A stretch of DNA of 64,000 nt from the NCBI GenBank assembly GCA_934546935.1, contig CAKTEH010000004.1, positions 15,756 to 79,755 on the forward strand. Direction: 5' to 3'. The notes below the pieces were generated by a model. It had not been told where the DNA came from. It ran no database searches and was given only the letters and a program-made list of their open reading frames with translations. Positions 1-64,000 of this stretch are shown here, in pieces (position 1 is the stretch's first letter; the number at the start of each line of letters is the position of its first letter). The position numbers were made by a program, and so were the translations under genes. This stretch comes from an uncultured Eubacteriales bacterium (GTDB taxonomy: Bacteria; Bacillota; Clostridia; Oscillospirales; QAMX01).

Positions 1-59
1 TTATAAAAATATAGTGTGCCTGCCCGCATATGTCCAAAGCTTGGACGCCAGTGTCCCGT

Positions 60-275
60 GGCGGATATGGGGCTAAAGAGGGAAGTCTCCCGGCTTAAAG
101 ATCAGTGCGTATGCACGCCGTGCCGCCTTCTCAGGCAGGGCTCTGCCCAATGGCTTGTCTTTCCCAGCTCGCGGCGCCGGGAGGAGGCGCGGAATTCTCT
201 TTTACGGTGACGGGGTCGCACAGGTTTTGCACCTGTTTCCTATTTAAGCCCAGTTAAGGGCGCCTCAAGGCACGA
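60..275 (-). promoter_or_regulatory. Cobalamin (B12) riboswitch aptamer; the regulated gene lies left of the window edge
   Basis: Minus strand reads CUUAAAUAGGAAACAGGUGCAAAACCUGUGCGACCCCGUCACCGUAAAAGAG (plus 197-248), GCCAUUGGG..GAGAAGGC (plus 125-154) and AAGCCGGGAGACUUCCC (plus 79-96). These are collinear with the conserved core, B12-box region and 3' AAGCC.GAAGACCUGCC element of the E. coli btuB leader. Boundaries are approximate. Confidence 0.75.
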
Positions 276-277
276 CT

Positions 278-306
278 ATCCTAACACGAAAGTTTATTTT
301 TCGCAA
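278..306 (-). promoter_or_regulatory. Candidate sigma-A promoter for the riboswitch transcript
   Basis: Minus strand TTGCGA (306-301), 17-nt spacer, TAGGAT (283-278), immediately after the alaA terminator. Confidence 0.4.
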
Positions 307-315
307 GAGCACAAA

Positions 316-362
316 TAAAAAAGCCTGGGAGCCGGCAAAAAAGTCGGACCCCAGGCTTTTTC
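316..362. terminator. Intrinsic terminator hairpin downstream of alaA (A/T runs on both sides)
   Basis: AGCCTGGG (322-329) pairs with CCCAGGCT (350-357) around an inner CCGGC/GTCGG stem. It is flanked by A-run 317-321 and T-run 357-361. Confidence 0.7.
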
Positions 363-373
363 TGTGTACAGAC

Positions 374-1591
374 TCAATTCTGCCGGTAACAGGATAGGAA
401 ACGGCCGAGCTTCGCCATTCCATCGCGCAACTGCGCTTCAGTGGGGAGAAATACAATGCGGAAGTGATCGGGAGAAGGCCAGTTAAAGCCGGTACCCTGT
501 ACAAGCAGAACATTTTCCGCTTTCAGGAGGTCGATGGCAAAACGTTCGTCGTCTTTAATGCGGAAACGGCGGACGTCAATTCGCGGGAAACAGTAGAACG
601 CTGCGCGCGGGCGCACGACCGAAAGCCCTTCGATGGCGTTAATGGATTCGCAGATCGCTTCGCGCTGTTGATAAATCCGGCCGCCGGGCTGGAAAAGGAA
701 GCGGGTTGCGTCCAGATGCTCCAGCGCTACAGGGATGATACTTTGCGCAGGGACATTTGCGCAAAGGCGCATTGAGGCCAGCATATCCAAACCCTCCAGA
801 TATCCTTTCGCGCGTTCTAAAGGACCGGAAAGTACAATCCATCCGCAGCGGAACCCGGCCATCAGATGGCTCTTGGAAAGGCCGTTAAAAGTGACGCACA
901 GTACATCCGGGCACAAAGAGGCAATGGACACGTGCTCCAGGCCGTCCATAAGCAGGCGGTCGTAAATTTCATCACTGAAAATCATCAGGTCAAATTCGCG
1001 TGCAAGCTCTGCGATCTGGCTAAGGATTTGCGTACCGTAATTTGCGCCTGTAGGGTTGTTGGGATTGATAATGACGATGGCGCGGGTGCGTGCGGTGATT
1101 TTGCGGCGCATATCGGCAAGGTCCGGCATCCAGTCGCTTTGCTCATCACAGATATAGTGTACTGCCTTCCCGCCGGCAAGGGTGACGCTGGCCGTCCAAA
1201 GCGGGTAATCAGGGCTCGGGATGAGTACTTCGTCTCCATCATCCAGCAGTGCCTGCATGCTCATATTGATCAGTTCACTGCAGCCGTTTCCGGTGTAAAT
1301 ATGTTCTGGATGAACATTTTCGATCCCCTTGTTGCGGTGATAAGCGGCAATCGCCTCGCGCGCGGCCAGGACGCCGCGGGATTCGGAATAGCCTTCGCTT
1401 AACTCGAGCTGGCGTTTCATCGCATCCAGAACCGGCGTGGGGGTTTCAAACCCAAAGGGAGCGGGATTTCCGATATTCAGCTTTAATATTTTTTCCCCGG
1501 CGGCTTCCATAGCGCTGGCCTGTGCGACCACACGGCCACGAACCTCATAAGCTACGCCGTCAAGTTTGGAAGATTTTTTGAATGTACGCAT
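374..1591 (-). CDS. alaA: Alanine/glutamate-pyruvate aminotransferase, class I PLP enzyme (AlaA type)
   Basis: Translation MRTFKKSSKLDGVAYEVRGRV...KILKLNIGNPAPFGFETP closely parallels the E. coli AlaA N-terminus (SSKLENVCYDIRGPV...LKLNIGNPAPFGFDAP). Start trimmed to ATG 1591, preceded by AAGGAG; the longer ORF start at 1642 falls inside the leader terminator. Confidence 0.9.
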   Translation of the reverse strand: MRTFKKSSKLDGVAYEVRGRVVAQASAMEAAGEKILKLNIGNPAPFGFETPTPVLDAMKRQLELSEGYSESRGVLAAREAIAAYHRNKGIENVHPEHIYTGNGCSELINMSMQALLDDGDEVLIPSPDYPLWTASVTLAGGKAVHYICDEQSDWMPDLADMRRKITARTRAIVIINPNNPTGANYGTQILSQIAELAREFDLMIFSDEIYDRLLMDGLEHVSIASLCPDVLCVTFNGLSKSHLMAGFRCGWIVLSGPLERAKGYLEGLDMLASMRLCANVPAQSIIPVALEHLDATRFLFQPGGRIYQQREAICESINAIEGLSVVRPRAAFYCFPRIDVRRFRIKDDERFAIDLLKAENVLLVQGTGFNWPSPDHFRIVFLPTEAQLRDGMAKLGRFLSCYRQN

Positions 1592-1614
1592 GCAGGGAAT
1601 CTCCTTTCCGAAAA

Positions 1615-1890
1615 TAAAAAACGCCCGAAGCATGAATTCCATGCTTCGGGCGAACCTCTACCTAGTCCGTGTTACCACCGAAATTCGGCGTAAAAAACGC
1701 CGCACTCTACCGGTACTTGCCAAAAGACGCATACCGCTGCGCGATAACGGGCGTACCCGTTGGATACTACTTGGCATATCAGCCTTTCGCTCCAAAGCTC
1801 AGAGGGGGCTTCAACGGTAAACGCACGGAACCTTACAGCATCCGGTTCCTCTCTTGGCTTTGCTTACCGATTACTCTTCCTCGTCGCAGC
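1615..1890 (-). promoter_or_regulatory. T-box leader (tRNA-sensing riboswitch) controlling alaA; probable Ala (GCC) specifier
   Basis: Minus strand shows stem I start GCGACGAGGAAGAGUA, an AGAGAG box, specifier-loop GAA-GCC-C, T-box sequence AAUUUCGGUGGUAACACGG (plus 1665-1686), then terminator CGCCCGAAGCAUGGAAUUCAUGCUUCGGGCG + U6 (plus 1616-1651) just before the alaA RBS. Confidence 0.8.
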
Positions 1891-1910
1891 TTTTTTGAAG
1901 ATTAATTGGA

Positions 1911-1939
1911 AGTATATCATGCTTTGCAAATTTTGTCAA
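1911..1939 (-). promoter_or_regulatory. Candidate sigma-A promoter of the T-box/alaA transcript
   Basis: Minus strand TTGACA (1939-1934), 17-nt spacer, TATACT (1916-1911). Confidence 0.55.
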
Positions 1940-1951
1940 GTGCTTTTTTGC

Positions 1952-2830
1952 TCAGTCAAAAACAGCCATTAGATCCTTTGGCACAGGCGCGGTAAAGTGC
2001 ATAGGCGCCCGCGTTAGCGGATGCAGGAAATCAAGCTGCCAGGCATGTAGGGCCGGCCGTCCAATGCGTGTGTAATTGGGATTGTACAGGAAATCGCCGG
2101 GGAGGGGATGCCCGATATAGCGCATGTGGACTCGGATCTGATGGGTGCGTCCAGTTTCCAGGCGGATTTGAACCATGCTGTATCCATTCCTGCAGTCGAG
2201 GCGGGTGTAGTGCGTTACCGCGCGCATGCCGTCGCCGTCAAAACTTACCCGCCGGGCGAGAATGGAGTCCGGGTCACGTGCAATGGGCGCGTCGATTGTC
2301 CCCTGTGCTGGGCAAAGTCCTTCGGCTGCGGCAAGGTAAGTGCGGGTAAGACTGTTTGTATGGAGCGCGTCCGTGAGGATACAGGCGGACAGGCGGTTTT
2401 TTGCAATCAATATGAGCCCGGAAGTGTGCCGGTCAAGACGCCCCAGACAGCGCAGGACAAAGCGTTCTCCGTACCGGCTGCGGCAGGCGTTGGCCAATGT
2501 ACCAGATGGGTTGGAAGGCGTTGGGTAAACTGCCATTCCGGCGGGTTTATTGATAAGCAGGATATCCTCGTCTTCATATAAGACATCAAGCGGGATCGCT
2601 TCGGCAAGGATTGTATCGTTTCCCTGAATTTCCGGAATACGTATGGTAAGGATCATACCGGGCAAAATCCGGTCAACGACCCTGGCCGGTGAGCCATCAA
2701 GCAGGACAAGCTGCATATCCCGGCGCAGAATATTTATGACGGAACCGGAAAACCCCTGTGCGCGCAGAAATGCGTCAATACGTGTGCCGGGGGCCGCAGT
2801 ATCTGTGCAGTATTCAATGATCCGGTTCAT
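1952..2830 (-). CDS. RluA-family 23S rRNA pseudouridine synthase (RluD-like) with N-terminal S4 domain
   Basis: 292 aa. Contains the catalytic-region motif HRLDRHTSGLILIAK and the C-terminal GRTHQIRVH signature typical of RluA/RluD enzymes. Confidence 0.88.
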   Translation of the reverse strand: MNRIIEYCTDTAAPGTRIDAFLRAQGFSGSVINILRRDMQLVLLDGSPARVVDRILPGMILTIRIPEIQGNDTILAEAIPLDVLYEDEDILLINKPAGMAVYPTPSNPSGTLANACRSRYGERFVLRCLGRLDRHTSGLILIAKNRLSACILTDALHTNSLTRTYLAAAEGLCPAQGTIDAPIARDPDSILARRVSFDGDGMRAVTHYTRLDCRNGYSMVQIRLETGRTHQIRVHMRYIGHPLPGDFLYNPNYTRIGRPALHAWQLDFLHPLTRAPMHFTAPVPKDLMAVFD

Positions 2831-2877
2831 TTTACACGGTTGCGCTGTCGGGCGGGCTGCTGAGATGGGCGGCTATT

Positions 2878-3039
2878 TCATTCTTTGTGCGCATCTTTAC
2901 CGTTTCCTTTCGCAAGCCGCTCACAGGTAGTTGAAGATGGCTTTTCCATGCCATGGTGAAAGGCCCTGCAGGCAGCGCAGTTTCCGTGGCGTGGGCAGCC
3001 GGAATTTTTACACGGGCAGTTTGGATTGAGGTTTTCCAT
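2878..3039 (-). CDS. Small Cys-rich protein (53 aa, not in the ORF track), likely metal-binding
   Basis: Hand translation: MENLNPNCPCKNSGCPRHGNCAACRAFHHGMEKPSSTTCERLAKGNGKDAHKE. SD AGGAGA lies 7 nt upstream, and the stop is 47 nt before the rluD-like start. The pattern C-x-C-x4-C-x-R-x-G-x-C-x2-C-x3-H recalls a small clostridial Cys-rich family. Confidence 0.6.
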   Translation of the reverse strand: MENLNPNCPCKNSGCPRHGNCAACRAFHHGMEKPSSTTCERLAKGNGKDAHKE

Positions 3040-3123
3040 ATTTCCGTCTCCTTTCTAAAAACCGGTTTTATGCTTGCGCAACCAGTATAGCACAGAAAAC
3101 AGCGAGATGCCAGGACTTTTGTC

Positions 3124-3152
3124 TTGCCGTTCATCCGAAAAAAAGATATAAT
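3124..3152 (+). promoter_or_regulatory. Candidate sigma-A promoter of glycerate kinase gene
   Basis: TTGCCG (3124-3129), 17-nt spacer, TATAAT (3147-3152). Confidence 0.5.
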
Positions 3153-3183
3153 GAAAGTAATAACTGGAATTATGGAGGAGAGT

Positions 3184-4329
3184 ATGAAGGTTGTAATTGC
3201 CATAGATTCTTTTAAAGGCTCGCTTACTTCGCTGGAAGCAGGGGAAGCCGCGCAGCGCGGTATTCTGGCTGCCTGTCCGGATGCACAGACTATGGTGCTT
3301 CCGGTTGCTGATGGGGGCGAGGGCACGGTTGAAGCGTTGATCAGCGGTCTTGGCGGCGATACGGTAACGCTGACGGTAACCGGGCCGCTTGGCGAGCCGG
3401 TGCTGGCCAGGTATGGCGTCATACCTGCGCGCAGGCTCGCTGTGATGGAGATGGCGCAGTCAAGTGGCCTGACGCTAGTGCCGGAGGAAAGGCGCAATCC
3501 GCTTAATACCACTACCTACGGCCTTGGTGAGATGATCCGCGATGCTTTGGAGCGCGGTTGCCGGGAATTTATTATCGGTATCGGAGGCAGTGCGACCAAT
3601 GATGGCGGTATTGGTATGCTGTGCGCCCTCGGCGTGCAATTTTATGATGCCGGCGGGGTGAAAACCGGGATTTATGGCCGGGATGTGGAGCGCATTGCCC
3701 ATCTGGACCGGTCAGGCATGCCTGCCATTTTGTCGGAATGCGTGTTTCATATTGCCTGTGACGTGAATAACCCGCTTTGCGGACCGCGTGGAGCGTCTGC
3801 GGTGTTTGGCCCGCAGAAAGGCGCGACGCCGCAGATCGTTGCGCAGCTGGATGCCGCGCTGTCCGGTTTTGCCCGGTGCACGGCCGGGGTTTTGGGTGTG
3901 GATTACAGCGAGTTGCCAGGTGCGGGCGCTGCCGGGGGGCTCGGATTTGCATTGCGCAGCTATCTCGGCGCCGAGCTGCGGCCGGGGATTGAAATTGTTT
4001 TGGATGCTGTGGAACTGGCACGTTATGCCGAGGGCGCGGATGTCGTCGTGACTGGGGAAGGACGCATGGACTTCCAGAGCGCAATGGGGAAGGCCCCTTG
4101 CGGGATTGCGGAAATTGGAAAGCGTTGCGGCGCGCTGGTTGTCGGTTTGTGCGGCTGTGCAGGCGAGGATGCCGAAGCCTGCAACGCACAGGGAATCGAT
4201 GCGTTTTTCCCGATCCTGCGTGCTCCGCAAAGCCTGGAGTCTGCGATGGATCCGGCGAATGCGAAGCAGAATATGGAAAAAACGGCAAGGCAGGTATTTT
4301 CCCTGCTCGCCGCAAGCAGATCATTTTAA
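3184..4329 (+). CDS. glxK: Glycerate kinase
   Basis: MKVVIAIDSFKGSLTSLEAGEAA... and ...VVTGEGRMDFQSAMGKAP are hallmark glycerate kinase (GarK/GlxK) sequences. Start set to ATG 3184 behind GGAGGAG. Confidence 0.9.
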   Translation: MKVVIAIDSFKGSLTSLEAGEAAQRGILAACPDAQTMVLPVADGGEGTVEALISGLGGDTVTLTVTGPLGEPVLARYGVIPARRLAVMEMAQSSGLTLVPEERRNPLNTTTYGLGEMIRDALERGCREFIIGIGGSATNDGGIGMLCALGVQFYDAGGVKTGIYGRDVERIAHLDRSGMPAILSECVFHIACDVNNPLCGPRGASAVFGPQKGATPQIVAQLDAALSGFARCTAGVLGVDYSELPGAGAAGGLGFALRSYLGAELRPGIEIVLDAVELARYAEGADVVVTGEGRMDFQSAMGKAPCGIAEIGKRCGALVVGLCGCAGEDAEACNAQGIDAFFPILRAPQSLESAMDPANAKQNMEKTARQVFSLLAASRSF

Positions 4330-4353
4330 TAAATTCCCTGCCTGAACGGGTAG

Positions 4354-4390
4354 AAAAAACCGCCGCTGCGTAGCAGCGGCGGGGGAAAAT
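4354..4390. terminator. Bidirectional intrinsic terminator between convergent genes
   Basis: CCGCCGCTGC (4360-4369), loop GTA, GCAGCGGCGG (4373-4382), with A-run upstream. Confidence 0.7.
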
Positions 4391-4435
4391 CAATAGGATC
4401 TGAACATGTAAAACGCGTTGGCCGGTTCATCCTGT

Positions 4436-5950
4436 TCAGGAGGCCGGCGTATATGCGAAGATTTGTAAATCCCCGCTTACCGTTTCGATATGGAAACCTG
4501 CAATACCGTCGCCGCGGACATAAGCGCCGTGTGCATCAACGACGGATAATCCGGAGATAAGATTGCCGGAGTTGGAATAAAAATCAAGCGTAAAGTCGGA
4601 CTGCACGGGCAAATGTAAGGCAACGCCGCCGGTTTGGGTTGTAATGTCCAATGCATACGGACAAATCGGCGCCTGGATGCGAACATCTCCGTCATAAGTG
4701 GATGCTTTTAGGCGGTGGATATTTGCATTCACATTTACATTTCCGGACTGTGTGTGCGCTTCGATGCTGCATAACACGTCGCCGCTGTCAATCTGCACGC
4801 TTCCGGATTCAGAGGAAAACGTTACATTTTCAAACAGCCCGGAAAACGAAGCGTCGGCAGACACGGTTTCTATGTTCAGCGGCCCCGTGATGTTTAGATG
4901 GTCTGCGGTGATGCAGCCGTTCTTTGCATCTATTTGCATGGTGCTGAACGTGATGCCGTCAAGGGTCAACGCGGCGTCGCCGATTACAAAATCGGCGTTT
5001 ACTGCGGCGTCGGCCAACGCCCGCGGTATGCAGATTTCAAGATCCTTCACAGGAAGTGCGGCCTGTGCGGCCTGTGGCGTACAGTATTGGACAAAAAGCG
5101 TATTGCCTTCCAGTCCGCAGCATAACGCTTGCTGCTGCGTAACGCCGCCTTGCGCATTTTCCAGGACAAGGAAATCCGTGCCGTCATAGACATGAACCTG
5201 CACATTTCCTGCCGGCCAATTTACTTCCAACATATCGACTTCCGTCAGATGCGCCGCTTCAACCGCATAGGCGCCGTCTTCGCTGAAGCTTTGCACCATA
5301 TCCCGGTATCCCTGCGCTGCATCGCCAAAATCCAGTACTGTGCCTGAATCTGCGTGCGTTTTTCCTGCATCCGTTTCGGGGCTGTCTGTACTTCCTGCTG
5401 CGGATATCGGCGTTTCAATGCCGGAATCCATGCGGGAATTGAAAAAAGCTGTCTGTGTGATAAAAAACACCCCGCATGCGGCGAGGGCGGTCAATGCCGC
5501 GCCTGCCAGTGCAACAGCAAACGCCGCAGAAATCGAAACGGCTTTTTTGGCGGATTTGTCTGCCTGAGCCTTCCCGGAGTGGCTGCGCGCGTTGTTTTTG
5601 GCTTTTTGCGGCGGCTTCTTTTCTGCTGTGTCTTGTTGCTGCTGCGTCCCGGTTCCAGTGCTTTGGCTGTGCGCGCTGTATCTGCGGGTCGTGCGGCCCG
5701 TCCCGCCAAAAGGCGGCGCTGCGTGCGCAGCGCGCACATTGCGCATAGCGTCGGCAATTCGGTCTTTTATTTCCTGCGCACATCCGAGGATTGCGTCATA
5801 GGCTTCGCCAGGCGTTTTTCCAGAGCTGATATAATTATAATAGCGCCGGATCATATTCCGCGTCAGCTCCGTGCGCAGCGCACGCATTTGTGCACAGTCG
5901 GGGACACTGCGGAAAAAAGAGTAAATTAATTCTTTTATTTTATATTCCAA
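4436..5950 (-). CDS. Membrane-anchored DUF4097-like (putative adhesin beta-strand repeat) protein with N-terminal helical cytoplasmic domain
   Basis: 504 aa with a TTG start behind GGAGG. It has a low-complexity basic linker, one TM segment (AVSISAAFAVALAGAALTALAACGVFFI), and a C-terminal repetitive beta-rich region (...GDVRIQAP..., ...SGDLQIFA) typical of DUF4097 proteins. Confidence 0.6.
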   Translation of the reverse strand: MEYKIKELIYSFFRSVPDCAQMRALRTELTRNMIRRYYNYISSGKTPGEAYDAILGCAQEIKDRIADAMRNVRAAHAAPPFGGTGRTTRRYSAHSQSTGTGTQQQQDTAEKKPPQKAKNNARSHSGKAQADKSAKKAVSISAAFAVALAGAALTALAACGVFFITQTAFFNSRMDSGIETPISAAGSTDSPETDAGKTHADSGTVLDFGDAAQGYRDMVQSFSEDGAYAVEAAHLTEVDMLEVNWPAGNVQVHVYDGTDFLVLENAQGGVTQQQALCCGLEGNTLFVQYCTPQAAQAALPVKDLEICIPRALADAAVNADFVIGDAALTLDGITFSTMQIDAKNGCITADHLNITGPLNIETVSADASFSGLFENVTFSSESGSVQIDSGDVLCSIEAHTQSGNVNVNANIHRLKASTYDGDVRIQAPICPYALDITTQTGGVALHLPVQSDFTLDFYSNSGNLISGLSVVDAHGAYVRGDGIAGFHIETVSGDLQIFAYTPAS

Positions 5951-6143
5951 AGAAAATCACCTCCGGAAGTCCCGGATCCAACAGGTAAACAGGCCGCTTG
6001 GGAAAAACAGTCTAACTGCATTATAGCACGCTTTTCCGGCTTTTGCAAATAGCAGTGTATTTGTCTGCATGGCCGCGTGGGAACATGGATACGGCGCTGA
6101 AGGATAAGAAAAAAGTATGCTTAGAAAACAAAAGGAGAGGGAT

Positions 6144-6980
6144 ATGATACGCACAATAAAACGGGAACAGCTGGTTTCCACGCTGCGTCAGGCACTCATT
6201 GCTGCCTGTGCCGCTCCGCCGGAGGAGGTCGTCACGGCGCTTGAACGGGCGCGCTGCAACGAAGAAGGCGTCGCGGCCGAGGTACTGCGGCAGTTGGCGG
6301 AAAACCACCGCCTTGGCCAAAAAACCGGACGTCCATGCTGCCAGGACACAGGGATGGCCTTGATTTTTGCCGATATTGGCCGGGATGTGCATATGGATTT
6401 TGATTTTTATGATGCGGTCAATGCAGCTGTGCGTGCGGCTTATGGCGAAGGCTATCTGCGCAAGTCCGTGCGCGACCCGATAACAGGTTGCAATACGGGG
6501 GATAATACCCCGGCCATTGTGCATATCCGGCTGACGGCGGGGGATCGGGTTGCCCTGCATGTGATGCCCAAGGGCTTCGGCGCGGAAAACCAGAGCCGTA
6601 CCGCTATGCTGGTGCCGGCCGACGGCCTTGAGGGGATTGAGGCGTTTGTCCTCGAGACACTGCGCGGAGGCGCGGCTTCCGCCTGCCCGCCGGTGATTGT
6701 CGGCGTGGGCATTGGAGGCGATTTGGAAAGCTGCGCCCTGCTTGCCAAGCGCCAGCTCCTTCGCCCGCTTGGCACGCCTTCCGCTGATCCCGTGCTGGCT
6801 GGGATGGAAGCGCGCCTGCTTGCGCAGATTAATGCGCTTGGCGTCGGCCCGGGCGGCCTTGGCGGGCATACGACCGCGCTTGCGGTGCACGTCGCGGCTT
6901 CCCCGACCCATATTGGTGCGCTGCCGGTCGCTGTAAACCTGCAGTGCCATGCGGCCAGACGGATGGAGGTATTTATATGA
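6144..6980 (+). CDS. Fe-S type hydro-lyase alpha subunit (class I fumarate hydratase / tartrate dehydratase alpha)
   Basis: Contains CQDTGMALIFADIG and GVGIGGD motifs of class I fumarase N-terminal domains. Start set to ATG 6144 behind AAGGAGAGGG. Confidence 0.85.
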   Translation: MIRTIKREQLVSTLRQALIAACAAPPEEVVTALERARCNEEGVAAEVLRQLAENHRLGQKTGRPCCQDTGMALIFADIGRDVHMDFDFYDAVNAAVRAAYGEGYLRKSVRDPITGCNTGDNTPAIVHIRLTAGDRVALHVMPKGFGAENQSRTAMLVPADGLEGIEAFVLETLRGGAASACPPVIVGVGIGGDLESCALLAKRQLLRPLGTPSADPVLAGMEARLLAQINALGVGPGGLGGHTTALAVHVAASPTHIGALPVAVNLQCHAARRMEVFI

Positions 6981-7504
6981 GCCTATTGCATTTGACTGCA
7001 CCGCTTGCCCCGGCGGACGCCGTGCGGCTGCATGCGGGGGATATTGTACGGCTTAGCGGCGTCATTTTCACACTGCGTGACGCCGGTCATGCACGGCTGC
7101 TGGAATTGCTTGCACGCGGGGAGGAGCCGCCCGTCCCGCTCGCAGGATTGTGTATTTACTATGCAGGTCCCTGTCCCAACGCGCCGGGAGAGATAATCGG
7201 CCCCTGTGGCCCGACGAGTTCAAGCCGGATGGATATTTACACCCCGCCTTTGATCGAAGCGGGCATGACGGCGATGATTGGGAAAGGGAAGCGCAGCGCG
7301 CAGGTTTATGCGGCTATGCGCGGCCGGTGCGTCTATTTTGCCGCGCCGGGTGGTGCAGGGATTCTGATGTCGTCTCACGTACGCAGCTGTGAAACAGTGG
7401 CGTTTGCTGATCTTGGCACGGAGGCGCTGAGGAAACTGGTGGTGGAGGAGATGCCGCTGATTGTCGCTGCAGATGCGCATGGGGCGAGCCTGTATGTTCG
7501 CTGA
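6977..7504 (+). CDS. Fe-S type hydro-lyase beta subunit (class I fumarate hydratase beta)
   Basis: GVIFTLRDAGHARL, YYAGPCP and MIGKGKRS motifs. Its ATG overlaps the alpha subunit stop (ATGA coupling). Confidence 0.85.
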   Translation: MSLLHLTAPLAPADAVRLHAGDIVRLSGVIFTLRDAGHARLLELLARGEEPPVPLAGLCIYYAGPCPNAPGEIIGPCGPTSSSRMDIYTPPLIEAGMTAMIGKGKRSAQVYAAMRGRCVYFAAPGGAGILMSSHVRSCETVAFADLGTEALRKLVVEEMPLIVAADAHGASLYVR

Positions 7505-7521
7505 CCTGGCCTGGAGGAGCC

Positions 7522-7572
7522 AAGACGGAAAAAAGTCCGGCAAATACATTTTGCCGGACTTTTTTCCGTCTT
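7522..7572. terminator. Long bidirectional terminator hairpin
   Basis: AAGACGGAAAAAAGTCCGGCAAA (7522-7544), loop TACAT, TTTGCCGGACTTTTTTCCGTCTT (7550-7572). This is a perfect 23-bp stem between convergent genes. Confidence 0.85.
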
Positions 7573-7582
7573 GGAGAAGTTT

Positions 7583-9379
7583 TTATAATACAATAGCTTC
7601 AAGTGGGAGGATGTATTTTTCCTGCTGGCGTTTAAATTCCCGCCGGTAATCCTCACCGTTTCCGGAGTGGAGCTCGCGCAGATATTCGTGATGGTTTTTC
7701 ATGATCGCGTCGTTTTCACGGGCCATCATCAGCATGGCGATGCTGGAGCATTGATCGGCTGCGCGTTCAAGATAGGTCAGTACTTCTGTAAAAATCAATC
7801 CGGTCTGAATTGCACAGTTTCCGCTGCGCAGCCGCTCCGTATGCCGGTTTTTCATCAGCATTACCATATCGTCGATGACTTCCTCCAAAGGCTCGATGCG
7901 CCGTGCAAGGCGGTTGTCGTCATCTTCTAATGCATTTGTAGTCAGCTCGATAATTTCCTCTACGGCCTGGATCAGCAAAGTAAGCTCGTCCTTTGCCCCG
8001 CCGGAGAAATAAAGTTTATCGCTGACCAGACGTTCGGCCAGCTCATTGAAATTGGTTGCATAGTCGCCGATGCGTTCAATGTTAGGAACAGCCTGCATCA
8101 ACAGGTTGAGCTGTTTGCTTTGTTCCCCGCCTTCAATATCCCGGGAAAGCTTAATCAGAAAATTGTCGGCTGTATCAGCAAAACGGTCGATCCTGTCCTC
8201 GCGGCGGTTGATCTGTTCGCCTATTTCTGGACGGAAGCTGTCGAACTGCCCACAAGCAAGCACCAGGTTTTCCGAAGCGGCCCGTCCCATTGCCGCAACG
8301 GACTTGCTGGCCTCGGCAAGCGCCATGGCCGGCGAGATGAGAAGGTTATCGTTTAGATTGAACAACTCCGGATATTTTTCTGAATCGGCATCCTTCTCCG
8401 GACGGATCATACGCAGGGAAAGACGTACAAGGAAGTTGGTAAAGGGGAGGAGAACGATTGCCGTTACCAGATTGAACAGCGTCTGGAAATTGGCGATATC
8501 GCCGCTGTTAACAATCTTGTGCCACAGCTGCGGGAAAGCGCCTGCCCGATGCAGGATTGTCATGAAGATCATAAATAGAATTGTTCCCGCACAGTTAAAA
8601 AGGATATGGACAAGCCCAGTACGCTTGGAGTCTTTATTGGATCCGAGGGAGCAGTAAAACGCAGTAACCACACAAGTACCAATATTGATGCCCATAATAA
8701 TCGGATATACCAGGTTGAAATCCATAATCCCGGTAGAGGAAATCGCCTGGAGCATGCCGACGGTAGCGGAGGAACTCTGCACGATCACAGTCACGGCAAG
8801 GCCGGTAAGAATGCCGAGGATCGGGATCTCGCTGAATTTGGAAAGCAGATTGATGAATGCCTGGGACTCGGAAAGACCGGAGACGGCAGAGGTCATGGAC
8901 ATTAGGCCAACAAAGAGAATGCCGAACCCGACGCAGATTTCGCCGACGCTTTTTGTACCGCGCTTTTTAATGAACATGAGCAGAATAATGCCAATAATCA
9001 GCGCAATGGGCGCCAGCGTCGAAGGCTTGAAAAATTCCAAAAGATTGCCGGAAGATTCGATGTCCATCAGCCGGATAATCTGAGCCGTGACGGTTGTACC
9101 AATATTGGCGCCGAGCACAATGCTGACCGCCTGCTTCAGATTCAGTATCCCGGCCGTGATCAGCCCGACTGCCAGGACGATGGTTGCTGTCGAGCTTTGG
9201 ATAATAGCCGTGACCAGGGTACCGGTTAAAAGGCCAAGAAAGGTATTGTGCGTCAGCTTCCCAAGGACTTTTTTCAATGCGCCGCCCGAGCTTTGCTTCA
9301 GTCCGTCTCCCATAATCTCCATGCCGTAAAGGAACATGGCCAGGCCTCCAAGCATGGTGATAACATCAAAAATACTCAT
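7583..9379 (-). CDS. Na/Pi cotransporter family protein with C-terminal PhoU-like domains
   Basis: 598 aa. The N-terminus MSIFDVITMLGGLAMFLYGMEIMGDGLK and the repeated QSSSAT motif are typical of NptA/YjbB-type transporters, with a helical PhoU-like tail. Confidence 0.88.
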   Translation of the reverse strand: MSIFDVITMLGGLAMFLYGMEIMGDGLKQSSGGALKKVLGKLTHNTFLGLLTGTLVTAIIQSSTATIVLAVGLITAGILNLKQAVSIVLGANIGTTVTAQIIRLMDIESSGNLLEFFKPSTLAPIALIIGIILLMFIKKRGTKSVGEICVGFGILFVGLMSMTSAVSGLSESQAFINLLSKFSEIPILGILTGLAVTVIVQSSSATVGMLQAISSTGIMDFNLVYPIIMGINIGTCVVTAFYCSLGSNKDSKRTGLVHILFNCAGTILFMIFMTILHRAGAFPQLWHKIVNSGDIANFQTLFNLVTAIVLLPFTNFLVRLSLRMIRPEKDADSEKYPELFNLNDNLLISPAMALAEASKSVAAMGRAASENLVLACGQFDSFRPEIGEQINRREDRIDRFADTADNFLIKLSRDIEGGEQSKQLNLLMQAVPNIERIGDYATNFNELAERLVSDKLYFSGGAKDELTLLIQAVEEIIELTTNALEDDDNRLARRIEPLEEVIDDMVMLMKNRHTERLRSGNCAIQTGLIFTEVLTYLERAADQCSSIAMLMMARENDAIMKNHHEYLRELHSGNGEDYRREFKRQQEKYILPLEAIVL

Positions 9380-9437
9380 CTCATACTCCCGTCGCAGTTT
9401 GTCGAATCCTATATTTAATTTATTGTAATGGAATTTT

Positions 9438-9493
9438 TGTTAAGCGCGAAAGCAGGGTTGTGTTAAATCTGGGTTAAATCGGCTTGAAATGTG
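9438..9493 (-). promoter_or_regulatory. Pho-box-like direct repeats upstream of the Na/Pi transporter gene
   Basis: Minus strand hexamers TTCAAG, TTAACC and TTAACA start 11 bp apart (plus 9483-9488, 9472-9477, 9461-9466), and a further TTAACA lies at 9438-9443. They resemble B. subtilis PhoP boxes, TT(A/T/C)ACA spaced by about 5 nt. Confidence 0.5.
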
Positions 9494-9660
9494 CGGTTTC
9501 CTTTTTGCTGTTTTTGTGGTATAACTATACTGTCTGGCTATAGTGCCTGAGATGGACAACTCTTGTGTTGCGGCGGGATGATAAGCGGAATTTACCTGCG
9601 GCCGGGGCAAAATCGGTTTGTACAGGGCTTTTTTACCGTTGAAAAGAGGATGGAGAACAT

Positions 9661-10329
9661 ATGATTTATTTCTTGGAAGATGATGACAATATCCGCAATT
9701 TTGTCGTATATGCATTGGACAATTCCGGGATTACAGCGCAGGGTTTTGAAAAGCCTTCAGATTTTTACGGTGCGCTGGAGCGCCAGCTTCCGGAACTGGT
9801 GCTTTTGGATATCATGCTCCCGGAAGAAGATGGGCTGGAGGTACTGAAAAAGCTTCGTACCCGCGCCGATACCCGGACGATGCCGGTAATTGTCCTGTCT
9901 GCGCGTGGGACGGAGTATGACAAGGTCATTGGCCTGGATTCGGGCGCAGATGATTATATTTCCAAGCCTTTTGGGATTATGGAGCTTGTTTCCCGCATCC
10001 GTGCGCTGCTGCGCAGAGCCGGCGGGGGGGAGAAAAGCGAGTATATGGTCGGCAGCCTCTACGTCAATCCCGAAAAACATACGGTGTTGGCAAATGGTGC
10101 GGAAGTTGCGTTGACCTATAAGGAATTTGAACTTTTGTGCGTATTGATCCGGGATCCGGGCACAGTGTTTACCCGTGATGCGCTGCTGTCGCAGATCTGG
10201 GGCTATCAGTTCGATGGGGAGAACCGGACGGTGGACGTACATATCCGGACGCTGCGAGCAAAGCTTGGCGAATGCGGGGAATTGATTGAAACAGTTCGCG
10301 GAATTGGCTATAAAATTGGAGAAAAGTGA
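9661..10329 (+). CDS. OmpR/PhoB-family response regulator
   Basis: Receiver domain (LLDIMLPEEDG, ADDYISKPF) plus a winged-helix output domain (LTYKEFELL..., RTVDVHIRTLRAKL, VRGIGYK). Confidence 0.9.
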   Translation: MIYFLEDDDNIRNFVVYALDNSGITAQGFEKPSDFYGALERQLPELVLLDIMLPEEDGLEVLKKLRTRADTRTMPVIVLSARGTEYDKVIGLDSGADDYISKPFGIMELVSRIRALLRRAGGGEKSEYMVGSLYVNPEKHTVLANGAEVALTYKEFELLCVLIRDPGTVFTRDALLSQIWGYQFDGENRTVDVHIRTLRAKLGECGELIETVRGIGYKIGEK

Positions 10330-11963
10330 TGACAAGACGAATTTTTCGGGGCATCATCCTTACGGAAATGCTGATTTTCGGGATTTGCGCAGCTTTTCTT
10401 GCTGTCATTGTAACGCGTTTTTCCAGTTCCATGGTGGCGGATGAACTGAAAATTGACGCGCATTGCGTTGCGCAGGGGCTGGAGGCCTGCGGTGCAGCCT
10501 ATTTTGAAAATTTCCGGATGGAAGCCTTCCGCGTCACTTGGCTTGGGGCGGATGGCTGTGTGCTGTTTGACAGCCTGGAAGAAGCTGCGCAGTTGGAAAA
10601 CCATGCGGGGCGTAGCGAGGTGCAGGCGGCCCTTTCGGTTGGAGAAGGGGAGGCAGTGCGGTATTCGGAAACATTGGGCGCAAGGATTGTTTATTATGCT
10701 ATGCGGCTGGGGGACGGCTCCGTGCTGCGGGTATCGGTTGAAAACAGAAGCCTGTGGGACATTGCACGCCAGCTGATATGGTATATCCTTCCTGTATTTT
10801 TGCTGATTACTCTGTTGGCAGCGGCGCTTGCGTCGCGCATTGCCCAACGGATTACCAAACCAATTAATGAGATTGATTTGGATTCCCCGCAGGTGGAAAG
10901 CGTATATCGGGAACTGCGGCCGCTTGCAGAAAAGATAACCCGGCAGAATGAACAGCGCAGCCAGCAGATTGACCAGCTGCGGCGCAGTCAGGAAGAATTC
11001 CGGCTGATTACGGAAAATATGCATGAAGGGATGTTGATTACGGATGCAGCCGGCCAGGTGCTTTCCCGTAATGCCAGTGCGCTTGAGCTTCTGGATGGAG
11101 GTATGGAGGAAAGCCGGATCGGGGAAGCTGTTGCTCAGGCGCTGGCTTCCGGCCATGCGGAACAGCTCCTGCATATTGGCGAGGCCTACTATAATGCAAT
11201 TGCCAACCGCGTCAGTGCCGGCGGCAGGGTTAACGGCGCCATTGTGATTATTTTGGATATTACGGAAAAACAACAGCGGGAAATGCTGCGGCGTGAATTT
11301 ACCTCCAATGTTTCCCATGAGCTGAAGACCCCGTTGACAACCATTTATGGCATCAGTGAGCTTTTAACCAATGGAATGGTGAAGCCACAGGATGTGGAGC
11401 GCTTTGCGCGCAACATCCATGATGAATCCGGCCGCATGATTTCCCTGATTGAGGATTTGATTAAGCTTTCACAGCTGGATGAAAATCCGCAGCCTTTTGA
11501 GCTGATGCGTATAGATCTGTATCAGGCGGCGCATACCGTTGTAAAGAGGCTCCTCCCTGCTGCCGGCCAGCGTGGGATCTGCATCACGCTCAGCGGTGTT
11601 CCGGCTTTTACGCTTGGTGCACCGGCTATCGTTGACGAAATGATTTACAATCTGGTTGACAACGCAATTAAATATAATAAGGAGGGCGGCCGTATCGAAA
11701 TCCGGGTTAGTGTTGAGGATATGCCTGCTGTTGTTGTGGAAGATACAGGCATTGGTATTGCCAAAATACATCAAAACCGTGTTTTTGAGCGGTTCTACCG
11801 GGTGGATAAGAGCCATTCCCGCAAAATCGGAGGAACCGGGCTGGGCTTGTCGATTGTCAAGCATGCGGCGGCGTTTCACGGCGCGACAGTCGAATTGGAG
11901 AGCCAGGAGGGCCTCGGGACCAGGGTGACGCTGCGTTTCCGGCCGGAAGAAGGGCGTGCGTAA
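10326..11963 (+). CDS. Sensor histidine kinase (PhoR-like: 2 TM, PAS, HisKA, HATPase)
   Basis: H-box FTSNVSHELKTPLTTI, N-box NLVDNAIKYN, G-boxes DTGIGI and GGTGLGLSIVKH. Its start overlaps the regulator stop. Confidence 0.88.
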   Translation: MMTRRIFRGIILTEMLIFGICAAFLAVIVTRFSSSMVADELKIDAHCVAQGLEACGAAYFENFRMEAFRVTWLGADGCVLFDSLEEAAQLENHAGRSEVQAALSVGEGEAVRYSETLGARIVYYAMRLGDGSVLRVSVENRSLWDIARQLIWYILPVFLLITLLAAALASRIAQRITKPINEIDLDSPQVESVYRELRPLAEKITRQNEQRSQQIDQLRRSQEEFRLITENMHEGMLITDAAGQVLSRNASALELLDGGMEESRIGEAVAQALASGHAEQLLHIGEAYYNAIANRVSAGGRVNGAIVIILDITEKQQREMLRREFTSNVSHELKTPLTTIYGISELLTNGMVKPQDVERFARNIHDESGRMISLIEDLIKLSQLDENPQPFELMRIDLYQAAHTVVKRLLPAAGQRGICITLSGVPAFTLGAPAIVDEMIYNLVDNAIKYNKEGGRIEIRVSVEDMPAVVVEDTGIGIAKIHQNRVFERFYRVDKSHSRKIGGTGLGLSIVKHAAAFHGATVELESQEGLGTRVTLRFRPEEGRA

Positions 11964-12002
11964 GCAGGAAGGGCATTTATACGAAAATGCCCTGAAAATT
12001 GC

Positions 12003-12031
12003 TTGACAAGAGAACGTTTGTTTGCTAATAT
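12003..12031 (+). promoter_or_regulatory. Candidate sigma-A promoter
   Basis: TTGACA (12003-12008), 17-nt spacer, TAATAT (12026-12031), after hairpin AGGGCATTT..AAATGCCCT (11970-11993). Confidence 0.55.
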
Positions 12032-12062
12032 ACGAACATAGGTTCTAAAAAGAGAGATCAAA

Positions 12063-12617
12063 ATGAAAAAAATATTACTCACGTCCAATGGATTTGAAAA
12101 TCCCCGTCTTGGCGAAGAATTTTCAGCGCTTGTTGGAAAAGCGCCCGGGCAGATGCGCTGCCTGTTTATTCCCACGGCGGCAGTCAATCCGGATGCACTG
12201 GAGGTTTTGCCAAAATGCCTGTACGACCTGCTCGATCTCGGCGTGGCTTCCGCGCAGATTACCGTTTACGATTTGCACGAGCCGATGGATGCGCAGACGC
12301 TGTGCGGCTTTGATGCGGTTTATGTCGCCGGCGGCGATACCCGCTATCTGCTGCGGCGGATGAAGGAAGCGGGTTTTGGCGCTGTATTAGAACGGTTTTT
12401 CGAATCGGGCGGCGTTTATGTCGGCGTCAGCGCCGGAAGCATTGCCGCCGCGGCCAATCATGCACACAATCTCGGATATCTTCCGTGTGCGCTGCGTGTG
12501 CATTGCGAAAAGGGGAGCAAACCAGGCACGGTTGATTTTGGGGATTGCGCATGCATCGATTTGTCCCCGGAGCAGGCGGTGCGGATTGAAAACGATGTTT
12601 TCACTATAATTCAATAA
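12063..12617 (+). CDS. Peptidase S51 (dipeptidase E-like) family protein
   Basis: MKKILLTSNGF..., CLFIPTAA and GVSAGSI (nucleophile serine context) are typical of the PepE/S51 fold. Confidence 0.7.
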   Translation: MKKILLTSNGFENPRLGEEFSALVGKAPGQMRCLFIPTAAVNPDALEVLPKCLYDLLDLGVASAQITVYDLHEPMDAQTLCGFDAVYVAGGDTRYLLRRMKEAGFGAVLERFFESGGVYVGVSAGSIAAAANHAHNLGYLPCALRVHCEKGSKPGTVDFGDCACIDLSPEQAVRIENDVFTIIQ

Positions 12618-12632
12618 ATAAGGAGATGCGGC

Positions 12633-13031
12633 ATGGAAGCGATTAACAGGAAAAATCTGGATGACATGTATGCCAATGCCTGTGCGTATTCCGAGGTGGT
12701 CTGCGCAGGGGACTGGGTGTTTTTGAATTTTTGCGTGGGCAATGTTGGGGGAAGTGTGGAGCAGCAGGTAAACGGCGCGCTGGATAATATGCAGGCCCGC
12801 CTTGCACTGGTTGGACTGACGCTGGAGCAGGTTGTAAAGGTTGATGTCCTGATGCGGGATCCATGGAATATTCCCGTGATGGAAAAGGTGTTTGCCGAGC
12901 GTTTTCAGGGAAAATATCCTGCGCGCAAGACCATTGCCACAGAGTTTGCGCATTGCGGGGGTGAAAACGGCTTGCAGGTGCAAATCGACGCCATTGCCTA
13001 TAAAGGTACGGGTATGTGCGTAAGCGTTTGA
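12633..13031 (+). CDS. RidA/YjgF-family reactive-intermediate deaminase-like protein
   Basis: 132 aa. The ...KVDVLMRD...FAERFQGKYPARKTIA... pattern fits the YjgF/RidA family. Confidence 0.7.
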   Translation: MEAINRKNLDDMYANACAYSEVVCAGDWVFLNFCVGNVGGSVEQQVNGALDNMQARLALVGLTLEQVVKVDVLMRDPWNIPVMEKVFAERFQGKYPARKTIATEFAHCGGENGLQVQIDAIAYKGTGMCVSV

Positions 13032-13063
13032 GCGCATAGGAAGACAGTTAGAATAGAAACAAG

Positions 13064-13099
13064 ATGCTCCTGTGTGCGTTTTTTCGTACACAGGAGCAT
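13064..13099. terminator. Bidirectional intrinsic terminator
   Basis: ATGCTCCTGTGTGCG (13064-13078), loop TTTTTT, CGTACACAGGAGCAT (13085-13099), followed by TTATTTT. Confidence 0.8.
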
Positions 13100-13132
13100 T
13101 TATTTTGGCTAATCTTGAAATGCGGGTATAGG

Positions 13133-14803
13133 CTATCGATATAAACGCAGCTTTTTTACAGCGGCGTACAGCTTTGCACCCGCGGGGAGCTGAAGGATTT
13201 CCTCCGGCGTCAGGATGCGCAGCAGGCATACGACGAGCAGATAAAATATGACGGAGAGGGCGATGGAAGCAAGTGTGGAAACCGCATTGGAAGACGTCAG
13301 CAGATAAAAAAGCGCATATGCGGCAATTGAGAATACGCCCATGAGCGCACTTGCAGCTACCGGTTTTATAAAATATTTCATGACAGGGAGTTTAAACTGC
13401 ATGCTGCGCTTGAGGATAAAAAAGCAGACACAGAAGGCGGAAAGATGGCAAAAGACGGAGGAAATTGCCGCGCCGTAGATATTGATGGCGGGGATTCGGA
13501 TAAGGATAAGGTTGAGTATGATTTTCAGGGTTACTCCGCAGGCAAGCCCGAATGCGGGAATGAAAAATTTCCCAAGGCCCTGCAGTGCGCCGCAGATAGT
13601 TTGATCGAGCGCGGTGAAGACCAATGCGACTGCCGCCAGCTGCAGCAGGTCTGCGCCGTCAGGCGTTGACGGATAAATCAGGTTGAAAATTGGTTGGGCC
13701 AGGGTAATCAGGCCGGTCGCACAGGGCAGAATCAGAAGGGTGGAGATCAACAGGGAGTAGCCGATTCGGCCTTCCGCTTCCCGGCGCTGGCCGCGCGCAA
13801 GTGCAGCTGAAATTGTCGGTACAAGCACGGTTGCAAAGGCAATATTAAGCGCAAGCGGGAGATTTGTGATAATATCGCTTTTTGAGAGCATCCCGGAGAG
13901 ACGGGTGGCTTCCTCGTTCAGGGCTTCGGCGCTGGGAATCCCCGCAATGCCCGGGATCCCGGAAGCAAAAGCAGCCTTTATTCCGGTCATAATGGTCGCA
14001 GTGTCGATGACGCGGGCAAACGCGGTGATGATGGAGGAGAGGGAAATCGGGATGGAGATCCACAGGATGCTCTTGGAAACTTTCCAAAAGCCCTGCTCCC
14101 CGGTATCGGGAAGCGCCGGCGCGCTGTCTTCCCCGCGTGCAAGGATACGCCGGCGATTGCGCAGATAATACAGGATGATGTAGAAAAAGCTGACCATTGT
14201 CGCCAGCGCGGTTGCAAGGTTTGCGCCGGCTGCCATGATCTGAGGGGATTCGGAAATCAGCATATAGACGATCAGGATCGTCAGAGAGGTTTTAAAGATC
14301 TGTTCAATCACCTGGCTGCGGCCGGAAGCGCGTACGTCCTGATTGCCAAGGCAATAGCCGCGCACGACCGCGCCTGTACAGACGAAGAAAATCGCAGGGG
14401 ACAGTGCGCGCAAGGTATACTGTACGCCGTCCATATGGATGATGCGCTGGGCAATAAAATCAGCACCGAAGAATAAAATTGCGGAGCAGGCTAACCCGAT
14501 CCCGGCAAAAAGCGCAAGGGCCGTATGAAAAATCCGCTTTGCTTCGTCGTATTTCCCCATTGCAGTACGCTCGGAAACCATTTTAGAAATGGCGTTAGGG
14601 ATTCCGACGGAGGATATGGCCAAAAGCAGGGTATATACCTGATAACCGGCGTTATAGTACCCGTTTCCGATATTCCCAAAGCCTTCGATATTGGTGATTA
14701 CAAGCCGGTAAACCATCCCCAGCAGTTTTATCAGTACCTGGGAAACAAGGATATAAAATACGCGCGCCATAAAACCCTGCCGCCGTTTTTGCTTTTCGGA
14801 CAA
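13133..14803 (-). CDS. MOP-superfamily flippase (SpoVB/MurJ-like polysaccharide biosynthesis protein)
   Basis: Polytopic membrane protein. The N-terminus ...KQKRRQGFMARVFYILVSQVLIKLLGMVYR aligns with SpoVB/MurJ-type starts. Start uncertain: TTG 14803 behind AAGGGGA, or ATG 14770. The ORF-track start at 14977 is unlikely. Confidence 0.75.
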   Translation of the reverse strand: MSEKQKRRQGFMARVFYILVSQVLIKLLGMVYRLVITNIEGFGNIGNGYYNAGYQVYTLLLAISSVGIPNAISKMVSERTAMGKYDEAKRIFHTALALFAGIGLACSAILFFGADFIAQRIIHMDGVQYTLRALSPAIFFVCTGAVVRGYCLGNQDVRASGRSQVIEQIFKTSLTILIVYMLISESPQIMAAGANLATALATMVSFFYIILYYLRNRRRILARGEDSAPALPDTGEQGFWKVSKSILWISIPISLSSIITAFARVIDTATIMTGIKAAFASGIPGIAGIPSAEALNEEATRLSGMLSKSDIITNLPLALNIAFATVLVPTISAALARGQRREAEGRIGYSLLISTLLILPCATGLITLAQPIFNLIYPSTPDGADLLQLAAVALVFTALDQTICGALQGLGKFFIPAFGLACGVTLKIILNLILIRIPAINIYGAAISSVFCHLSAFCVCFFILKRSMQFKLPVMKYFIKPVAASALMGVFSIAAYALFYLLTSSNAVSTLASIALSVIFYLLVVCLLRILTPEEILQLPAGAKLYAAVKKLRLYR

Positions 14804-15087
14804 AAAAAGATCCCCTTTCGCGCATAAGCTCTTGTTTATGCCTGGTTTTTCCAAGAATACCGTATTATACCCCCGCAATTGCGGTAATGTCAAGCCAAAG
14901 CATTCAGGACCTGCGCACACGGAAAGATATCTGGCGCTTATGCGGGCAGGCCGTTTAAGAGAAACAGTTGATTTCAATCAAAAAATACAGTATAATAAAA
15001 AAGACAAGTAACCCCGCAGAAGGTGGGACGAATTCAGGTTTATAGGAAAAAAAGCCGCGTTTTGCGGCAAATATCAAGGAGGGTACT

Positions 15088-16212
15088 ATGGCATATCTGG
15101 GTGAATCGATCCCGAAACTTGGTTTTGGCTATATGCGTCTGCCGCGCAAAGCAGAAGGCGGATATGATATGAAAATGATCTGCGATATGGTGGATTATTT
15201 CATGGATAATGGCTTTACTTATTTTGATACTGCATATGTTTACGATGGTGGAGATTCAGAAAAGGCAATTTATGAGTCTCTTGTCTCCCGATATCCGCGT
15301 GAGCGCTTTCAGCTTGCAACCAAGCTGAAGCTGCCGATGGCTGGAATCGAGACGGCGGATGACGTCGGGATGGAGCTTGAAAAATCTCTTGCGCGCACGG
15401 GTGCGGGTTATTTTGATTTCTACCTTCTCCATGCGCTCAGCGGCGCAGGTATTGAGGAATATGAGCGTCTCGGCGCATGGGACTTTGTCAAACATATGAA
15501 AGAAGAGGGGAAAATCCGCCATTATGGTTTTTCCTTCCACGATACTGCCGATAAGCTTGAGGCGCTGCTTCAGAAGCACCCCGACGCCGAATTTGTCCAG
15601 CTCCAGATCAATTATGCCGACTGGGAAGATGCGGACGTCCAGGCCCGCAAGAATTACGAGGTCTGCCGCAAATACGGTAAACCGGTTGTGATTATGGAGC
15701 CGGTCAAGGGCGGAAATCTTGTGACATTTAAAGATGAGATCAAGGATATGCTGCGCGCTCATAACCCGGATGCATCCATTGCGTCCTGGGCGTTGCGTTT
15801 CTGTGCCTCGCTTGACGGGCTTATCACGGTTTTAAGCGGTATGAGCAGCTTTGAACAGCTGAAAGACAACGTCGATATGATGAAGAATTTCAAGCCGCTG
15901 TGTGAAGAAGAATATGCGCTTTTGAAAAAAGTCCGTGAAAAACTTGCGGAAACGGATACAATTCCCTGTACTGCCTGCCGCTACTGCACCGAGGTTTGCC
16001 CGATGAATATCGATATCCCACGGATTTTCCAGGTGGCAAACGGTTATAAGATGTATGATAATATCGTCGGTTCGAAACGCACTTATGGTTTCATTCCCGC
16101 TGAGCGCCGCGCAGCTTCATGTATCGAATGCGGCGCCTGTGAAGGCACCTGTCCGCAGCATCTGCCGATTCGTACGCTGCTTAAAGATGCGGACAAGAAT
16201 TTTGGTGCATAA
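15088..16212 (+). CDS. Aldo/keto reductase with C-terminal 2x[4Fe-4S] ferredoxin domain
   Basis: AKR core (LGFGYMRLP, FDTAYVY) plus CTACRYCTEVCP and CIECGACEGTCP cluster motifs. Confidence 0.85.
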   Translation: MAYLGESIPKLGFGYMRLPRKAEGGYDMKMICDMVDYFMDNGFTYFDTAYVYDGGDSEKAIYESLVSRYPRERFQLATKLKLPMAGIETADDVGMELEKSLARTGAGYFDFYLLHALSGAGIEEYERLGAWDFVKHMKEEGKIRHYGFSFHDTADKLEALLQKHPDAEFVQLQINYADWEDADVQARKNYEVCRKYGKPVVIMEPVKGGNLVTFKDEIKDMLRAHNPDASIASWALRFCASLDGLITVLSGMSSFEQLKDNVDMMKNFKPLCEEEYALLKKVREKLAETDTIPCTACRYCTEVCPMNIDIPRIFQVANGYKMYDNIVGSKRTYGFIPAERRAASCIECGACEGTCPQHLPIRTLLKDADKNFGA

Positions 16213-16224
16213 GTGAGGCGAAAG

Positions 16225-17661
16225 ATGATGAAACTTTCCGGTTTTGAACCGGGGAAACTCTATGCCTTTTTTGAGGAGATTACCCGGATCCCCCGTGGTT
16301 CTTATAATGAAGCGGGTATTGCCGATTATCTGTGTGCGTTTGCACAGGCGCGCGGACTGCGTTACCTGCGGGACAAGGTTAATAATGTGATCATTTTCAA
16401 GGATGCGTCGGATGGCGTTTGTGCGCCTGCCGTAGTTTTGCAGGGGCATGTGGATATGGTCTGTGAAAAGCTTCCGGGGGTTGAACATGATTTTACCCGT
16501 GACCCGATAGAATTGGTTGTGGATGGCAAGTGGATCCGCGCCAATGGAACGACACTCGGAGCAGACAACGGTGTGGCGGTTGCAATGATGCTGGCGCTGC
16601 TTGATGATAGCGAAGCGGTCCATCCGCCGCTGGAATGCGTCTTTACCGTCTGCGAAGAGACAGGGCTTGAAGGCGTGCTTTCGCTTGATACCTCGGTCCT
16701 TTCTGGACGGACGCTGATTAATCTTGACGACGGGCCGGAATTTGCGGCGGTGGCGTCCAGCGCCGGATCCGTCCGCATCGATTGTACCCGCAATGCTGTG
16801 TATGAGCCTGTAGCAGGACGTGCATTAACCGTGCGTATCGGCGGCCTGCGCGGCGGCCATTCCGGTGCGCAGATCCATGAGGAGCGGGCAAATGCCATCC
16901 GCATTGCCGCGCGCCTGTTGCGCAGCGCGCTTTATGGGGGCGGAGCGCAGCTTGCCGCGCTGCGTGGAGGCGATATGGTCAATGCGATTCCCCGCGACTG
17001 CAGCTTTATGCTTGCCTGTACGGATGCAGATGCAGCGCGCAGCCTTTTGGAAGCTCAGCGCACGCAGATACTTGATGAGATTCTCCGGCTGGAGCCGGAG
17101 GCGTTTATAGAGATTGCAGAGACAGGCTTTAACGGCGAGGCGCTGGATATTGCCTGCGGTCAGGCGTTTGCCGCGCTTTTAAACCTTGCTCCGGACGGCG
17201 TGATCGCGAAAAATCCGGATGATTATTTCACACTTTCGTCTTCAAACCTTGGCTTTGTGCGCTTGGAAGACGGGGTAATGACCGCAAAATTTATGCCGCG
17301 TGCTTCCGTTGATTCCATGCTTTATGACTCAATGGACAAAATTGCGTTGCTTGGACAGCTTACCGGATTCGAAGTGCGTTTTGCGGATGTTTCTCCGGGG
17401 TGGAAATATGAGGAGGAAAGCCCGGTCCGTGAGCTTATGACGCGCGTTGCGCGGGAACGTTTTGGCCGGGCGTTCCAGGTTGGCAAGATACATGCCGGTC
17501 TTGAATGCGGCGTATTTACCAGCCGTATCCCCGGTATGGACGCGATTTCTATCGGCCCGCGTACGGAAGATATCCATACCCCTGCTGAACGCTTGGACAC
17601 GGATTCATTCAGTATAACGTATGCCTTTGTAAAAGCTGTGCTGGAAGAAATGGCCAAATAA
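16225..17661 (+). CDS. pepD: Aminoacyl-histidine dipeptidase (M20 family, PepD)
   Basis: FEEITRIPRGSYNE, LQGHVDMV, GTTLGADNGV and CEETGLEG are PepD/M20C signatures. Start set to ATG 16225 (the track gives GTG 16213). Confidence 0.88.
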   Translation: MMKLSGFEPGKLYAFFEEITRIPRGSYNEAGIADYLCAFAQARGLRYLRDKVNNVIIFKDASDGVCAPAVVLQGHVDMVCEKLPGVEHDFTRDPIELVVDGKWIRANGTTLGADNGVAVAMMLALLDDSEAVHPPLECVFTVCEETGLEGVLSLDTSVLSGRTLINLDDGPEFAAVASSAGSVRIDCTRNAVYEPVAGRALTVRIGGLRGGHSGAQIHEERANAIRIAARLLRSALYGGGAQLAALRGGDMVNAIPRDCSFMLACTDADAARSLLEAQRTQILDEILRLEPEAFIEIAETGFNGEALDIACGQAFAALLNLAPDGVIAKNPDDYFTLSSSNLGFVRLEDGVMTAKFMPRASVDSMLYDSMDKIALLGQLTGFEVRFADVSPGWKYEEESPVRELMTRVARERFGRAFQVGKIHAGLECGVFTSRIPGMDAISIGPRTEDIHTPAERLDTDSFSITYAFVKAVLEEMAK

Positions 17662-17715
17662 GGAATAAGCGGTAAGCGAATTTCGCTTACTGCTTATTTA
17701 TACATAGATGGATAT

Positions 17716-19347
17716 TTACCAGTCTACCTGCTCCCCGGCACGCGGGTTAAGACGAACCCGGACGACGACGCCGGGACGGACAAAGACGCCGTTGTTGATT
17801 TCGTCGCCGCGCAGGGTAAACTCGCATACCCAATTGCCTGCGTTGTCGAAGTGCCCCTCTTCTACTGTGTAAACGCATAGTTCGGTCGCGGAGCGCGATT
17901 TGTATTTGGCATTGGGATTCAAATCATCAAATTTTGGGCGCATCAGGAAACGGACCTGGCAACCGGCGCCAGAAAAGTAGTATTCATATTCGCTTTCTTC
18001 AACGACTAGCATGCGCCCGCGTTCGTCGAGCAGTTTCTGGTTTTCTGGCGCGCGCATGCGGATCCGCAGCCCGGAACCGGAACTGCGGACAGTCTTATTG
18101 TCTTTGTGTCCTGGCATGGAAGTGAAATGCACGGTCAGATGCACCCTGCTGCGCACAATATGCGCATAGGCCTGCGCTTCTTCCTGCACAACGGCAAAAA
18201 GCTTGTCGCTGCCGCGGTAACGGATAATCTGCCGGGAAAGCATGGCAAGCGCCCGGTACGTGATGGCGGTCGGTTTGGCTGCTTCAAGCAAAGACCCGTC
18301 GTCGTTTATAACGCTTTCCGCGCCGAAGCCGGCAATCCCGATCGCGCCGTATTGTGCAACTGCACGGAATGCGTTCATGGCAGGGGCTTGCCCGAACAAA
18401 CCGGACTCGGGGATAAACAGAGCGTTGTAGGGCTTGCAGTGGCGTTCACAGGTACGCAGGTATCCGGAGGTAAATTGCTGATAAATATCCGGTGCAAACA
18501 AGTCTATGCTTGGTGCAGCGCGGTGCCAGATATCAAGCGTACGGCCGCAGGGCGTACCGGAGGAATAACTGAAACCGGCAATTTCCTGCCGGACTTCGCC
18601 GACCATGGTATTCATATAAAGCGGGATATCGTATTCTGCTTTTCCAGCCCGTGCAATGCGCTCAACCTGCCGGGCAAGGTAATAGGTGGTAAAGGCTTCG
18701 TGTGCATAGTAGCCGAAACGGGAATACCAATCGTTTCCCTCTCCGGGGGCTTCGCTGCCTTCCAATGTAAGGCCGTCCAAAAGCGCCGGTACGCCGCATT
18801 CAAAATCCCGCTGCGCCTGCCGGGAATAACAGCGGTCGGTATCGAACAGGCCAAGCCCGATTTCATTTTCTACCTGTACGGTTAAAATTGTGCCGGTATC
18901 TGCATCAAGGCGGCGGATTTCCCGCATTAGCCTGGCAAAACAGCGCGCGTCGGCTTCGTATACCGCATCGTCATGCGGCGACATATTTGCGCGCGTTGCC
19001 CCGTCCGGACCGACGGTCCATTTAAAACGCACAGGATCGGCCTTTACCCAGTCAGGCATATAGGTGTTTTCCGCATTTTTGGAAAAACCAAACCAGAGCG
19101 GGATCAGGTAAAGCCCTGCCTTTCGCACCCGAAGCAGCAGCTGTTCAAGCATGGAAAAATCATATCGGCCTTCTTCAGGTTCCATCTGATACCAGTACAG
19201 CGGCGTTTCCAATGTGTTTCCTCCGTAAAGCTTGACCGCCGCGATACTGCGGTCGATCATTTCCCAACAACCGTCGGAGGAATTATGGCTTTGCAGGCCG
19301 AGGACGAAGACGTTTTCGCCCGATTTATTTTTGAAAAAACCTGTCAA
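17716..19347 (-). CDS. Clan GH-A glycoside hydrolase, beta-galactosidase-like (GH35-like with DUF5597-type C-terminal domain)
   Basis: YWYQMEPEEGRYDF and VQVENEIG (acid/base NE motif) are typical of GH35/42-type TIM barrels. 543 aa. Confidence 0.7.
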   Translation of the reverse strand: MTGFFKNKSGENVFVLGLQSHNSSDGCWEMIDRSIAAVKLYGGNTLETPLYWYQMEPEEGRYDFSMLEQLLLRVRKAGLYLIPLWFGFSKNAENTYMPDWVKADPVRFKWTVGPDGATRANMSPHDDAVYEADARCFARLMREIRRLDADTGTILTVQVENEIGLGLFDTDRCYSRQAQRDFECGVPALLDGLTLEGSEAPGEGNDWYSRFGYYAHEAFTTYYLARQVERIARAGKAEYDIPLYMNTMVGEVRQEIAGFSYSSGTPCGRTLDIWHRAAPSIDLFAPDIYQQFTSGYLRTCERHCKPYNALFIPESGLFGQAPAMNAFRAVAQYGAIGIAGFGAESVINDDGSLLEAAKPTAITYRALAMLSRQIIRYRGSDKLFAVVQEEAQAYAHIVRSRVHLTVHFTSMPGHKDNKTVRSSGSGLRIRMRAPENQKLLDERGRMLVVEESEYEYYFSGAGCQVRFLMRPKFDDLNPNAKYKSRSATELCVYTVEEGHFDNAGNWVCEFTLRGDEINNGVFVRPGVVVRVRLNPRAGEQVDW

Positions 19348-19567
19348 AATACCCCCACCTTTCTGTGATTTTATGCATTAATTATACATGAAACGGTAAA
19401 AAATACAAGCGTCTTGCACAACAGCAGGTTATGCTTTTTCGACATAGGGATAAAAAACGCAGAAGAGTTGACATTGCCGTCTGGGCGCGATAGGATGTAA
19501 GAAAAAATTTTCTTCCGGCATGTGACCATGGCGGTTTTACATGCGTGTTATGGGTGAGGAGGTCAAA

Positions 19568-20065
19568 ATGGAAACGTCACAGTATAAAACGCCCGGTACA
19601 CAGGCTCTGTACGGCCGTTATGCCGGGATGCTGTATCGTCTTGCTTATGCCGTACTTCGTACGCAGCAGGATGCGGAGGACGCAGTTGCAGAAGTTTTTG
19701 TCAAGTGGATCACCAAGCATCCGGTTTTCCGGGATGCAGAACATGAACGCGCTTGGTTTGTGCGGGTATGTGTCAACCAGTGCCGGGATTTTCAGCGGCG
19801 CAGGAAGATCCGCGTATATACGCCGCTGGAACAGGTGAGCGAGGCCCTTGCAGATATACCGCCCGATACCGCCGGGGTCTTGGAGGACGTGCTTGCATTG
19901 CCGGAGAAGTACAAGATGGTTATTTTGTTCTATTATTTTGAGGACTTCTCCGTCGGGGAGATCGCAGCATCGCTTGGGACGAGCGTTTCTGCGGTAAAGA
20001 TGCGGCTTTCCCGTGCAAGACAGCTTCTAAGACGCAATATGGAAGGGAATTATGAAGATGTTTGA
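19568..20065 (+). CDS. ECF-type RNA polymerase sigma-70 family factor
   Basis: Region 2 (DAEDAVAEVFVKW, ERAWFVRVCVNQCRDFQRRR) and region 4 (FSVGEIAASLGTSVSAVKMRLSRARQLL). ATG 19568 follows GAGGAGG. Confidence 0.88.
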   Translation: METSQYKTPGTQALYGRYAGMLYRLAYAVLRTQQDAEDAVAEVFVKWITKHPVFRDAEHERAWFVRVCVNQCRDFQRRRKIRVYTPLEQVSEALADIPPDTAGVLEDVLALPEKYKMVILFYYFEDFSVGEIAASLGTSVSAVKMRLSRARQLLRRNMEGNYEDV

Positions 20066-20651
20066 TAAGAAAACGGTTGATGCCTACAAAATGATCCAGC
20101 CATCGCCGCAGCTTGCGCAGCGTATTGCGGATCTGGAAGCTTCCGGCGCTTTGGAAAAGCAGAAACCCTTGAAGTTTCCGGCACTGTACCGCTGCGCCGG
20201 GATTGCGGCGGCATGTATTGTGCTTGTGCTGGCCTTGACTTTGCCTGCTGCACGCACACCTGCGCGGACTGCGCTGTATGCTGAAGGCCAGGCCGTTACT
20301 GCTGGGTATGGCGTACCCGTGCTGCAGCCGAACGCGCAGATTCGGGCTTTTGCGCTTGCATCGCAGGACGATACGCTTACAATTCCCCTGACGCTTGCGG
20401 CTGTGTCCAATACCACATTGTCGGTCAGCGCAGGGACGCTTTTGTGCTGCGATGCGCAAAGCGGGGAAGCGCTCGATCCGGCTCAGACGCCAGAAGGGGA
20501 AATACAGCTATACTGGACAGTTCCCATGCCGGATACGCAGGCGGAAGCCCGCCTGTATGCCGAAGCACAGGAGGAAACGCTGTGCTATCTTCTCTATTTT
20601 GACGCATCTGAAAATCAATGGATGATTTGTCAGGAAAATGAAAAGGAGTAA
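20052..20651 (+). CDS. Putative single-pass anti-sigma factor / membrane protein
   Basis: Overlaps the sigma gene stop by 14 nt. It has one TM segment (CAGIAAACIVLVLALTLPAA) and no recognisable catalytic motif. The role is inferred from position. Confidence 0.45.
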   Translation: MKMFDKKTVDAYKMIQPSPQLAQRIADLEASGALEKQKPLKFPALYRCAGIAAACIVLVLALTLPAARTPARTALYAEGQAVTAGYGVPVLQPNAQIRAFALASQDDTLTIPLTLAAVSNTTLSVSAGTLLCCDAQSGEALDPAQTPEGEIQLYWTVPMPDTQAEARLYAEAQEETLCYLLYFDASENQWMICQENEKE

Positions 20652-20655
20652 AATT

Positions 20656-21333
20656 ATGAAAAAAATTCTTGCCCTGTTTTTATGTATGACGCTGGTGCTT
20701 GCGCTTTTCAGTGCTTGTGCCCCGGATGATTCTGCTGGCCCGGACAATGGCGGTCAGGTTACGGACGGCAACAATGCCGGTGAGGATGCCGGTACCCCGG
20801 ATAATGGGGACGGCAATACTGGTGAGGATATCGATGCGCCCGATGATGAAAATGCCGGTAATCATGGCGAAGATGGAAGCGGAAGCGGTGATGCCGCAGT
20901 TCTCGACGGAGCGCTTTCGGAAATCATCGATAAGATTTATGAGAACAAGCCTTTTGATCTGAATCTGGCAACCCGGGATCTGGATATCAGCAATGCAGAT
21001 GAGCTGAAGTATAATACAGGCCTTGACGACGGCAACCTGATCAGTGCCGCTGCTGTTTCTGAACCTATGATGGGTTCTCAGGCTTATTCGATGGTGTTGG
21101 TACGCGCTAAGGATGCGAAGGACGCACAGAGCATTGCCGAGTCGATGAAAAGCGGCATTGATACAAGAAAATGGATTTGTGTAGAGGCGGATGACCTTCG
21201 TGTTGTTGCATACGATGATCTTATTCTTCTTGTGATGATTGATAGTCAGTACGCCGATCAGGCAACAGCTGACGCCTTCGTCGAAGCTTTCGGAACGGTT
21301 TGCGGCGGGGAATTTGACGTGGATCTTCAATAA
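20656..21333 (+). CDS. DUF4358-like lipoprotein
   Basis: Lipobox LALFSAC, acidic low-complexity linker, and a C-terminal domain (...SQAYSMVLVRAKDAKDAQSIAESMKSGIDTRKWICVEAD...) typical of DUF4358. Confidence 0.6.
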   Translation: MKKILALFLCMTLVLALFSACAPDDSAGPDNGGQVTDGNNAGEDAGTPDNGDGNTGEDIDAPDDENAGNHGEDGSGSGDAAVLDGALSEIIDKIYENKPFDLNLATRDLDISNADELKYNTGLDDGNLISAAAVSEPMMGSQAYSMVLVRAKDAKDAQSIAESMKSGIDTRKWICVEADDLRVVAYDDLILLVMIDSQYADQATADAFVEAFGTVCGGEFDVDLQ

Positions 21334-21521
21334 GGGGACGGGCCGGCTGGCAGCCGGCCCAGGATACGGTTCGTCCAGCAGAGAAAACTGTTGGACGAAC
21401 CCTTCTATGTGGTCTGCCGGGTTGGAAACTTTATTTCGTAGTGGCCGGCCATACAGTTGAAATATTCCGGAGAATACAGGACACATAGCCAAATCGGCGT
21501 GTTGTTTGATGAGGAGTCGCT

Positions 21522-22925
21522 ATGCTGTTTTCCAGCATTCCATTTTTATATTATTTTCTGCCGGCGGTAATCTTGGTGTATTTTCTGGCGCCGCGGCAGC
21601 TGAAAAACGGGGTTTTGCTTGTCGCCAGTCTGTTTTTTTATGCTTGGGGTGAGCCGCGCTGCCTGTTTTTAATGCTTGCAACGATTGCGGTTGGGTATGT
21701 CTGCGGGCTTGCAATTGCGCGCGCGCAGCGTAGCGTTTGGAAAAAGACCTGGCTTTACCTGTCATGCGCCGTTTTTCTTGGCTTTTTGGGGTATTTCAAA
21801 TATGCAGGCTTTTTTGTAGAAAATTTTGCAGCGCTGACCGGGCTTCCGGTTCCTGCGCTGAAAATTGCGCTGCCTGTCGGCATCAGCTTTTACACCTTCC
21901 AGATATTAAGTTATACGATAGATGTTTATCGCGCGCAAGTTCCGGCACAACGCAATTTTATTGATTTTGCCTGCTATGTTTCGCTGTTTCCTCAGCTGAT
22001 CGCCGGGCCGATTGTACGTTACAGCGATATTAATTCGCAGCTTGCCATGCGCCGGCACAGCGTATCCGCTGTGGCGGAGGGTATACAGCGTTTTCTGCTG
22101 GGTCTGTCCAAAAAGGTGTTGCTGGCGAACCTTTTGGGAGAGTTTTGTGATGCGTTCCGCGCCTGTGATGAGAAAACAGTTTTGTTTTACTGGCTGTATG
22201 CGTTGGCTTATACGCTGCATATCTATTTTGATTTTTCCGGATACAGCGATATGGCAGTCGGCCTGGGAAAAATTTTTGGATTTTCCTTTCCGAAAAACTT
22301 TGATTATCCCTATATATCCCGGAGTATTACGGAATTCTGGCGGCGCTGGCACATCACGCTCGGCGCATGGTTCCGCGATTATGTTTATATTCCGATGGGA
22401 GGCAACCGGGTGCCGCGCGCGCGATGGCTGTTGAATATTCTGACAGTCTGGATGCTGACTGGCTTCTGGCATGGCGCCAATTGGAATTTCATCCTTTGGG
22501 GGCTCCTTTATGCGGTGCTGCTTTCAGCGGAAAAGCTTTTCCTGAAAAAATGGCTGGATAAGGCGCCGCGTATCCTTTCGCATCTTTATACGATGTTTTT
22601 TGTTGCCCTCGGCTTTGTCCTTTTTGCCGGGGACAGCCTTGCACAGGCAGGCGCCGATTTCGCCGGGATTTTTGGTATGCAGGATATCCCATTTTCCGGT
22701 GCGCAGACGCTGTATTTCCTGCGCAGCTATGCGGTTGTGTTTGTGCTTGGCCTGATCGGGGCGACGCCGCTTCCGGCCCTACTGTACAGGAAGCTGGAGT
22801 CAACCCGTGCCGGTGATGTGTTTCTTTCCCTGCTGAACCCTTTTGTCCTGCTTGCCCTGCTGTTGTTGTGTACTGCCTACCTTGTGGATGGATCGTTTAA
22901 TCCATTCCTGTATTTCCGCTTTTAG
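21522..22925 (+). CDS. MBOAT-family membrane O-acyltransferase (AlgI/DltB/PatA-like)
   Basis: MLFSSIPFLYYFLP..., FDFSGYSDMAVGLGKIFGF and RSITEFWRRWHITLGAWFRDYVYIPMGGNR (catalytic His context) are classic MBOAT motifs. Confidence 0.9.
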   Translation: MLFSSIPFLYYFLPAVILVYFLAPRQLKNGVLLVASLFFYAWGEPRCLFLMLATIAVGYVCGLAIARAQRSVWKKTWLYLSCAVFLGFLGYFKYAGFFVENFAALTGLPVPALKIALPVGISFYTFQILSYTIDVYRAQVPAQRNFIDFACYVSLFPQLIAGPIVRYSDINSQLAMRRHSVSAVAEGIQRFLLGLSKKVLLANLLGEFCDAFRACDEKTVLFYWLYALAYTLHIYFDFSGYSDMAVGLGKIFGFSFPKNFDYPYISRSITEFWRRWHITLGAWFRDYVYIPMGGNRVPRARWLLNILTVWMLTGFWHGANWNFILWGLLYAVLLSAEKLFLKKWLDKAPRILSHLYTMFFVALGFVLFAGDSLAQAGADFAGIFGMQDIPFSGAQTLYFLRSYAVVFVLGLIGATPLPALLYRKLESTRAGDVFLSLLNPFVLLALLLLCTAYLVDGSFNPFLYFRF

Positions 22926-22941
22926 GAGGGGGAAGTTAAGA

Positions 22942-24045
22942 ATGAAAAAAACAGGAAATATTGCAACGGTCGGGATTGTTGTGGTTGTGTGGTTGGTTTT
23001 GGCGATTGCCTGTCTATGTAAACCGGCGCAGGCGTTTTCTCTCAGCGAACGCCGCCGCCTTGCGCAGTTCCCGGAGCTGGATATACAGGGCGTATTATCG
23101 GGGAAGTTTATGACGGATTTTGAAAGCTATACCCTGGATCAGTTCCCGCTGCGGGAGGGCTTTCGCCGTTTAAAGGCATTTTCTACGTACTCGCTGTATG
23201 CACAGAAGGACAATAATGATATTTACCTGGTAGACGGTTATGCATCGAAACTGGAGTATCCGTTGAAGGAAAGCTCTGTACTGGCCGCAGTGGAGAAGTT
23301 TCGGACGTTATACGAGAGCAATATGGCCGGAAAAGCGTCGAATGTATATTACAGCGTGATACCGGACAAAAACTATTTCCTCGCCGAAAAAAATGGATAT
23401 CCCTCGATGGATTATGCCCGGCTATATGCGCTCATGACGCAAAATATGGATTTTGCCGAGGAAATTGATCTGCGCAGTACGCTGGAGCTGGAGGATTATT
23501 ATCAAACGGATACGCATTGGAGGCAGGAAAAGCTTGTGGATACTGCCCAGGTGCTTGCAAAGGCACTGGGCATTGAAACGGAACTTTCCTGGGATTTTGA
23601 GGAGAAGCAGCTGGATACGCCCTTTTATGGCGTCTATTACGGCCAGGCTGCGCTCCCGCTTCCCAGCGAGCGGATTTCCTATTTGACCAATGCTGTGCTG
23701 GAAGCATGCACAGTGTATAATCTGGAGACGGATTCGACAGGCGGTGTCTATGACTTTGCGAAGCTTGATGGAAGCGACCCTTACGAGTTTTTCCTGTCCG
23801 GAGCATCGGCGCTGCTGTATATCGAAAATCCCAATGCACAGACGCAGCGGGAGCTTGTCGTTTTTCGCGATTCTTTTGCCAGCAGCCTGATTCCACTGCT
23901 TTGCGAAGGGTATGCGAAGATTACACTGGTGGACACACGCTATATCGCCGGCGGGCTTGTGGGGGAGTATGTTGACTTTGAAAACGCCGATGTGCTGTTT
24001 TTGTACTCCAGTTTGGTTTTGAACACGAGCAGTATGTTGAAATAA
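22942..24045 (+). CDS. DHHW-family protein (AlgJ/AlgX/PatB-like SGNH partner of MBOAT)
   Basis: N-terminal TM anchor and a DTHW variant of the DHHW motif (YYQTDTHWRQEK). It lies immediately downstream of the MBOAT gene. ATG 22942 follows GGAGGGGGAAG. Confidence 0.7.
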   Translation: MKKTGNIATVGIVVVVWLVLAIACLCKPAQAFSLSERRRLAQFPELDIQGVLSGKFMTDFESYTLDQFPLREGFRRLKAFSTYSLYAQKDNNDIYLVDGYASKLEYPLKESSVLAAVEKFRTLYESNMAGKASNVYYSVIPDKNYFLAEKNGYPSMDYARLYALMTQNMDFAEEIDLRSTLELEDYYQTDTHWRQEKLVDTAQVLAKALGIETELSWDFEEKQLDTPFYGVYYGQAALPLPSERISYLTNAVLEACTVYNLETDSTGGVYDFAKLDGSDPYEFFLSGASALLYIENPNAQTQRELVVFRDSFASSLIPLLCEGYAKITLVDTRYIAGGLVGEYVDFENADVLFLYSSLVLNTSSMLK

Positions 24046-24189
24046 GCGGGTGCAGGCCGAAAGAAGGCCGGATTGGTTTTCCCCGGCCTGCGTTATATCC
24101 GGCAGGAAGTTTCCTGCCGGTTTTTCTTTCGTATGTGCAAAGGAAAATCTATGGCGTTGCCGCAAGGTGAAAAAAATTGTAAATTCCCC

Positions 24190-24243
24190 TTGACAAATTT
24201 GGTTGGTAGTTATAGACTAAATATGGTCTATAACTACCAACCA
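24190..24243 (+). promoter_or_regulatory. Promoter with perfect 18-bp inverted-repeat operator upstream of blaI-like gene
   Basis: TTGACA (24190-24195). TGGTTGGTAGTTATAGAC (24200-24217) and GTCTATAACTACCAACCA (24226-24243) are exact reverse complements separated by 8 nt, spanning the expected -10 region. Confidence 0.7.
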
Positions 24244-24271
24244 TTTATTTCCTGCAACGGGGGGAGGCAAT

Positions 24272-24634
24272 ATGGAAACTTTAAAGCTTTGTGAAAGCGA
24301 TTACCGATTTATGTGTGTAATTTGGGATAACGAACCGCTTTCTTCGCGGCAGCTTGTCGGGCTGTGTGCGCAGAAGCTGGGGTGGAAAAAATCAACGACC
24401 TATACTACGCTGAAGAAATTATGTGAAAAAGGTTTTGCGCAAAATAAGGAAACTGTAGTTTCCTCATGCGTTGCGCGTCAGCAAGTTTGTGCGTATGAAA
24501 GCGAACGCTTTGTTGAGCGAACCTTTGGCGGTTCGCTTCCGGGATTTCTGGCAGCTTTTCTTGGAGGAAAAACCTTATCCGAACAGGAGGCGGCAGAGCT
24601 GAAACGTCTGATCGACGAGCATAAGGAGGTATAA
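24272..24634 (+). CDS. BlaI/MecI/CopY-family transcriptional repressor
   Basis: 120 aa winged-helix protein (ESDYRFMCVIWDNEPLSSRQLV..., KSTTYTTLKKLCEKGF). It is followed directly by an M56 peptidase gene. Confidence 0.85.
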   Translation: METLKLCESDYRFMCVIWDNEPLSSRQLVGLCAQKLGWKKSTTYTTLKKLCEKGFAQNKETVVSSCVARQQVCAYESERFVERTFGGSLPGFLAAFLGGKTLSEQEAAELKRLIDEHKEV

Positions 24635-26950
24635 ATGGAAGCGGTTTTTCTGGAGACCCTGAATATGAGCCTGACGGCAGGTTATGTAATTGCCACTGTA
24701 CTGTTCGTGCGTCTGCTTTTGAAGCGTGCACCGAAGAAATATGCTTATGCTTTGTGGAGCGTAGTTGGTTTTCGTTTATGCTGCCCGGTGTCTTTTCAGT
24801 CAGCATTCAGCCTTTTCAGGCTAAACCCCTTTGACATGACAGCGGCACAGCTGGCGTCGGGCGGCGCGGCGCTGACCTATGTACTCGAAGATATCGGCAT
24901 GATGGCGCAGCCCCAGGTTACGTTTGGAATCCCCGCGGCCAATGCGGCAATTGCCGGTTCCCTGCCTGCGGCGACGCCGGCCTACAGTGTCAACCCCATG
25001 CAGGTTGCGGTGGCTGCCGGAGCGTTTGTGTGGTGTGTAGGGGCAGCCGTACTTGCCCTTTACAGTGTTGTCATGTTTATACGCTTGCACCTGCGTCTTC
25101 GTACTGCAATACGCATGGAAAAGAATATATATCAGTCCGAGTATGTCTGTTCACCTTTTGTACTGGGTTTTTTCCGTCCCCGGATTTATCTGCCTTTTGC
25201 GCTTGATGAGGATGCGCGCAGTTACGTTCTGGCGCACGAACGTTACCATATCCGCCATCTTGACCATCTTGTCAAGCTTTTTGCGTTTGCGCTGCTGTGC
25301 CTGCATTGGTTTAATCCGCTTTGCTGGCTGGCATTTGTGCTGATGAGCCGGGATATGGAGATGCGCTGCGATGAATGGGTGCTCGGCGGGCAGGCGGATA
25401 TGCGCCGCGCGTATACGACGACGCTGCTCTCTTTTGCGGCAAACCGGCGCTTTCCGGCGCCGGGGCCACTTGCTTTTGGGGAGTCCGGCGTTCGGGCGAG
25501 GATCAGCAATGCTCTGCGCTGGAAAAGACCGAAGCTGTGGCTCACCGTTATTGCTACGGTACTGTGTATCGCCGCCGTCGCCGCCTGTGCGGCGAATCCG
25601 CAGACGGAACCTGGTGTTCTTCAGCCCTTTGGCAGTACATACCGGGTGGAAGAAATTGTCTACTCCGCTCCGTATTATTCCTTTTCCTATACTTGCGCTA
25701 CCGCACCGGTATATTGTCTTAGTGTGGATGGCGTTCTGTTATCCGCGCCCGCTTCAGACAATCCGCAGGTATTTGCAGAATGGGAATTTTTGGGCAGCAT
25801 GGAGGAAATTGCGCTGTCAAAAGAAAACTTTGACCGGTATTTCCGAGACACGGCTGGGGAGGTTTCGGGATGGCGGGAAGGAAGCAGCGCGGCCGCGTCT
25901 GTGCGCAGGGAGAACCAGACAGCCTGGAGACTGCTGCGGGAGACGGATAACTTTACAGAGCTTTATTATGTTTTGCAGCAGGATAGCGGCGCGGTTTATC
26001 TGGCTTATGGGTATTATGATCTGGAAGGGGAGACGGATCCGGAATCTGATGATTCCCGGTTTCGTTGGCTGTTTGCACTGACACCGGAGTCTTCTGATTC
26101 GGCATCCGTCAGCAGGACCGGCGGCGCCGATGCGCCAGAAAACGGATCATTTTCACCAACCGGCGGTGCGGACATGCCCGCCGCGGAAGTTTATGTTTCT
26201 TCTCAATGCTTGTATATGACCCCCTTGTCATCCCAATTTTCCGGGCCGGATTCCGGCTGCCGTTATTTCCTTGATGAGAAGGTTTTTCAAATTGAAAACC
26301 GGGGTTCCGGCATAATAGAGCGCTTTTCCCTTCCGGAGGATGGCTGGACAGAGTTCCCCTATACGCAGAAGGCTTGGGATGAGATGTTTTTGCTCTGGAA
26401 GGCGCCGCAGCTTGAACAATATAAAGAACGGATGTATATGGCGCTGGGAAACGGCTATGCGCTTATGAAAATGGATAGGCAGCTTTGGCTCCTGCGGAGA
26501 TGGGATACGGCGGAAACCACGTTGGTTTGGAGTTTGTATACATTGACGCCGGAGGACGGTATGGGCGTCGCCAGCTGGGCTTATCAGCCGCTGCTGAGCA
26601 GCAGATTTCCGGCGTTCGCTTTCCGTTTCGTGTTGCCGGAAGATGCGGAAATATCCCTGGTGTGTGTGGACGGAGCGCTTCTGGATGCACAGAAGGCCGT
26701 GTCAGAAAGCGGCGTGCTTTCCATACCGGGCGGGCAATTTTTTTATTGGAGCCCGGGTTCTCCGGATTCGCTTGCATCCAATGCGCAGCTCCATTGTGTC
26801 ATACATATGGGGGAAGAATCCTACAGCGGTACAATTTATATTGAAAGCGGGGACTGCAATACGCAGGAAGGCGTTGTGCTGTATACGGCCCGTCCGGTTG
26901 GCGATTTCACAATCCGGCAGCAGGAAGACGCTGCAGAACTTTCTGTGTAG
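24635..26950 (+). CDS. BlaR1/MecR1-like M56 metalloprotease signal transducer with uncharacterised ~450-aa C-terminal domain
   Basis: N-terminal TM helices and an HExxH site (LAHERYHIRHLDH). The C-terminal region shows no SxxK penicillin-binding motif by eye. Confidence 0.8.
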   Translation: MEAVFLETLNMSLTAGYVIATVLFVRLLLKRAPKKYAYALWSVVGFRLCCPVSFQSAFSLFRLNPFDMTAAQLASGGAALTYVLEDIGMMAQPQVTFGIPAANAAIAGSLPAATPAYSVNPMQVAVAAGAFVWCVGAAVLALYSVVMFIRLHLRLRTAIRMEKNIYQSEYVCSPFVLGFFRPRIYLPFALDEDARSYVLAHERYHIRHLDHLVKLFAFALLCLHWFNPLCWLAFVLMSRDMEMRCDEWVLGGQADMRRAYTTTLLSFAANRRFPAPGPLAFGESGVRARISNALRWKRPKLWLTVIATVLCIAAVAACAANPQTEPGVLQPFGSTYRVEEIVYSAPYYSFSYTCATAPVYCLSVDGVLLSAPASDNPQVFAEWEFLGSMEEIALSKENFDRYFRDTAGEVSGWREGSSAAASVRRENQTAWRLLRETDNFTELYYVLQQDSGAVYLAYGYYDLEGETDPESDDSRFRWLFALTPESSDSASVSRTGGADAPENGSFSPTGGADMPAAEVYVSSQCLYMTPLSSQFSGPDSGCRYFLDEKVFQIENRGSGIIERFSLPEDGWTEFPYTQKAWDEMFLLWKAPQLEQYKERMYMALGNGYALMKMDRQLWLLRRWDTAETTLVWSLYTLTPEDGMGVASWAYQPLLSSRFPAFAFRFVLPEDAEISLVCVDGALLDAQKAVSESGVLSIPGGQFFYWSPGSPDSLASNAQLHCVIHMGEESYSGTIYIESGDCNTQEGVVLYTARPVGDFTIRQQEDAAELSV

Positions 26951-27166
26951 ATGGGGCTGCTTGACAAAATACTTTGCCGGAATTAGAATAATAGAATAAA
27001 GAGAGCCGCATTTTTTCAAAATGCGGCTCTCCTAAAGTGTCTTGAGTATTGCAACTGCCGGTTGACGAATTGCAAAGCGGCGGTTTATGGCATGCAACTG
27101 CATACCGCCGTATACTTGCAGGTAGAAAAGCGCGCTGGGCGCGCTGGAAAACGAGGTGAAATCTGA

Positions 27167-28153
27167 ATGATTTTTGCAGACAAAATCGTTGCACTGCGCA
27201 AGAAAAACGGCTGGTCGCAGGAAGAGCTTGCGGAAAAAATGGAGGTCTCCCGGCAATCGGTTTCTAAATGGGAAAGTGCGCAGTCGGTGCCAGATCTGGA
27301 GAAGGTTCTGCGCCTGTCCCGCCTGTTTGGCGTCAGCACGGACTACCTGCTGAAGGATGAGCAGGAGGAAGTGGAATATTCAGAAGCGCAGGATGAATTG
27401 CCTTCTGCGCGCCGGGTCAGCATGGAAGAGGCCAATGCTTTTCTGTGTGCTAAAGATTATACAGCCGGGAAGATCGCCTTTGCAACGCTGCTTTGTATTT
27501 TATCACCGGTTTGTCTGTTCCTTCTTGCAGCGGCCAGCGAGACGGGAACGCTTGCGTTTTCCGAGAACCTGGCCTGTGGGCTCGGGCTGATAATCATGCT
27601 TCTGCTGGTTGCAGGCGCGGTGGCAATATATATTTACTGCGGTTCCAAAACCAGTGCATTTGCGTATCTGGAAAAAGAGGCTTTTGAAACCGAATATGGC
27701 GTCGCCGGGATGGTGAAACAGCGGCAGACTGCATATAAAGCGGTTTATACACGGTCCAATATTCTTGGCGCATGCCTATGTATTCTTTCCGTAGTTCCAC
27801 TTTTTTCCGGAGCGTTTCTTTTTGAATCAGAGCTGTATTTGGTTGGAATGTTGGCACTGACGATGCTTTTGGCGGGCATAGGGGTTGTCTTTTTCATTAC
27901 AGCCGGTATCCGGTGGGCAAGTATGCAGAAACTATTGCAAGAGGGGGACTATACCCGGCAGAGAAAAGCAGGCGCTTCTTTTTCCGATACAGTTTCAGCC
28001 GTATACTGGCTGCTTGTTGTCGCTGGCTTTCTTGCCTACAGCTTTTATACCGAGGATTGGGAAAACAGCTGGATCGTTTGGCCGGTTGCCGGTGTGCTTT
28101 ATGCGGCAGTGGCTGTGGTATGCGGGGCGCTGCACCATGAAGAAAAGCGCTGA
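27167..28153 (+). CDS. XRE-family HTH regulator fused to a multi-pass membrane domain
   Basis: The N-terminus IVALRKKNGWSQEELAEKMEVSRQSVSKWESAQSVPDLEKVLRLSRLFGVSTDYLL is a canonical Cro/C1 HTH, followed by about 5 hydrophobic segments. Confidence 0.8.
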   Translation: MIFADKIVALRKKNGWSQEELAEKMEVSRQSVSKWESAQSVPDLEKVLRLSRLFGVSTDYLLKDEQEEVEYSEAQDELPSARRVSMEEANAFLCAKDYTAGKIAFATLLCILSPVCLFLLAAASETGTLAFSENLACGLGLIIMLLLVAGAVAIYIYCGSKTSAFAYLEKEAFETEYGVAGMVKQRQTAYKAVYTRSNILGACLCILSVVPLFSGAFLFESELYLVGMLALTMLLAGIGVVFFITAGIRWASMQKLLQEGDYTRQRKAGASFSDTVSAVYWLLVVAGFLAYSFYTEDWENSWIVWPVAGVLYAAVAVVCGALHHEEKR

Positions 28154-28302
28154 TTGATCTTTATGTATGGCCTTAATTTGGATTTTAGCCCGGCTTTGCC
28201 GGGCTTTCTTCATTTGGATCGGGGATATTTTTGTGCCAGGATAAGAAAAAAACGCTTCCGGATTTTCCGAAAGCGTTAGAAGTACGCCTATGCGGACGCC
28301 GC

Positions 28303-28971
28303 TTATTGAAAAGATGGCGCTGCAACCTTTGTATCGGGGAACGGGGAATCTGAGGGCGAAGGCTCGGACATGCTGAAATACATTTTTGCGGCTTTGGTCG
28401 TGCCAAAATCCTGGTTGGAGCCGGTGCGCTGCACTTTGTTGAAGGCCTCCCGGAACATGGCGTTGTGCGCTTCCTCGCGGTTGAGCAAAAAATCGATGGT
28501 TTCTCGAACCTTTTTATCCTCGATCTGCCGGTAGAGGTATTCATACACAACCTTTGCCCTTTGTTCAGACGCAATATTGGAAAGCAAATCTGCGCAAAGA
28601 TCACCGGTTACGGTGACGTAATCGCTGGTCCAGGAGTATCCGGAGGCATTAATCAGTCCAGGATTCAGTCCTAAAAGCACATGAGACTGGATTTCTCCCG
28701 CCGGAACACAAACGGCATCGACGTCGTGGCCGTTTAAAAGATGAATGGTCTGCGCGACCATTTCCATATGCCCGAGTTCTTCCGCCGCGATATCCAGAAA
28801 CAGATCCTTAATTTCCGGATCTTTAATCCTGAAGCTTTGAGACATATACTGCATCGCGGCCTTCAGCTCGCCGTTAGCTCCGCCCAGCTGTTCCTGCAGA
28901 AGCGCGGCATATTGGGGATTCGGCCTTTCCACGCCGACCGGATGGAAAAGAATTTTTTCATGTTTAAACAT
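28303..28971 (-). CDS. Manganese catalase family protein (CotJC-like)
   Basis: QEQLGGANGELKAAMQYMSQSF and AAEELGHMEMV are di-Mn catalase motifs. Confidence 0.88.
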   Translation of the reverse strand: MFKHEKILFHPVGVERPNPQYAALLQEQLGGANGELKAAMQYMSQSFRIKDPEIKDLFLDIAAEELGHMEMVAQTIHLLNGHDVDAVCVPAGEIQSHVLLGLNPGLINASGYSWTSDYVTVTGDLCADLLSNIASEQRAKVVYEYLYRQIEDKKVRETIDFLLNREEAHNAMFREAFNKVQRTGSNQDFGTTKAAKMYFSMSEPSPSDSPFPDTKVAAPSFQ

Positions 28972-29166
28972 AAAGCACCTCGCTTTCTATGCTTAAGTAT
29001 CTGTATTTACTTCGTTTTTCATGCATAAAAATGTTAAAAAACCTTGAAAACCTTTAAAAACAGATCAATTTGAGCTTGTGGCGTGGAAGGCATATGAGAA
29101 AACAGATTTTTTAACTTTGCGCTTGAAAAATCTGTTCAGGTATGTTAAAATATAAATACTGTTCAT

Positions 29167-29253
29167 GCCGGCGTGATGGAATTGGCAGACGTGCTGGACT
29201 CAAAATCCAGTGGTGGCGACACCGTGCGGGTTCGACCCCCGCCGCCGGCACCA
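29167..29253 (+). tRNA. tRNA-Leu (anticodon CAA), CCA encoded
   Basis: Acceptor GCCGGCG/CGCCGGC, D-arm GGAAUUGGCAGAC, anticodon stem-loop CUGGA-CUCAAAA-UCCAG, long variable arm, T-arm GCGGG-UUCGACC-CCCGC, then ACCA. Upstream promoter TTGAAA..TAAAAT (about 29122-29151) and a downstream hairpin (about 29257-29295). Confidence 0.93.
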
Positions 29254-29658
29254 AGAAAAGCCCTAGGTATCAGCTTGATATCTGGGGCTTTTCTGCGTCC
29301 AAGGCCGATTTTTTATTTTCGGGTGCGGAGTCAAATCTGTGGGTTGAAAAGCATATTTACAAGCAAAAATGCTAATGAAATTTGCCAATATAATCTCGCA
29401 GTCCGTTTTATCTTGTAATTGCATCAGGCGCGGCTGTCTTTTTCATCGTTGAACGGAAAAGATATTCCTGCCGAAAAAATAAAGATATATTCGCGAGGCT
29501 GAAAGATGCTGTTTACTTATTCGAGGTTTTTTGCCGTAAAGCGCGGCTGATGGACTGCCTTGAAAATCAGGAATTTTCGCAAATGCAAAGCAAAAAATAC
29601 CAGGCACTGGGGCGGAAGCAAACTATATTTTGAAGCATCAATGGACGACAAATATTTA

Positions 29659-29904
29659 TTACCCGTCCAGTTTATTTCCGCAATACGGACATCGTTCTAA
29701 AGGCTTTAGCAGCAGTAAATCCGGCAAATGGTTTCCGCAGCTCGGGCAACGGAATCCATGTCGCCCCACGATAGCAATTGCAATGGCTTCCGCGGCAATT
29801 GCCCAAAGTAAGTACACGTTTTTTGTGAACAGACCGATTAATATACAAAGAATCATTGCCGCAGCCAAACAGAAAGCAATGCGGCGGGCAAGCTTATAAG
29901 TCAT
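29659..29904 (-). CDS. Small membrane protein with C-terminal zinc-ribbon (CPSCGN...CPYCGN)
   Basis: 81 aa with two hydrophobic helices followed by CxxC-x17-CxxC. It overlaps the stop of the upstream hydrolase gene by 11 nt. Confidence 0.5.
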   Translation of the reverse strand: MTYKLARRIAFCLAAAMILCILIGLFTKNVYLLWAIAAEAIAIAIVGRHGFRCPSCGNHLPDLLLLKPLERCPYCGNKLDG

Positions 29905-30724
29905 ACTGATCCCCTTTTTTTGTTATTCCAAGCAGATTTTCCAACCAGGCGTAGGCCTGCACTTTCTTGGTGAGGAAGATTCCGCGTGGCGCGATTTCTG
30001 CAGCAAGCTCGTCCACATCGCAGTACTGTGCCATGCCGGGGACATAAAGTGCATAGTTGTGAATGATGTGCGCGTTGAAAATGGAACGCAGCGTACCGGT
30101 GCCGCAGGAGGATATCCCTGCGCGGATGCGGCGGTCATACCAGGTAATCCAAAGCGTCTCCTGGCCGCCGAGAGAGTGCCCGACCGCGCCGATGCGCCGG
30201 GCGTCAACAAAATCCAGCGATTCCAGAAGGTCGACTGCGACGGAGAGATCATGCAGATATTTTGTCTGCAGGCATGCGCCATGGGTCAGATACTGTAGGA
30301 ATGCAAAGCGTTCATATTGGCTCAGCGTTTCCGGGCAGTCGGCAAAGGGGGAGGGGATACGTTCTTCGAAGCACAAAAGGTCAGGCGCAAGGACGACAAA
30401 GCCGCGCCGGACAAGATCCAGCCCGTAAGCTTGCATTGGATCCCCAGCCAGTCCGACAACCTCGCTTTTTCCCAAAGCCCATTTTCCCGCGTGCTGGTGG
30501 ATGGCGAGGACTGCGGGGCTTTTGGCCGGGGCGTGTTTGGGAATCAGGAGAAATGCGCGGATGCGTTCATCCTTTTCGACGCAATATTCGACCAGACGGC
30601 GCAGATGGTCGCCTGCGTCCGTTTCAGAAAGGGTGCGAAGTTGCAGCGGCATTTTTTCCGGGAACCTGCCGAGGCAGGAAAGGATTTGTTCTCTCATATC
30701 ATCCTCCGTGTTTCCATTTTTCAC
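29894..30724 (-). CDS. Alpha/beta hydrolase (dienelactone hydrolase / esterase-like)
   Basis: Nucleophile elbow GHSLGG and an overall alpha/beta-fold pattern. 276 aa. Confidence 0.7.
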   Translation of the reverse strand: MKNGNTEDDMREQILSCLGRFPEKMPLQLRTLSETDAGDHLRRLVEYCVEKDERIRAFLLIPKHAPAKSPAVLAIHQHAGKWALGKSEVVGLAGDPMQAYGLDLVRRGFVVLAPDLLCFEERIPSPFADCPETLSQYERFAFLQYLTHGACLQTKYLHDLSVAVDLLESLDFVDARRIGAVGHSLGGQETLWITWYDRRIRAGISSCGTGTLRSIFNAHIIHNYALYVPGMAQYCDVDELAAEIAPRGIFLTKKVQAYAWLENLLGITKKGDQYDL

Positions 30725-31374
30725 AGCGTAAGCAGCAGCGCTTCCGTCTGTTCTATAGTATCGGCGATATAATCTGCGCCTGCAGCTTCGAGTTCTCCGG
30801 CTTTAGCGTAGCCGAAGCGGACGCCAAGGCTTGCAATGCCGTTGATTTTTGCACCAAGGATGTCATGCCGCCGGTCTCCAACCATAATGCAGCGCTGGCG
30901 GTCTTTTTCAGACAGACGCAGACGCAGGAGGGCTTCGGCGATGACCTCGGCCTTTGCGCTGCGCCTGCCGTCGAGCTCGCTGCCTACAACTACAGAAAAA
31001 TAGGAAGCAAGCGCATATTTTTCCAAGATCTGTTGCGCAAATATCCAGGGTTTTGAGGTTGCCAGCGCCAGAGTTTTTCCTGCATCACACAGGTGCTGGA
31101 GCATAGGACGGATTCCCGGATATACGCGGTTTTCAAATACGCCGGCCGTGGAAAACCGCTCGCGGTATTTTTCCACGGCGAGCTTTGCCTTTTCTTCATC
31201 AAAACCATAAAATTGCATAAAGGAATCCATAAGCGGCGGGCCGATAAATTCAGTTAACGTATTTAAGTCGGCGGTCTGAATACCGAAATGGCGCAGCGCA
31301 TAAGCAACACAGCGTGTAATCCCCTCTTTTGGGTCAGTCAGTGTTCCATCCAGATCAAAAAGCAAAATATCCAT
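30721..31374 (-). CDS. HAD-superfamily hydrolase (phosphoglycolate phosphatase-like)
   Basis: Motif I LFDLDGTLTD, motif II TSK, motif III/IV GDRRHD. Confidence 0.85.
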   Translation of the reverse strand: MDILLFDLDGTLTDPKEGITRCVAYALRHFGIQTADLNTLTEFIGPPLMDSFMQFYGFDEEKAKLAVEKYRERFSTAGVFENRVYPGIRPMLQHLCDAGKTLALATSKPWIFAQQILEKYALASYFSVVVGSELDGRRSAKAEVIAEALLRLRLSEKDRQRCIMVGDRRHDILGAKINGIASLGVRFGYAKAGELEAAGADYIADTIEQTEALLLTL

Positions 31375-31445
31375 TTTCTACACTCCCGGGATTTATGAAA
31401 AAGGCGTCGGAAAAATTCCAACGCCTTTTATTTCGTTTAGAAACT

Positions 31446-32414
31446 TTATGCTTTGCCGTTGCAGCCAAGTACATCGACGATCTTATGACGGACCATTTCC
31501 TTAATATTGGCGCGGGCGGGCTTAAGGTATTCACGCGGGTCAAACTTGTCCGGATGCTGTGCAAAGAATTCACGGATCGTGCCAGTCATGGCAAGACGCA
31601 GGTCGGAGTCAATATTGATTTTACAAACGGACATAGTAGAGGCTTTGCGCAGCTGCTCCTCGGGGATACCGACTGCATCCGGCATCTTTCCGCCGTTTTC
31701 GTTGATCATCTTTACGAAATTCTGCGGGACAGAGGAGGATCCGTGCAGCACGATCGGGAAGCCCGGCAGGCGGCGGGAAATCTCTTCAAGGATGTCGAAA
31801 CGCAGGGGGGGCGGAACCAAGATGCCCTTTTCGTTACGGGTGCACTGTTCCGGGGTAAATTTGTATGCGCCATGGCTGGTACCAATGGCAATGGCAAGGG
31901 AGTCGACGCCGGTCTTTTCGACGAACTCCTCAACCTCTTCCGGACGGGTGTAGGAGGAATCTTCGGCGGAAACCTTGACGTCGTCTTCAACGCCGGCAAG
32001 GGTGCCCAGTTCACCTTCAACGACAACGCCGTGCGCGTGGGCATATTCCACAACCTTGCGGGTCAGGGCGATATTATCTTTAAAGGAATGGGAGGAACCG
32101 TCAATCATAACGGAGGTAAAGCCGCCGTCAATGCAGGATTTGCAGGTTTCAAAATCGGGACCGTGGTCGAGGTGCAGGACGATCGGAATTTCCGGGCATT
32201 CGATGACTGCGGCTTCGACGAGCTTGACAAGGTAGGTGTGGTTGGCATAAGCACGCGCACCCTTGGAAACCTGAAGGATCAGCGGGGCTTTTTCCTCACG
32301 GGCAGCCTCAGTGATACCCTGGACAATCTCCATATTGTTGACGTTGAAAGCGCCGATGGCGTAGCCGCCTTCATAAGCTTTCTTGAACATTTCGGTAGAA
32401 GTTACCAGTGCCAT
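31446..32414 (-). CDS. fba: Class II fructose-1,6-bisphosphate aldolase
   Basis: AIGAFNVNNME, LHLDHG, LEEI..PIVLHGSS and the overall FbaA pattern. Terminator hairpin at about 31403-31432. Confidence 0.92.
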   Translation of the reverse strand: MALVTSTEMFKKAYEGGYAIGAFNVNNMEIVQGITEAAREEKAPLILQVSKGARAYANHTYLVKLVEAAVIECPEIPIVLHLDHGPDFETCKSCIDGGFTSVMIDGSSHSFKDNIALTRKVVEYAHAHGVVVEGELGTLAGVEDDVKVSAEDSSYTRPEEVEEFVEKTGVDSLAIAIGTSHGAYKFTPEQCTRNEKGILVPPPLRFDILEEISRRLPGFPIVLHGSSSVPQNFVKMINENGGKMPDAVGIPEEQLRKASTMSVCKINIDSDLRLAMTGTIREFFAQHPDKFDPREYLKPARANIKEMVRHKIVDVLGCNGKA

Positions 32415-32722
32415 TTTACTCGCTCCTTATTTTGATAAATTTAAAAGGCGTTTTTTGGCTTTTGACCATTACTAAGTATACCAGTATTTTTCCACTTTAG
32501 CAAGCCTAAAGCGGAATTTCCAGCCAAAAATGTCATTTCTGTTATAAGTGTCCGCATTTTTTCCTGCATTTTTGGACGAAAGCATAAATTTGTATGAAAA
32601 ATTGATTTTCCGGAAGGATTATGGTATAATCAAAAAAGCTGAAATGCGGGAGCACCGGTTTGCAGGAGATTTCCGGCTGTACCGGCACCGCTTAGAATTA
32701 TTGAGTTTTGGAGGTCATGTTT

Positions 32723-33961
32723 ATGGCACAGCTGAAAGGCGCATGCATTATCGGGCAGTCCGGCGGTCCTTCCGCAGTGATCAACTGCTCGGCTTACGGC
32801 GTCATTAAAACCGCTTTGGAAAATCCGAGCATTACAAAGGTTTACGGCGCATACCACGGCATCAAAGGCGTCCTCAACGATGAGCTGATGATTATGGATG
32901 AGGAAGATGCTTGCGAACTGGAAAATATGCTGCATACCCCGTCCTCAGCACTCGGTTCCTGCCGCTATAAAATTGCAGATCCGGATGATGACGACACCGA
33001 TTATAAGCGCATTCTTGAAATTTTCAAGAAATACGACGTACGCTATTTTTTCTATAACGGCGGAAACGATTCGATGGATACCTGCAATAAGATTTCGAAA
33101 TATATGAACCGTATCGGGTATGACTGCCGTGTTATGGGCGTTCCGAAAACGATTGATAACGACCTCGCAGGTACCGACCACTGCCCGGGCTTTGCGTCCG
33201 CAGCCAAATATATTGCGACGTCTATCATGGAAGTCTCCCGTGACAGCCAGGTTTATGATACTGGCATGATTACCATCATCGAGTGCATGGGCCGCCATGC
33301 CGGGTGGCTGACAGCCGCCGCGGCGCTCGCGGGTGTAAAGGGAGACGGCCCGGATCTCGTCTATCTGCCGGAAGTTGATTTTAATATGGATAACTTTATC
33401 GCCGATATTAAGCGCGTCTACGGCGAAAAGAAGAATTGCATTGTCGCCGTCTCCGAAGGCGTCCATTATGCAGACGGCACTTTTGTTTCCGAAGCGAAAA
33501 CCTCCGGTACCGACGGATTTGGACATGCCCAGCTCGGTGGTCTTGCCGCAAGACTGGCGGATGTCGTCAAGGCTGCAACCGGCGCTAAAGTCCGCCCAAT
33601 TGAGCTGAGCCTGCTGCAGCGCTGTGCAGCGCACTGCGCTTCTGGCACGGATATCGCGGAATCCTTTATGTCCGGAAAGGTTGCCGTAGAAGCAGCCGTG
33701 GAAGGTGCGACCGATAAAATGGTCGGCTTTGCCTGCACCCGTGATGAAAATGGTTATAAGTGCGAGCCGAAGCTTTTCGACCTCAGCCTTGTTGCAAATA
33801 CGGAGAAGAAAGTCCCGTTGGAGTGGATTAATGAGGCTGGCAACGGCGTAACCCAGGACTTCATCGACTACTGCCTGCCGTTAATCCAGGGTGAAACCGG
33901 TATGGTTAAAGAAGACGGGCTGCCTCGATTCGTAAACCTCAAGAAGGTTTTTGCCAAATAA
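32723..33961 (+). CDS. pfp: Phosphofructokinase, PPi-dependent type (diphosphate-fructose-6-phosphate 1-phosphotransferase)
   Basis: PFK family (GQSGGPSAVIN, MGRHAGW). It has GGNDS where ATP-PFKs have GGDGS, and PKTIDND where ATP-PFKs have PGTIDND; the Asp/Lys pair marks PPi enzymes. ATG 32723 lies 8 nt after GGAGG. Promoter TTGATT..TGGTATAAT is upstream. Confidence 0.8.
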   Translation: MAQLKGACIIGQSGGPSAVINCSAYGVIKTALENPSITKVYGAYHGIKGVLNDELMIMDEEDACELENMLHTPSSALGSCRYKIADPDDDDTDYKRILEIFKKYDVRYFFYNGGNDSMDTCNKISKYMNRIGYDCRVMGVPKTIDNDLAGTDHCPGFASAAKYIATSIMEVSRDSQVYDTGMITIIECMGRHAGWLTAAAALAGVKGDGPDLVYLPEVDFNMDNFIADIKRVYGEKKNCIVAVSEGVHYADGTFVSEAKTSGTDGFGHAQLGGLAARLADVVKAATGAKVRPIELSLLQRCAAHCASGTDIAESFMSGKVAVEAAVEGATDKMVGFACTRDENGYKCEPKLFDLSLVANTEKKVPLEWINEAGNGVTQDFIDYCLPLIQGETGMVKEDGLPRFVNLKKVFAK

Positions 33962-33973
33962 GCGAAGAATGCA

Positions 33974-34013
33974 AACCGGTGATGCAAATTCCTGCATCAC
34001 CGGTTCTTTTTTT
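33974..34013 (+). terminator. Intrinsic terminator of pfp
   Basis: AACCGGTGATGCA / TGCATCACCGGTT stem followed by CTTTTTTT. Confidence 0.85.
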
Positions 34014-34121
34014 GTCGGAAACCGACCTGATTTAACGGCCGCCAGAACTTTTTCTTGACGGCTGTAGAGGAGATTGCCTATAATTTAAGCAACGCTTATG
34101 CATAAACGAAAGGGGCATGTT

Positions 34122-35456
34122 ATGAAAAAGACGGTTGTGTATTCATCATTACGCGGTTTCAATTATACGCAGTCTGACGCATGGAACGATCGGGATGGCT
34201 GGTCGCGTTATAATCACGCTATTGTGGACCGGGATATGGGCTATGCCGAACGTCTGCGGTTGAACAGCGCACGCATTTTCCTGCCTTATTCGTGTTACAG
34301 GGAGAATCCGGAAAAATTCCTGGCGGATGTAAAGGACTTTGTCCAGACTGCCTGGAAACATGGGATTTCCACAAACCCGATTGTTTATTTCGGATTCTTT
34401 GCCACCGGTTCCCGCGAAGAAGAGTTTGAGCCGGTCGAAGGCGAATCACTTCGCCCGCTGGCAAAGACCATACGTGACCCGTCATTGTGGCATTATGGGG
34501 AAGCGTATTTTGACCGGCTTTATGAGGCCATTGGTTCTGAACCTGGGCTTTTATTCTGGGATATTTCCAATGAGCCGGGTTATACCGACAATTTTGTAAC
34601 CTGGTATGATGAGGAGCCGGCCTATGTCCAGGATTTCCGTCCTTGCCGCCCGGATATGGAAGAATTGCGTGCCAAACAGGAGAAAACCTGGGAATTTATC
34701 CGTCATTTCTGCAAATATGTTAAATCAAAGGATCCGGATCACGATATCGGTGTCGGCAATATTTTTATCTGGGAAACAGAACCGAGCCGAACCGCAGAAC
34801 TTGTTGATGTGATCGTATTCCATGACTATTCTGCCACGCGCGCGCGTCTGCGCGAAGCGCTGGATATGGCGGTTGCGCTTGGGAAAAAATACAATAAGCC
34901 GGTTGTTGATAATGAGATGTGCTGCATAGGCCGCGGCAATCCTTATGACATGGCGATCGGACTGCATGATGAATATAAAATCGGATGGTACCTCTTTGAG
35001 CTGATGATCGGGGAGGATGGATGGAATCGCGTCCACGGCGTCGTCTATCCCGATGGTACGGTCCGTGACCCGGCAATTGTCGCGGCAATTTACGGATTCC
35101 ACCGTAACCGGGGCGCCAGCGCGGTTCGTTCTGATGTGGGACAGGAGGATTATGTAAATCGCGCGATCTATTATGCGGATAAAGTACTGCATGATATCCG
35201 CCGGCCGCGCCGGCAGGATCACACTGCCGATGCGCAGGAACTGCTGGAAGCTTGTGAGTTTGCTGCAAATCTGCTTGAAGGCGGCGAGCTTGTCCCAATG
35301 GCTTATCCGCCGACAGCGAAAATCGAAGCTTATCGCCGGATGGAGAATCCGGATTGTTACGAAATCGCAGATTACCTGACTGCTCTGATTGAGACGCTGA
35401 AGAAAAGCTGTCATTATGTCAAGGAGGATAACACCCTGCGTGAGCTTCGCATATAA
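34122..35456 (+). CDS. Clan GH-A (TIM-barrel) glycoside hydrolase, family unassigned
   Basis: WDISNEPGY (acid/base NEP motif) and a later VVDNEMCC (candidate nucleophile Glu). 444 aa from ATG 34122 behind GAAAGGGG. Confidence 0.6.
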   Translation: MKKTVVYSSLRGFNYTQSDAWNDRDGWSRYNHAIVDRDMGYAERLRLNSARIFLPYSCYRENPEKFLADVKDFVQTAWKHGISTNPIVYFGFFATGSREEEFEPVEGESLRPLAKTIRDPSLWHYGEAYFDRLYEAIGSEPGLLFWDISNEPGYTDNFVTWYDEEPAYVQDFRPCRPDMEELRAKQEKTWEFIRHFCKYVKSKDPDHDIGVGNIFIWETEPSRTAELVDVIVFHDYSATRARLREALDMAVALGKKYNKPVVDNEMCCIGRGNPYDMAIGLHDEYKIGWYLFELMIGEDGWNRVHGVVYPDGTVRDPAIVAAIYGFHRNRGASAVRSDVGQEDYVNRAIYYADKVLHDIRRPRRQDHTADAQELLEACEFAANLLEGGELVPMAYPPTAKIEAYRRMENPDCYEIADYLTALIETLKKSCHYVKEDNTLRELRI

Positions 35457-35506
35457 ATTGCCCAGCCCCGTAAAATCTGTGCGCAGGGAGAAAATAGGGA
35501 TAAAAA

Positions 35507-35545
35507 AGCCCGGAACCGGTAATTTCCCCGGTTCCGGGCTTTTAT
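35507..35545. terminator. Bidirectional terminator between convergent genes
   Basis: AGCCCGGAACCGG / CCGGTTCCGGGCT stem flanked by A6 and T4. It overlaps the stop of the decarboxylase gene. Confidence 0.8.
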
Positions 35546-36987
35546 TCTGCACAGACAACAAAAATCCCGTCGCAGAGCCCGCCAAAACTCGCATGCAGCC
35601 TTCCGGGAATTCCGGCAGCACGGGCCAGCGCTCCGGCAAGCGCTGCATCGATCCGTTCCCCGGGAATCAGCATTGGGATCCCAGGCGGATAGGCCCAGAC
35701 ATATTCCGCAGCGATATGTCCGGCGCACTGCCCCCAAGGGACGAGCTTGCGCGGCGCATTGAGCGCTTCCTCGGGCGGTATGGCGAGGTGTGGGAGGGAT
35801 TTGTAAAGTGTGCTTTCTGCGTCGGGCGGTATTTTTTGGGGAGGCAGGATAGACAGGGCTGTATCAAGCGCTGCAAGTACTGAAGCAAAGCGCCGGATAT
35901 TCTCACGGGTATCGCCAAGTCCGGTCATTGCCAGCGCGTATCCCGGTGCGGCCATCTCCAATTCGACCGCGTAATTTTCCCGCAGTAGCTGCATAAGCGC
36001 TGTTCCGGAAAGGCCGGGGGTATGCAAAAGGATTTTTCCCGGATCAAAGGCAAATACCTCTTCGGGAAGGGGGAGGGCGCGCAGCAAAACCTGGATCCGC
36101 GTAAGCCTGGAGATGTTCTGGTCAAATTCCTGCAGGTTTTCGCGCCATAATGTCAAAAGCTCCGGCTTTTCCCGCAGAAGCGTTATACAACCGTCGATAG
36201 ACGCCATAAGCAGGTAGGAGGGACTGCTTGTCTGAAAAACTGCCAGCGCATGGCGCAGTTTCCCCGGGTCTATGCGGCTTGTACAGCGATGCAGGATCGC
36301 GGTCTGCGTCAGGGAGGACAAGGTTTTGTGTAAGCTTTGGACGACAAGATCTGCTCCACATTGCACAGCGCCGGTGGGAAATGCGCCGGAAAGCCCGAGG
36401 TGCGCCCCATGCGCTTCGTCGACAAGCAAAAGCACCCCCTTTGCATGGCATACCCGTGCAATACCTGCAATGTCGCTGATAACGCCCTCGTAGCTTGGAC
36501 TTGTCAGGAATACTGCGCGTACCTGTGGATGCTGTGCAAGCGCCTGTTCAACTTGCACGGGGCTTATTGATCCGAAAATGCCGCTGTCTTTTATAGTAGG
36601 CGGAAGCAGAAAACGCGGGACGAGGCCGCAAAGTTCTATTGCGTGGTATACGGACTTATGAGATCCGCGCGCGAGCAAAAGCTCATCTCCACGCCGGAGC
36701 GCAGCATAAAGCATGGCAAGGATCCCACCGCTTGCACCGTTGACAAGGAAAAAGCTTTCTTCCGCGCCCCACAGTCCGGCAGCTTGCCGCTGCGCTTCAA
36801 GCAGGATCCCCTGCGGCGCGTGCAGATTATCAAAGCCTTCAATTTCTGTGATATCCACCCCCGCCCCGAGCCTGTCCAGATAGGGTGCCTGTGTGCAGTT
36901 GCGTTTGTGCCCGGGCATGTGCATTGCCAACGCTTGGCCTGTGCAGTATTTGCACAGCCTTTCATAGAGACTTGTGTAAGCCGCCAT
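35542..36987 (-). CDS. Orn/Lys/Arg decarboxylase family PLP enzyme
   Basis: HMPGHKRN near the N-terminus and SLHKTLSSLTQTA (PLP-lysine context) are typical of the SpeA/LdcC-like major domain. 481 aa. Confidence 0.8.
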   Translation of the reverse strand: MAAYTSLYERLCKYCTGQALAMHMPGHKRNCTQAPYLDRLGAGVDITEIEGFDNLHAPQGILLEAQRQAAGLWGAEESFFLVNGASGGILAMLYAALRRGDELLLARGSHKSVYHAIELCGLVPRFLLPPTIKDSGIFGSISPVQVEQALAQHPQVRAVFLTSPSYEGVISDIAGIARVCHAKGVLLLVDEAHGAHLGLSGAFPTGAVQCGADLVVQSLHKTLSSLTQTAILHRCTSRIDPGKLRHALAVFQTSSPSYLLMASIDGCITLLREKPELLTLWRENLQEFDQNISRLTRIQVLLRALPLPEEVFAFDPGKILLHTPGLSGTALMQLLRENYAVELEMAAPGYALAMTGLGDTRENIRRFASVLAALDTALSILPPQKIPPDAESTLYKSLPHLAIPPEEALNAPRKLVPWGQCAGHIAAEYVWAYPPGIPMLIPGERIDAALAGALARAAGIPGRLHASFGGLCDGIFVVCAE

Positions 36988-37244
36988 TGTACCGCCCCTT
37001 TCAAAAGGATGTTTTTATTATCGTCTATCTTTTCCCCTTCGTCAATTTCCGGTATTGAATCTGTGCAAACTTTCTATTTTTTTCGTTTTGATCTTCCCAT
37101 CTTTATAGAATTTATGGTATACTATATGCGGAAAGACTGGCCGGCATGGAGATGTATGCGGATTTGCCGCCGGACGGGAGCCGCCGGATATCCGGTGAAC
37201 ACACACAGTTCTGAATCCAGAGAGAAAAAAAGGAGAGAGCGCGT

Positions 37245-38363
37245 ATGATTCAAAGGTTGAAGTATTTGCATTTGCCCGAAGTTTTGAAAATGAACGACGG
37301 CACGCCTGTTACCCGGGAAAATTGGGAAGTGCGGCAGAAAGAACTGATGACAATTCTTCAGGAAAACATGTATGGGATTTTCCCGGAGAAAACGGCAGAA
37401 ATCGGCGCTGTAGAAGTTTCGCACCATGAGGAAATCTATAATGGGACTGTGGATTTTACGCTGAATAAAGTAAATCTTAATTTCCCGACAGGTGTTTTTA
37501 CGCTGGAGATTCCGCTTTTTATTCCCAAAGGCGTGGAAAATCCGCCCTGTCTCGTATCCCTGGGTGGGGGAAGCCGGGCATTTATTAACCGCTATGCACC
37601 CGGTACGCCGTATTTCCCGCCGGAGTATGTGTTCAAGCGCGGCATTGCAGTTGCTTACGCGCCTGTGATGGACGCTACAACGGACGATGCGGACTTTTCT
37701 GCCGGTATCAGCGCTTATATTTATCCAAATGGACGTGATGGGAAGCAGGGCGGGAAGCTTGCTGTTTGGGCGCTGATAAGTTCTTATGTTGCTGATTTTA
37801 TTGAGGCGGACGGCCGGTTTGATATGAAAAACCTGGCCGTTGCGGGGTGTTCCCGTTTGGGGAAGGGCGCGCTTTGCGCGGGACTGTATGATACTCGTTT
37901 CAAATTCGTTAATTCCGTGTGCTCCGGATGCGGCGGGACTGCAATTCTGCGCGGCAAGGTCGGTGAAACTGTCGGCAGTATTATGAATTATGCCCCATAC
38001 TGGTTTACGGATGATTTTAAGCAATATTCTGACCGCGAGGAAGAAATGCCCTTTGATGCGCATTTTATTATTGCTGCGCTTGCCCCGCGGAAGGTGTTGG
38101 TAACCGGCGCGATTGAAGATTTCTGGTGCGATCCTTATATGGAAATGATGGCCTGCATTGCAGCAAGCGAAACCTATGAGATGCTTGGGTTCCCTGGCTT
38201 TATTTATGAAGGTCCGCACCCTGTCCCGGGCTACCGCTATCCTGTCCCGGGCGATTTCTTTAAAGAAGGGTCTATTGGTTATTCCCTGCGTTCCGGCGGG
38301 CATGGCTATCCGCCCTATGACTGGGAACGGATTGCTGACTTTATGTGCCTGCACAAAAACTGA
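37245..38363 (+). CDS. Carbohydrate esterase family 15 (4-O-methyl-glucuronoyl methylesterase)-like
   Basis: Contains the CE15 signature G-C-S-R-x-G-K (VAGCSRLGKGAL) in an alpha/beta hydrolase context. Confidence 0.75.
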   Translation: MIQRLKYLHLPEVLKMNDGTPVTRENWEVRQKELMTILQENMYGIFPEKTAEIGAVEVSHHEEIYNGTVDFTLNKVNLNFPTGVFTLEIPLFIPKGVENPPCLVSLGGGSRAFINRYAPGTPYFPPEYVFKRGIAVAYAPVMDATTDDADFSAGISAYIYPNGRDGKQGGKLAVWALISSYVADFIEADGRFDMKNLAVAGCSRLGKGALCAGLYDTRFKFVNSVCSGCGGTAILRGKVGETVGSIMNYAPYWFTDDFKQYSDREEEMPFDAHFIIAALAPRKVLVTGAIEDFWCDPYMEMMACIAASETYEMLGFPGFIYEGPHPVPGYRYPVPGDFFKEGSIGYSLRSGGHGYPPYDWERIADFMCLHKN

Positions 38364-38750
38364 GCGTATGTCCGGATAGTTAGCCGGGCAAGGAAAAATC
38401 ATGAGTTCAAAGCCCCGGCATGCATGGGAATAAAACCTCCAGTGCCTTTGGTATCTGGTACACTGTGTAAAAACCGTGTTGGGGAGAAAAGATGCCCAGC
38501 ATGGCTTGCAGGTCTGAATTTGATTAACGCACATACATTTTGCCCGGCAGGAACAATTCCGCCGGGCAAAATTGATTTATATTGGTTGTATTCTTCATCT
38601 CCATTGGGCTTTCATTTCGGAAATCCAGGATGAAAATAGCTGGATTTCCAGGCTTCAGGCGGATCCGGATTTGTACCTGTGCGGCAGGAATTTGAAATAC
38701 ATGGTCTGGATAAGCAACTTTGGGCATTGCCCTGCGTTCGATTCAAAAAA

Positions 38751-39149
38751 TCATGGTCTTGTCCATATACCTGTATCGGCATTCTTCTGTAAGACAAGCT
38801 CATAACCGCCTTCCGCCCGGTTGAAATAAATTTCGGTATTATTACTGTCTAAATCCAATTCAAATGTATATTTTGCTCCAAGTGAACTGTTAAAACCGCC
38901 AAAAGTGGAATAAAAAGTAAGATAGTGAGGTTTTACGCCGCCGCCTACATCTTTAAAGCTCCTTGTGTATCCCATAGACGATGCAGCGGCAGTACGAAAA
39001 GTCAGCTTTGTACCATCCTCCGAGACAGAATAGTCTGTTAAGATCACATCTGTCCTTTTTGTGAACCCGGTTCCGATAAAAAATGCGAAGCATAACGCGG
39101 CCAGTATTGCCGCTGCAGTAAGCACAATCCTTTTTTTCTTCATAGGCAC
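38751..39149 (-). CDS. Small membrane-anchored/secreted hypothetical protein
   Basis: N-terminal signal/anchor MKKKRIVLTAAAILAALCFAFFIG, then a beta-rich domain. No family recognised. Confidence 0.5.
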   Translation of the reverse strand: MPMKKKRIVLTAAAILAALCFAFFIGTGFTKRTDVILTDYSVSEDGTKLTFRTAAASSMGYTRSFKDVGGGVKPHYLTFYSTFGGFNSSLGAKYTFELDLDSNNTEIYFNRAEGGYELVLQKNADTGIWTRP

Positions 39150-39389
39150 GCCTCGTTTGCTGTTGTATATGCTGTTTCGGTGTAAAAATTTTCAAACCGT
39201 ACAGTTCTTTGGATATGCTGCTTCATGCTCGTTCGGCGTATAAAAACCGCCTGTTCTGCGGGGATAGAAGCAAGGTGCTGATTTATGGCTGGGCGGCAGC
39301 TGCGTTTTCACTTAATAGGACTGCTGTGCAGTTGTACATGATGAAACAGAGTAAAAGCGTTTATGCAGAAAAGGAAGCTGTCCGGAAAC

Positions 39390-40673
39390 TCAGCTTCTTT
39401 CATTTTTCTTTAGCTTTTTGAACCCGTCAAAAATGCGGCCGAGAAGCTCTGCCCACTCGGACTGGAAGGCAAACAGATCGTCAGCCCGCGTAACGCAGCG
39501 CTGGCTTTCCCCAGTGCGGAAACTATCCAGCACATGCCAATAGCGTTTATAGGCGCACCGGACGCTTTCATCCCAGGAAGTGTACAACATGTCTTGTGCA
39601 TTCCGGCCGATTTGCCGCATCAACTGACGGTTATCGATCAAATGGGCAAGCACTGTGGCAATTTCCTGGGCATCTTCATGTACAAGGATACCGCTGACGC
39701 CGTCTTCCACTCCTTCGGCGGCGCAGCTTCCGGAAATCAGAAGGCTGCCAAGCGCGCAGGCCGCCGCTTCACGCACAACCAGGCCGTTGGTGTCGAAGGT
39801 GGAGGGAAAAAGGAAAAGATCGGCGCAGGAATACAGCGCGCGGATTTTTTCCCGGTCGTGGATTGCTCCGGTAAACCGGCAGTTTTTTGCAACGCCAGTA
39901 TTGCGCGCATATGCCTCTATTTCCTCGCGGTCGGCGCCGTCGCCGACAAAGAGCATGGAAAATGCATGTCCTGCCTGCTGCAGCAATGATAATGCATCCA
40001 GGATCAGGCGAAGCCCCTTATACCACATCAGCCGTCCAACAAAAAGGAAGACGGGCGCATCTGCCAGCGCATATTCCTTTGCCACGGCGCTGTACTGCGC
40101 CTGTTCGGCCCTGCCTTTGGGCATGTCCACTCCGTTTTCCATTACCCGGTATGGCCCTTCATATCCAAGCCCGCGCAAGTTTTCCCCCGCACCCTTGCTG
40201 ACGACCCAAACCTCATCACAGGCAGAAATATTATTGACAATGCACTTTATAGCCGCTTCCTGCAGGATCTTGGCGTTAATTGCGTTTTTGATGTCAATGT
40301 CAAATTTCGTATGATAAGTCAAAATAATCGGCGCGCCAGTCATTTCACGCAGCGTACGCGCAAGGAAGGTGGAAACCAGAGGGCAGTGTGAATGGATAAG
40401 ATCGATTTTATGCTTTTTTAGAGCGTTGAGCGAAGCTGAGTCAAAAGGATATCCGGTGCGGTAGCCAACAAATTTGGTCGTGTTAAAGCTTGGATAGCGC
40501 ACGACCGGGAAGGGGTAATCGTCTACAACGCCCTCGTATTCCGGCGTGGCGACCACACATCCAGCCTGCAGCGACTGCAGTACGCGTGCGTAATTGAGTA
40601 CTGCGTTGGCTACGCCATCGATTACCGGCGGAAAAGAATCGTTCATCAGGCAGATTTTGAGTTGCTTGTCCAT
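39390..40673 (-). CDS. Glycosyltransferase family 4 (GT-B fold)
   Basis: MDKQLKICLMNDSFPPVIDGVANA... plus the C-terminal E-x7-E region (FPSTFDTNGLVVREAAACA). Start trimmed to ATG 40673 because the longer ORF overlaps ligA. Confidence 0.85.
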   Translation of the reverse strand: MDKQLKICLMNDSFPPVIDGVANAVLNYARVLQSLQAGCVVATPEYEGVVDDYPFPVVRYPSFNTTKFVGYRTGYPFDSASLNALKKHKIDLIHSHCPLVSTFLARTLREMTGAPIILTYHTKFDIDIKNAINAKILQEAAIKCIVNNISACDEVWVVSKGAGENLRGLGYEGPYRVMENGVDMPKGRAEQAQYSAVAKEYALADAPVFLFVGRLMWYKGLRLILDALSLLQQAGHAFSMLFVGDGADREEIEAYARNTGVAKNCRFTGAIHDREKIRALYSCADLFLFPSTFDTNGLVVREAAACALGSLLISGSCAAEGVEDGVSGILVHEDAQEIATVLAHLIDNRQLMRQIGRNAQDMLYTSWDESVRCAYKRYWHVLDSFRTGESQRCVTRADDLFAFQSEWAELLGRIFDGFKKLKKNERS

Positions 40674-40683
40674 GCCATTCACC

Positions 40684-42777
<2,094 letters not shown>

Positions 42778-42809
42778 TTATACCACTTTTTCTTTTTCCT
42801 ATCAAGCTG

Positions 42810-43526
42810 TTATCCGAGATCTGCAAAGTTGAAAATTTCGTCTGTGATTTCCCCGCCGGTCGAGTCTTCCACGTTGGTATAGGAATCCGGGACAGTGCCT
42901 ACGATTATAGTTTCCGCTACGTCAACCTGTACTTCGATATTTGCGTCAATGCTTTTCCCTGGAAGGATAATGGTAACCTGCGCCGCTACGCTTAGATAAA
43001 TTTTATGGAGTGTCTGGTTAATCCCTGCGGATTGGAAGGAACTTCCGAAGCTTGCGGAGGCGCTGCCAAGGGGTACTACGGAGAGATTCATAACAGGCCC
43101 GGCGCCGGAGAGGATGTCAAAACCTGTGATAGAGCCAAGGGGGATACGCAGTCTGGTATTCTCCAGCTGTTCCAGCCGGTCAAGCACATTGGCGATAATG
43201 GTGGTTTTTAAATTGTTGATGGCTACGCTGTTGGACACCAGTGCGCTGATGGCGCCATTGTCGTCGGTCATCAAATGGACCAGGTCCTGATAAGAAATCC
43301 CGCTTTCTGTAATAACTTCATTGACTGCGTCGTTTAAGGTACTTGTAGCCAGGTAAACTGCCCGGTTATAGGCATATTCCCGGACAATTGGACCGACCTG
43401 GGCGTCGATGAGTATGATCGACAGCAAAATAAAGATTACGGCGATAAACAGATAGATCCCGATTGGACGGCTGCGCCCGATTCTTCGTATCCGCAGCCTT
43501 GGAAGCCTGCGCGTATGTATTCTCAT
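42810..43526 (-). CDS. yunB: Sporulation protein YunB
   Basis: Basic N-terminus plus a TM segment, then the ...EYAYNRAVYLATSTLNDAVNEVI... pattern typical of YunB. Confidence 0.75.
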   Translation of the reverse strand: MRIHTRRLPRLRIRRIGRSRPIGIYLFIAVIFILLSIILIDAQVGPIVREYAYNRAVYLATSTLNDAVNEVITESGISYQDLVHLMTDDNGAISALVSNSVAINNLKTTIIANVLDRLEQLENTRLRIPLGSITGFDILSGAGPVMNLSVVPLGSASASFGSSFQSAGINQTLHKIYLSVAAQVTIILPGKSIDANIEVQVDVAETIIVGTVPDSYTNVEDSTGGEITDEIFNFADLG

Positions 43527-43752
43527 AAATTCCCTCCGCCTCCCTTTGCCGCTTTCAAGCGCTTCTTTGTCAATGTTGTTGTATTTTATATATGCGTGAA
43601 AAGAAAAAACTTGACAGAAAACGGAAATTTTGTATAGCCAGCCAGGCTTTGCTCTCCCGGAACGGGTCTTTTCCGCCGTATTTTCTATCAGCGTCTTGCG
43701 CGGCTTCCTTATTTATGTTAAAATAAAATAGAAATATTGGAAATTTGAATAT

Positions 43753-43813
43753 GCCGCTGAAAAGGCCGGGGGGGGTTCCAGCCCTCCGTTCCCTTTTCCC
43801 AGCGGCTGTTTTT
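43753..43813 (+). terminator. Orphan intrinsic-terminator-like hairpin in the leader of the FAD oxidoreductase gene
   Basis: GCCGCTG (43753-43759) pairs with CAGCGGC (43800-43806), enclosing AAAAGG/CCTTTT and G-rich/C-rich inner pairing, followed by TGTTTTT. No plus-strand gene lies upstream of it. Confidence 0.55.
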
Positions 43814-43852
43814 GCGTATCTGTTTCCAGATATAGAGTAAAGGATGTGTGTC

Positions 43853-45238
43853 ATGCAGTACGATATTATTATTATTGGAGCGGGTCCCGGCGGGATTTTT
43901 TCCGCATATGAGCTCAGCCGGATTGCCCCCCAGCTTAGAATCGCGGTGTTCGAAGGCGGTGCGCCGCTGGAAAAACGCCGCTGCCCGATTGACGGGAAAA
44001 AGGTAAAAAGCTGCATTAAGTGTGCAAATTGCGCGATTATGAAAGGGTTTGGCGGGGCAGGGGCTTTTTCTGATGGAAAATATAATATTACCAACGAGTT
44101 CGGCGGCACGTTATATGAGCATATCGGCCGTGACGAGGCGCTTGAGCTGATGTATTACGTCGATCAGATCAACCTCAAATATGGCGGCGAGGGTACAAAG
44201 CTTTACACGACTTCCGATTCCAAATTCAAAAAGCTCTGTCTGCAAAATAAGCTCCGCCTGCTTGACGCTTCTGTACGCCATCTCGGCACGGACATCAATT
44301 ATGTAGTCCTTGAAAACCTTTATACGTTGTTAAAGCAGCAGGTGGATTTTTACTTTTATACGGAAATAGAAAGCGTGATAAAAGCAGACAGCGGTTATAA
44401 AGTAAAAACAAAGGACAGCGTATATACCTGTACCGACTGTATTATTTCCGTTGGGCGCAGCGGAAGCAAATGGATGGAAAAGGTCTGCCAGGAGATGGAT
44501 ATCCCCACGCATTCCAATCGTGTGGATATTGGTGTGCGCGTTGAACTTCCGGCGGCTGTGTTTTCTCATGTAACCGACGAACTGTATGAAAGTAAGATCG
44601 TTTACCGGACGGAAAAGTTTGAAGATATGGTGCGTACTTTCTGCATGAACCCCAATGGCATTGTTGTAAATGAAAATACCAACGGGATTGTGACGGTGAA
44701 TGGACACAGCTACGAGGATCCGAAGCTGCATACGGCCAATACCAATTTTGCCCTGTTGGTTGCCAAACATTTTTCTGAGCCCTTTAAGGACAGCAATGGC
44801 TATGGTGAAAGCATCGCGCGGCTTTCCAATATGCTCGGCGGCGGAGTCATGGTGCAGCGCTTTGGCGACCTGATCCGCGGCCGGCGTTCCACTCCTGCAC
44901 GGATCAATGAAAGCTGGGTGCGCCCGACGCTTGCGGCGACGCCAGGCGACTTGAGCCTGGTCCTGCCAAAGCGGATCCTCGACGGGATTATTGAAATGAT
45001 ATATGCGCTGGATAAAATTGCGCCGGGTACGGCAAACGACGATACGCTGCTTTACGGCGTCGAAGTGAAATTCTATAATATGGAAGTCGAAATTGATGAA
45101 AATCTGGAGACCCGCCAGAAAGGGCTGTTTATCATTGGGGATGGCAGCGGGGTAACGCATTCGCTTTCCCATGCTTCGGCAAGCGGTGTATATGTTGCGC
45201 GTTATATTGCCGGACGGAACGAAGCTTGCGTACGCTAA
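43853..45238 (+). CDS. NAD(P)/FAD-dependent oxidoreductase (COG2509-like)
   Basis: Dinucleotide-binding N-terminus YDIIIIGAGPGG. 461 aa from ATG 43853 behind AAAGGA. Confidence 0.75.
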   Translation: MQYDIIIIGAGPGGIFSAYELSRIAPQLRIAVFEGGAPLEKRRCPIDGKKVKSCIKCANCAIMKGFGGAGAFSDGKYNITNEFGGTLYEHIGRDEALELMYYVDQINLKYGGEGTKLYTTSDSKFKKLCLQNKLRLLDASVRHLGTDINYVVLENLYTLLKQQVDFYFYTEIESVIKADSGYKVKTKDSVYTCTDCIISVGRSGSKWMEKVCQEMDIPTHSNRVDIGVRVELPAAVFSHVTDELYESKIVYRTEKFEDMVRTFCMNPNGIVVNENTNGIVTVNGHSYEDPKLHTANTNFALLVAKHFSEPFKDSNGYGESIARLSNMLGGGVMVQRFGDLIRGRRSTPARINESWVRPTLAATPGDLSLVLPKRILDGIIEMIYALDKIAPGTANDDTLLYGVEVKFYNMEVEIDENLETRQKGLFIIGDGSGVTHSLSHASASGVYVARYIAGRNEACVR

Positions 45239-45382
45239 GGCCAGACAGGTAATCTGCGGGAAAAGGACGGGTGTCCCAGACTTGAGATGTCCGTTTCTTT
45301 CCTTAAAATCGTTTTTAACGGCTTGGCAAATGGAGGAAAATGGTATATAATAAAATCAAAATAAAAGCAATGGAGACAGACG

Positions 45383-46225
45383 ATGGAAATCTATAAGAAT
45401 CTGGTTATGGACGAGGAGCGTGCCCTGTATGGGCTGCATGGCGCCCGGATCGAAGCCTGCCGTTTCGAGGGCCCCGCAGATGGGGAATCTGCGATCAAAG
45501 AATGCGCTGATCTGGAAATTGAAAATTGTGATTTCCTTTTGCGTTATCCGCTGTGGCATGTAACCAATGCACAGATGAAAAATTGCCGGATGACGCAGAC
45601 CTGCCGCGCCGCACTGTGGTATGATCGAAACGTATCGATTAACGATAGTGTTCTGGGCGGCATCAAAGCCCTGCGGGAATGCGATAATTCCATGCTTTCC
45701 GGCTGTGAGATTGAATCGACGGAGTTTGGCTGGTTCTGCCGCGGCGTGAAAGTCGAAGACTGTTCCCTCAGTTCGGAATACCCTTTCCTGCAAACCCGGG
45801 ATATGGAGATTGAACGGCTGAAAATGAAGGGAAAATATTCCTTCCAATATGTAGAAAACTGTGTTATCCGCAATAGCATTCTGGATACCAAGGACGCCTT
45901 TTGGCACAGCCGCAACGTTACGGTATATGACAGCGTGATTAAGGGCGAATATCTTGCCTGGTATTCGCAGAATTTACATCTTATACGCTGCAAAATCATC
46001 GGGACCCAGCCACTTTGCTATTGTAAAGGTCTGGTGTTGGAAGACTGTGAAATGGAAGCCTGCGACCTTTCGTTTGAAAACAGCGAAGTGAAAGCAACTG
46101 TGCGCGGCTCTATTGACAGCGTCAAAAACCCGGTTTCCGGATATATCCGTGCCGGTGCGATCGGCGAAGTCATTTTGGATGCGCATCTTCCCAAAAACGC
46201 CGACTGTAAAATTGAGCTTATATAA
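45383..46225 (+). CDS. DUF3737-family (beta-helix repeat) protein
   Basis: The MEIYKNLVMDEERALYGLHGARIEACRFEGPADGESAIKE... repeat pattern with recurring NC/DS-V motifs is typical of DUF3737. Confidence 0.6.
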   Translation: MEIYKNLVMDEERALYGLHGARIEACRFEGPADGESAIKECADLEIENCDFLLRYPLWHVTNAQMKNCRMTQTCRAALWYDRNVSINDSVLGGIKALRECDNSMLSGCEIESTEFGWFCRGVKVEDCSLSSEYPFLQTRDMEIERLKMKGKYSFQYVENCVIRNSILDTKDAFWHSRNVTVYDSVIKGEYLAWYSQNLHLIRCKIIGTQPLCYCKGLVLEDCEMEACDLSFENSEVKATVRGSIDSVKNPVSGYIRAGAIGEVILDAHLPKNADCKIELI

Positions 46226-46658
46226 TGTTTGTACTGCCTGCGGAATGCTTGGGCCGTGGATGGCAGCGCAGGTAATTTTGCAGACCGCCTTATAAATCGG
46301 AATTGGGTATGCCGCCTGGGCGAATATGAATAGTTGTCTGGACATGAAAAAACGCCTGGAAAATTTACAAGTTTTTCAGGCGTTTTCTGCATAAATAGAC
46401 GCTGGTATGCGTTTTAGGAGGGCAGGGTAAACGGACGGCAGATAAATTATGTTTTTAAAAAATATATCTGGATTGTTGATAGTTGACGTCCGGTTTGTTT
46501 TATGTTATGTTTCTAGCATAAACTATAAATGAGAGAGGATAAGCGCAATGATTATGTTTTTAAAATTAAGAAGTATGTAATTGCATGAAACTTTTGATAA
46601 ATAGTTTCATGCGTTATAGGTGTATTAACGAAGAACTATTTAATCAAGGAGTGTAATT

Positions 46659-47345
46659 ATGATATTTCAGGATAATGTAGTCAGAGAGTATTTGAAAAAC
46701 GTTTATTTTATAGCTGGGACGCCATGCGGCGGGAAAACGACCGTTTCCCGGGCGCTTGGGAAAAAATATAATATCCCGGTATATGATATAGATGAGAAAT
46801 TCTCCATTCATCAGCAGATGTCTGATCCGGCATTTCAGCCGTCCATGAATCAAAGATTTAAAGACGCCGATGCGTTCTTCAGCCGGAGCGTGGAAGAATA
46901 TAGGAACTGGCTGATTCAAAACACGTGGGAACAGCTGGAATTTGTATTGCTGGATTTGATTCAGCTTTCAAAAAACGAAGCAATTTTGTGCGACTGTCAA
47001 CTCTCGATAGTAGAAGCCAAGAGGATAACACAACCGTCGAAAATTGCATTTATGCTGAAGAACCCAAATAATTTGGTAGATGACTATTGTAATCGTCCGG
47101 ATCATACGGATTTTCGTGATTTCATCTACAGTGCTACAGATGTGGAAAAAGCAAAGGCTGTTTGTAATGAGACTTTATGGACCTTAAATCGGAAACAATA
47201 CGATGATGTAAAAGCAAGCCGTTATTTTTGGCTCGAACATGATGGAAACAGGAGCGTAGACGAGTCTGTAAAGCTTGTTGCGCAGCATTTTGGCTGGAAA
47301 TGCTCAAACGATTTGGGTGTGGTTAAAGTTGAAAAGGATACGTAA
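46659..47345 (+). CDS. P-loop NTPase / kinase-like protein in an AT-rich islet
   Basis: Walker A GTPCGGKTT near the N-terminus. 228 aa, SD AAGGAG upstream, and markedly lower GC than neighbouring genes. Confidence 0.6.
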   Translation: MIFQDNVVREYLKNVYFIAGTPCGGKTTVSRALGKKYNIPVYDIDEKFSIHQQMSDPAFQPSMNQRFKDADAFFSRSVEEYRNWLIQNTWEQLEFVLLDLIQLSKNEAILCDCQLSIVEAKRITQPSKIAFMLKNPNNLVDDYCNRPDHTDFRDFIYSATDVEKAKAVCNETLWTLNRKQYDDVKASRYFWLEHDGNRSVDESVKLVAQHFGWKCSNDLGVVKVEKDT

Positions 47346-47732
47346 CTGGCTAAAGCGTTTATGAAATTCGTTAATGCCTGTTTCCGGATTGAAGTCCGGC
47401 GGCAATAGCACGGATGATAAAAACGTGGGTATTTGCATAATAGGAAGCTGAATTTTTGGCAGTCATGGATAAAAAGACCGTTAGCATGACGCTGGCTTGA
47501 AATTGGATATTTATCCAGGCGTGTCCGATGTTTATGTTTCAGAGACGTATTGCAGCCAAAGAATGCGTAAGAAATTTATCGCATATACATTAGACGAGTA
47601 AGAGTAATCGCCTGTTTGCCAAAAAATTGAAATCCTGATATTTGTGTATGTAGCATGTTTGGGTTTCCCTCAGCTTAACAAAAAACCAGCGCAAAAAGTC
47701 TTGTACTTTTGGACGGGGCTCATAAAACAGTT

Positions 47733-47767
47733 AAACCGGCCTATGACGTAATCATAGGCCGGTTTTT
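47733..47767. terminator. Strong hairpin / terminator at the right edge of the AT-rich islet
   Basis: AAACCGGCCTATGA (47733-47746), loop CGTAA, TCATAGGCCGGTTT (47752-47765), then TT. Confidence 0.7.
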
Positions 47768-47826
47768 GCATCTTTGTCTATGTAATATGGCTTAACAAAT
47801 TCATGTAATGCCTTTTCATTCAACAT
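47752..47826 (-). pseudogene. Possible 5' remnant of a truncated gene (24 codons with intact SD)
   Basis: Minus strand GGGGTGA, 7 nt, then ATG. Translation MLNEKALHEFVKPYYIDKDAKTGL*, with the last codons and the stop lying inside the 47733-47765 hairpin. The N-terminus recalls HD-domain phosphohydrolase starts, from memory only. Confidence 0.3.
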
Positions 47827-47976
47827 ATCTATATCACCCCAAATTCTTATTTATTGATCTGTTTTTATCTTATCACACGAAATCAAAATATATAAGAACA
47901 GGCACAGCAGATCATTCTGTTGTGCCTGTAAACCATCTTATGATGCCGCCCTTTGCGCTGGTTTTTCTGGTTTCGA

Positions 47977-49215
47977 TTATCGAACCTGGCCTTCCCCATG
48001 GATTTTATACTTCATGGAACACAGTTCACGCAAGCCTAACGGGCCGCGGGCATGCAATTTTTGGGTAGAAATGCCGATTTCCGCGCCGAGGCCGAATTCG
48101 CCTCCGTCCGTAAAACGGGTTGATGCGTTGTGATAAACTGCAGCCGCATCTACGTTTTCCAGGAAATGCGCTGCAGCCATATCGTCCTGTGTAAGGATCG
48201 CTTCGCTGTGGCCGGTCCCATAGCGCTGGATATGCGCAAGCGCTTCTTCCATGTCCTCCACAATGCGGCAGGCGAGTATAAGAGCTCCATATTCGCGGCC
48301 CCAGTCGTTATCCTGTGCGGGAACAGCGCCGGGCAGGAGCGCACAGGTCCGCGCGTCACCGCGGATTTCCACACCCGCCTTCAAAAGCGGCGCGGCAATG
48401 ACAGGAAGCGCAGAAGCGGCGATATCCCGATGGATCAAAATGCATTCCACCGCATTACATACGGATGGATGCGAGGTTTTTGCGTTATAAATAACGCTTG
48501 CTGCCATATCCGGATCCGCAGCACGATCCACATAGATGTGGCAGGTTCCTGCGCCGGTTTCAATAACCGGGACGGTTGCGTTTTCAACTACGGAGCGGAT
48601 CAGGCCGCGTCCGCCGCGGGGAATAATTACGTTTATATATTCGGAAAGCCGCATCAGCGCAACCGCGCTTTCGCGGCTCGTATCCTCTACCAGCTGTACA
48701 CAGTCGGCAGGCAGGCCGGCTTTTTCCAGCGCCGCGCGGATAACGGCTGCAATTGCGATATTGGAATGGATTGCATCGCTGCCGCCGCGCAGGATTACAG
48801 CATTGCCGCTTTTTAAGCATAATGCGGCAGAATCGGCGGTAACATTAGGGCGAGCTTCGAAAATCACGCCGACAACGCCAAGCGGTACGGCAATTTTTTC
48901 GATGCGCAGGCCGTTTGGCCGCACGCGCTGTTCAATTACACGTCCGACCGGGTCTTCCAACGCCGCAACGTCGAGCAGAGAATCCGCAATTTTATCAATC
49001 CGCGCCCCATCCAGACGCAGGCGATCCAAAAATGCGCTGCTCATACCGTTTTCTTCTGCATTTTTCATATCCAACATATTTTGTGCGAGAATCTCTGGGG
49101 CTGCAGCGCGAAGTGCGGACGCAATCGCCCCAAGCGCGAGGTTTTTTTGCTGCGACGGGATGTGCGCAAGGACGCGCGCGGCGTTTTGCGCCCGTCTGCC
49201 TAAAGTTTCCAGCAT
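47977..49215 (-). CDS. proA: Glutamate-5-semialdehyde dehydrogenase
   Basis: MLETLGRRAQNAARVL..., VIFEARPNV and CNAVECILIH are ProA signatures. Start trimmed to ATG 49215, 4 nt after the proB stop. Terminator hairpin at about 47900-47935. Confidence 0.92.
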   Translation of the reverse strand: MLETLGRRAQNAARVLAHIPSQQKNLALGAIASALRAAAPEILAQNMLDMKNAEENGMSSAFLDRLRLDGARIDKIADSLLDVAALEDPVGRVIEQRVRPNGLRIEKIAVPLGVVGVIFEARPNVTADSAALCLKSGNAVILRGGSDAIHSNIAIAAVIRAALEKAGLPADCVQLVEDTSRESAVALMRLSEYINVIIPRGGRGLIRSVVENATVPVIETGAGTCHIYVDRAADPDMAASVIYNAKTSHPSVCNAVECILIHRDIAASALPVIAAPLLKAGVEIRGDARTCALLPGAVPAQDNDWGREYGALILACRIVEDMEEALAHIQRYGTGHSEAILTQDDMAAAHFLENVDAAAVYHNASTRFTDGGEFGLGAEIGISTQKLHARGPLGLRELCSMKYKIHGEGQVR

Positions 49216-49219
49216 GAGC

Positions 49220-49993
49220 TTACTCCTTTTGTGCCAAAAAATGTGTGCCGATACGTTCGCCCGACAGAATCCTGTAAATATCGTCCGGCCGGCGTCCGCA
49301 GAAAATATAAGTATCAATTCCTGCCCGCGCAGCGAAATCTGCCGCCTGTACTTTTGTAGACATCCCGCCCGTACCGACTGCGGAAATCGAGCCGGAGGCG
49401 CAGGCACGGATGGCGTCTGTTACCGCAGGCACAATGCTGATCAGCTTCGCGGATGGCTCAAGCTGGGGATTGGCATCGTAAAGCCCGCCGGTCTCTGTAA
49501 GGATGAACAGCGTGTCGGCATGAATTAAAGCGGCAACGACTGCGGAAAGGCTGTCATTGTCACCATAAACGATTTCGTCGACAGCAACAGCGTCATTTTC
49601 GTTGACAATCGGTATGGCTCCATAGTGAAAGAGCTTATCAAAGGCGCCAGTCAGGTTTTCGCGGCGTTTCTCGTCTTGGACATCTTCCTTGGTGATCAGC
49701 AACTGCCCAACAATATGGCCAAACTGCGAGAAAAACTTATCATATAAAAACATCAATTCGCTTTGGCCGACGGTTGCAGCAGCCTGCTTCCCTGGCGTGT
49801 CCTCCGGCCTTCCGGACAGACGCAGTTTGCCTACGCCTACGCCAATTGCGCCGGAGGTGACCAGCACAACGCGGTGGCCTTCATTGGCAAGGTCTGAGAG
49901 GACTTTACACAGCTGTTCCATGCGGCGAAGGTTTACACGCCCGGAAGGATGGATGAGTGTGGAAGTACCCACTTTAAAGACAAAGGTTTTCAT
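49220..49993 (-). CDS. proB: Glutamate 5-kinase (short form, no PUA domain)
   Basis: FVFKVGTSTL, VVLVTSGAIG, ENDAVAV and GTGGMSTKVQAA motifs. 257 aa. Confidence 0.92.
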   Translation of the reverse strand: MKTFVFKVGTSTLIHPSGRVNLRRMEQLCKVLSDLANEGHRVVLVTSGAIGVGVGKLRLSGRPEDTPGKQAAATVGQSELMFLYDKFFSQFGHIVGQLLITKEDVQDEKRRENLTGAFDKLFHYGAIPIVNENDAVAVDEIVYGDNDSLSAVVAALIHADTLFILTETGGLYDANPQLEPSAKLISIVPAVTDAIRACASGSISAVGTGGMSTKVQAADFAARAGIDTYIFCGRRPDDIYRILSGERIGTHFLAQKE

Positions 49994-50008
49994 ATATGCG
50001 GTCCTGCT

Positions 50009-50788
50009 TTATTTTGAAAAGGATGTAAGGCAAAAGCCATACTCAGTATACAGGGAATCAAAGCTAAAATCAAGGAAAGCTTTTGCATGGCAGTCGCTGG
50101 AAAGGACGAACTTTCCGCCGCGTGCAGCAATATATTTGATCCATTCCGGGGCCGGGTAGGGGACTATGCGCCGTCCGTGTGCCATAGCGCCGGTATTTAT
50201 CTCAAAAAGCTTTCCTGTTGTAAGCAGGGCATCAGCGGTCTCCATAGCTGCATGCCGGTAACGCGGATCATTCTCGTCAAAAAGGCTCCCGTCTCCGTTG
50301 AATTTTGTGATAACATCGAAATGACCGATAATATCTGCGCCAGTGCGTTTTACGACCTGCGCAAGCAATGCATAATAATCCCGGCACATCGCATAAGGGT
50401 CGCCGTCCCAATACCGGGAAAGGTTTTCGGTAAAATTTTCAGGTGAAAGGTCAACCGGGATATAAATGCCATCTTTTTCAATATAGTGTACGGAGCCGAT
50501 AACATAATCGTAATCCAAAGCAGGGTCGTCGGCATAAAAGTCCTGCTCGATTCCCAGCAGGATTCGAATTTTTCCGGTGTACTCCGCCGAAAGGGTTTGA
50601 ATTTCTTCACAGTAGCGGCGAACGCCTTCTCGGCTCATGCAGCAGCTGCTGTCAAAAGATGTGAAACTGTGGCCGGAAAAACCAAGCGTTTCAAATCCCA
50701 GCGCCAATGCCTGCTCCACGAGTTCGCGGGGGGTGTCCTTTCCGTCGCAGTAACAGGTATGCGTGTGCAGGTTTTGGCGATAACTCAT
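50009..50788 (-). CDS. hisK: Histidinol-phosphatase, PHP family (HisJ/HisK type)
   Basis: [11 protein letters not shown] at the N-terminus, then GFSGHS and SDCH PHP metal-ligand motifs. It is the last gene of the his array. Confidence 0.85.
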
Positions 50789-51435
50789 GTCATTTTCTCC
50801 TGCTTAACTTTCTTGTCAATCACATGGCGGGATGCAAGTTCAGCACGGATATCCTCGCACGAGATGCCCGCTTCCACCATCAGCACCAGGACGTGGTAGC
50901 AAAGGTCGGCAATCTCATAAACTGTGTCGCGCCGATCCTGCGCCTTTGCCGCAATAATCACTTCCGTAGATTCTTCCCCAACTTTTTTCAGGATTTTATC
51001 CAATCCTTTTTCAAACAGATAGGTTGTATAGGATCCTTCTTTTTTCTCCGATTTACGGCCTTCGATTAAGGCGTATAATGTTTCGAGCGAAAAACCGGGA
51101 TTTTCCTGCGCGTTGACGTAAATTTCATTGGTGAAGCAGGAATCCGTACCCAAATGGCAGGCTGGCCCATCTTTATTGACTTCGATGATAAGCGCGTCGG
51201 CGTCGCAATCGGCTGTGATGGAAACGATGTGCTGGTAATTACCCGAAGTCTCCCCTTTAAGCCAGAGCGTATTGCGCGAACGGCTGTAGAAACAGCATAG
51301 ACCCTTTTCCATCGAAATCGAAAGCGATTCACGATTCATATAGGCAAGTGTAAGTACTTTTTTTGAGCTGGAATCTACAACAATGGCTGGAATCAAGCCG
51401 TTTGCGTCGAATTTTAAATCTTCAATTTTTAGCAT
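50785..51435 (-). CDS. hisIE: Bifunctional phosphoribosyl-AMP cyclohydrolase / phosphoribosyl-ATP pyrophosphatase
   Basis: [18 protein letters not shown] and C-terminal [18 protein letters not shown] motifs. ATG 51435 follows AAGGAGAG and overlaps the hisF end. Confidence 0.92.
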
Positions 51436-52216
51436 AATTCTCTCCTTGTCCTGCGTGCGTAAGACGTATGGGGATACCGTTTTCTGCAAGCATATGTTTG
51501 AGTTGAGGGATTTCAACCTGTCCGAAATGGAAAATGCTGGCGGCTAAGCCGGCGTCAACGCCGGGCAATTCCCGGAAAAGCGTCAGGAAATCCTGTACGC
51601 TGCCCGCGCCGCCGGATGCAATTACCGGCACCTGTACGCTTTGGCAGACCGCTTCAAGCAGCTCCAAATCAAAACCGCTGCGCACACCGTCGGTATCCAT
51701 GGAATTGACGACAATTTCTCCAGCGCCCGCATTAACGCCTTGCCGGATCCATTCGAGCGCGTCAAGCCCGGTGTCTTCGCGCCCTCCGCGGGAGAAAACG
51801 TGAAACTGACCGCGGATGCGGCGGACGTCGACGGAAAGCACAACGCATTGATCGCCATATTTTTTTGCTGCTTCTCCGATCAGCGCAGGATTACAGATTG
51901 CGCCGGAATTGACGCTGACCTTGTCCGCACCGCAGGCGAGGACCCGTTCAAAATCCGCGACGCAGTTAATACCGCCGCCGACAGTTAAAGGGATGAAAAC
52001 CCGCCGTGCGGTTTCCTGCAAAATATCGGTAAAAATTGTACGCCCTTCGGCGGAGGCGGTAATATCATAAAAGACCAGTTCATCCGCACCATTGTCGGAG
52101 TACATTTTGGCAAGCGTCACCGGAGAATCGACGTCGGCAAGATTGTCAAAATTCACGCCCTTGACAACGCGCCCGTCACGCACATCAAGACAGGGGATGA
52201 TTCGCTTTGTAATCAT
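51422..52216 (-). CDS. hisF: Imidazole glycerol phosphate synthase cyclase subunit
   Basis: [17 protein letters not shown] and TVGGGI motifs. Confidence 0.95.
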
Positions 52217-52938
52217 AGCCGCACTTCCTCCGCTATGCGCAGCGCTTCGGGAAGGGCGACCGCGCCGGTATAATAGGCTTTCCCCAAGATTGCCCCGTAG
52301 ATTCCCATATCCCGCAGCGAACGGATATCGTCAAGGGTAGAAATTCCTCCGGATGCAATAATGTGCATTTGATATTGCGTACTGAGCCTGCGGTACAGCG
52401 CAAGATTTGTGCCGCGCATTGCGCCGTCACGGGAAATGTCGGTGCAAATCAGCGTCTGGATTCCAGCCTTTTGCATACGTTCACAAAAATCTTCAAAACC
52501 ATAAGCGGATTTTTCTGTCCATCCGTGAATGGCAACTACACCGTCGTGTATGTCGGCTCCGACGGCAACGCGCGCTCCGAAGGCCTGTGCCGCTTCACGG
52601 CACAGGCCCGGGTCAGTCACTGCCGCTGTGCCAAAGATTATGCGCGCGGCGCCAGCGTGAAGATAGCGTTCGGCTGTCTCAAGCGTCCGGATGCCGCCTC
52701 CAACTTCAGCGGATATCCCGCTTTCCCGGATAAGCGAGCAAACCGTTTCAAAATTCGGCGTGCCGCCGGATTTTGCACCCTCAAGGTCGACCAGATGCAT
52801 ATATGTTGCGCCGGCCTCCTTAAATTTCCGTGCCGTACGCGTGGGGTTTTCATCGTAAACTGTCATCCGGCTGTAATCGCCTTTATACAAGCGCACGGCT
52901 CTGCCGCCGTATAGATCGATCGCAGGCAAAAGGATCAT
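52213..52938 (-). CDS. hisA: ProFAR isomerase
   Basis: ILLPAIDLYGGRAVRL and VGGGIR motifs. Confidence 0.95.
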   Translation of the reverse strand: MILLPAIDLYGGRAVRLYKGDYSRMTVYDENPTRTARKFKEAGATYMHLVDLEGAKSGGTPNFETVCSLIRESGISAEVGGGIRTLETAERYLHAGAARIIFGTAAVTDPGLCREAAQAFGARVAVGADIHDGVVAIHGWTEKSAYGFEDFCERMQKAGIQTLICTDISRDGAMRGTNLALYRRLSTQYQMHIIASGGISTLDDIRSLRDMGIYGAILGKAYYTGAVALPEALRIAEEVRL

Positions 52939-53564
52939 AGGACGCCTCCCAACTTACAGAATGCGCGCAGGATACGCAGGCCGACCGGCCCGCTTTTTTC
53001 CGGATGGAATTGGCAGCCATATACGCAGCCGCGCTCGACTGCCGCCGTCAGAGGCGCGCCATATTCCGCTGTCGCGCTGATATAGGCGCTGCTGGTATTG
53101 GCATAATAGGAATGGACAAAGTAGACGCATTCGCCGGGTTCAACTTCGGAAAAAAGCGCGCTTTTAGGTCGCGCGGCGGGGAAACAAAGCGCATTCCAGC
53201 CAATATGAGGGATTTTCAGCTCTGCGGGTATTACGTCGGAAATTGGCCGTACCACCCCTGGAATCAGGCCGAGCCCGGCATGTTCGCCGTATTCATAGCT
53301 TTTCTCAAACAGCATCTGCATCCCAAGACAGATCCCCAGAAGCGGGATGCCTGCTTCAACGCGGCGCACGGTGAAATCGGCAAGCCCGGAATCGGAAAGC
53401 AGTTTTGCCGCTTTTTCAAATGCACCTACGCCTGGGAGGATCAGGGCTGAACAGGACTCCAGATGCCGCATGTCTGCAGAAACAATGCTTTCCGCGCCGA
53501 GCGCGGAAAGAGAGCTTTTCAAAGAAAACAGGTTCCCCACCCCATAATCCAGAATTCCCAGCAT
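52935..53564 (-). CDS. hisH: Imidazole glycerol phosphate synthase glutamine amidotransferase subunit
   Basis: LDYGVGNL, LLGICLGMQ and QFHPEKS triad motifs. Confidence 0.95.
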   Translation of the reverse strand: MLGILDYGVGNLFSLKSSLSALGAESIVSADMRHLESCSALILPGVGAFEKAAKLLSDSGLADFTVRRVEAGIPLLGICLGMQMLFEKSYEYGEHAGLGLIPGVVRPISDVIPAELKIPHIGWNALCFPAARPKSALFSEVEPGECVYFVHSYYANTSSAYISATAEYGAPLTAAVERGCVYGCQFHPEKSGPVGLRILRAFCKLGGVL

Positions 53565-54151
53565 TATAAAACTCCTTTGGTTGAGGGTACAATGCCCCTG
53601 TTTTTTTCATCAAAGGCGCAGGCTGCGGCCAGCGCACGCGCGAAGCCTTTGAAAGCGGCTTCGGCGATATGATGGGAATTGCTTCCTGCCATCTGGCGCA
53701 GGTGCAGCGTAATGCCCGCAGCGCGGACAAAACCCTGGAAAAATTCTTCTACGAGTTCGGAATCCATCGCGCCGATTTTTTCCGTTGGGATTTCCAGAGC
53801 GTAGGAAAGATGTGCGCGCCCGGAAATATCCAGCGCCGCTAAAACCAATGCCTCGTCCATTGGAAGCAGTATGGAGCCATAACGGCGGATGCCGCGCTTA
53901 TCCGCTAACGCCTGTGCAAAAGCCTGTCCCAGGCAAATCCCTATATCCTCTACTGTATGGTGGTAATCAACCTCGATATCACCAATGCAGTGCAGCTCAA
54001 GCTGAAACATTCCGTGCCGCGCAAACAGGGTAAGCATGTGATCCAAAAAACCGCAGCCAGTATCAACTATAGCGGACCCGTCGCCGTCGATACAAAGCCG
54101 CAGCGTGATATCGGTTTCTGCGGTTTTACGCTCAATTGTCGCTGTTCTCAT
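53564..54151 (-). CDS. hisB: Imidazoleglycerol-phosphate dehydratase
   Basis: RKTAETDI, GFLDHML and HH.VE motifs. Confidence 0.95.
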   Translation of the reverse strand: MRTATIERKTAETDITLRLCIDGDGSAIVDTGCGFLDHMLTLFARHGMFQLELHCIGDIEVDYHHTVEDIGICLGQAFAQALADKRGIRRYGSILLPMDEALVLAALDISGRAHLSYALEIPTEKIGAMDSELVEEFFQGFVRAAGITLHLRQMAGSNSHHIAEAAFKGFARALAAACAFDEKNRGIVPSTKGVL

Positions 54152-55215
54152 AGTTTTTCCTCTTGGATTATTTCTGCAAGCGCTTTAAGCAGCGCTGCCA
54201 TATCTGCATCCGTGCCTATCGAGATGCGGTTGTAATCACAAATCTTTTCTGTGGAAAAATGGCGGACAAGAATACCGTGCGTTTTAAGTTTCCGATAAAT
54301 TGTTTCGCCGGGGATCCCAGGTTTTTGTACAAAAAGGAAATTTGTTTTTGAGGGCAGTACAGTAAAGCCCATTTCACGCAGCGTTTTCGCTGTCCGTTCG
54401 CGGGTTGCGATAATTTTTGCGCAGGCGTCCTGGTAATAGGCTGGCTCAGCCAGCGCCGCTGTTCCACAGGCAAGCGTCAGACGGTTGACGCTGTAGGGAT
54501 TGGTTGAAAATTTGATTTTTTCCAGATCACGGATAACTTCCGGATTTCCAAACGCGAAACCGAGCCGCGCGCCGGCAAGGGAACGGGATTTGGAATAGGT
54601 CATGACAACCAGCAGGTTGTCATATCTCTCCAGCAGCGGCAGACAGCTTTCGGCACCGAAGTCCACATAAGCTTCATCGATTAACACAAGTTCGTCTGGG
54701 TTTTCCTGCAAAATTGTCTCAATCTGCGTCGGCGTCAGCGCGAGGCCGGTCGGTGCGTTTGGGTTTGCAATAGCGATCATCGCGCCGCGGCGGAAATAAT
54801 CCGAAGGGTTAATGGTAAAATCTGCCGTAAGTGGGATTTTGACGGGTTCCAGGCCGTGCAGCTGCGCAAAGACCTCGTAAAACCCATAGCTGATTTCCGG
54901 GAAGCAAACGCGTCCGGAACGGGCAAACGCCATAAAAGCGAAGTTTAAGATATCATCGGAACCGTTGGAAACAAAGACCTGCTGCGGCATACACGAGTAT
55001 GCATCTGCAAGCGCAGCTTTCAGCGCGCGGCATTGCGGATCGGAATATAGCCGAAGCGCCGCAAGTTCCCCATGCCCGACCGCCTTTAAAACCGACGGGG
55101 AAGGGGGATAAGGGGACTCGTTGGTATTGAGCTTGATATAGTGCCGGTCCTGCGGCTGTTCTCCGGGGATATATTCGTCAAGCGCGGCATAGCGCGCGGC
55201 CATAAAGCGGCTCAT
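54148..55215 (-). CDS. hisC: Histidinol-phosphate aminotransferase
   Basis: LNTNESPYPPS and YSKSRSLAGARLG (PLP lysine) motifs. Confidence 0.93.
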   Translation of the reverse strand: MSRFMAARYAALDEYIPGEQPQDRHYIKLNTNESPYPPSPSVLKAVGHGELAALRLYSDPQCRALKAALADAYSCMPQQVFVSNGSDDILNFAFMAFARSGRVCFPEISYGFYEVFAQLHGLEPVKIPLTADFTINPSDYFRRGAMIAIANPNAPTGLALTPTQIETILQENPDELVLIDEAYVDFGAESCLPLLERYDNLLVVMTYSKSRSLAGARLGFAFGNPEVIRDLEKIKFSTNPYSVNRLTLACGTAALAEPAYYQDACAKIIATRERTAKTLREMGFTVLPSKTNFLFVQKPGIPGETIYRKLKTHGILVRHFSTEKICDYNRISIGTDADMAALLKALAEIIQEEKL

Positions 55216-56501
55216 GCCTGTCCCTCCCTACGGGTAAGGGCGCTTCGGGCGTGTCCCTCCAGCCCCTCCGCGCGAGCCATGCGGGCGATGTCCTCACTGG
55301 CTGCAGCAAGGGCTTCGGAGGTATAATAAGTAAACTGCATTTTTTTAACGAAATCATCTACCGACAAAGGGCTGGAAAAACGTGCGGTACCGGAGGTCGG
55401 CAGCGTATGGTTGGGCCCTGCAAGATAATCGCCCAAAGCCTCCGGGCAGCTCCGCCCGAGGAAGACCGAACCGGCGTTTTTTATCTGGTCAAGCCAGTCA
55501 AAAGGCGCGTCGAGACAAAGCTCAAGATGCTCAGGCGCCAGATCATTGGAAACCCGGATCGCTGTTTCAATATCGGGGACCAGGATAATTTTCCCATTTG
55601 CTTCGATAGAGGCCCGCGCGATCTCCCGGCGGGGGAGCGCGGCGAGCTGCCGCTCGAGCTCCGGGATGACGGCTTCCGCTAAAGTGCGGGAATTGGTGAT
55701 GAGGACGGCGCTTGCGCTGCGGTCGTGCTCTGCCTGGGACAAAAGATCCGCCGCGACACAGGCCGGATTGGAAATGCCGTCGGCAATAATCAGGATTTCG
55801 CTGGGTCCGGCAATCATGTCAATGGCAACCTGCCCGAAAACCTGCCGTTTCGCTTCCGCAACATAAATATTCCCGGGACCGACAATTTTGTCGGCGCGCG
55901 GGACGCTTTCCGTGCCAAAGGCTGCGGCGGCAATCGCCTGCGCGCCGCCGATGGTAAAAATCCGGTCGGCGCCGGCGATCCTCGCTGCGGCGGCAATCGC
56001 CGGGTTTAACCCATCCGGCGCCGGCGGCGTCAGTACCAGGATTTCGCGGACGCCGGCAAGCTTTGCGGGTATGATATTCATTAAAAGGGTGGAGGAAAGC
56101 GGCGCCGTTCCGCCGGGGACATAGATGGCAACCCGGTCGATCGGGAGCACTTTTTGCCCAAGAATCACGCCAGGCGTGTCATTGAGGATGTAACTTGTGC
56201 GGATCTGGCGGGCATGATAGGCACGGATATTCTCCACAGCCTTTTCCATCGACGCGATCAGCTGTACGTCAGCCTTTGCATAAGCTGCGTCGATTTCTTC
56301 CGGGCGCAGCTCCAGGTTTTTCAGACGGACACCGTCGAACGCTTCCGTATAACGGATCAGCGCATCGTCGCCGTTGTTGCGCACGTCTGCAATAATACCC
56401 GCGACACGGGCTGCAATATTGGCTTTTTCTTCTTTCCTGGACAGTATGCCGGAATTTTCCAGCTCTTCATATTGATAAATTCGGATCATAGCATTCTCCA
56501 T
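55212..56501 (-). CDS. hisD: Histidinol dehydrogenase
   Basis: GGAQAIAA, AGPSE and SQAEHD motifs. Confidence 0.95.
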   Translation of the reverse strand: MENAMIRIYQYEELENSGILSRKEEKANIAARVAGIIADVRNNGDDALIRYTEAFDGVRLKNLELRPEEIDAAYAKADVQLIASMEKAVENIRAYHARQIRTSYILNDTPGVILGQKVLPIDRVAIYVPGGTAPLSSTLLMNIIPAKLAGVREILVLTPPAPDGLNPAIAAAARIAGADRIFTIGGAQAIAAAAFGTESVPRADKIVGPGNIYVAEAKRQVFGQVAIDMIAGPSEILIIADGISNPACVAADLLSQAEHDRSASAVLITNSRTLAEAVIPELERQLAALPRREIARASIEANGKIILVPDIETAIRVSNDLAPEHLELCLDAPFDWLDQIKNAGSVFLGRSCPEALGDYLAGPNHTLPTSGTARFSSPLSVDDFVKKMQFTYYTSEALAAASEDIARMARAEGLEGHARSALTRREGQA

Positions 56502-57136
56502 TATTCTTTGTCAAGCATCTGGATCAGGGAAGAAAGCAATCTTTCAATTGCTCCATTTTTAAATTTGAAGCTTGCCTTATTGGCGATCAGCCGGGCGCTG
56601 ATCGGAAGGATTTCCGAAAAAACCTCCAAGTCATTTTCACGCAGCGTCGTCCCTGTTTCGACGATGTCCACAATGACGTCGGACAACCCCAGGATCGGTG
56701 CAATCTCAATGGAACCATTTAAGTGAATAATCTCGATGTCCCGGCTCAGGGAAGCGTAATACTGGGAGGCGATATGCGGGAATTTTGTTGCCACACGAAG
56801 GGTACGTTCTGTCGGATCCCGGAAATCTTTTTTTGCCGCGACGGCCATACGGCACCGGCCGATGCCAAGATCCAGCAGCTCATACAAATCCGGGGTATAC
56901 TCCAGAAGAATATCGCGTCCTGCTACCCCAATATCCGCTGCACCGCGTTCTACATAAACGGCGACATCCGAGGGTTTTGCCCAAAAATACCGCACGCCGT
57001 TTTCTTCGTTTTCAAAGATTAGCCGGCGCCCCGGTTCCAGGATGGACGGACAGGCAAATCCCGCATTGGAAAACTGTGCGTAAACCTGGTCGCCCAACCG
57101 GCCTTTTGGCAACGCAATATTTAAATATTCCTTCAT
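56501..57136 (-). CDS. hisG: ATP phosphoribosyltransferase, short (HisZ-dependent) form
   Basis: LNIALPKGRL and DIVETGTTLREN motifs. 211 aa with no C-terminal regulatory domain. Confidence 0.95.
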   Translation of the reverse strand: MKEYLNIALPKGRLGDQVYAQFSNAGFACPSILEPGRRLIFENEENGVRYFWAKPSDVAVYVERGAADIGVAGRDILLEYTPDLYELLDLGIGRCRMAVAAKKDFRDPTERTLRVATKFPHIASQYYASLSRDIEIIHLNGSIEIAPILGLSDVIVDIVETGTTLRENDLEVFSEILPISARLIANKASFKFKNGAIERLLSSLIQMLDKE

Positions 57137-58242
57137 TCTGCACCTCCGGAGCGCAGGTCAATGATATTGCCTGCCTGTATTTTATCAGGTATCGCCCGTG
57201 CAGACAAGACCTTTGCGCCTTTTTGCGTATGTCTTTCCACCTCGCCGACCAGCTTTGCAAGCGGTGTCTGTGCGTCGTACAGGATCAGAACGTCTACGTC
57301 TGTACCGCATAGAACGGGCGAGAGCTGATCGAGCGCGTCAAGATACACTGCAAAACCAATTGCGCGTGCCTGCCTGCCCATTTTTTGCACCAGGCGGTCG
57401 TACTGCCCTCCAGAGAGCACTTGGGTAGCGATGCCTTTGATAAAGCCCTGGAAAACCAGGCCGTTATAATAATTTAAATCGTTGACCAGGGAAAAATCAA
57501 TCCGGACATTTTTTTCCAGCCCCTGTGCCTGCAGCGCCTGGAATACCTGTTCAAGCTCGCTGAGCGCAGCAGCGGTCTTTTGCGTACTGCACAGTGGTAC
57601 CAGTGCGGCGAGGACTTTTTTCATATCGCCGTAAACCAACACCAGCGCGCACAATGCCTCCAGCAGCTGCTGCGTCAGGTTGAAACGCATACCCAGCCGG
57701 CGCAGCTCGGAAATATTCTTCTCGCGGATGTATTGCAGGATTTCCGGATAATGTTCCGGCGCAACTGAAAGCATTTCCAGAACTCCGGAGATCAGGCCAA
57801 GATGGGAGATATCCAATACGTAATCTGCACTCACCAGCGCCAGGCTTTTTGCTGCAAGGGAGATAACCTCGCACATGTTATAAATATCCACATCCCCAAT
57901 GCATTCGAGTCCCGTCTGCATCAGTTCGCGGAAAGAAGGCCCGTTCTTCCCACACCGGAAGACGTTTTCCTGATAATAGAGTTTACTGACTGTCCCTGGA
58001 GATCCCGTTGTGTTTTTTATAATCGAAATGGTAACGTCCGGTTTCAGGGCCAAAAGCGTACCGTCGGTATCGGTAAAGGTGATCATGCGGTCGCTTACCA
58101 GGAAGTCACGATTGCGGATGTAAAGGTCATACCGTTCGAAACGGCTCATTTTAAAACGCTGGTAGCCATACTGGTCGAAAAGGCGGCGCATCTGAAAAAC
58201 TGCGCGTTCTTCAATCCGGTAGCTTTGTAAATTGAGATCCAT
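57133..58242 (-). CDS. hisZ: ATP phosphoribosyltransferase regulatory subunit (HisRS paralogue)
   Basis: HisRS-like catalytic core without an anticodon-binding domain. It is the first gene of the his array and overlaps hisG by 4 nt. Confidence 0.9.
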   Translation of the reverse strand: MDLNLQSYRIEERAVFQMRRLFDQYGYQRFKMSRFERYDLYIRNRDFLVSDRMITFTDTDGTLLALKPDVTISIIKNTTGSPGTVSKLYYQENVFRCGKNGPSFRELMQTGLECIGDVDIYNMCEVISLAAKSLALVSADYVLDISHLGLISGVLEMLSVAPEHYPEILQYIREKNISELRRLGMRFNLTQQLLEALCALVLVYGDMKKVLAALVPLCSTQKTAAALSELEQVFQALQAQGLEKNVRIDFSLVNDLNYYNGLVFQGFIKGIATQVLSGGQYDRLVQKMGRQARAIGFAVYLDALDQLSPVLCGTDVDVLILYDAQTPLAKLVGEVERHTQKGAKVLSARAIPDKIQAGNIIDLRSGGAE

Positions 58243-58270
58243 GAAATGTCCCCTCAGATAATTTATTATA

Positions 58271-58304
58271 TTATCATACTATCACATTACTATGATAAAG
58301 TCAA
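58271..58304 (-). promoter_or_regulatory. Candidate his promoter with overlapping inverted repeat (possible operator)
   Basis: Minus strand TTGACT (58304-58299), 17-nt spacer, TAGTAT (58281-58276). Plus-strand TTATCATA (58271-58278) and TATGATAA (58291-58298) form an 8-bp inverted repeat bracketing the -10 and spacer. Confidence 0.45.
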
Positions 58305-58517
58305 TGGAAAGATCCTGCGCATATAAAAAACGGCAGACAGACGGGAAAAATGCTGGGGGAAGCATAGGATATGGGCATATTACCGAAAATCTGGCGGGTG
58401 TACATGAAGAAACTGTTTTAGGAAAAAGAATGGTTTAAGGGAAAGGCCGCGGGGTTTTTCGTATAAAACGCAAGATCAGAAAAAAGCATTTTTTGCATGA
58501 TTTGGCAAAATTTACAA

Positions 58518-58546
58518 TTGACATCGGATGGAAAAGGGTCTACACT
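58518..58546 (+). promoter_or_regulatory. Candidate sigma-A promoter of the aro leader/operon
   Basis: TTGACA (58518-58523), 17-nt spacer, TACACT (58541-58546). Confidence 0.6.
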
Positions 58547-58576
58547 TGACGTAGATTTTGAGGAAGGTATAGAGCA

Positions 58577-58633
58577 ATGACGAAAAATTTTGCATTTGCA
58601 TACTTTTACTTTTACTTTTATTTTGAAAAGTAA
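58577..58633 (+). CDS. Phe/Tyr-rich leader peptide (18 codons, not in ORF track): MTKNFAFAYFYFYFYFEK
   Basis: SD GAGGAAGG (58560-58567) lies 9 nt before ATG 58577, and the stop is TAA 58631-58633. It has 6 Phe and 4 Tyr codons, including 8 consecutive alternating TAC/TAT and TTT codons. It sits between a promoter and a terminator upstream of aroF. Confidence 0.7.
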   Translation: MTKNFAFAYFYFYFYFEK

Positions 58634-58702
58634 AAGTAAAGTTTGTTGCAAAGATTTCGGATATAAGAAGCACTTGAAAAAAGTAGAAAAGTGTAGTATC
58701 TC

Positions 58703-58735
58703 AGGCCTGCGGCAGACAAACCGCAGGCCTTTTTT
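58703..58735 (+). terminator. Intrinsic terminator (attenuator) in the aro leader
   Basis: AGGCCTGCGG (58703-58712), loop CAGACAAA, CCGCAGGCCT (58721-58730), then TTTTT. It lies 31 nt before the aroF start and before its SD AAAAGGAGAAG. Confidence 0.85.
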
Positions 58736-58766
58736 ATCGGGAAATTTCAGAAAAGGAGAAGTAAAA

Positions 58767-59771
58767 ATGATTGCGGTACTGAAAAAGGATACTTCGGAAA
58801 AGCAGCTTACCGGTCTGATTGAATGGCTGAAGATGATGGGGCTTGACGTCCATATTTCCAAAGGCGAGTACCAGACAATTGTCGGGCTTATTGGCGACAC
58901 CAGCCGCGTCGATATCGAGCTTTTGCAGAGTCTGGAAATTGTTGAGACGGTCAAACGGATTTCCGAACCGTTTAAAAGCGCGAACCGGAAATTCCATCCC
59001 GATGACACGATTGTAGATGTGTCCGGCGTGAAAGTTGGGGGCGGGAATTTTGTCGCCATTGCCGGTCCGTGTTCTGTCGAATCACCAGAGCAGATCTCCG
59101 CGGTGGCTGCAAGCGTAAAGGCTTCCGGCGCCTCGCTTCTGCGCGGCGGCGCATTTAAGCCGCGTACCTCGCCTTATGATTTCCAGGGCCTGAAGGCCGA
59201 AGGGATCGAGATGCTCTGTGAGGCGAAAAAGGCGACCGGACTGCCGATCGTGTCTGAAATTATCAGTATTAACTACCTTCCGCTCTTTGAAGACGTCGAT
59301 CTGATCCAGGTGGGTGCACGCAATATGCAAAATTTTGAGCTTCTGCGTGAGCTTGGACGGACGAAGAAGCCGATCCTGCTCAAACGCGGGCTGGCCAATA
59401 CGCTTAAGGAACTTTTAATGAGCGCAGAGTACATTATGGCTGGCGGGAACGAGCAGATTATCCTGTGTGAGCGCGGCATCCGCACTTTTGAAACCTATAC
59501 AAGAAATACCCTTGACCTGTCCGCTGTGCCAATGCTGCACGAACTGACACATTTGCCGGTTATCATCGACCCAAGCCATGCCACAGGAAAGGCAAGTCTT
59601 GTGCGGCCGATGGCACTTGCTGCTACGGCGGCGGGCGCGGACGGGTTGATGATTGAGGTGCATAATAATCCGCAAAAAGCTCTGTGCGATGGACCGCAGT
59701 CGTTGACGCCGGAGCAGTTTGCAGATGTGATGGAATCGGTGCGTGCGATCCGCGCGGTGGTGGAAGGATGA
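58767..59771 (+). CDS. aroF: 3-deoxy-7-phosphoheptulonate (DAHP) synthase, type I-beta with N-terminal ferredoxin-like/ACT regulatory domain
   Basis: MIAVLKKDTSEKQL...HISKGEYQTIVGLIGD...FHPDDTIVDVSGVKVGGGNFVAIAGPCSVES parallels the Thermotoga maritima DAHPS N-terminus, and the KDO8PS-like core follows. Start set to ATG 58767; the track start at 58590 lies inside the leader. Confidence 0.92.
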   Translation: MIAVLKKDTSEKQLTGLIEWLKMMGLDVHISKGEYQTIVGLIGDTSRVDIELLQSLEIVETVKRISEPFKSANRKFHPDDTIVDVSGVKVGGGNFVAIAGPCSVESPEQISAVAASVKASGASLLRGGAFKPRTSPYDFQGLKAEGIEMLCEAKKATGLPIVSEIISINYLPLFEDVDLIQVGARNMQNFELLRELGRTKKPILLKRGLANTLKELLMSAEYIMAGGNEQIILCERGIRTFETYTRNTLDLSAVPMLHELTHLPVIIDPSHATGKASLVRPMALAATAAGADGLMIEVHNNPQKALCDGPQSLTPEQFADVMESVRAIRAVVEG

Positions 59772-60604
59772 CGGTCGGTATTGTTGGACTCGGGCTTATC
59801 GGCGGTTCTCTGTCGAAAGCGTATAAGGCGGCGGGGGATACAGTTTACGGTTTTGACCGCGACGCAAAGGTTATGGCGCTGGCTACGGCTGACGCTGCGG
59901 TTGACGCGGCCTTAAGCCAGGATACAGTTTGCAGGTGTGAACTGATTTTTGTTGCGCTTTACCCCCATGCAGCTATTGCATGGCTAAAAGAAATGGCGCC
60001 GTATATTGCAAAGACTGCGGTTGTAATCGATGCCTGCGGCGTTAAGCAGGAGGTCTGCCAGGAAGGTATGGAGCTTGCCCGCCGCTTTGGCTTCCTGTTT
60101 GTCGGAGGCCATCCCATGGCGGGTACCCACCGCTCTGGGTATGCTGCATCCCGCGCGGATCTGTTTGCCGGCGCATCGATGGTGGTTGTCCCACCGGTGT
60201 TCGATGATATGGCGCTGCTTGTCCGGATCAAAGCGCTGCTTGCGCCGATGAAGCTGGGGCATATTAAGGTCTGCACTGCCAAGGTACATGATGAGATGAT
60301 CGCCTATACCTCTCAGATGCCGCATATTGTTTCCAACGCCTTTGTCAAAAGCCCGTATTATGAGAATCACGAAGGCTTCAGCGGGGGAAGCTTCCGGGAC
60401 TTTACCCGCGTAGCTGAATTGAATGAACATATGTGGGCGGAGCTATGCCTTTACAACCGTGAGGTATTGATGGATGAGCTTTTGCGGCTGCAGGCGCATC
60501 TGGAGGACTATCGTACGGCATTGGAAGCGCGCGACCAGGGGGCGCTGGAGTCCCTCTTCCGGGAAGGCAGCGAACGAAAAACCGGAAAAAAGCAGGAACA
60601 ATAA
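59768..60604 (+). CDS. tyrA: Prephenate dehydrogenase
   Basis: MTVGIVGLGLIGGSL Rossmann start and GGHPMAG motif. Its ATG overlaps the aroF stop (ATGA). Confidence 0.88.
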   Translation: MTVGIVGLGLIGGSLSKAYKAAGDTVYGFDRDAKVMALATADAAVDAALSQDTVCRCELIFVALYPHAAIAWLKEMAPYIAKTAVVIDACGVKQEVCQEGMELARRFGFLFVGGHPMAGTHRSGYAASRADLFAGASMVVVPPVFDDMALLVRIKALLAPMKLGHIKVCTAKVHDEMIAYTSQMPHIVSNAFVKSPYYENHEGFSGGSFRDFTRVAELNEHMWAELCLYNREVLMDELLRLQAHLEDYRTALEARDQGALESLFREGSERKTGKKQEQ

Positions 60605-60621
60605 AATCAGGAGCCAGATCT

Positions 60622-61680
60622 ATGGAAGAAATCAAAGTAAAAGCCTCTCGGGATTACCGGGTTTCCATCGGCGCGGGACTTTTTTCGCAGCTTTGTACCC
60701 GTATACCCTGCCGTACCGGTACGGCAGTTATTGTCAGCGATGAGGCAGTCGCCGCGCTCTATCTGAAAACGGTAAGCACTGTGCTGGAAGCAGGCGGCTA
60801 TCGTGTACAAAGCTTTCTTGTACCGCAGGGGGAGGAAGCGAAGAGCCTTTTGTGGTATGAAAAGCTTCTTTCTTTCCTTGCAGATGCGCATGTGACGCGC
60901 TCGGATACGATTTTTGCGCTTGGCGGCGGCGTAGTAGGAGATCTTTCCGGCTTCGCTGCGTCGAGTTATCTGCGCGGCATTGCTTATGTCCAGCTGCCTA
61001 CGACCCTGCTTGCGGCGGTCGATTCCTCGGTTGGCGGGAAGACGGCGATTAACCTGCCGGAGGGTAAAAACCTGGTCGGAGCATTTTATCAGCCGCATGC
61101 GGTAATTATGGATACCGATACCCTGTTCACGCTGAGTGCGGAAGTTTTTGCCGATGGATGCGCGGAAATCATAAAATACGGCGTACTGGCAGATGAAGCG
61201 CTGTTTTCTCTGCTGGCTCAGCGGGTTCTGACGGAAAACCGCCAGGATACGGCGCTTTTGGAAACGGTAATCGCGCGCTGCGTCGCGATCAAGCGGGATA
61301 TTGTCGCTATGGACGAGCGGGATACCGGCGTACGGAATCTTTTGAATCTTGGGCATACCTTTGGGCATGCAATTGAAAAATGCAGCGGTTTTTCTATCCG
61401 GCATGGACATGCCGTCGCCGCCGGGATGGCGATGGTCGGCCGGGTTGCGGCGCGGCACGGGATATGCGATGCGCAGGTGCCGGAAAAGATTGAAGCGCTA
61501 CTGCGCGCTTACGGATTGCCGGTGGAAAGTAATTTTTTTCCGAACGAGCTTCTTGCCGCATTGCGCTCCGACAAGAAAATCAGCGCAGGCGCCCTGCGTC
61601 TGATTCTCCCGGAACGTATCGGCGCCTGCCGTATGGAGGAAATCCCACTTGACGCGCTTGATGCGTATTTGTTGGGGTGA
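60622..61680 (+). CDS. aroB: 3-dehydroquinate synthase
   Basis: LGGGVVGDLSGFAA, LPTTLLA.VDSSVGGKT and GHTFGHAIE motifs. Confidence 0.95.
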   Translation: MEEIKVKASRDYRVSIGAGLFSQLCTRIPCRTGTAVIVSDEAVAALYLKTVSTVLEAGGYRVQSFLVPQGEEAKSLLWYEKLLSFLADAHVTRSDTIFALGGGVVGDLSGFAASSYLRGIAYVQLPTTLLAAVDSSVGGKTAINLPEGKNLVGAFYQPHAVIMDTDTLFTLSAEVFADGCAEIIKYGVLADEALFSLLAQRVLTENRQDTALLETVIARCVAIKRDIVAMDERDTGVRNLLNLGHTFGHAIEKCSGFSIRHGHAVAAGMAMVGRVAARHGICDAQVPEKIEALLRAYGLPVESNFFPNELLAALRSDKKISAGALRLILPERIGACRMEEIPLDALDAYLLG

Positions 61681-62936
61681 GTGGAATGGAAATTACGCTT
61701 TTCCGTCCGGATCCGCCGGAACGCGTACAGGCGGTTTCTTCAAAATCTGACGTGCACCGCCTGCTTATCTGCGCTGCTTTGGCCGATGCGCCGACGGTAA
61801 TTTCCTGTCCTGACCGCAATGCGGATATTCTGGCGACAGTGCGTGTGCTGACGGCATTGGGCGCGGGGATTTCCTATGAAAATGGGACATATTCCGTCCT
61901 CCCGATTCAAACGCTTCCGGATGGGGAAGTGTTGCTTGACTGTGGGGAAAGCGGTTCTACGCTGCGCTTTATCCTTCCGGTCGCCGCTGCGCTTGGCGTT
62001 CCAGCCCGGCTCATCGGGCAGGGCCGGCTGCTTGCGCGGCCTATGCGGCCGCTGACGGACTGCCTGTGCGCGCATGGCGCGAAGATTTGTGCCGGAGACG
62101 ACGGCATCTGGCTGCGCGGCAGGCTTGCGCCGGGATGCTATGAAATTTCCGGAAACATTTCTTCCCAATACATTACGGGTCTTCTGCTTGCGCTTCCCCT
62201 GTTGGATGGGCCAAGCCGGATTGTATTGACTGCTCCCCTGGAAAGCGCGCCCTATGTGGATTTGACGCTTGCCGCTCTATCCCGTTTTGGGATAAGTGTT
62301 GGTGTGTCGGCCGAGGGGTATGGGATTGTTCCTGCCCGGCTGCATACGCCGCAGACTCTGTGCGCGCAGGGAGACTGGTCGGGCGCTGCATTCTGGCTTG
62401 CCAGCGGAGCCATTGGCCCGCATCCGGTGCGTGTGGAGGGCCTTGATCCGGATTCCTGCCAAGGGGACCGGGAGATCTGCGGACTTTTATCGCGCTTCGG
62501 CGCGCAAGTGGAGTGGACTGACCATGCAGTAACTGTATTCCCGGCCCCGCTGCACGGTATAGAAATTCAAGCGCAGGACATCCCTGATCTGGTGCCGGTG
62601 TTGGCCGTTGTAGCGGCGGCGGCGCAGGGGGAAACGCGCATTACAGGCGCGGCACGGCTGCGGATGAAGGAAAGCGACCGTATTGAAACTGTGTGCGCTT
62701 TGCTGCGCGCCTTGGGTGGGAAGGCGGATGCGTTGGATGATGGCTTATGTATCTACGGCTGCGGATCCCTGTGCGGCGGCGTTGCCAATGGTGCAAATGA
62801 CCACAGGATCGTGATGAGCGCGGCAGTTGCGGCGCTGATCTGTCAGAAGCCGTTGGTGATCCGCGGGGCGGAGGCCGTAGCAAAGTCGTATCCCGGTTTT
62901 TTTGACCTGTACCGGCAAACAGACGGGAGGAAATGA
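61677..62936 (+). CDS. aroA: 3-phosphoshikimate 1-carboxyvinyltransferase (EPSP synthase)
   Basis: SKSDVHRLLICAAL, GESGSTLRF, ESDRI and DHRIVMSAAVAAL motifs. The start is either GTG 61677 (overlapping the aroB stop) or ATG 61686. Confidence 0.93.
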   Translation: MSGMEITLFRPDPPERVQAVSSKSDVHRLLICAALADAPTVISCPDRNADILATVRVLTALGAGISYENGTYSVLPIQTLPDGEVLLDCGESGSTLRFILPVAAALGVPARLIGQGRLLARPMRPLTDCLCAHGAKICAGDDGIWLRGRLAPGCYEISGNISSQYITGLLLALPLLDGPSRIVLTAPLESAPYVDLTLAALSRFGISVGVSAEGYGIVPARLHTPQTLCAQGDWSGAAFWLASGAIGPHPVRVEGLDPDSCQGDREICGLLSRFGAQVEWTDHAVTVFPAPLHGIEIQAQDIPDLVPVLAVVAAAAQGETRITGAARLRMKESDRIETVCALLRALGGKADALDDGLCIYGCGSLCGGVANGANDHRIVMSAAVAALICQKPLVIRGAEAVAKSYPGFFDLYRQTDGRK

Positions 62937-62943
62937 GGAACGT

Positions 62944-64000
62944 ATGTCAGGAACATTTGGAAAGAAGTTAAAGATATCCATATTCGGGGAATCACACGGC
63001 CCGGCTATTGGCCTGCTTGCCGACGGGTTTCCTGCCGGGGAAAAGGTGGATTTGGAGGAGCTTTCCCGTTTTCTTGCCCGACGCAGCGCTGTTGGGAAGT
63101 CCTATGCAACCGGGCGCAAGGAAGCGGATATACCGCATTTTCTGTCCGGTTTTCTGGACGGCCGGATCCTGTCTTCTCCGCTTTGCGTAATGATTGAAAA
63201 TACTGCGCAGCATTCTTCTGATTACGATAACCTGCGCGATATTCCTCGTCCCGGCCATGCTGATTATACAGCCTATTGCCGGCATGGACGGGATGTGGAT
63301 CTGCGCGGGGGCGGACATTATTCCGGGCGTCTGACCGCGCCGCTGTGTGTGGCGGGAGGGATTGCGATTCAGATCCTGCACCGGCGCGGTATTGAAGTGT
63401 TTGCACATATCCATAGCCTGCATGGTATCACGGATATGCCCTTTGATCCGATTGCTGTCGGCGCGCATGAACAGACACAGCTTGCCTGCGCCCAGCTGCC
63501 CGTGTTGGATGCGCAGGCGGGGGAAGCGATGCTTGCCGCAGTTCTCAAGGCAAAAGACAACTGCGATTCGGTTGGCGGCGTTATTGAATGCGCGGTAACG
63601 GGCCTCGCTCCCGGAAGCTGCGGGGAACACATATTTGACGGGCTGGATGGGCACATTGCGCAGGCGTTATTTGCCGTTCCTGCTGTTAAAGGAGTGGAAT
63701 TTGGGGCTGGTTTTTCCTGCGCGCAGTTGTATGGGAGCGAGAATAACGATCCCTTCTCGGTCGGGCCTGACGGCAGGATTACCTGTACCGGCAATCATCA
63801 CGGCGGCATTCTTGGTGGGATGGCCTCAGGCATGCCGGTTATCGTGCGGGCAGCAGTTAAACCGACGCCGTCAATTTACAAATGCCAGCCAAGCGTATCC
63901 ATACGCGAAAACTGCGATGTGCAGCTTGAGATCAAGGGCAGGCACGACCCATGTATTGTGCCGCGCGCTGTACCTTGTATAGAAAGCGCGGTAGCGGTGG
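62944..64000 (+). CDS. aroC: Chorismate synthase (3' end beyond window; not in ORF track)
   Basis: Hand translation from ATG 62944 gives MSGTFGKKLKISIFGESHGPAIGLLADGFPAGE...RPGHADYTA...GGGHYSGRLTAP. The frame stays open to the window edge. Confidence 0.9.
   Translation, partial: MSGTFGKKLKISIFGESHGPAIGLLADGFPAGEKVDLEELSRFLARRSAVGKSYATGRKEADIPHFLSGFLDGRILSSPLCVMIENTAQHSSDYDNLRDIPRPGHADYTAYCRHGRDVDLRGGGHYSGRLTAPLCVAGGIAIQILHRRGIEVFAHIHSLHGITDMPFDPIAVGAHEQTQLACAQLPVLDAQAGEAMLAAVLKAKDNCDSVGGVIECAVTGLAPGSCGEHIFDGLDGHIAQALFAVPAVKGVEFGAGFSCAQLYGSENNDPFSVGPDGRITCTGNHHGGILGGMASGMPVIVRAAVKPTPSIYKCQPSVSIRENCDVQLEIKGRHDPCIVPRAVPCIESAVAV

Follow-up and report, generated by a model that had tools for sequence, protein, structure and literature searches.

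The window, the 64-kb stretch of DNA analysed here, ends in a run of aromatic biosynthesis genes, aroF-tyrA-aroB-aroA-aroC. Between the promoter and the first of them lie a short open reading frame rich in codons for phenylalanine and tyrosine and, after it, a terminator. Does this leader control the operon and, if so, by what means? Aromatic genes in Firmicutes are usually controlled, at the RNA level, by T-box elements or TRAP. Nearly all documented cases of leader-peptide attenuation, a textbook mechanism, are from Proteobacteria and Actinobacteria. We put at roughly 85% the probability that the locus is a ribosome-mediated (leader-peptide) transcription attenuator of the aroF-tyrA-aroB-aroA-aroC operon, responding to charged tRNA-Phe and tRNA-Tyr.

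The features of the locus are listed in Table 1. A sequence-only reading of the same DNA had pointed to a good promoter ahead of the DAHP synthase gene, to an unlisted 18-codon open reading frame with a strong Shine-Dalgarno (SD) sequence and ten Phe or Tyr codons, to a GC-rich hairpin with a T-run about 70 nt farther on and ahead of the aroF SD, and to the five downstream genes. All of these were found again, the genes by their Pfam domains, with one correction to the start of tyrA, which is the ATG at 59768 and not the GTG at 59684.

Table 1. Promoter, leader, alternative RNA helices and genes of the aro locus (window coordinates)
Feature	Position	Strand	Basis or remark
Promoter, sigma-A/sigma-70-type	58518-58546	+	TTGACA-17-TACACT, 10/12 matches
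SD of leader ORF, GAGGAAGGT	58560-58568	+	8-9 nt 5' of ATG at 58577
Leader ORF, MTKNFAFAYFYFYFYFEK, including TAA stop	58577-58633	+	18 codons; only F/Y-rich mini-ORF in window
Region 1, 5' arm of hairpin A, inside leader ORF	58588-58620	+	folds; family helix conserved, covarying
Regulatory run Y-F-Y-F-Y-F-Y-F, codons 9-16, proposed stall sites	58601-58624	+	unique run of six TWY codons; family periodicity
Region 2, 3' arm of hairpin A, AAAAGUAAAAGUAAAGUUUGUUGCAAAG	58626-58653	+	folds; family helix conserved, covarying
Antiterminator strand, GUUUGUUGCA, within region 2	58641-58650	+	10-bp duplex with 58708-58717, -14.0 kcal/mol
Hairpin B, spacer hairpin enclosed by antiterminator helix	58660-58700	+	fold, -6.1 kcal/mol
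Intrinsic terminator (regions 3:4)	58703-58735	+	stem 58703-58712 with 58721-58730, then T-run to 58735
Region 3, UGCGGCAGAC, 3' half of terminator 5' arm plus loop	58708-58717	+	pairs with antiterminator strand
SD of aroF (AAGGAG)	58753-58758	+	sequence
aroF, DAHP synthase with N-terminal ferredoxin-like regulatory domain; first regulated gene	58767-59771	+	Pfam DAHP_synth_1 PF00793 and FXD PF18152
tyrA, prephenate dehydrogenase	59768-60604	+	Pfam; start overlaps aroF stop (ATGA)
aroB, 3-dehydroquinate synthase	60622-61680	+	Pfam
aroA, EPSP synthase	61677-62936	+	Pfam
aroC, chorismate synthase	62944-64000	+	Pfam; continues past window end

The transcript is predicted to start near 58553, and 30 nt separate the end of the promoter from the leader ATG. 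The coding part of the leader (58577-58630, with TAA at 58631-58633), which gene callers skip, specifies a peptide, MTKNFAFAYFYFYFYFEK, with six Phe and four Tyr residues; two of the Phe codons, at 58589 and 58595, precede the regulatory run, and within the run the hexamer UACUUU occurs three to four times. The terminator begins 69 nt past the leader stop codon. Its stem (58703-58730) has 10 pairs, eight of them G-C, with a predicted energy of -20.5 kcal/mol, and six T residues lead up to 58735. The element is real and not a product of chance. Among the small open reading frames (6-60 aa) on both strands of the whole window, the leader alone has an F/Y/W content of at least 6 in 10, and six TWY codons in a row are found at the leader only, with an expectation of 0.04. 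The leader also folds more stably than dinucleotide shuffles of it (z = -4.7).

The T-run ends 31 nt from the aroF ATG and the leader stop codon lies 133 nt from it. No promoter-like site was found between the leader stop and aroF (58634-58766), and transcripts of aroF must therefore pass the terminator. This bears on the proposal that promoter, leader and terminator are an independent short unit encoding a small protein or an sRNA, or that the terminator is simply an insulator, with aroF not regulated by Phe and Tyr through it. The terminator is strong enough to prevail at equilibrium in every fold, and functional small hydrophobic peptides are known to exist. The proposal would leave aroF without a transcript of its own, given the missing promoter and the short distance from the T-run, and is regarded as very unlikely.

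The comparison set comprised 80 orthologous aroF loci from Oscillospiraceae, Lachnospiraceae and Anaerovoracaceae. Ahead of aroF, about 60 of them have an F/Y-rich mini-ORF with SD and ATG, together with a terminator. When only the open reading frame is scored, 60 of the 80 loci have an F/Y-rich one in the 300 nt upstream of aroF, whereas the opposite strand has one in two of the 80 and the rate elsewhere is 0.006 in 300 nt; such background reading frames are mostly noise lacking an SD, and those of L033 and L052 are displaced true leaders. L033 has a leader of this type ahead of pheA-aroF-tyrA. Cultured carriers of the element include Angelakisella massiliensis (L028) and Pseudoflavonifractor (L071). 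A covariance model of the element matches 61 of 81 sources (E<1e-3), always directly upstream of aroF, and has one match in the window (90 bits). In about 60 genomes the element is tied to aroF or pheA-aroF, with no further occurrence in those loci, a constancy that speaks against an independent unit. The gene order aroF-tyrA-aroB-aroA is kept in at least 45 of the 80 loci. About 15-20 loci are without the element. A replacement riboswitch or T-box was looked for at these loci and none was found; in one of them, L001, a promoter sits directly before aroF.

The family also bears signs of translation. Of 66 family leaders, 65 have an SD core 4-12 nt before the start, a property of 17.5% of all ATG triplets, and 64 start with ATG. 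In 52 of the 66, 30-39 nt lie between the leader ATG and the end of a promoter that scores 10 or more of 12 matches; among control segments the count is 3 of 300. A strong terminator follows most of these candidate leaders (56 passed a filter of -9 kcal/mol), and almost every member of the family retains the terminator with its T-run.

The codon run has a periodicity of the form T-W-Y. In 49 sequences, position 1 is T in 92%, position 2 is A or T in 93% and position 3 is C or T in 100% of cases. The periodicity holds also in codons 9-10, which lie within an unpaired internal loop, and the constraint is therefore on the coding of Phe and Tyr and not on pairing. On the 3' side of the run, the position and frame of the stop codon vary among leaders, with 14-70 nt from stop to terminator, while the RNA sequence is kept; thus the peptide itself is not the product. 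Its length and C-terminus are not conserved, which again is not what a small protein gene would predict. At least two Phe and at least two Tyr codons are present in the run of 49 of 53 leaders, and Trp is absent. The sequence-only reading had called a mixed F/Y leader unusual. It is the norm within this Clostridia family, and it has a tested precedent in the Corynebacterium glutamicum aroR leader and a predicted one in Acholeplasma. The conservation of mini-ORF and terminator among orthologues, on which that reading had made its proposal depend, is borne out by the frequency of the element, the fixed distance of the promoter, the periodicity and the covarying helices described below.

Might the repeated UACUUU units instead be a binding array for a protein or tRNA, as in T-box-like, TRAP-like or PyrR-like attenuators, with the open reading frame an accident of U-rich sequence? 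The repetition itself is suggestive, T-box and TRAP control is common for aromatic genes in Firmicutes, a genuine T-box is present elsewhere in the window (1643-1896, 107.9 bits), and a terminator with alternative helices would suit a factor-dependent switch equally well. At this locus, T-box (RF00230) is not among the matches in 58200-59000 even at E up to 10. A TRAP site consists of about 9-11 (G/U)AG triplets spaced 2-3 nt apart; 58553-58766 has six scattered triplets and the longest chain is one unit. Furthermore, the repeat is irregular in relatives (YYYYY, FFYYF, YFYSYF), yet it always consists of in-frame Phe and Tyr codons behind an SD and ATG, and the restriction of third positions to C or T and of second positions to A or T extends to unpaired codons. 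A binding array is accordingly judged very unlikely, and a translated sensor remains the favoured reading of the codon run.

The RNA of the window can form three helices that exclude one another in turn. Hairpin A (58588-58653, -23.2 kcal/mol) pairs regions 1 and 2. The antiterminator pairs region 2 with region 3; with the enclosed hairpin B, its domain (58641-58717) has an energy of -18.0 kcal/mol. Bases 58644-58650, in the outer stem of hairpin A, are common to helices 1:2 and 2:3, and bases 58708-58712 are common to 2:3 and the terminator 3:4. In the window the antiterminator covers only five of the ten bases of the terminator 5' arm, plus the loop. In the alignment, the columns of the antiterminator strand are those of the family's 2:3 helix, and hairpin B, whose sequence is lineage-specific, is inserted with respect to the rest.

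From the raw MAFFT alignment RNAalifold recovered the terminator only, and from the sub-alignment of hairpin A nothing. For this reason, per-sequence folds were projected onto the alignment columns, and the resulting helices were tested for pairing and covariation. Pairing amounts to 80% in helices 1:2 and 3:4, compared with 35-48% when one partner is slid, and to 77% in the antiterminator 2:3, compared with 33-56%, a control that exaggerates the difference because the helices tested derive from folds of the same sequences. Covariation scores are 0.39 for 1:2 and 3:4 (about 0.1 in controls) and 0.31 for 2:3 (0.08-0.18), values reached by none of 500 shuffles in either case. Compensatory changes are present in seven of eight pairs of the terminator stem according to RNAalifold and in 10 of 12 according to the projected folds. 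The 2:3 duplexes have a mean energy of -13.6 kcal/mol between cognate strands and -10.7 kcal/mol between non-cognate strands (permutation z = -7.6). The family thus displays all four regions, and the alternatives among them, that define classical attenuation. A simple terminator would have no use for an antiterminator that is conserved and covaries, and this is a further point against the short-unit proposal. The classical layout put forward in the sequence-only reading thus gains support from conservation and from the covarying 1:2, 2:3 and 3:4 helices.

Hairpin A also bears on a third alternative, in which the upstream open reading frame acts mainly on translation, by re-initiation or by masking and unmasking of the aroF ribosome binding site, or through arrest by the nascent peptide, and not on termination. 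Re-initiation from upstream open reading frames near structural genes has been proposed to boost translation, and an N-terminal peptide motif, F-A-A/F-E/A-Y, is fairly conserved. In hairpin A, however, UUUGCAGC pairs with GCUGCAAA, and this explains why F-A-A-E is kept. The distance from leader stop to aroF ATG, with a terminator in between, is too great for re-initiation, the aroF SD is unpaired in predicted folds, and nearly all members retain terminator and T-run. This alternative is judged very unlikely, slightly more so than the other two.

Folding with ribosome footprints masked gave a divided answer. With a ribosome on codons 9-16, the antiterminator helix 58641-58650:58708-58717 is free, and with a ribosome at the stop codon it is partly covered. 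In a transcript ending at 58720, the antiterminator has P = 0.91-0.97 in the first case and P = 0.52 in the second. It also has P = 0.88 with no ribosome, when it displaces only the outer stem of hairpin A. The full-length transcript, on the other hand, is not switched, a weak point of the proposal: the terminator dominates at equilibrium under every mask (P about 0.96), and forcing the antiterminator costs 11-12 kcal/mol. Since the terminator wins at equilibrium and the antiterminator forms without a ribosome, the switch has to be a kinetic one. On these fold models the antiterminator must act kinetically, and read-through would depend wholly on co-transcriptional kinetics. It also follows from the no-ribosome value that discrimination between a stalled ribosome and an untranslated or released leader would rest on hairpin A as a kinetic trap.

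From this geometry of footprints and helices we infer ribosome stalling, a kinetic competition between helices and a physiological response, as follows. Transcription would start near 58553, and the 18-codon leader would be translated while it is being made. When Phe and Tyr are plentiful, the ribosome would reach the UAA at 58631, where its footprint would lie over the first bases of the antiterminator strand; after release of the ribosome, hairpin A may re-form and lock this strand away. The terminator with its T-run would then form, and most transcripts would end near 58735. When Phe-tRNA or Tyr-tRNA is scarce, the ribosome would stall on the Tyr and Phe codons of the regulatory run, cover region 1 and leave region 2 single-stranded. 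Region 3, once transcribed, could then pair with the antiterminator strand in a helix stacked around hairpin B, which would take half of the terminator 5' arm and the loop before the 3' arm exists and so permit read-through into aroF. If the leader is not translated at all, hairpin A would form first and the terminator after it. Because the codons alternate, shortage of either Phe or Tyr should derepress the operon, an OR logic, and Trp should not be sensed, as the leader is without a Trp codon.

At the level of family assignment, a scan of the window at Rfam gathering thresholds gave no family at the leader locus. The highest-scoring sub-threshold matches, RUF4 at 26.7 bits and Phe_leader at 24.1 bits, fall far short of the gathering score of 55. 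Membership in Phe_leader (RF01859; E = 0.15) was rejected accordingly, and a leu-leader reading of the locus was rejected too. A His leader was also sought ahead of the divergent hisZ-hisG-hisD operon, where it would have pointed to further use of leader peptides by the organism, and none was found there. As a mechanistic class, leader-peptide attenuators are recognized by a short open reading frame with a ribosome binding site, a cluster of cognate codons, a terminator with no later promoter, and mutually exclusive helices, and all of these are found here. A further mark of the class, predicted for this leader, would be read-through that increases when charged cognate tRNA is limiting and that needs leader translation.

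A literature search for the Clostridia element found no description of it; the attenuation survey of Lopatovskaya et al. (2010) lay outside the coverage of the search. The leader is apparently an uncatalogued example of the stalled-ribosome switch, and it overturns no concept. A broader proposal, to which we give somewhat better than an even chance, is that it represents an undescribed RNA family widespread in Clostridia, which may be called the Clostridial aro F/Y leader. In gut and rumen Oscillospiraceae, Lachnospiraceae and Anaerovoracaceae, such a family would have the main part in controlling the common aromatic pathway, sometimes together with pheA, at the level of transcription. It would fill the place that T-box and TRAP have in Bacilli, and would act as a two-input OR gate for the charging of tRNA-Phe and tRNA-Tyr by means of interleaved codons. 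A large and well-conserved family of such leaders is seen here in Clostridia, the group that dominates gut and rumen communities. If its function is confirmed, annotated genomes would include a regulatory element that they now lack and for which Rfam is without a model, and something would be learned of how Clostridia anaerobes set the flux through the shikimate pathway, with a bearing on gut aromatic metabolites and on engineering. The leader would be a compact sensor, of natural origin, for two amino acids together, and about 60 diverged copies with three covarying helices would provide a comparative set for the study of attenuator evolution.

Among known systems, the pheA (pheL) and pheST leaders of E. 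coli are similar in having a four-region attenuator, a Phe-rich peptide and a 1:2 hairpin that includes the Phe codons, followed by a terminator, and the Rfam Phe_leader model aligns end to end with 58582-58737. They differ in that they are proteobacterial, have Phe as the only or nearly the only regulatory residue, and control pheA or pheST and not the common pathway with tyrA. The aroR leader of C. glutamicum (Neshat et al., 2014, as summarised in PMC11802643) is closer in function: a short leader open reading frame with mixed codons, Phe-Tyr-Phe, attenuates aroF ahead of a DAHP synthase operon, and stalling increases transcription. It belongs to Actinobacteria and has only three regulatory codons compared with 8-10 in the window leader. 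The two leaders, compared by description only, likely arose independently, the resemblance being one of function. According to the same summary, aroR attenuation is affected by Phe and not by Tyr (PMC11802643), and for this reason mixed codons do not guarantee dual sensing in the Clostridia leader.

The uORFC-13-1 motif (Brewer et al., 2021; PMC8632094) is a predicted upstream open reading frame found exclusively upstream of aroF, with 24 representatives in Acholeplasma and unidentified environmental sequences. It has a promoter, a ribosome binding site, a start codon, a U-run encoding at least one Phe and one extra base-paired element (PMC8632094). The position directly upstream of aroF and the Phe-codon reading frame followed by an intrinsic terminator are shared with the window; an alternation of Tyr and Phe is not mentioned in its description. 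The published range, Acholeplasma, argues against identity of the two, in a comparison by description only.

T-box (RF00230) and TRAP leaders resemble the Clostridia element in the choice between terminator and antiterminator in a 5' leader according to amino acid supply, and differ in their sensor, which is uncharged tRNA or a Trp-bound protein and not a translating ribosome. Within Firmicutes, the nearest parallel in kind is the His leader peptide upstream of hisS/hisZ in Bacilli, described as a 'regular' attenuator that replaces a T-box (Naville and Gautheret, 2010; PMC2965389). According to that survey, no leader-peptide attenuator had been shown outside Proteobacteria and Actinobacteria before its own Bacillus His leader. 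The Bacilli and Clostridia leaders are alike in being leader-peptide attenuators of Firmicutes, and they differ in the amino acids sensed, in the genes controlled and in the bacterial class in which they are found.

Upstream of aroF the DNA reads as the sequence-only reading had described it: a promoter, a Shine-Dalgarno sequence, an open reading frame rich in Phe and Tyr codons, a terminator and the aroF Shine-Dalgarno sequence (see the table), with 69 nt between the leader stop codon and the terminator stem. Pfam agrees with the gene identities claimed for the operon, i.e., aroF (DAHP synthase with a ferredoxin-like regulatory domain), tyrA, aroB, aroA and aroC. The sequence itself and the gene calls available for identical metagenome contigs both put the tyrA start at 59768, where an ATGA (59768–59771) overlaps the aroF stop and suggests translational coupling; the GTG at 59684, a mechanical ORF start, is probably not the true tyrA start. 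The predicted leader transcript folds with z = -4.7 relative to dinucleotide shuffles and displays three hairpins: A, B and the terminator. In hairpin A, the Phe/Tyr codons are paired with AAAAGUAAAAGUAAAG..., directly 3′ of the stop codon. By its predicted mechanism, the element is very probably (about 0.85) a leader-peptide attenuator of the classical type.

Features of the aro leader region and of neighbouring elements in the window
Feature	Position	Strand	Details
Cobalamin riboswitch	63–281	-	69.4 bits; controlled gene beyond the window's left end
T-box leader	1643–1896	-	107.9 bits; before class I/II aminotransferase gene 374–1642 (-)
hisZ-hisG-hisD	55212–58242	-	divergent from the aro leader
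Promoter-like site	58304–58276	-	TTGACT-17-TAGTAT; hisZ/aro spacer, 58243–58517
48-codon ORF	58292–58438	+	hisZ/aro spacer
GC-rich palindrome, then T's	near 58445–58460		hisZ/aro spacer
Promoter	58518–58546	+	TTGACA-17-TACACT, 10/12 matches (sequence)
Leader Shine-Dalgarno	58560–58568	+	GAGGAAGGT (sequence)
Leader ORF	ATG 58577, TAA 58631–58633	+	MTKNFAFAYFYFYFYFEK; 6 Phe and 4 Tyr codons
Hairpin A	58588–58653	+	-23.2 kcal/mol
Antiterminator, 10 bp	58641–58650 with 58708–58717	+	-14.0 kcal/mol
Hairpin B, inside antiterminator	58660–58700	+	-6.1 kcal/mol
Terminator stem	58703–58730	+	10 bp, 8 G-C, then six T; -20.5 kcal/mol
Terminator pairing	58703–58712 with 58721–58730	+	
aroF Shine-Dalgarno	58753–58758	+	AAGGAG (sequence)
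aroF start codon	58767	+	ATG

Within the 64-kb window, both strands included, the leader is the sole ORF of 6–60 codons with at least 6/10 Phe, Tyr or Trp. A run of six TWY codons (T, A/T, C/T) occurs once, at the leader (0.04 expected), and the covariance model of the family has exactly one match, at 58575–58738 with 90 bits. No His leader, T-box or terminator was seen in the region upstream of hisZ.

Relatives were drawn from a one-genome-per-species collection as the best 80 aroF orthologues (65–76% protein identity). Almost all are from Clostridia, MAGs as well as isolates, in three NCBI orders; labels include Oscillospiraceae (Angelakisella, Pseudoflavonifractor, Lawsonibacter, Faecalibacterium), Lachnospiraceae (Agathobacter) and Anaerovoracaceae (Emergencia). 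In 60 of the 80 loci, the coding strand has a Phe/Tyr-rich mini-ORF within the 300 nt before aroF; the opposite strand has one in two loci, and the background elsewhere in the loci is 0.006 per 300 nt. Most candidate leaders have a strong intrinsic terminator about 20–60 nt before aroF, and 56 of 66 pass a filter of -9 kcal/mol; the upstream regions thus show the conservation of mini-ORF and terminator for which the sequence-only reading had proposed to test. At E<1e-3 the covariance model, built from 49 leaders, matches 61 of 81 sources, always immediately upstream of aroF; ten of these sources were outside the seed. The order aroF-tyrA-aroB-aroA is kept in 45 or more of the 80 loci. An independent small gene is unlikely: the element is linked to aroF or pheA-aroF, and no promoter follows the terminator.

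Beyond the 60 loci, two orthologous loci have displaced leaders. In L033 a Phe/Tyr leader (MNGRLNLNGTKAYYFYFSQSFYFSAGYF) and terminator at 1769–1960 precede pheA (prephenate dehydratase plus ACT, 1969–2940), which stands 5′ of aroF-tyrA-aroB-aroA; L041 probably has the same arrangement. From this gene order, the Phe branch would also be under the attenuator in some genomes. In L052 the leader (…FGFPFAFYFYGY…) and terminator (2487–2650) are farther upstream, ∼400 nt from aroF, and an odd G-rich stretch with a run of ∼18 G lies in between, possibly an insertion or a misassembly. Six loci (L022, L026, L045, L060, L067 and L076) are labelled Bacteroidaceae, Alloprevotella, Spirochaetales or Planctomycetaceae; their AroF proteins are 67–70% identical to the Clostridia-type protein of the window and the operon order is alike, which suggests mis-binned contigs or horizontal transfer. 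The L026 leader is degenerate (48 bits). Six metagenome contigs (L081–L086) encode an AroF identical to that of the window. One strain-level relative among these, L086 (126–396), has an in-frame 6-nt deletion of exactly one TAC-TTT (Tyr-Phe) unit, and the rest of the 270-nt region is nearly identical in the six; from such sequences, the hexamer repeat seems prone to frame-keeping slippage. In all six, the interval from hisZ to aroF has no automatic gene call; the leader ORF goes uncalled and is systematically unannotated in public data.

Signals for translation of the leader are conserved. A Shine-Dalgarno core lies 4–12 nt 5′ of the start codon in 65 of the 66 candidate leaders, compared with 17.5% of all ATG triplets, and the start codon is ATG in 64. 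In 52, a promoter with at least 10/12 matches ends about 30–39 nt before the start, as it does in only 3 of 300 control segments. The Phe/Tyr run is always in frame with this start. In columns homologous to window codons 9–14, the first position is T in 92%, the second A/T in 93% and the third C/T in 100%, and the TWY pattern persists at codons 9–10, which the consensus structure leaves unpaired in an internal loop. The peptide after the run is without conservation, and the distance from stop codon to terminator varies from 14 to 70 nt. Moreover, the conserved RNA segment AAAAGUAAAAGU...UUGCAAAG is read in a different frame in the window than in relatives, whose leaders continue ...KSKSDFCCK; the product would thus be the act of translating Phe/Tyr codons and not a peptide. 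These properties point to selection on the Phe/Tyr codons as such. This codon-level signature speaks against a factor-dependent leader, and T-box or TRAP-like control is rejected as well: with E allowed up to 10 the leader still lacks a T-box match, whereas the true T-box at 1643–1896 reaches 108 bits, and a (G/U)AG array is absent from the leader. Since that T-box is genuine, the organism would use both T-box control and leader-peptide attenuation. Codon choice in 53 loci shows Phe as TTT in 87% of cases in leader runs and 45% in adjacent aroF genes, and Tyr as TAC in about 60% of both. Pairing with A-rich region 2 may account for the TTT bias, as may selection for a slower codon.

Four regions form the alternative helices: the Phe/Tyr codons (1), the segment after the stop (2) and the terminator arms (3 and 4), with 1:2 as hairpin A, 2:3 as antiterminator and 3:4 as terminator. 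Family consensus sequences are UUUGCAGCUG.AUAYUUUUACUUUUACUUU (region 1), AAGUAA.AGUG.UUUUUGCUGCA.A (region 2) and GCU.CGCAGUGAAA...CUGCGG.GC followed by a U-run (regions 3 and 4). Regions 1 and 2 can pair through UUUGCAGC with GCUGCAAA and UACUUUUACUUU with AAAGUAAAAGUG. Alternatively, the UUUUUGCUGC segment of region 2 can pair with GCAGUGAAA, the 3′ half of the terminator 5′ arm plus the terminator loop; because of this pairing, the terminator sequence is conserved beyond the terminator's needs. On a structure-blind MAFFT alignment, with helices that come from folding the same sequences, helices 1:2 and 3:4 have 80% of cells paired (35–48% with the partner slid) and covariation of 0.39 (about 0.1 slid), and helix 2:3 has 77% (33–56%) and 0.31 (0.08–0.18); 0 of 500 shuffles reach these covariation values. 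As an independent check, region-2/terminator duplexes average -13.6 kcal/mol when cognate and -10.7 when non-cognate (permutation z = -7.6, p<1e-4). Compensatory changes are seen in orthologous loci L005 (CACAGGUUAG with CUAAUUUGUG) and L004 (GCACGGAAUCGC with GCGAUUUGUGC) and in the window (UGCGGCAGAC with GUUUGUUGCA). A covarying antiterminator would be purposeless in a plain terminator, which is accordingly unlikely. The same holds for a purely translational uORF effect, as the T-run is conserved and 133 nt separate the leader stop from the aroF ATG.

In the window, all nine of nine antiterminator pairs fall in family consensus columns, and the antiterminator domain including hairpin B reaches -18.0 kcal/mol. 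Nucleotides 58644–58650 are contested by helices 1:2 and 2:3, and 58708–58712 by 2:3 and 3:4. A ribosome (29-nt footprint) with its A site on any of codons 9–16 covers region 1 and ends at or before 58635, so that the antiterminator strand stays free; a ribosome at the stop codon extends to ∼58644 and starts covering that strand. The ribosome-masked folds agree with the proposed attenuation in part. In transcripts truncated at the terminator-loop end, the antiterminator forms with P = 0.91–0.97 for stalls on codons 9–16, 0.52 with the ribosome at the stop codon and 0.88 at equilibrium without a ribosome, the last since opening the outer stem of hairpin A suffices. In the complete transcript, the terminator still wins (P about 0.96 at equilibrium) under every mask, and forcing the antiterminator costs 11–12 kcal/mol. 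Read-through must therefore be kinetic, a property shared with the classical trp system. As the antiterminator forms ribosome-free, the off state after release relies on hairpin A, which would form first and persist while RNA polymerase synthesises region 4. The window antiterminator also covers only half of the terminator 5′ arm. These weak points do not contradict the attenuator model, in which the decisive switching step is predicted from folding.

Conservation, codon signature and covarying helices thus support the attenuator interpretation of the sequence-only reading. The leader is real and apparently an uncatalogued instance of a well-known regulator type, with conservation in numerous Clostridia of gut and rumen; a literature search of incomplete coverage found no published description of the family. 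Its value lies in annotation and physiology, and it is a good experimental target, albeit conceptually unsurprising. According to a 2010 survey, only Proteobacteria and Actinobacteria had demonstrated leader peptides until the survey's own Bacillus His leader (PMC2965389). With the E. coli-type Phe_leader model the score is 24 bits, below the threshold of 55, and the likeness is therefore architectural only. Among predictions, the nearest, likened by description only, is uORFC-13-1, an aroF-upstream motif whose reported range is limited to Acholeplasma and unidentified environmental sequences (PMC8632094). The mixed Phe/Tyr run had been termed unusual, a claim to be softened: at least two Phe and two Tyr codons are the norm within the family (49 of 53 leaders, with Trp essentially absent), and Corynebacterium offers a precedent. 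Of the tested systems, C. glutamicum aroR comes closest: its Phe-Tyr-Phe leader before aroF was reported to respond to Phe and not to Tyr (PMC11802643).
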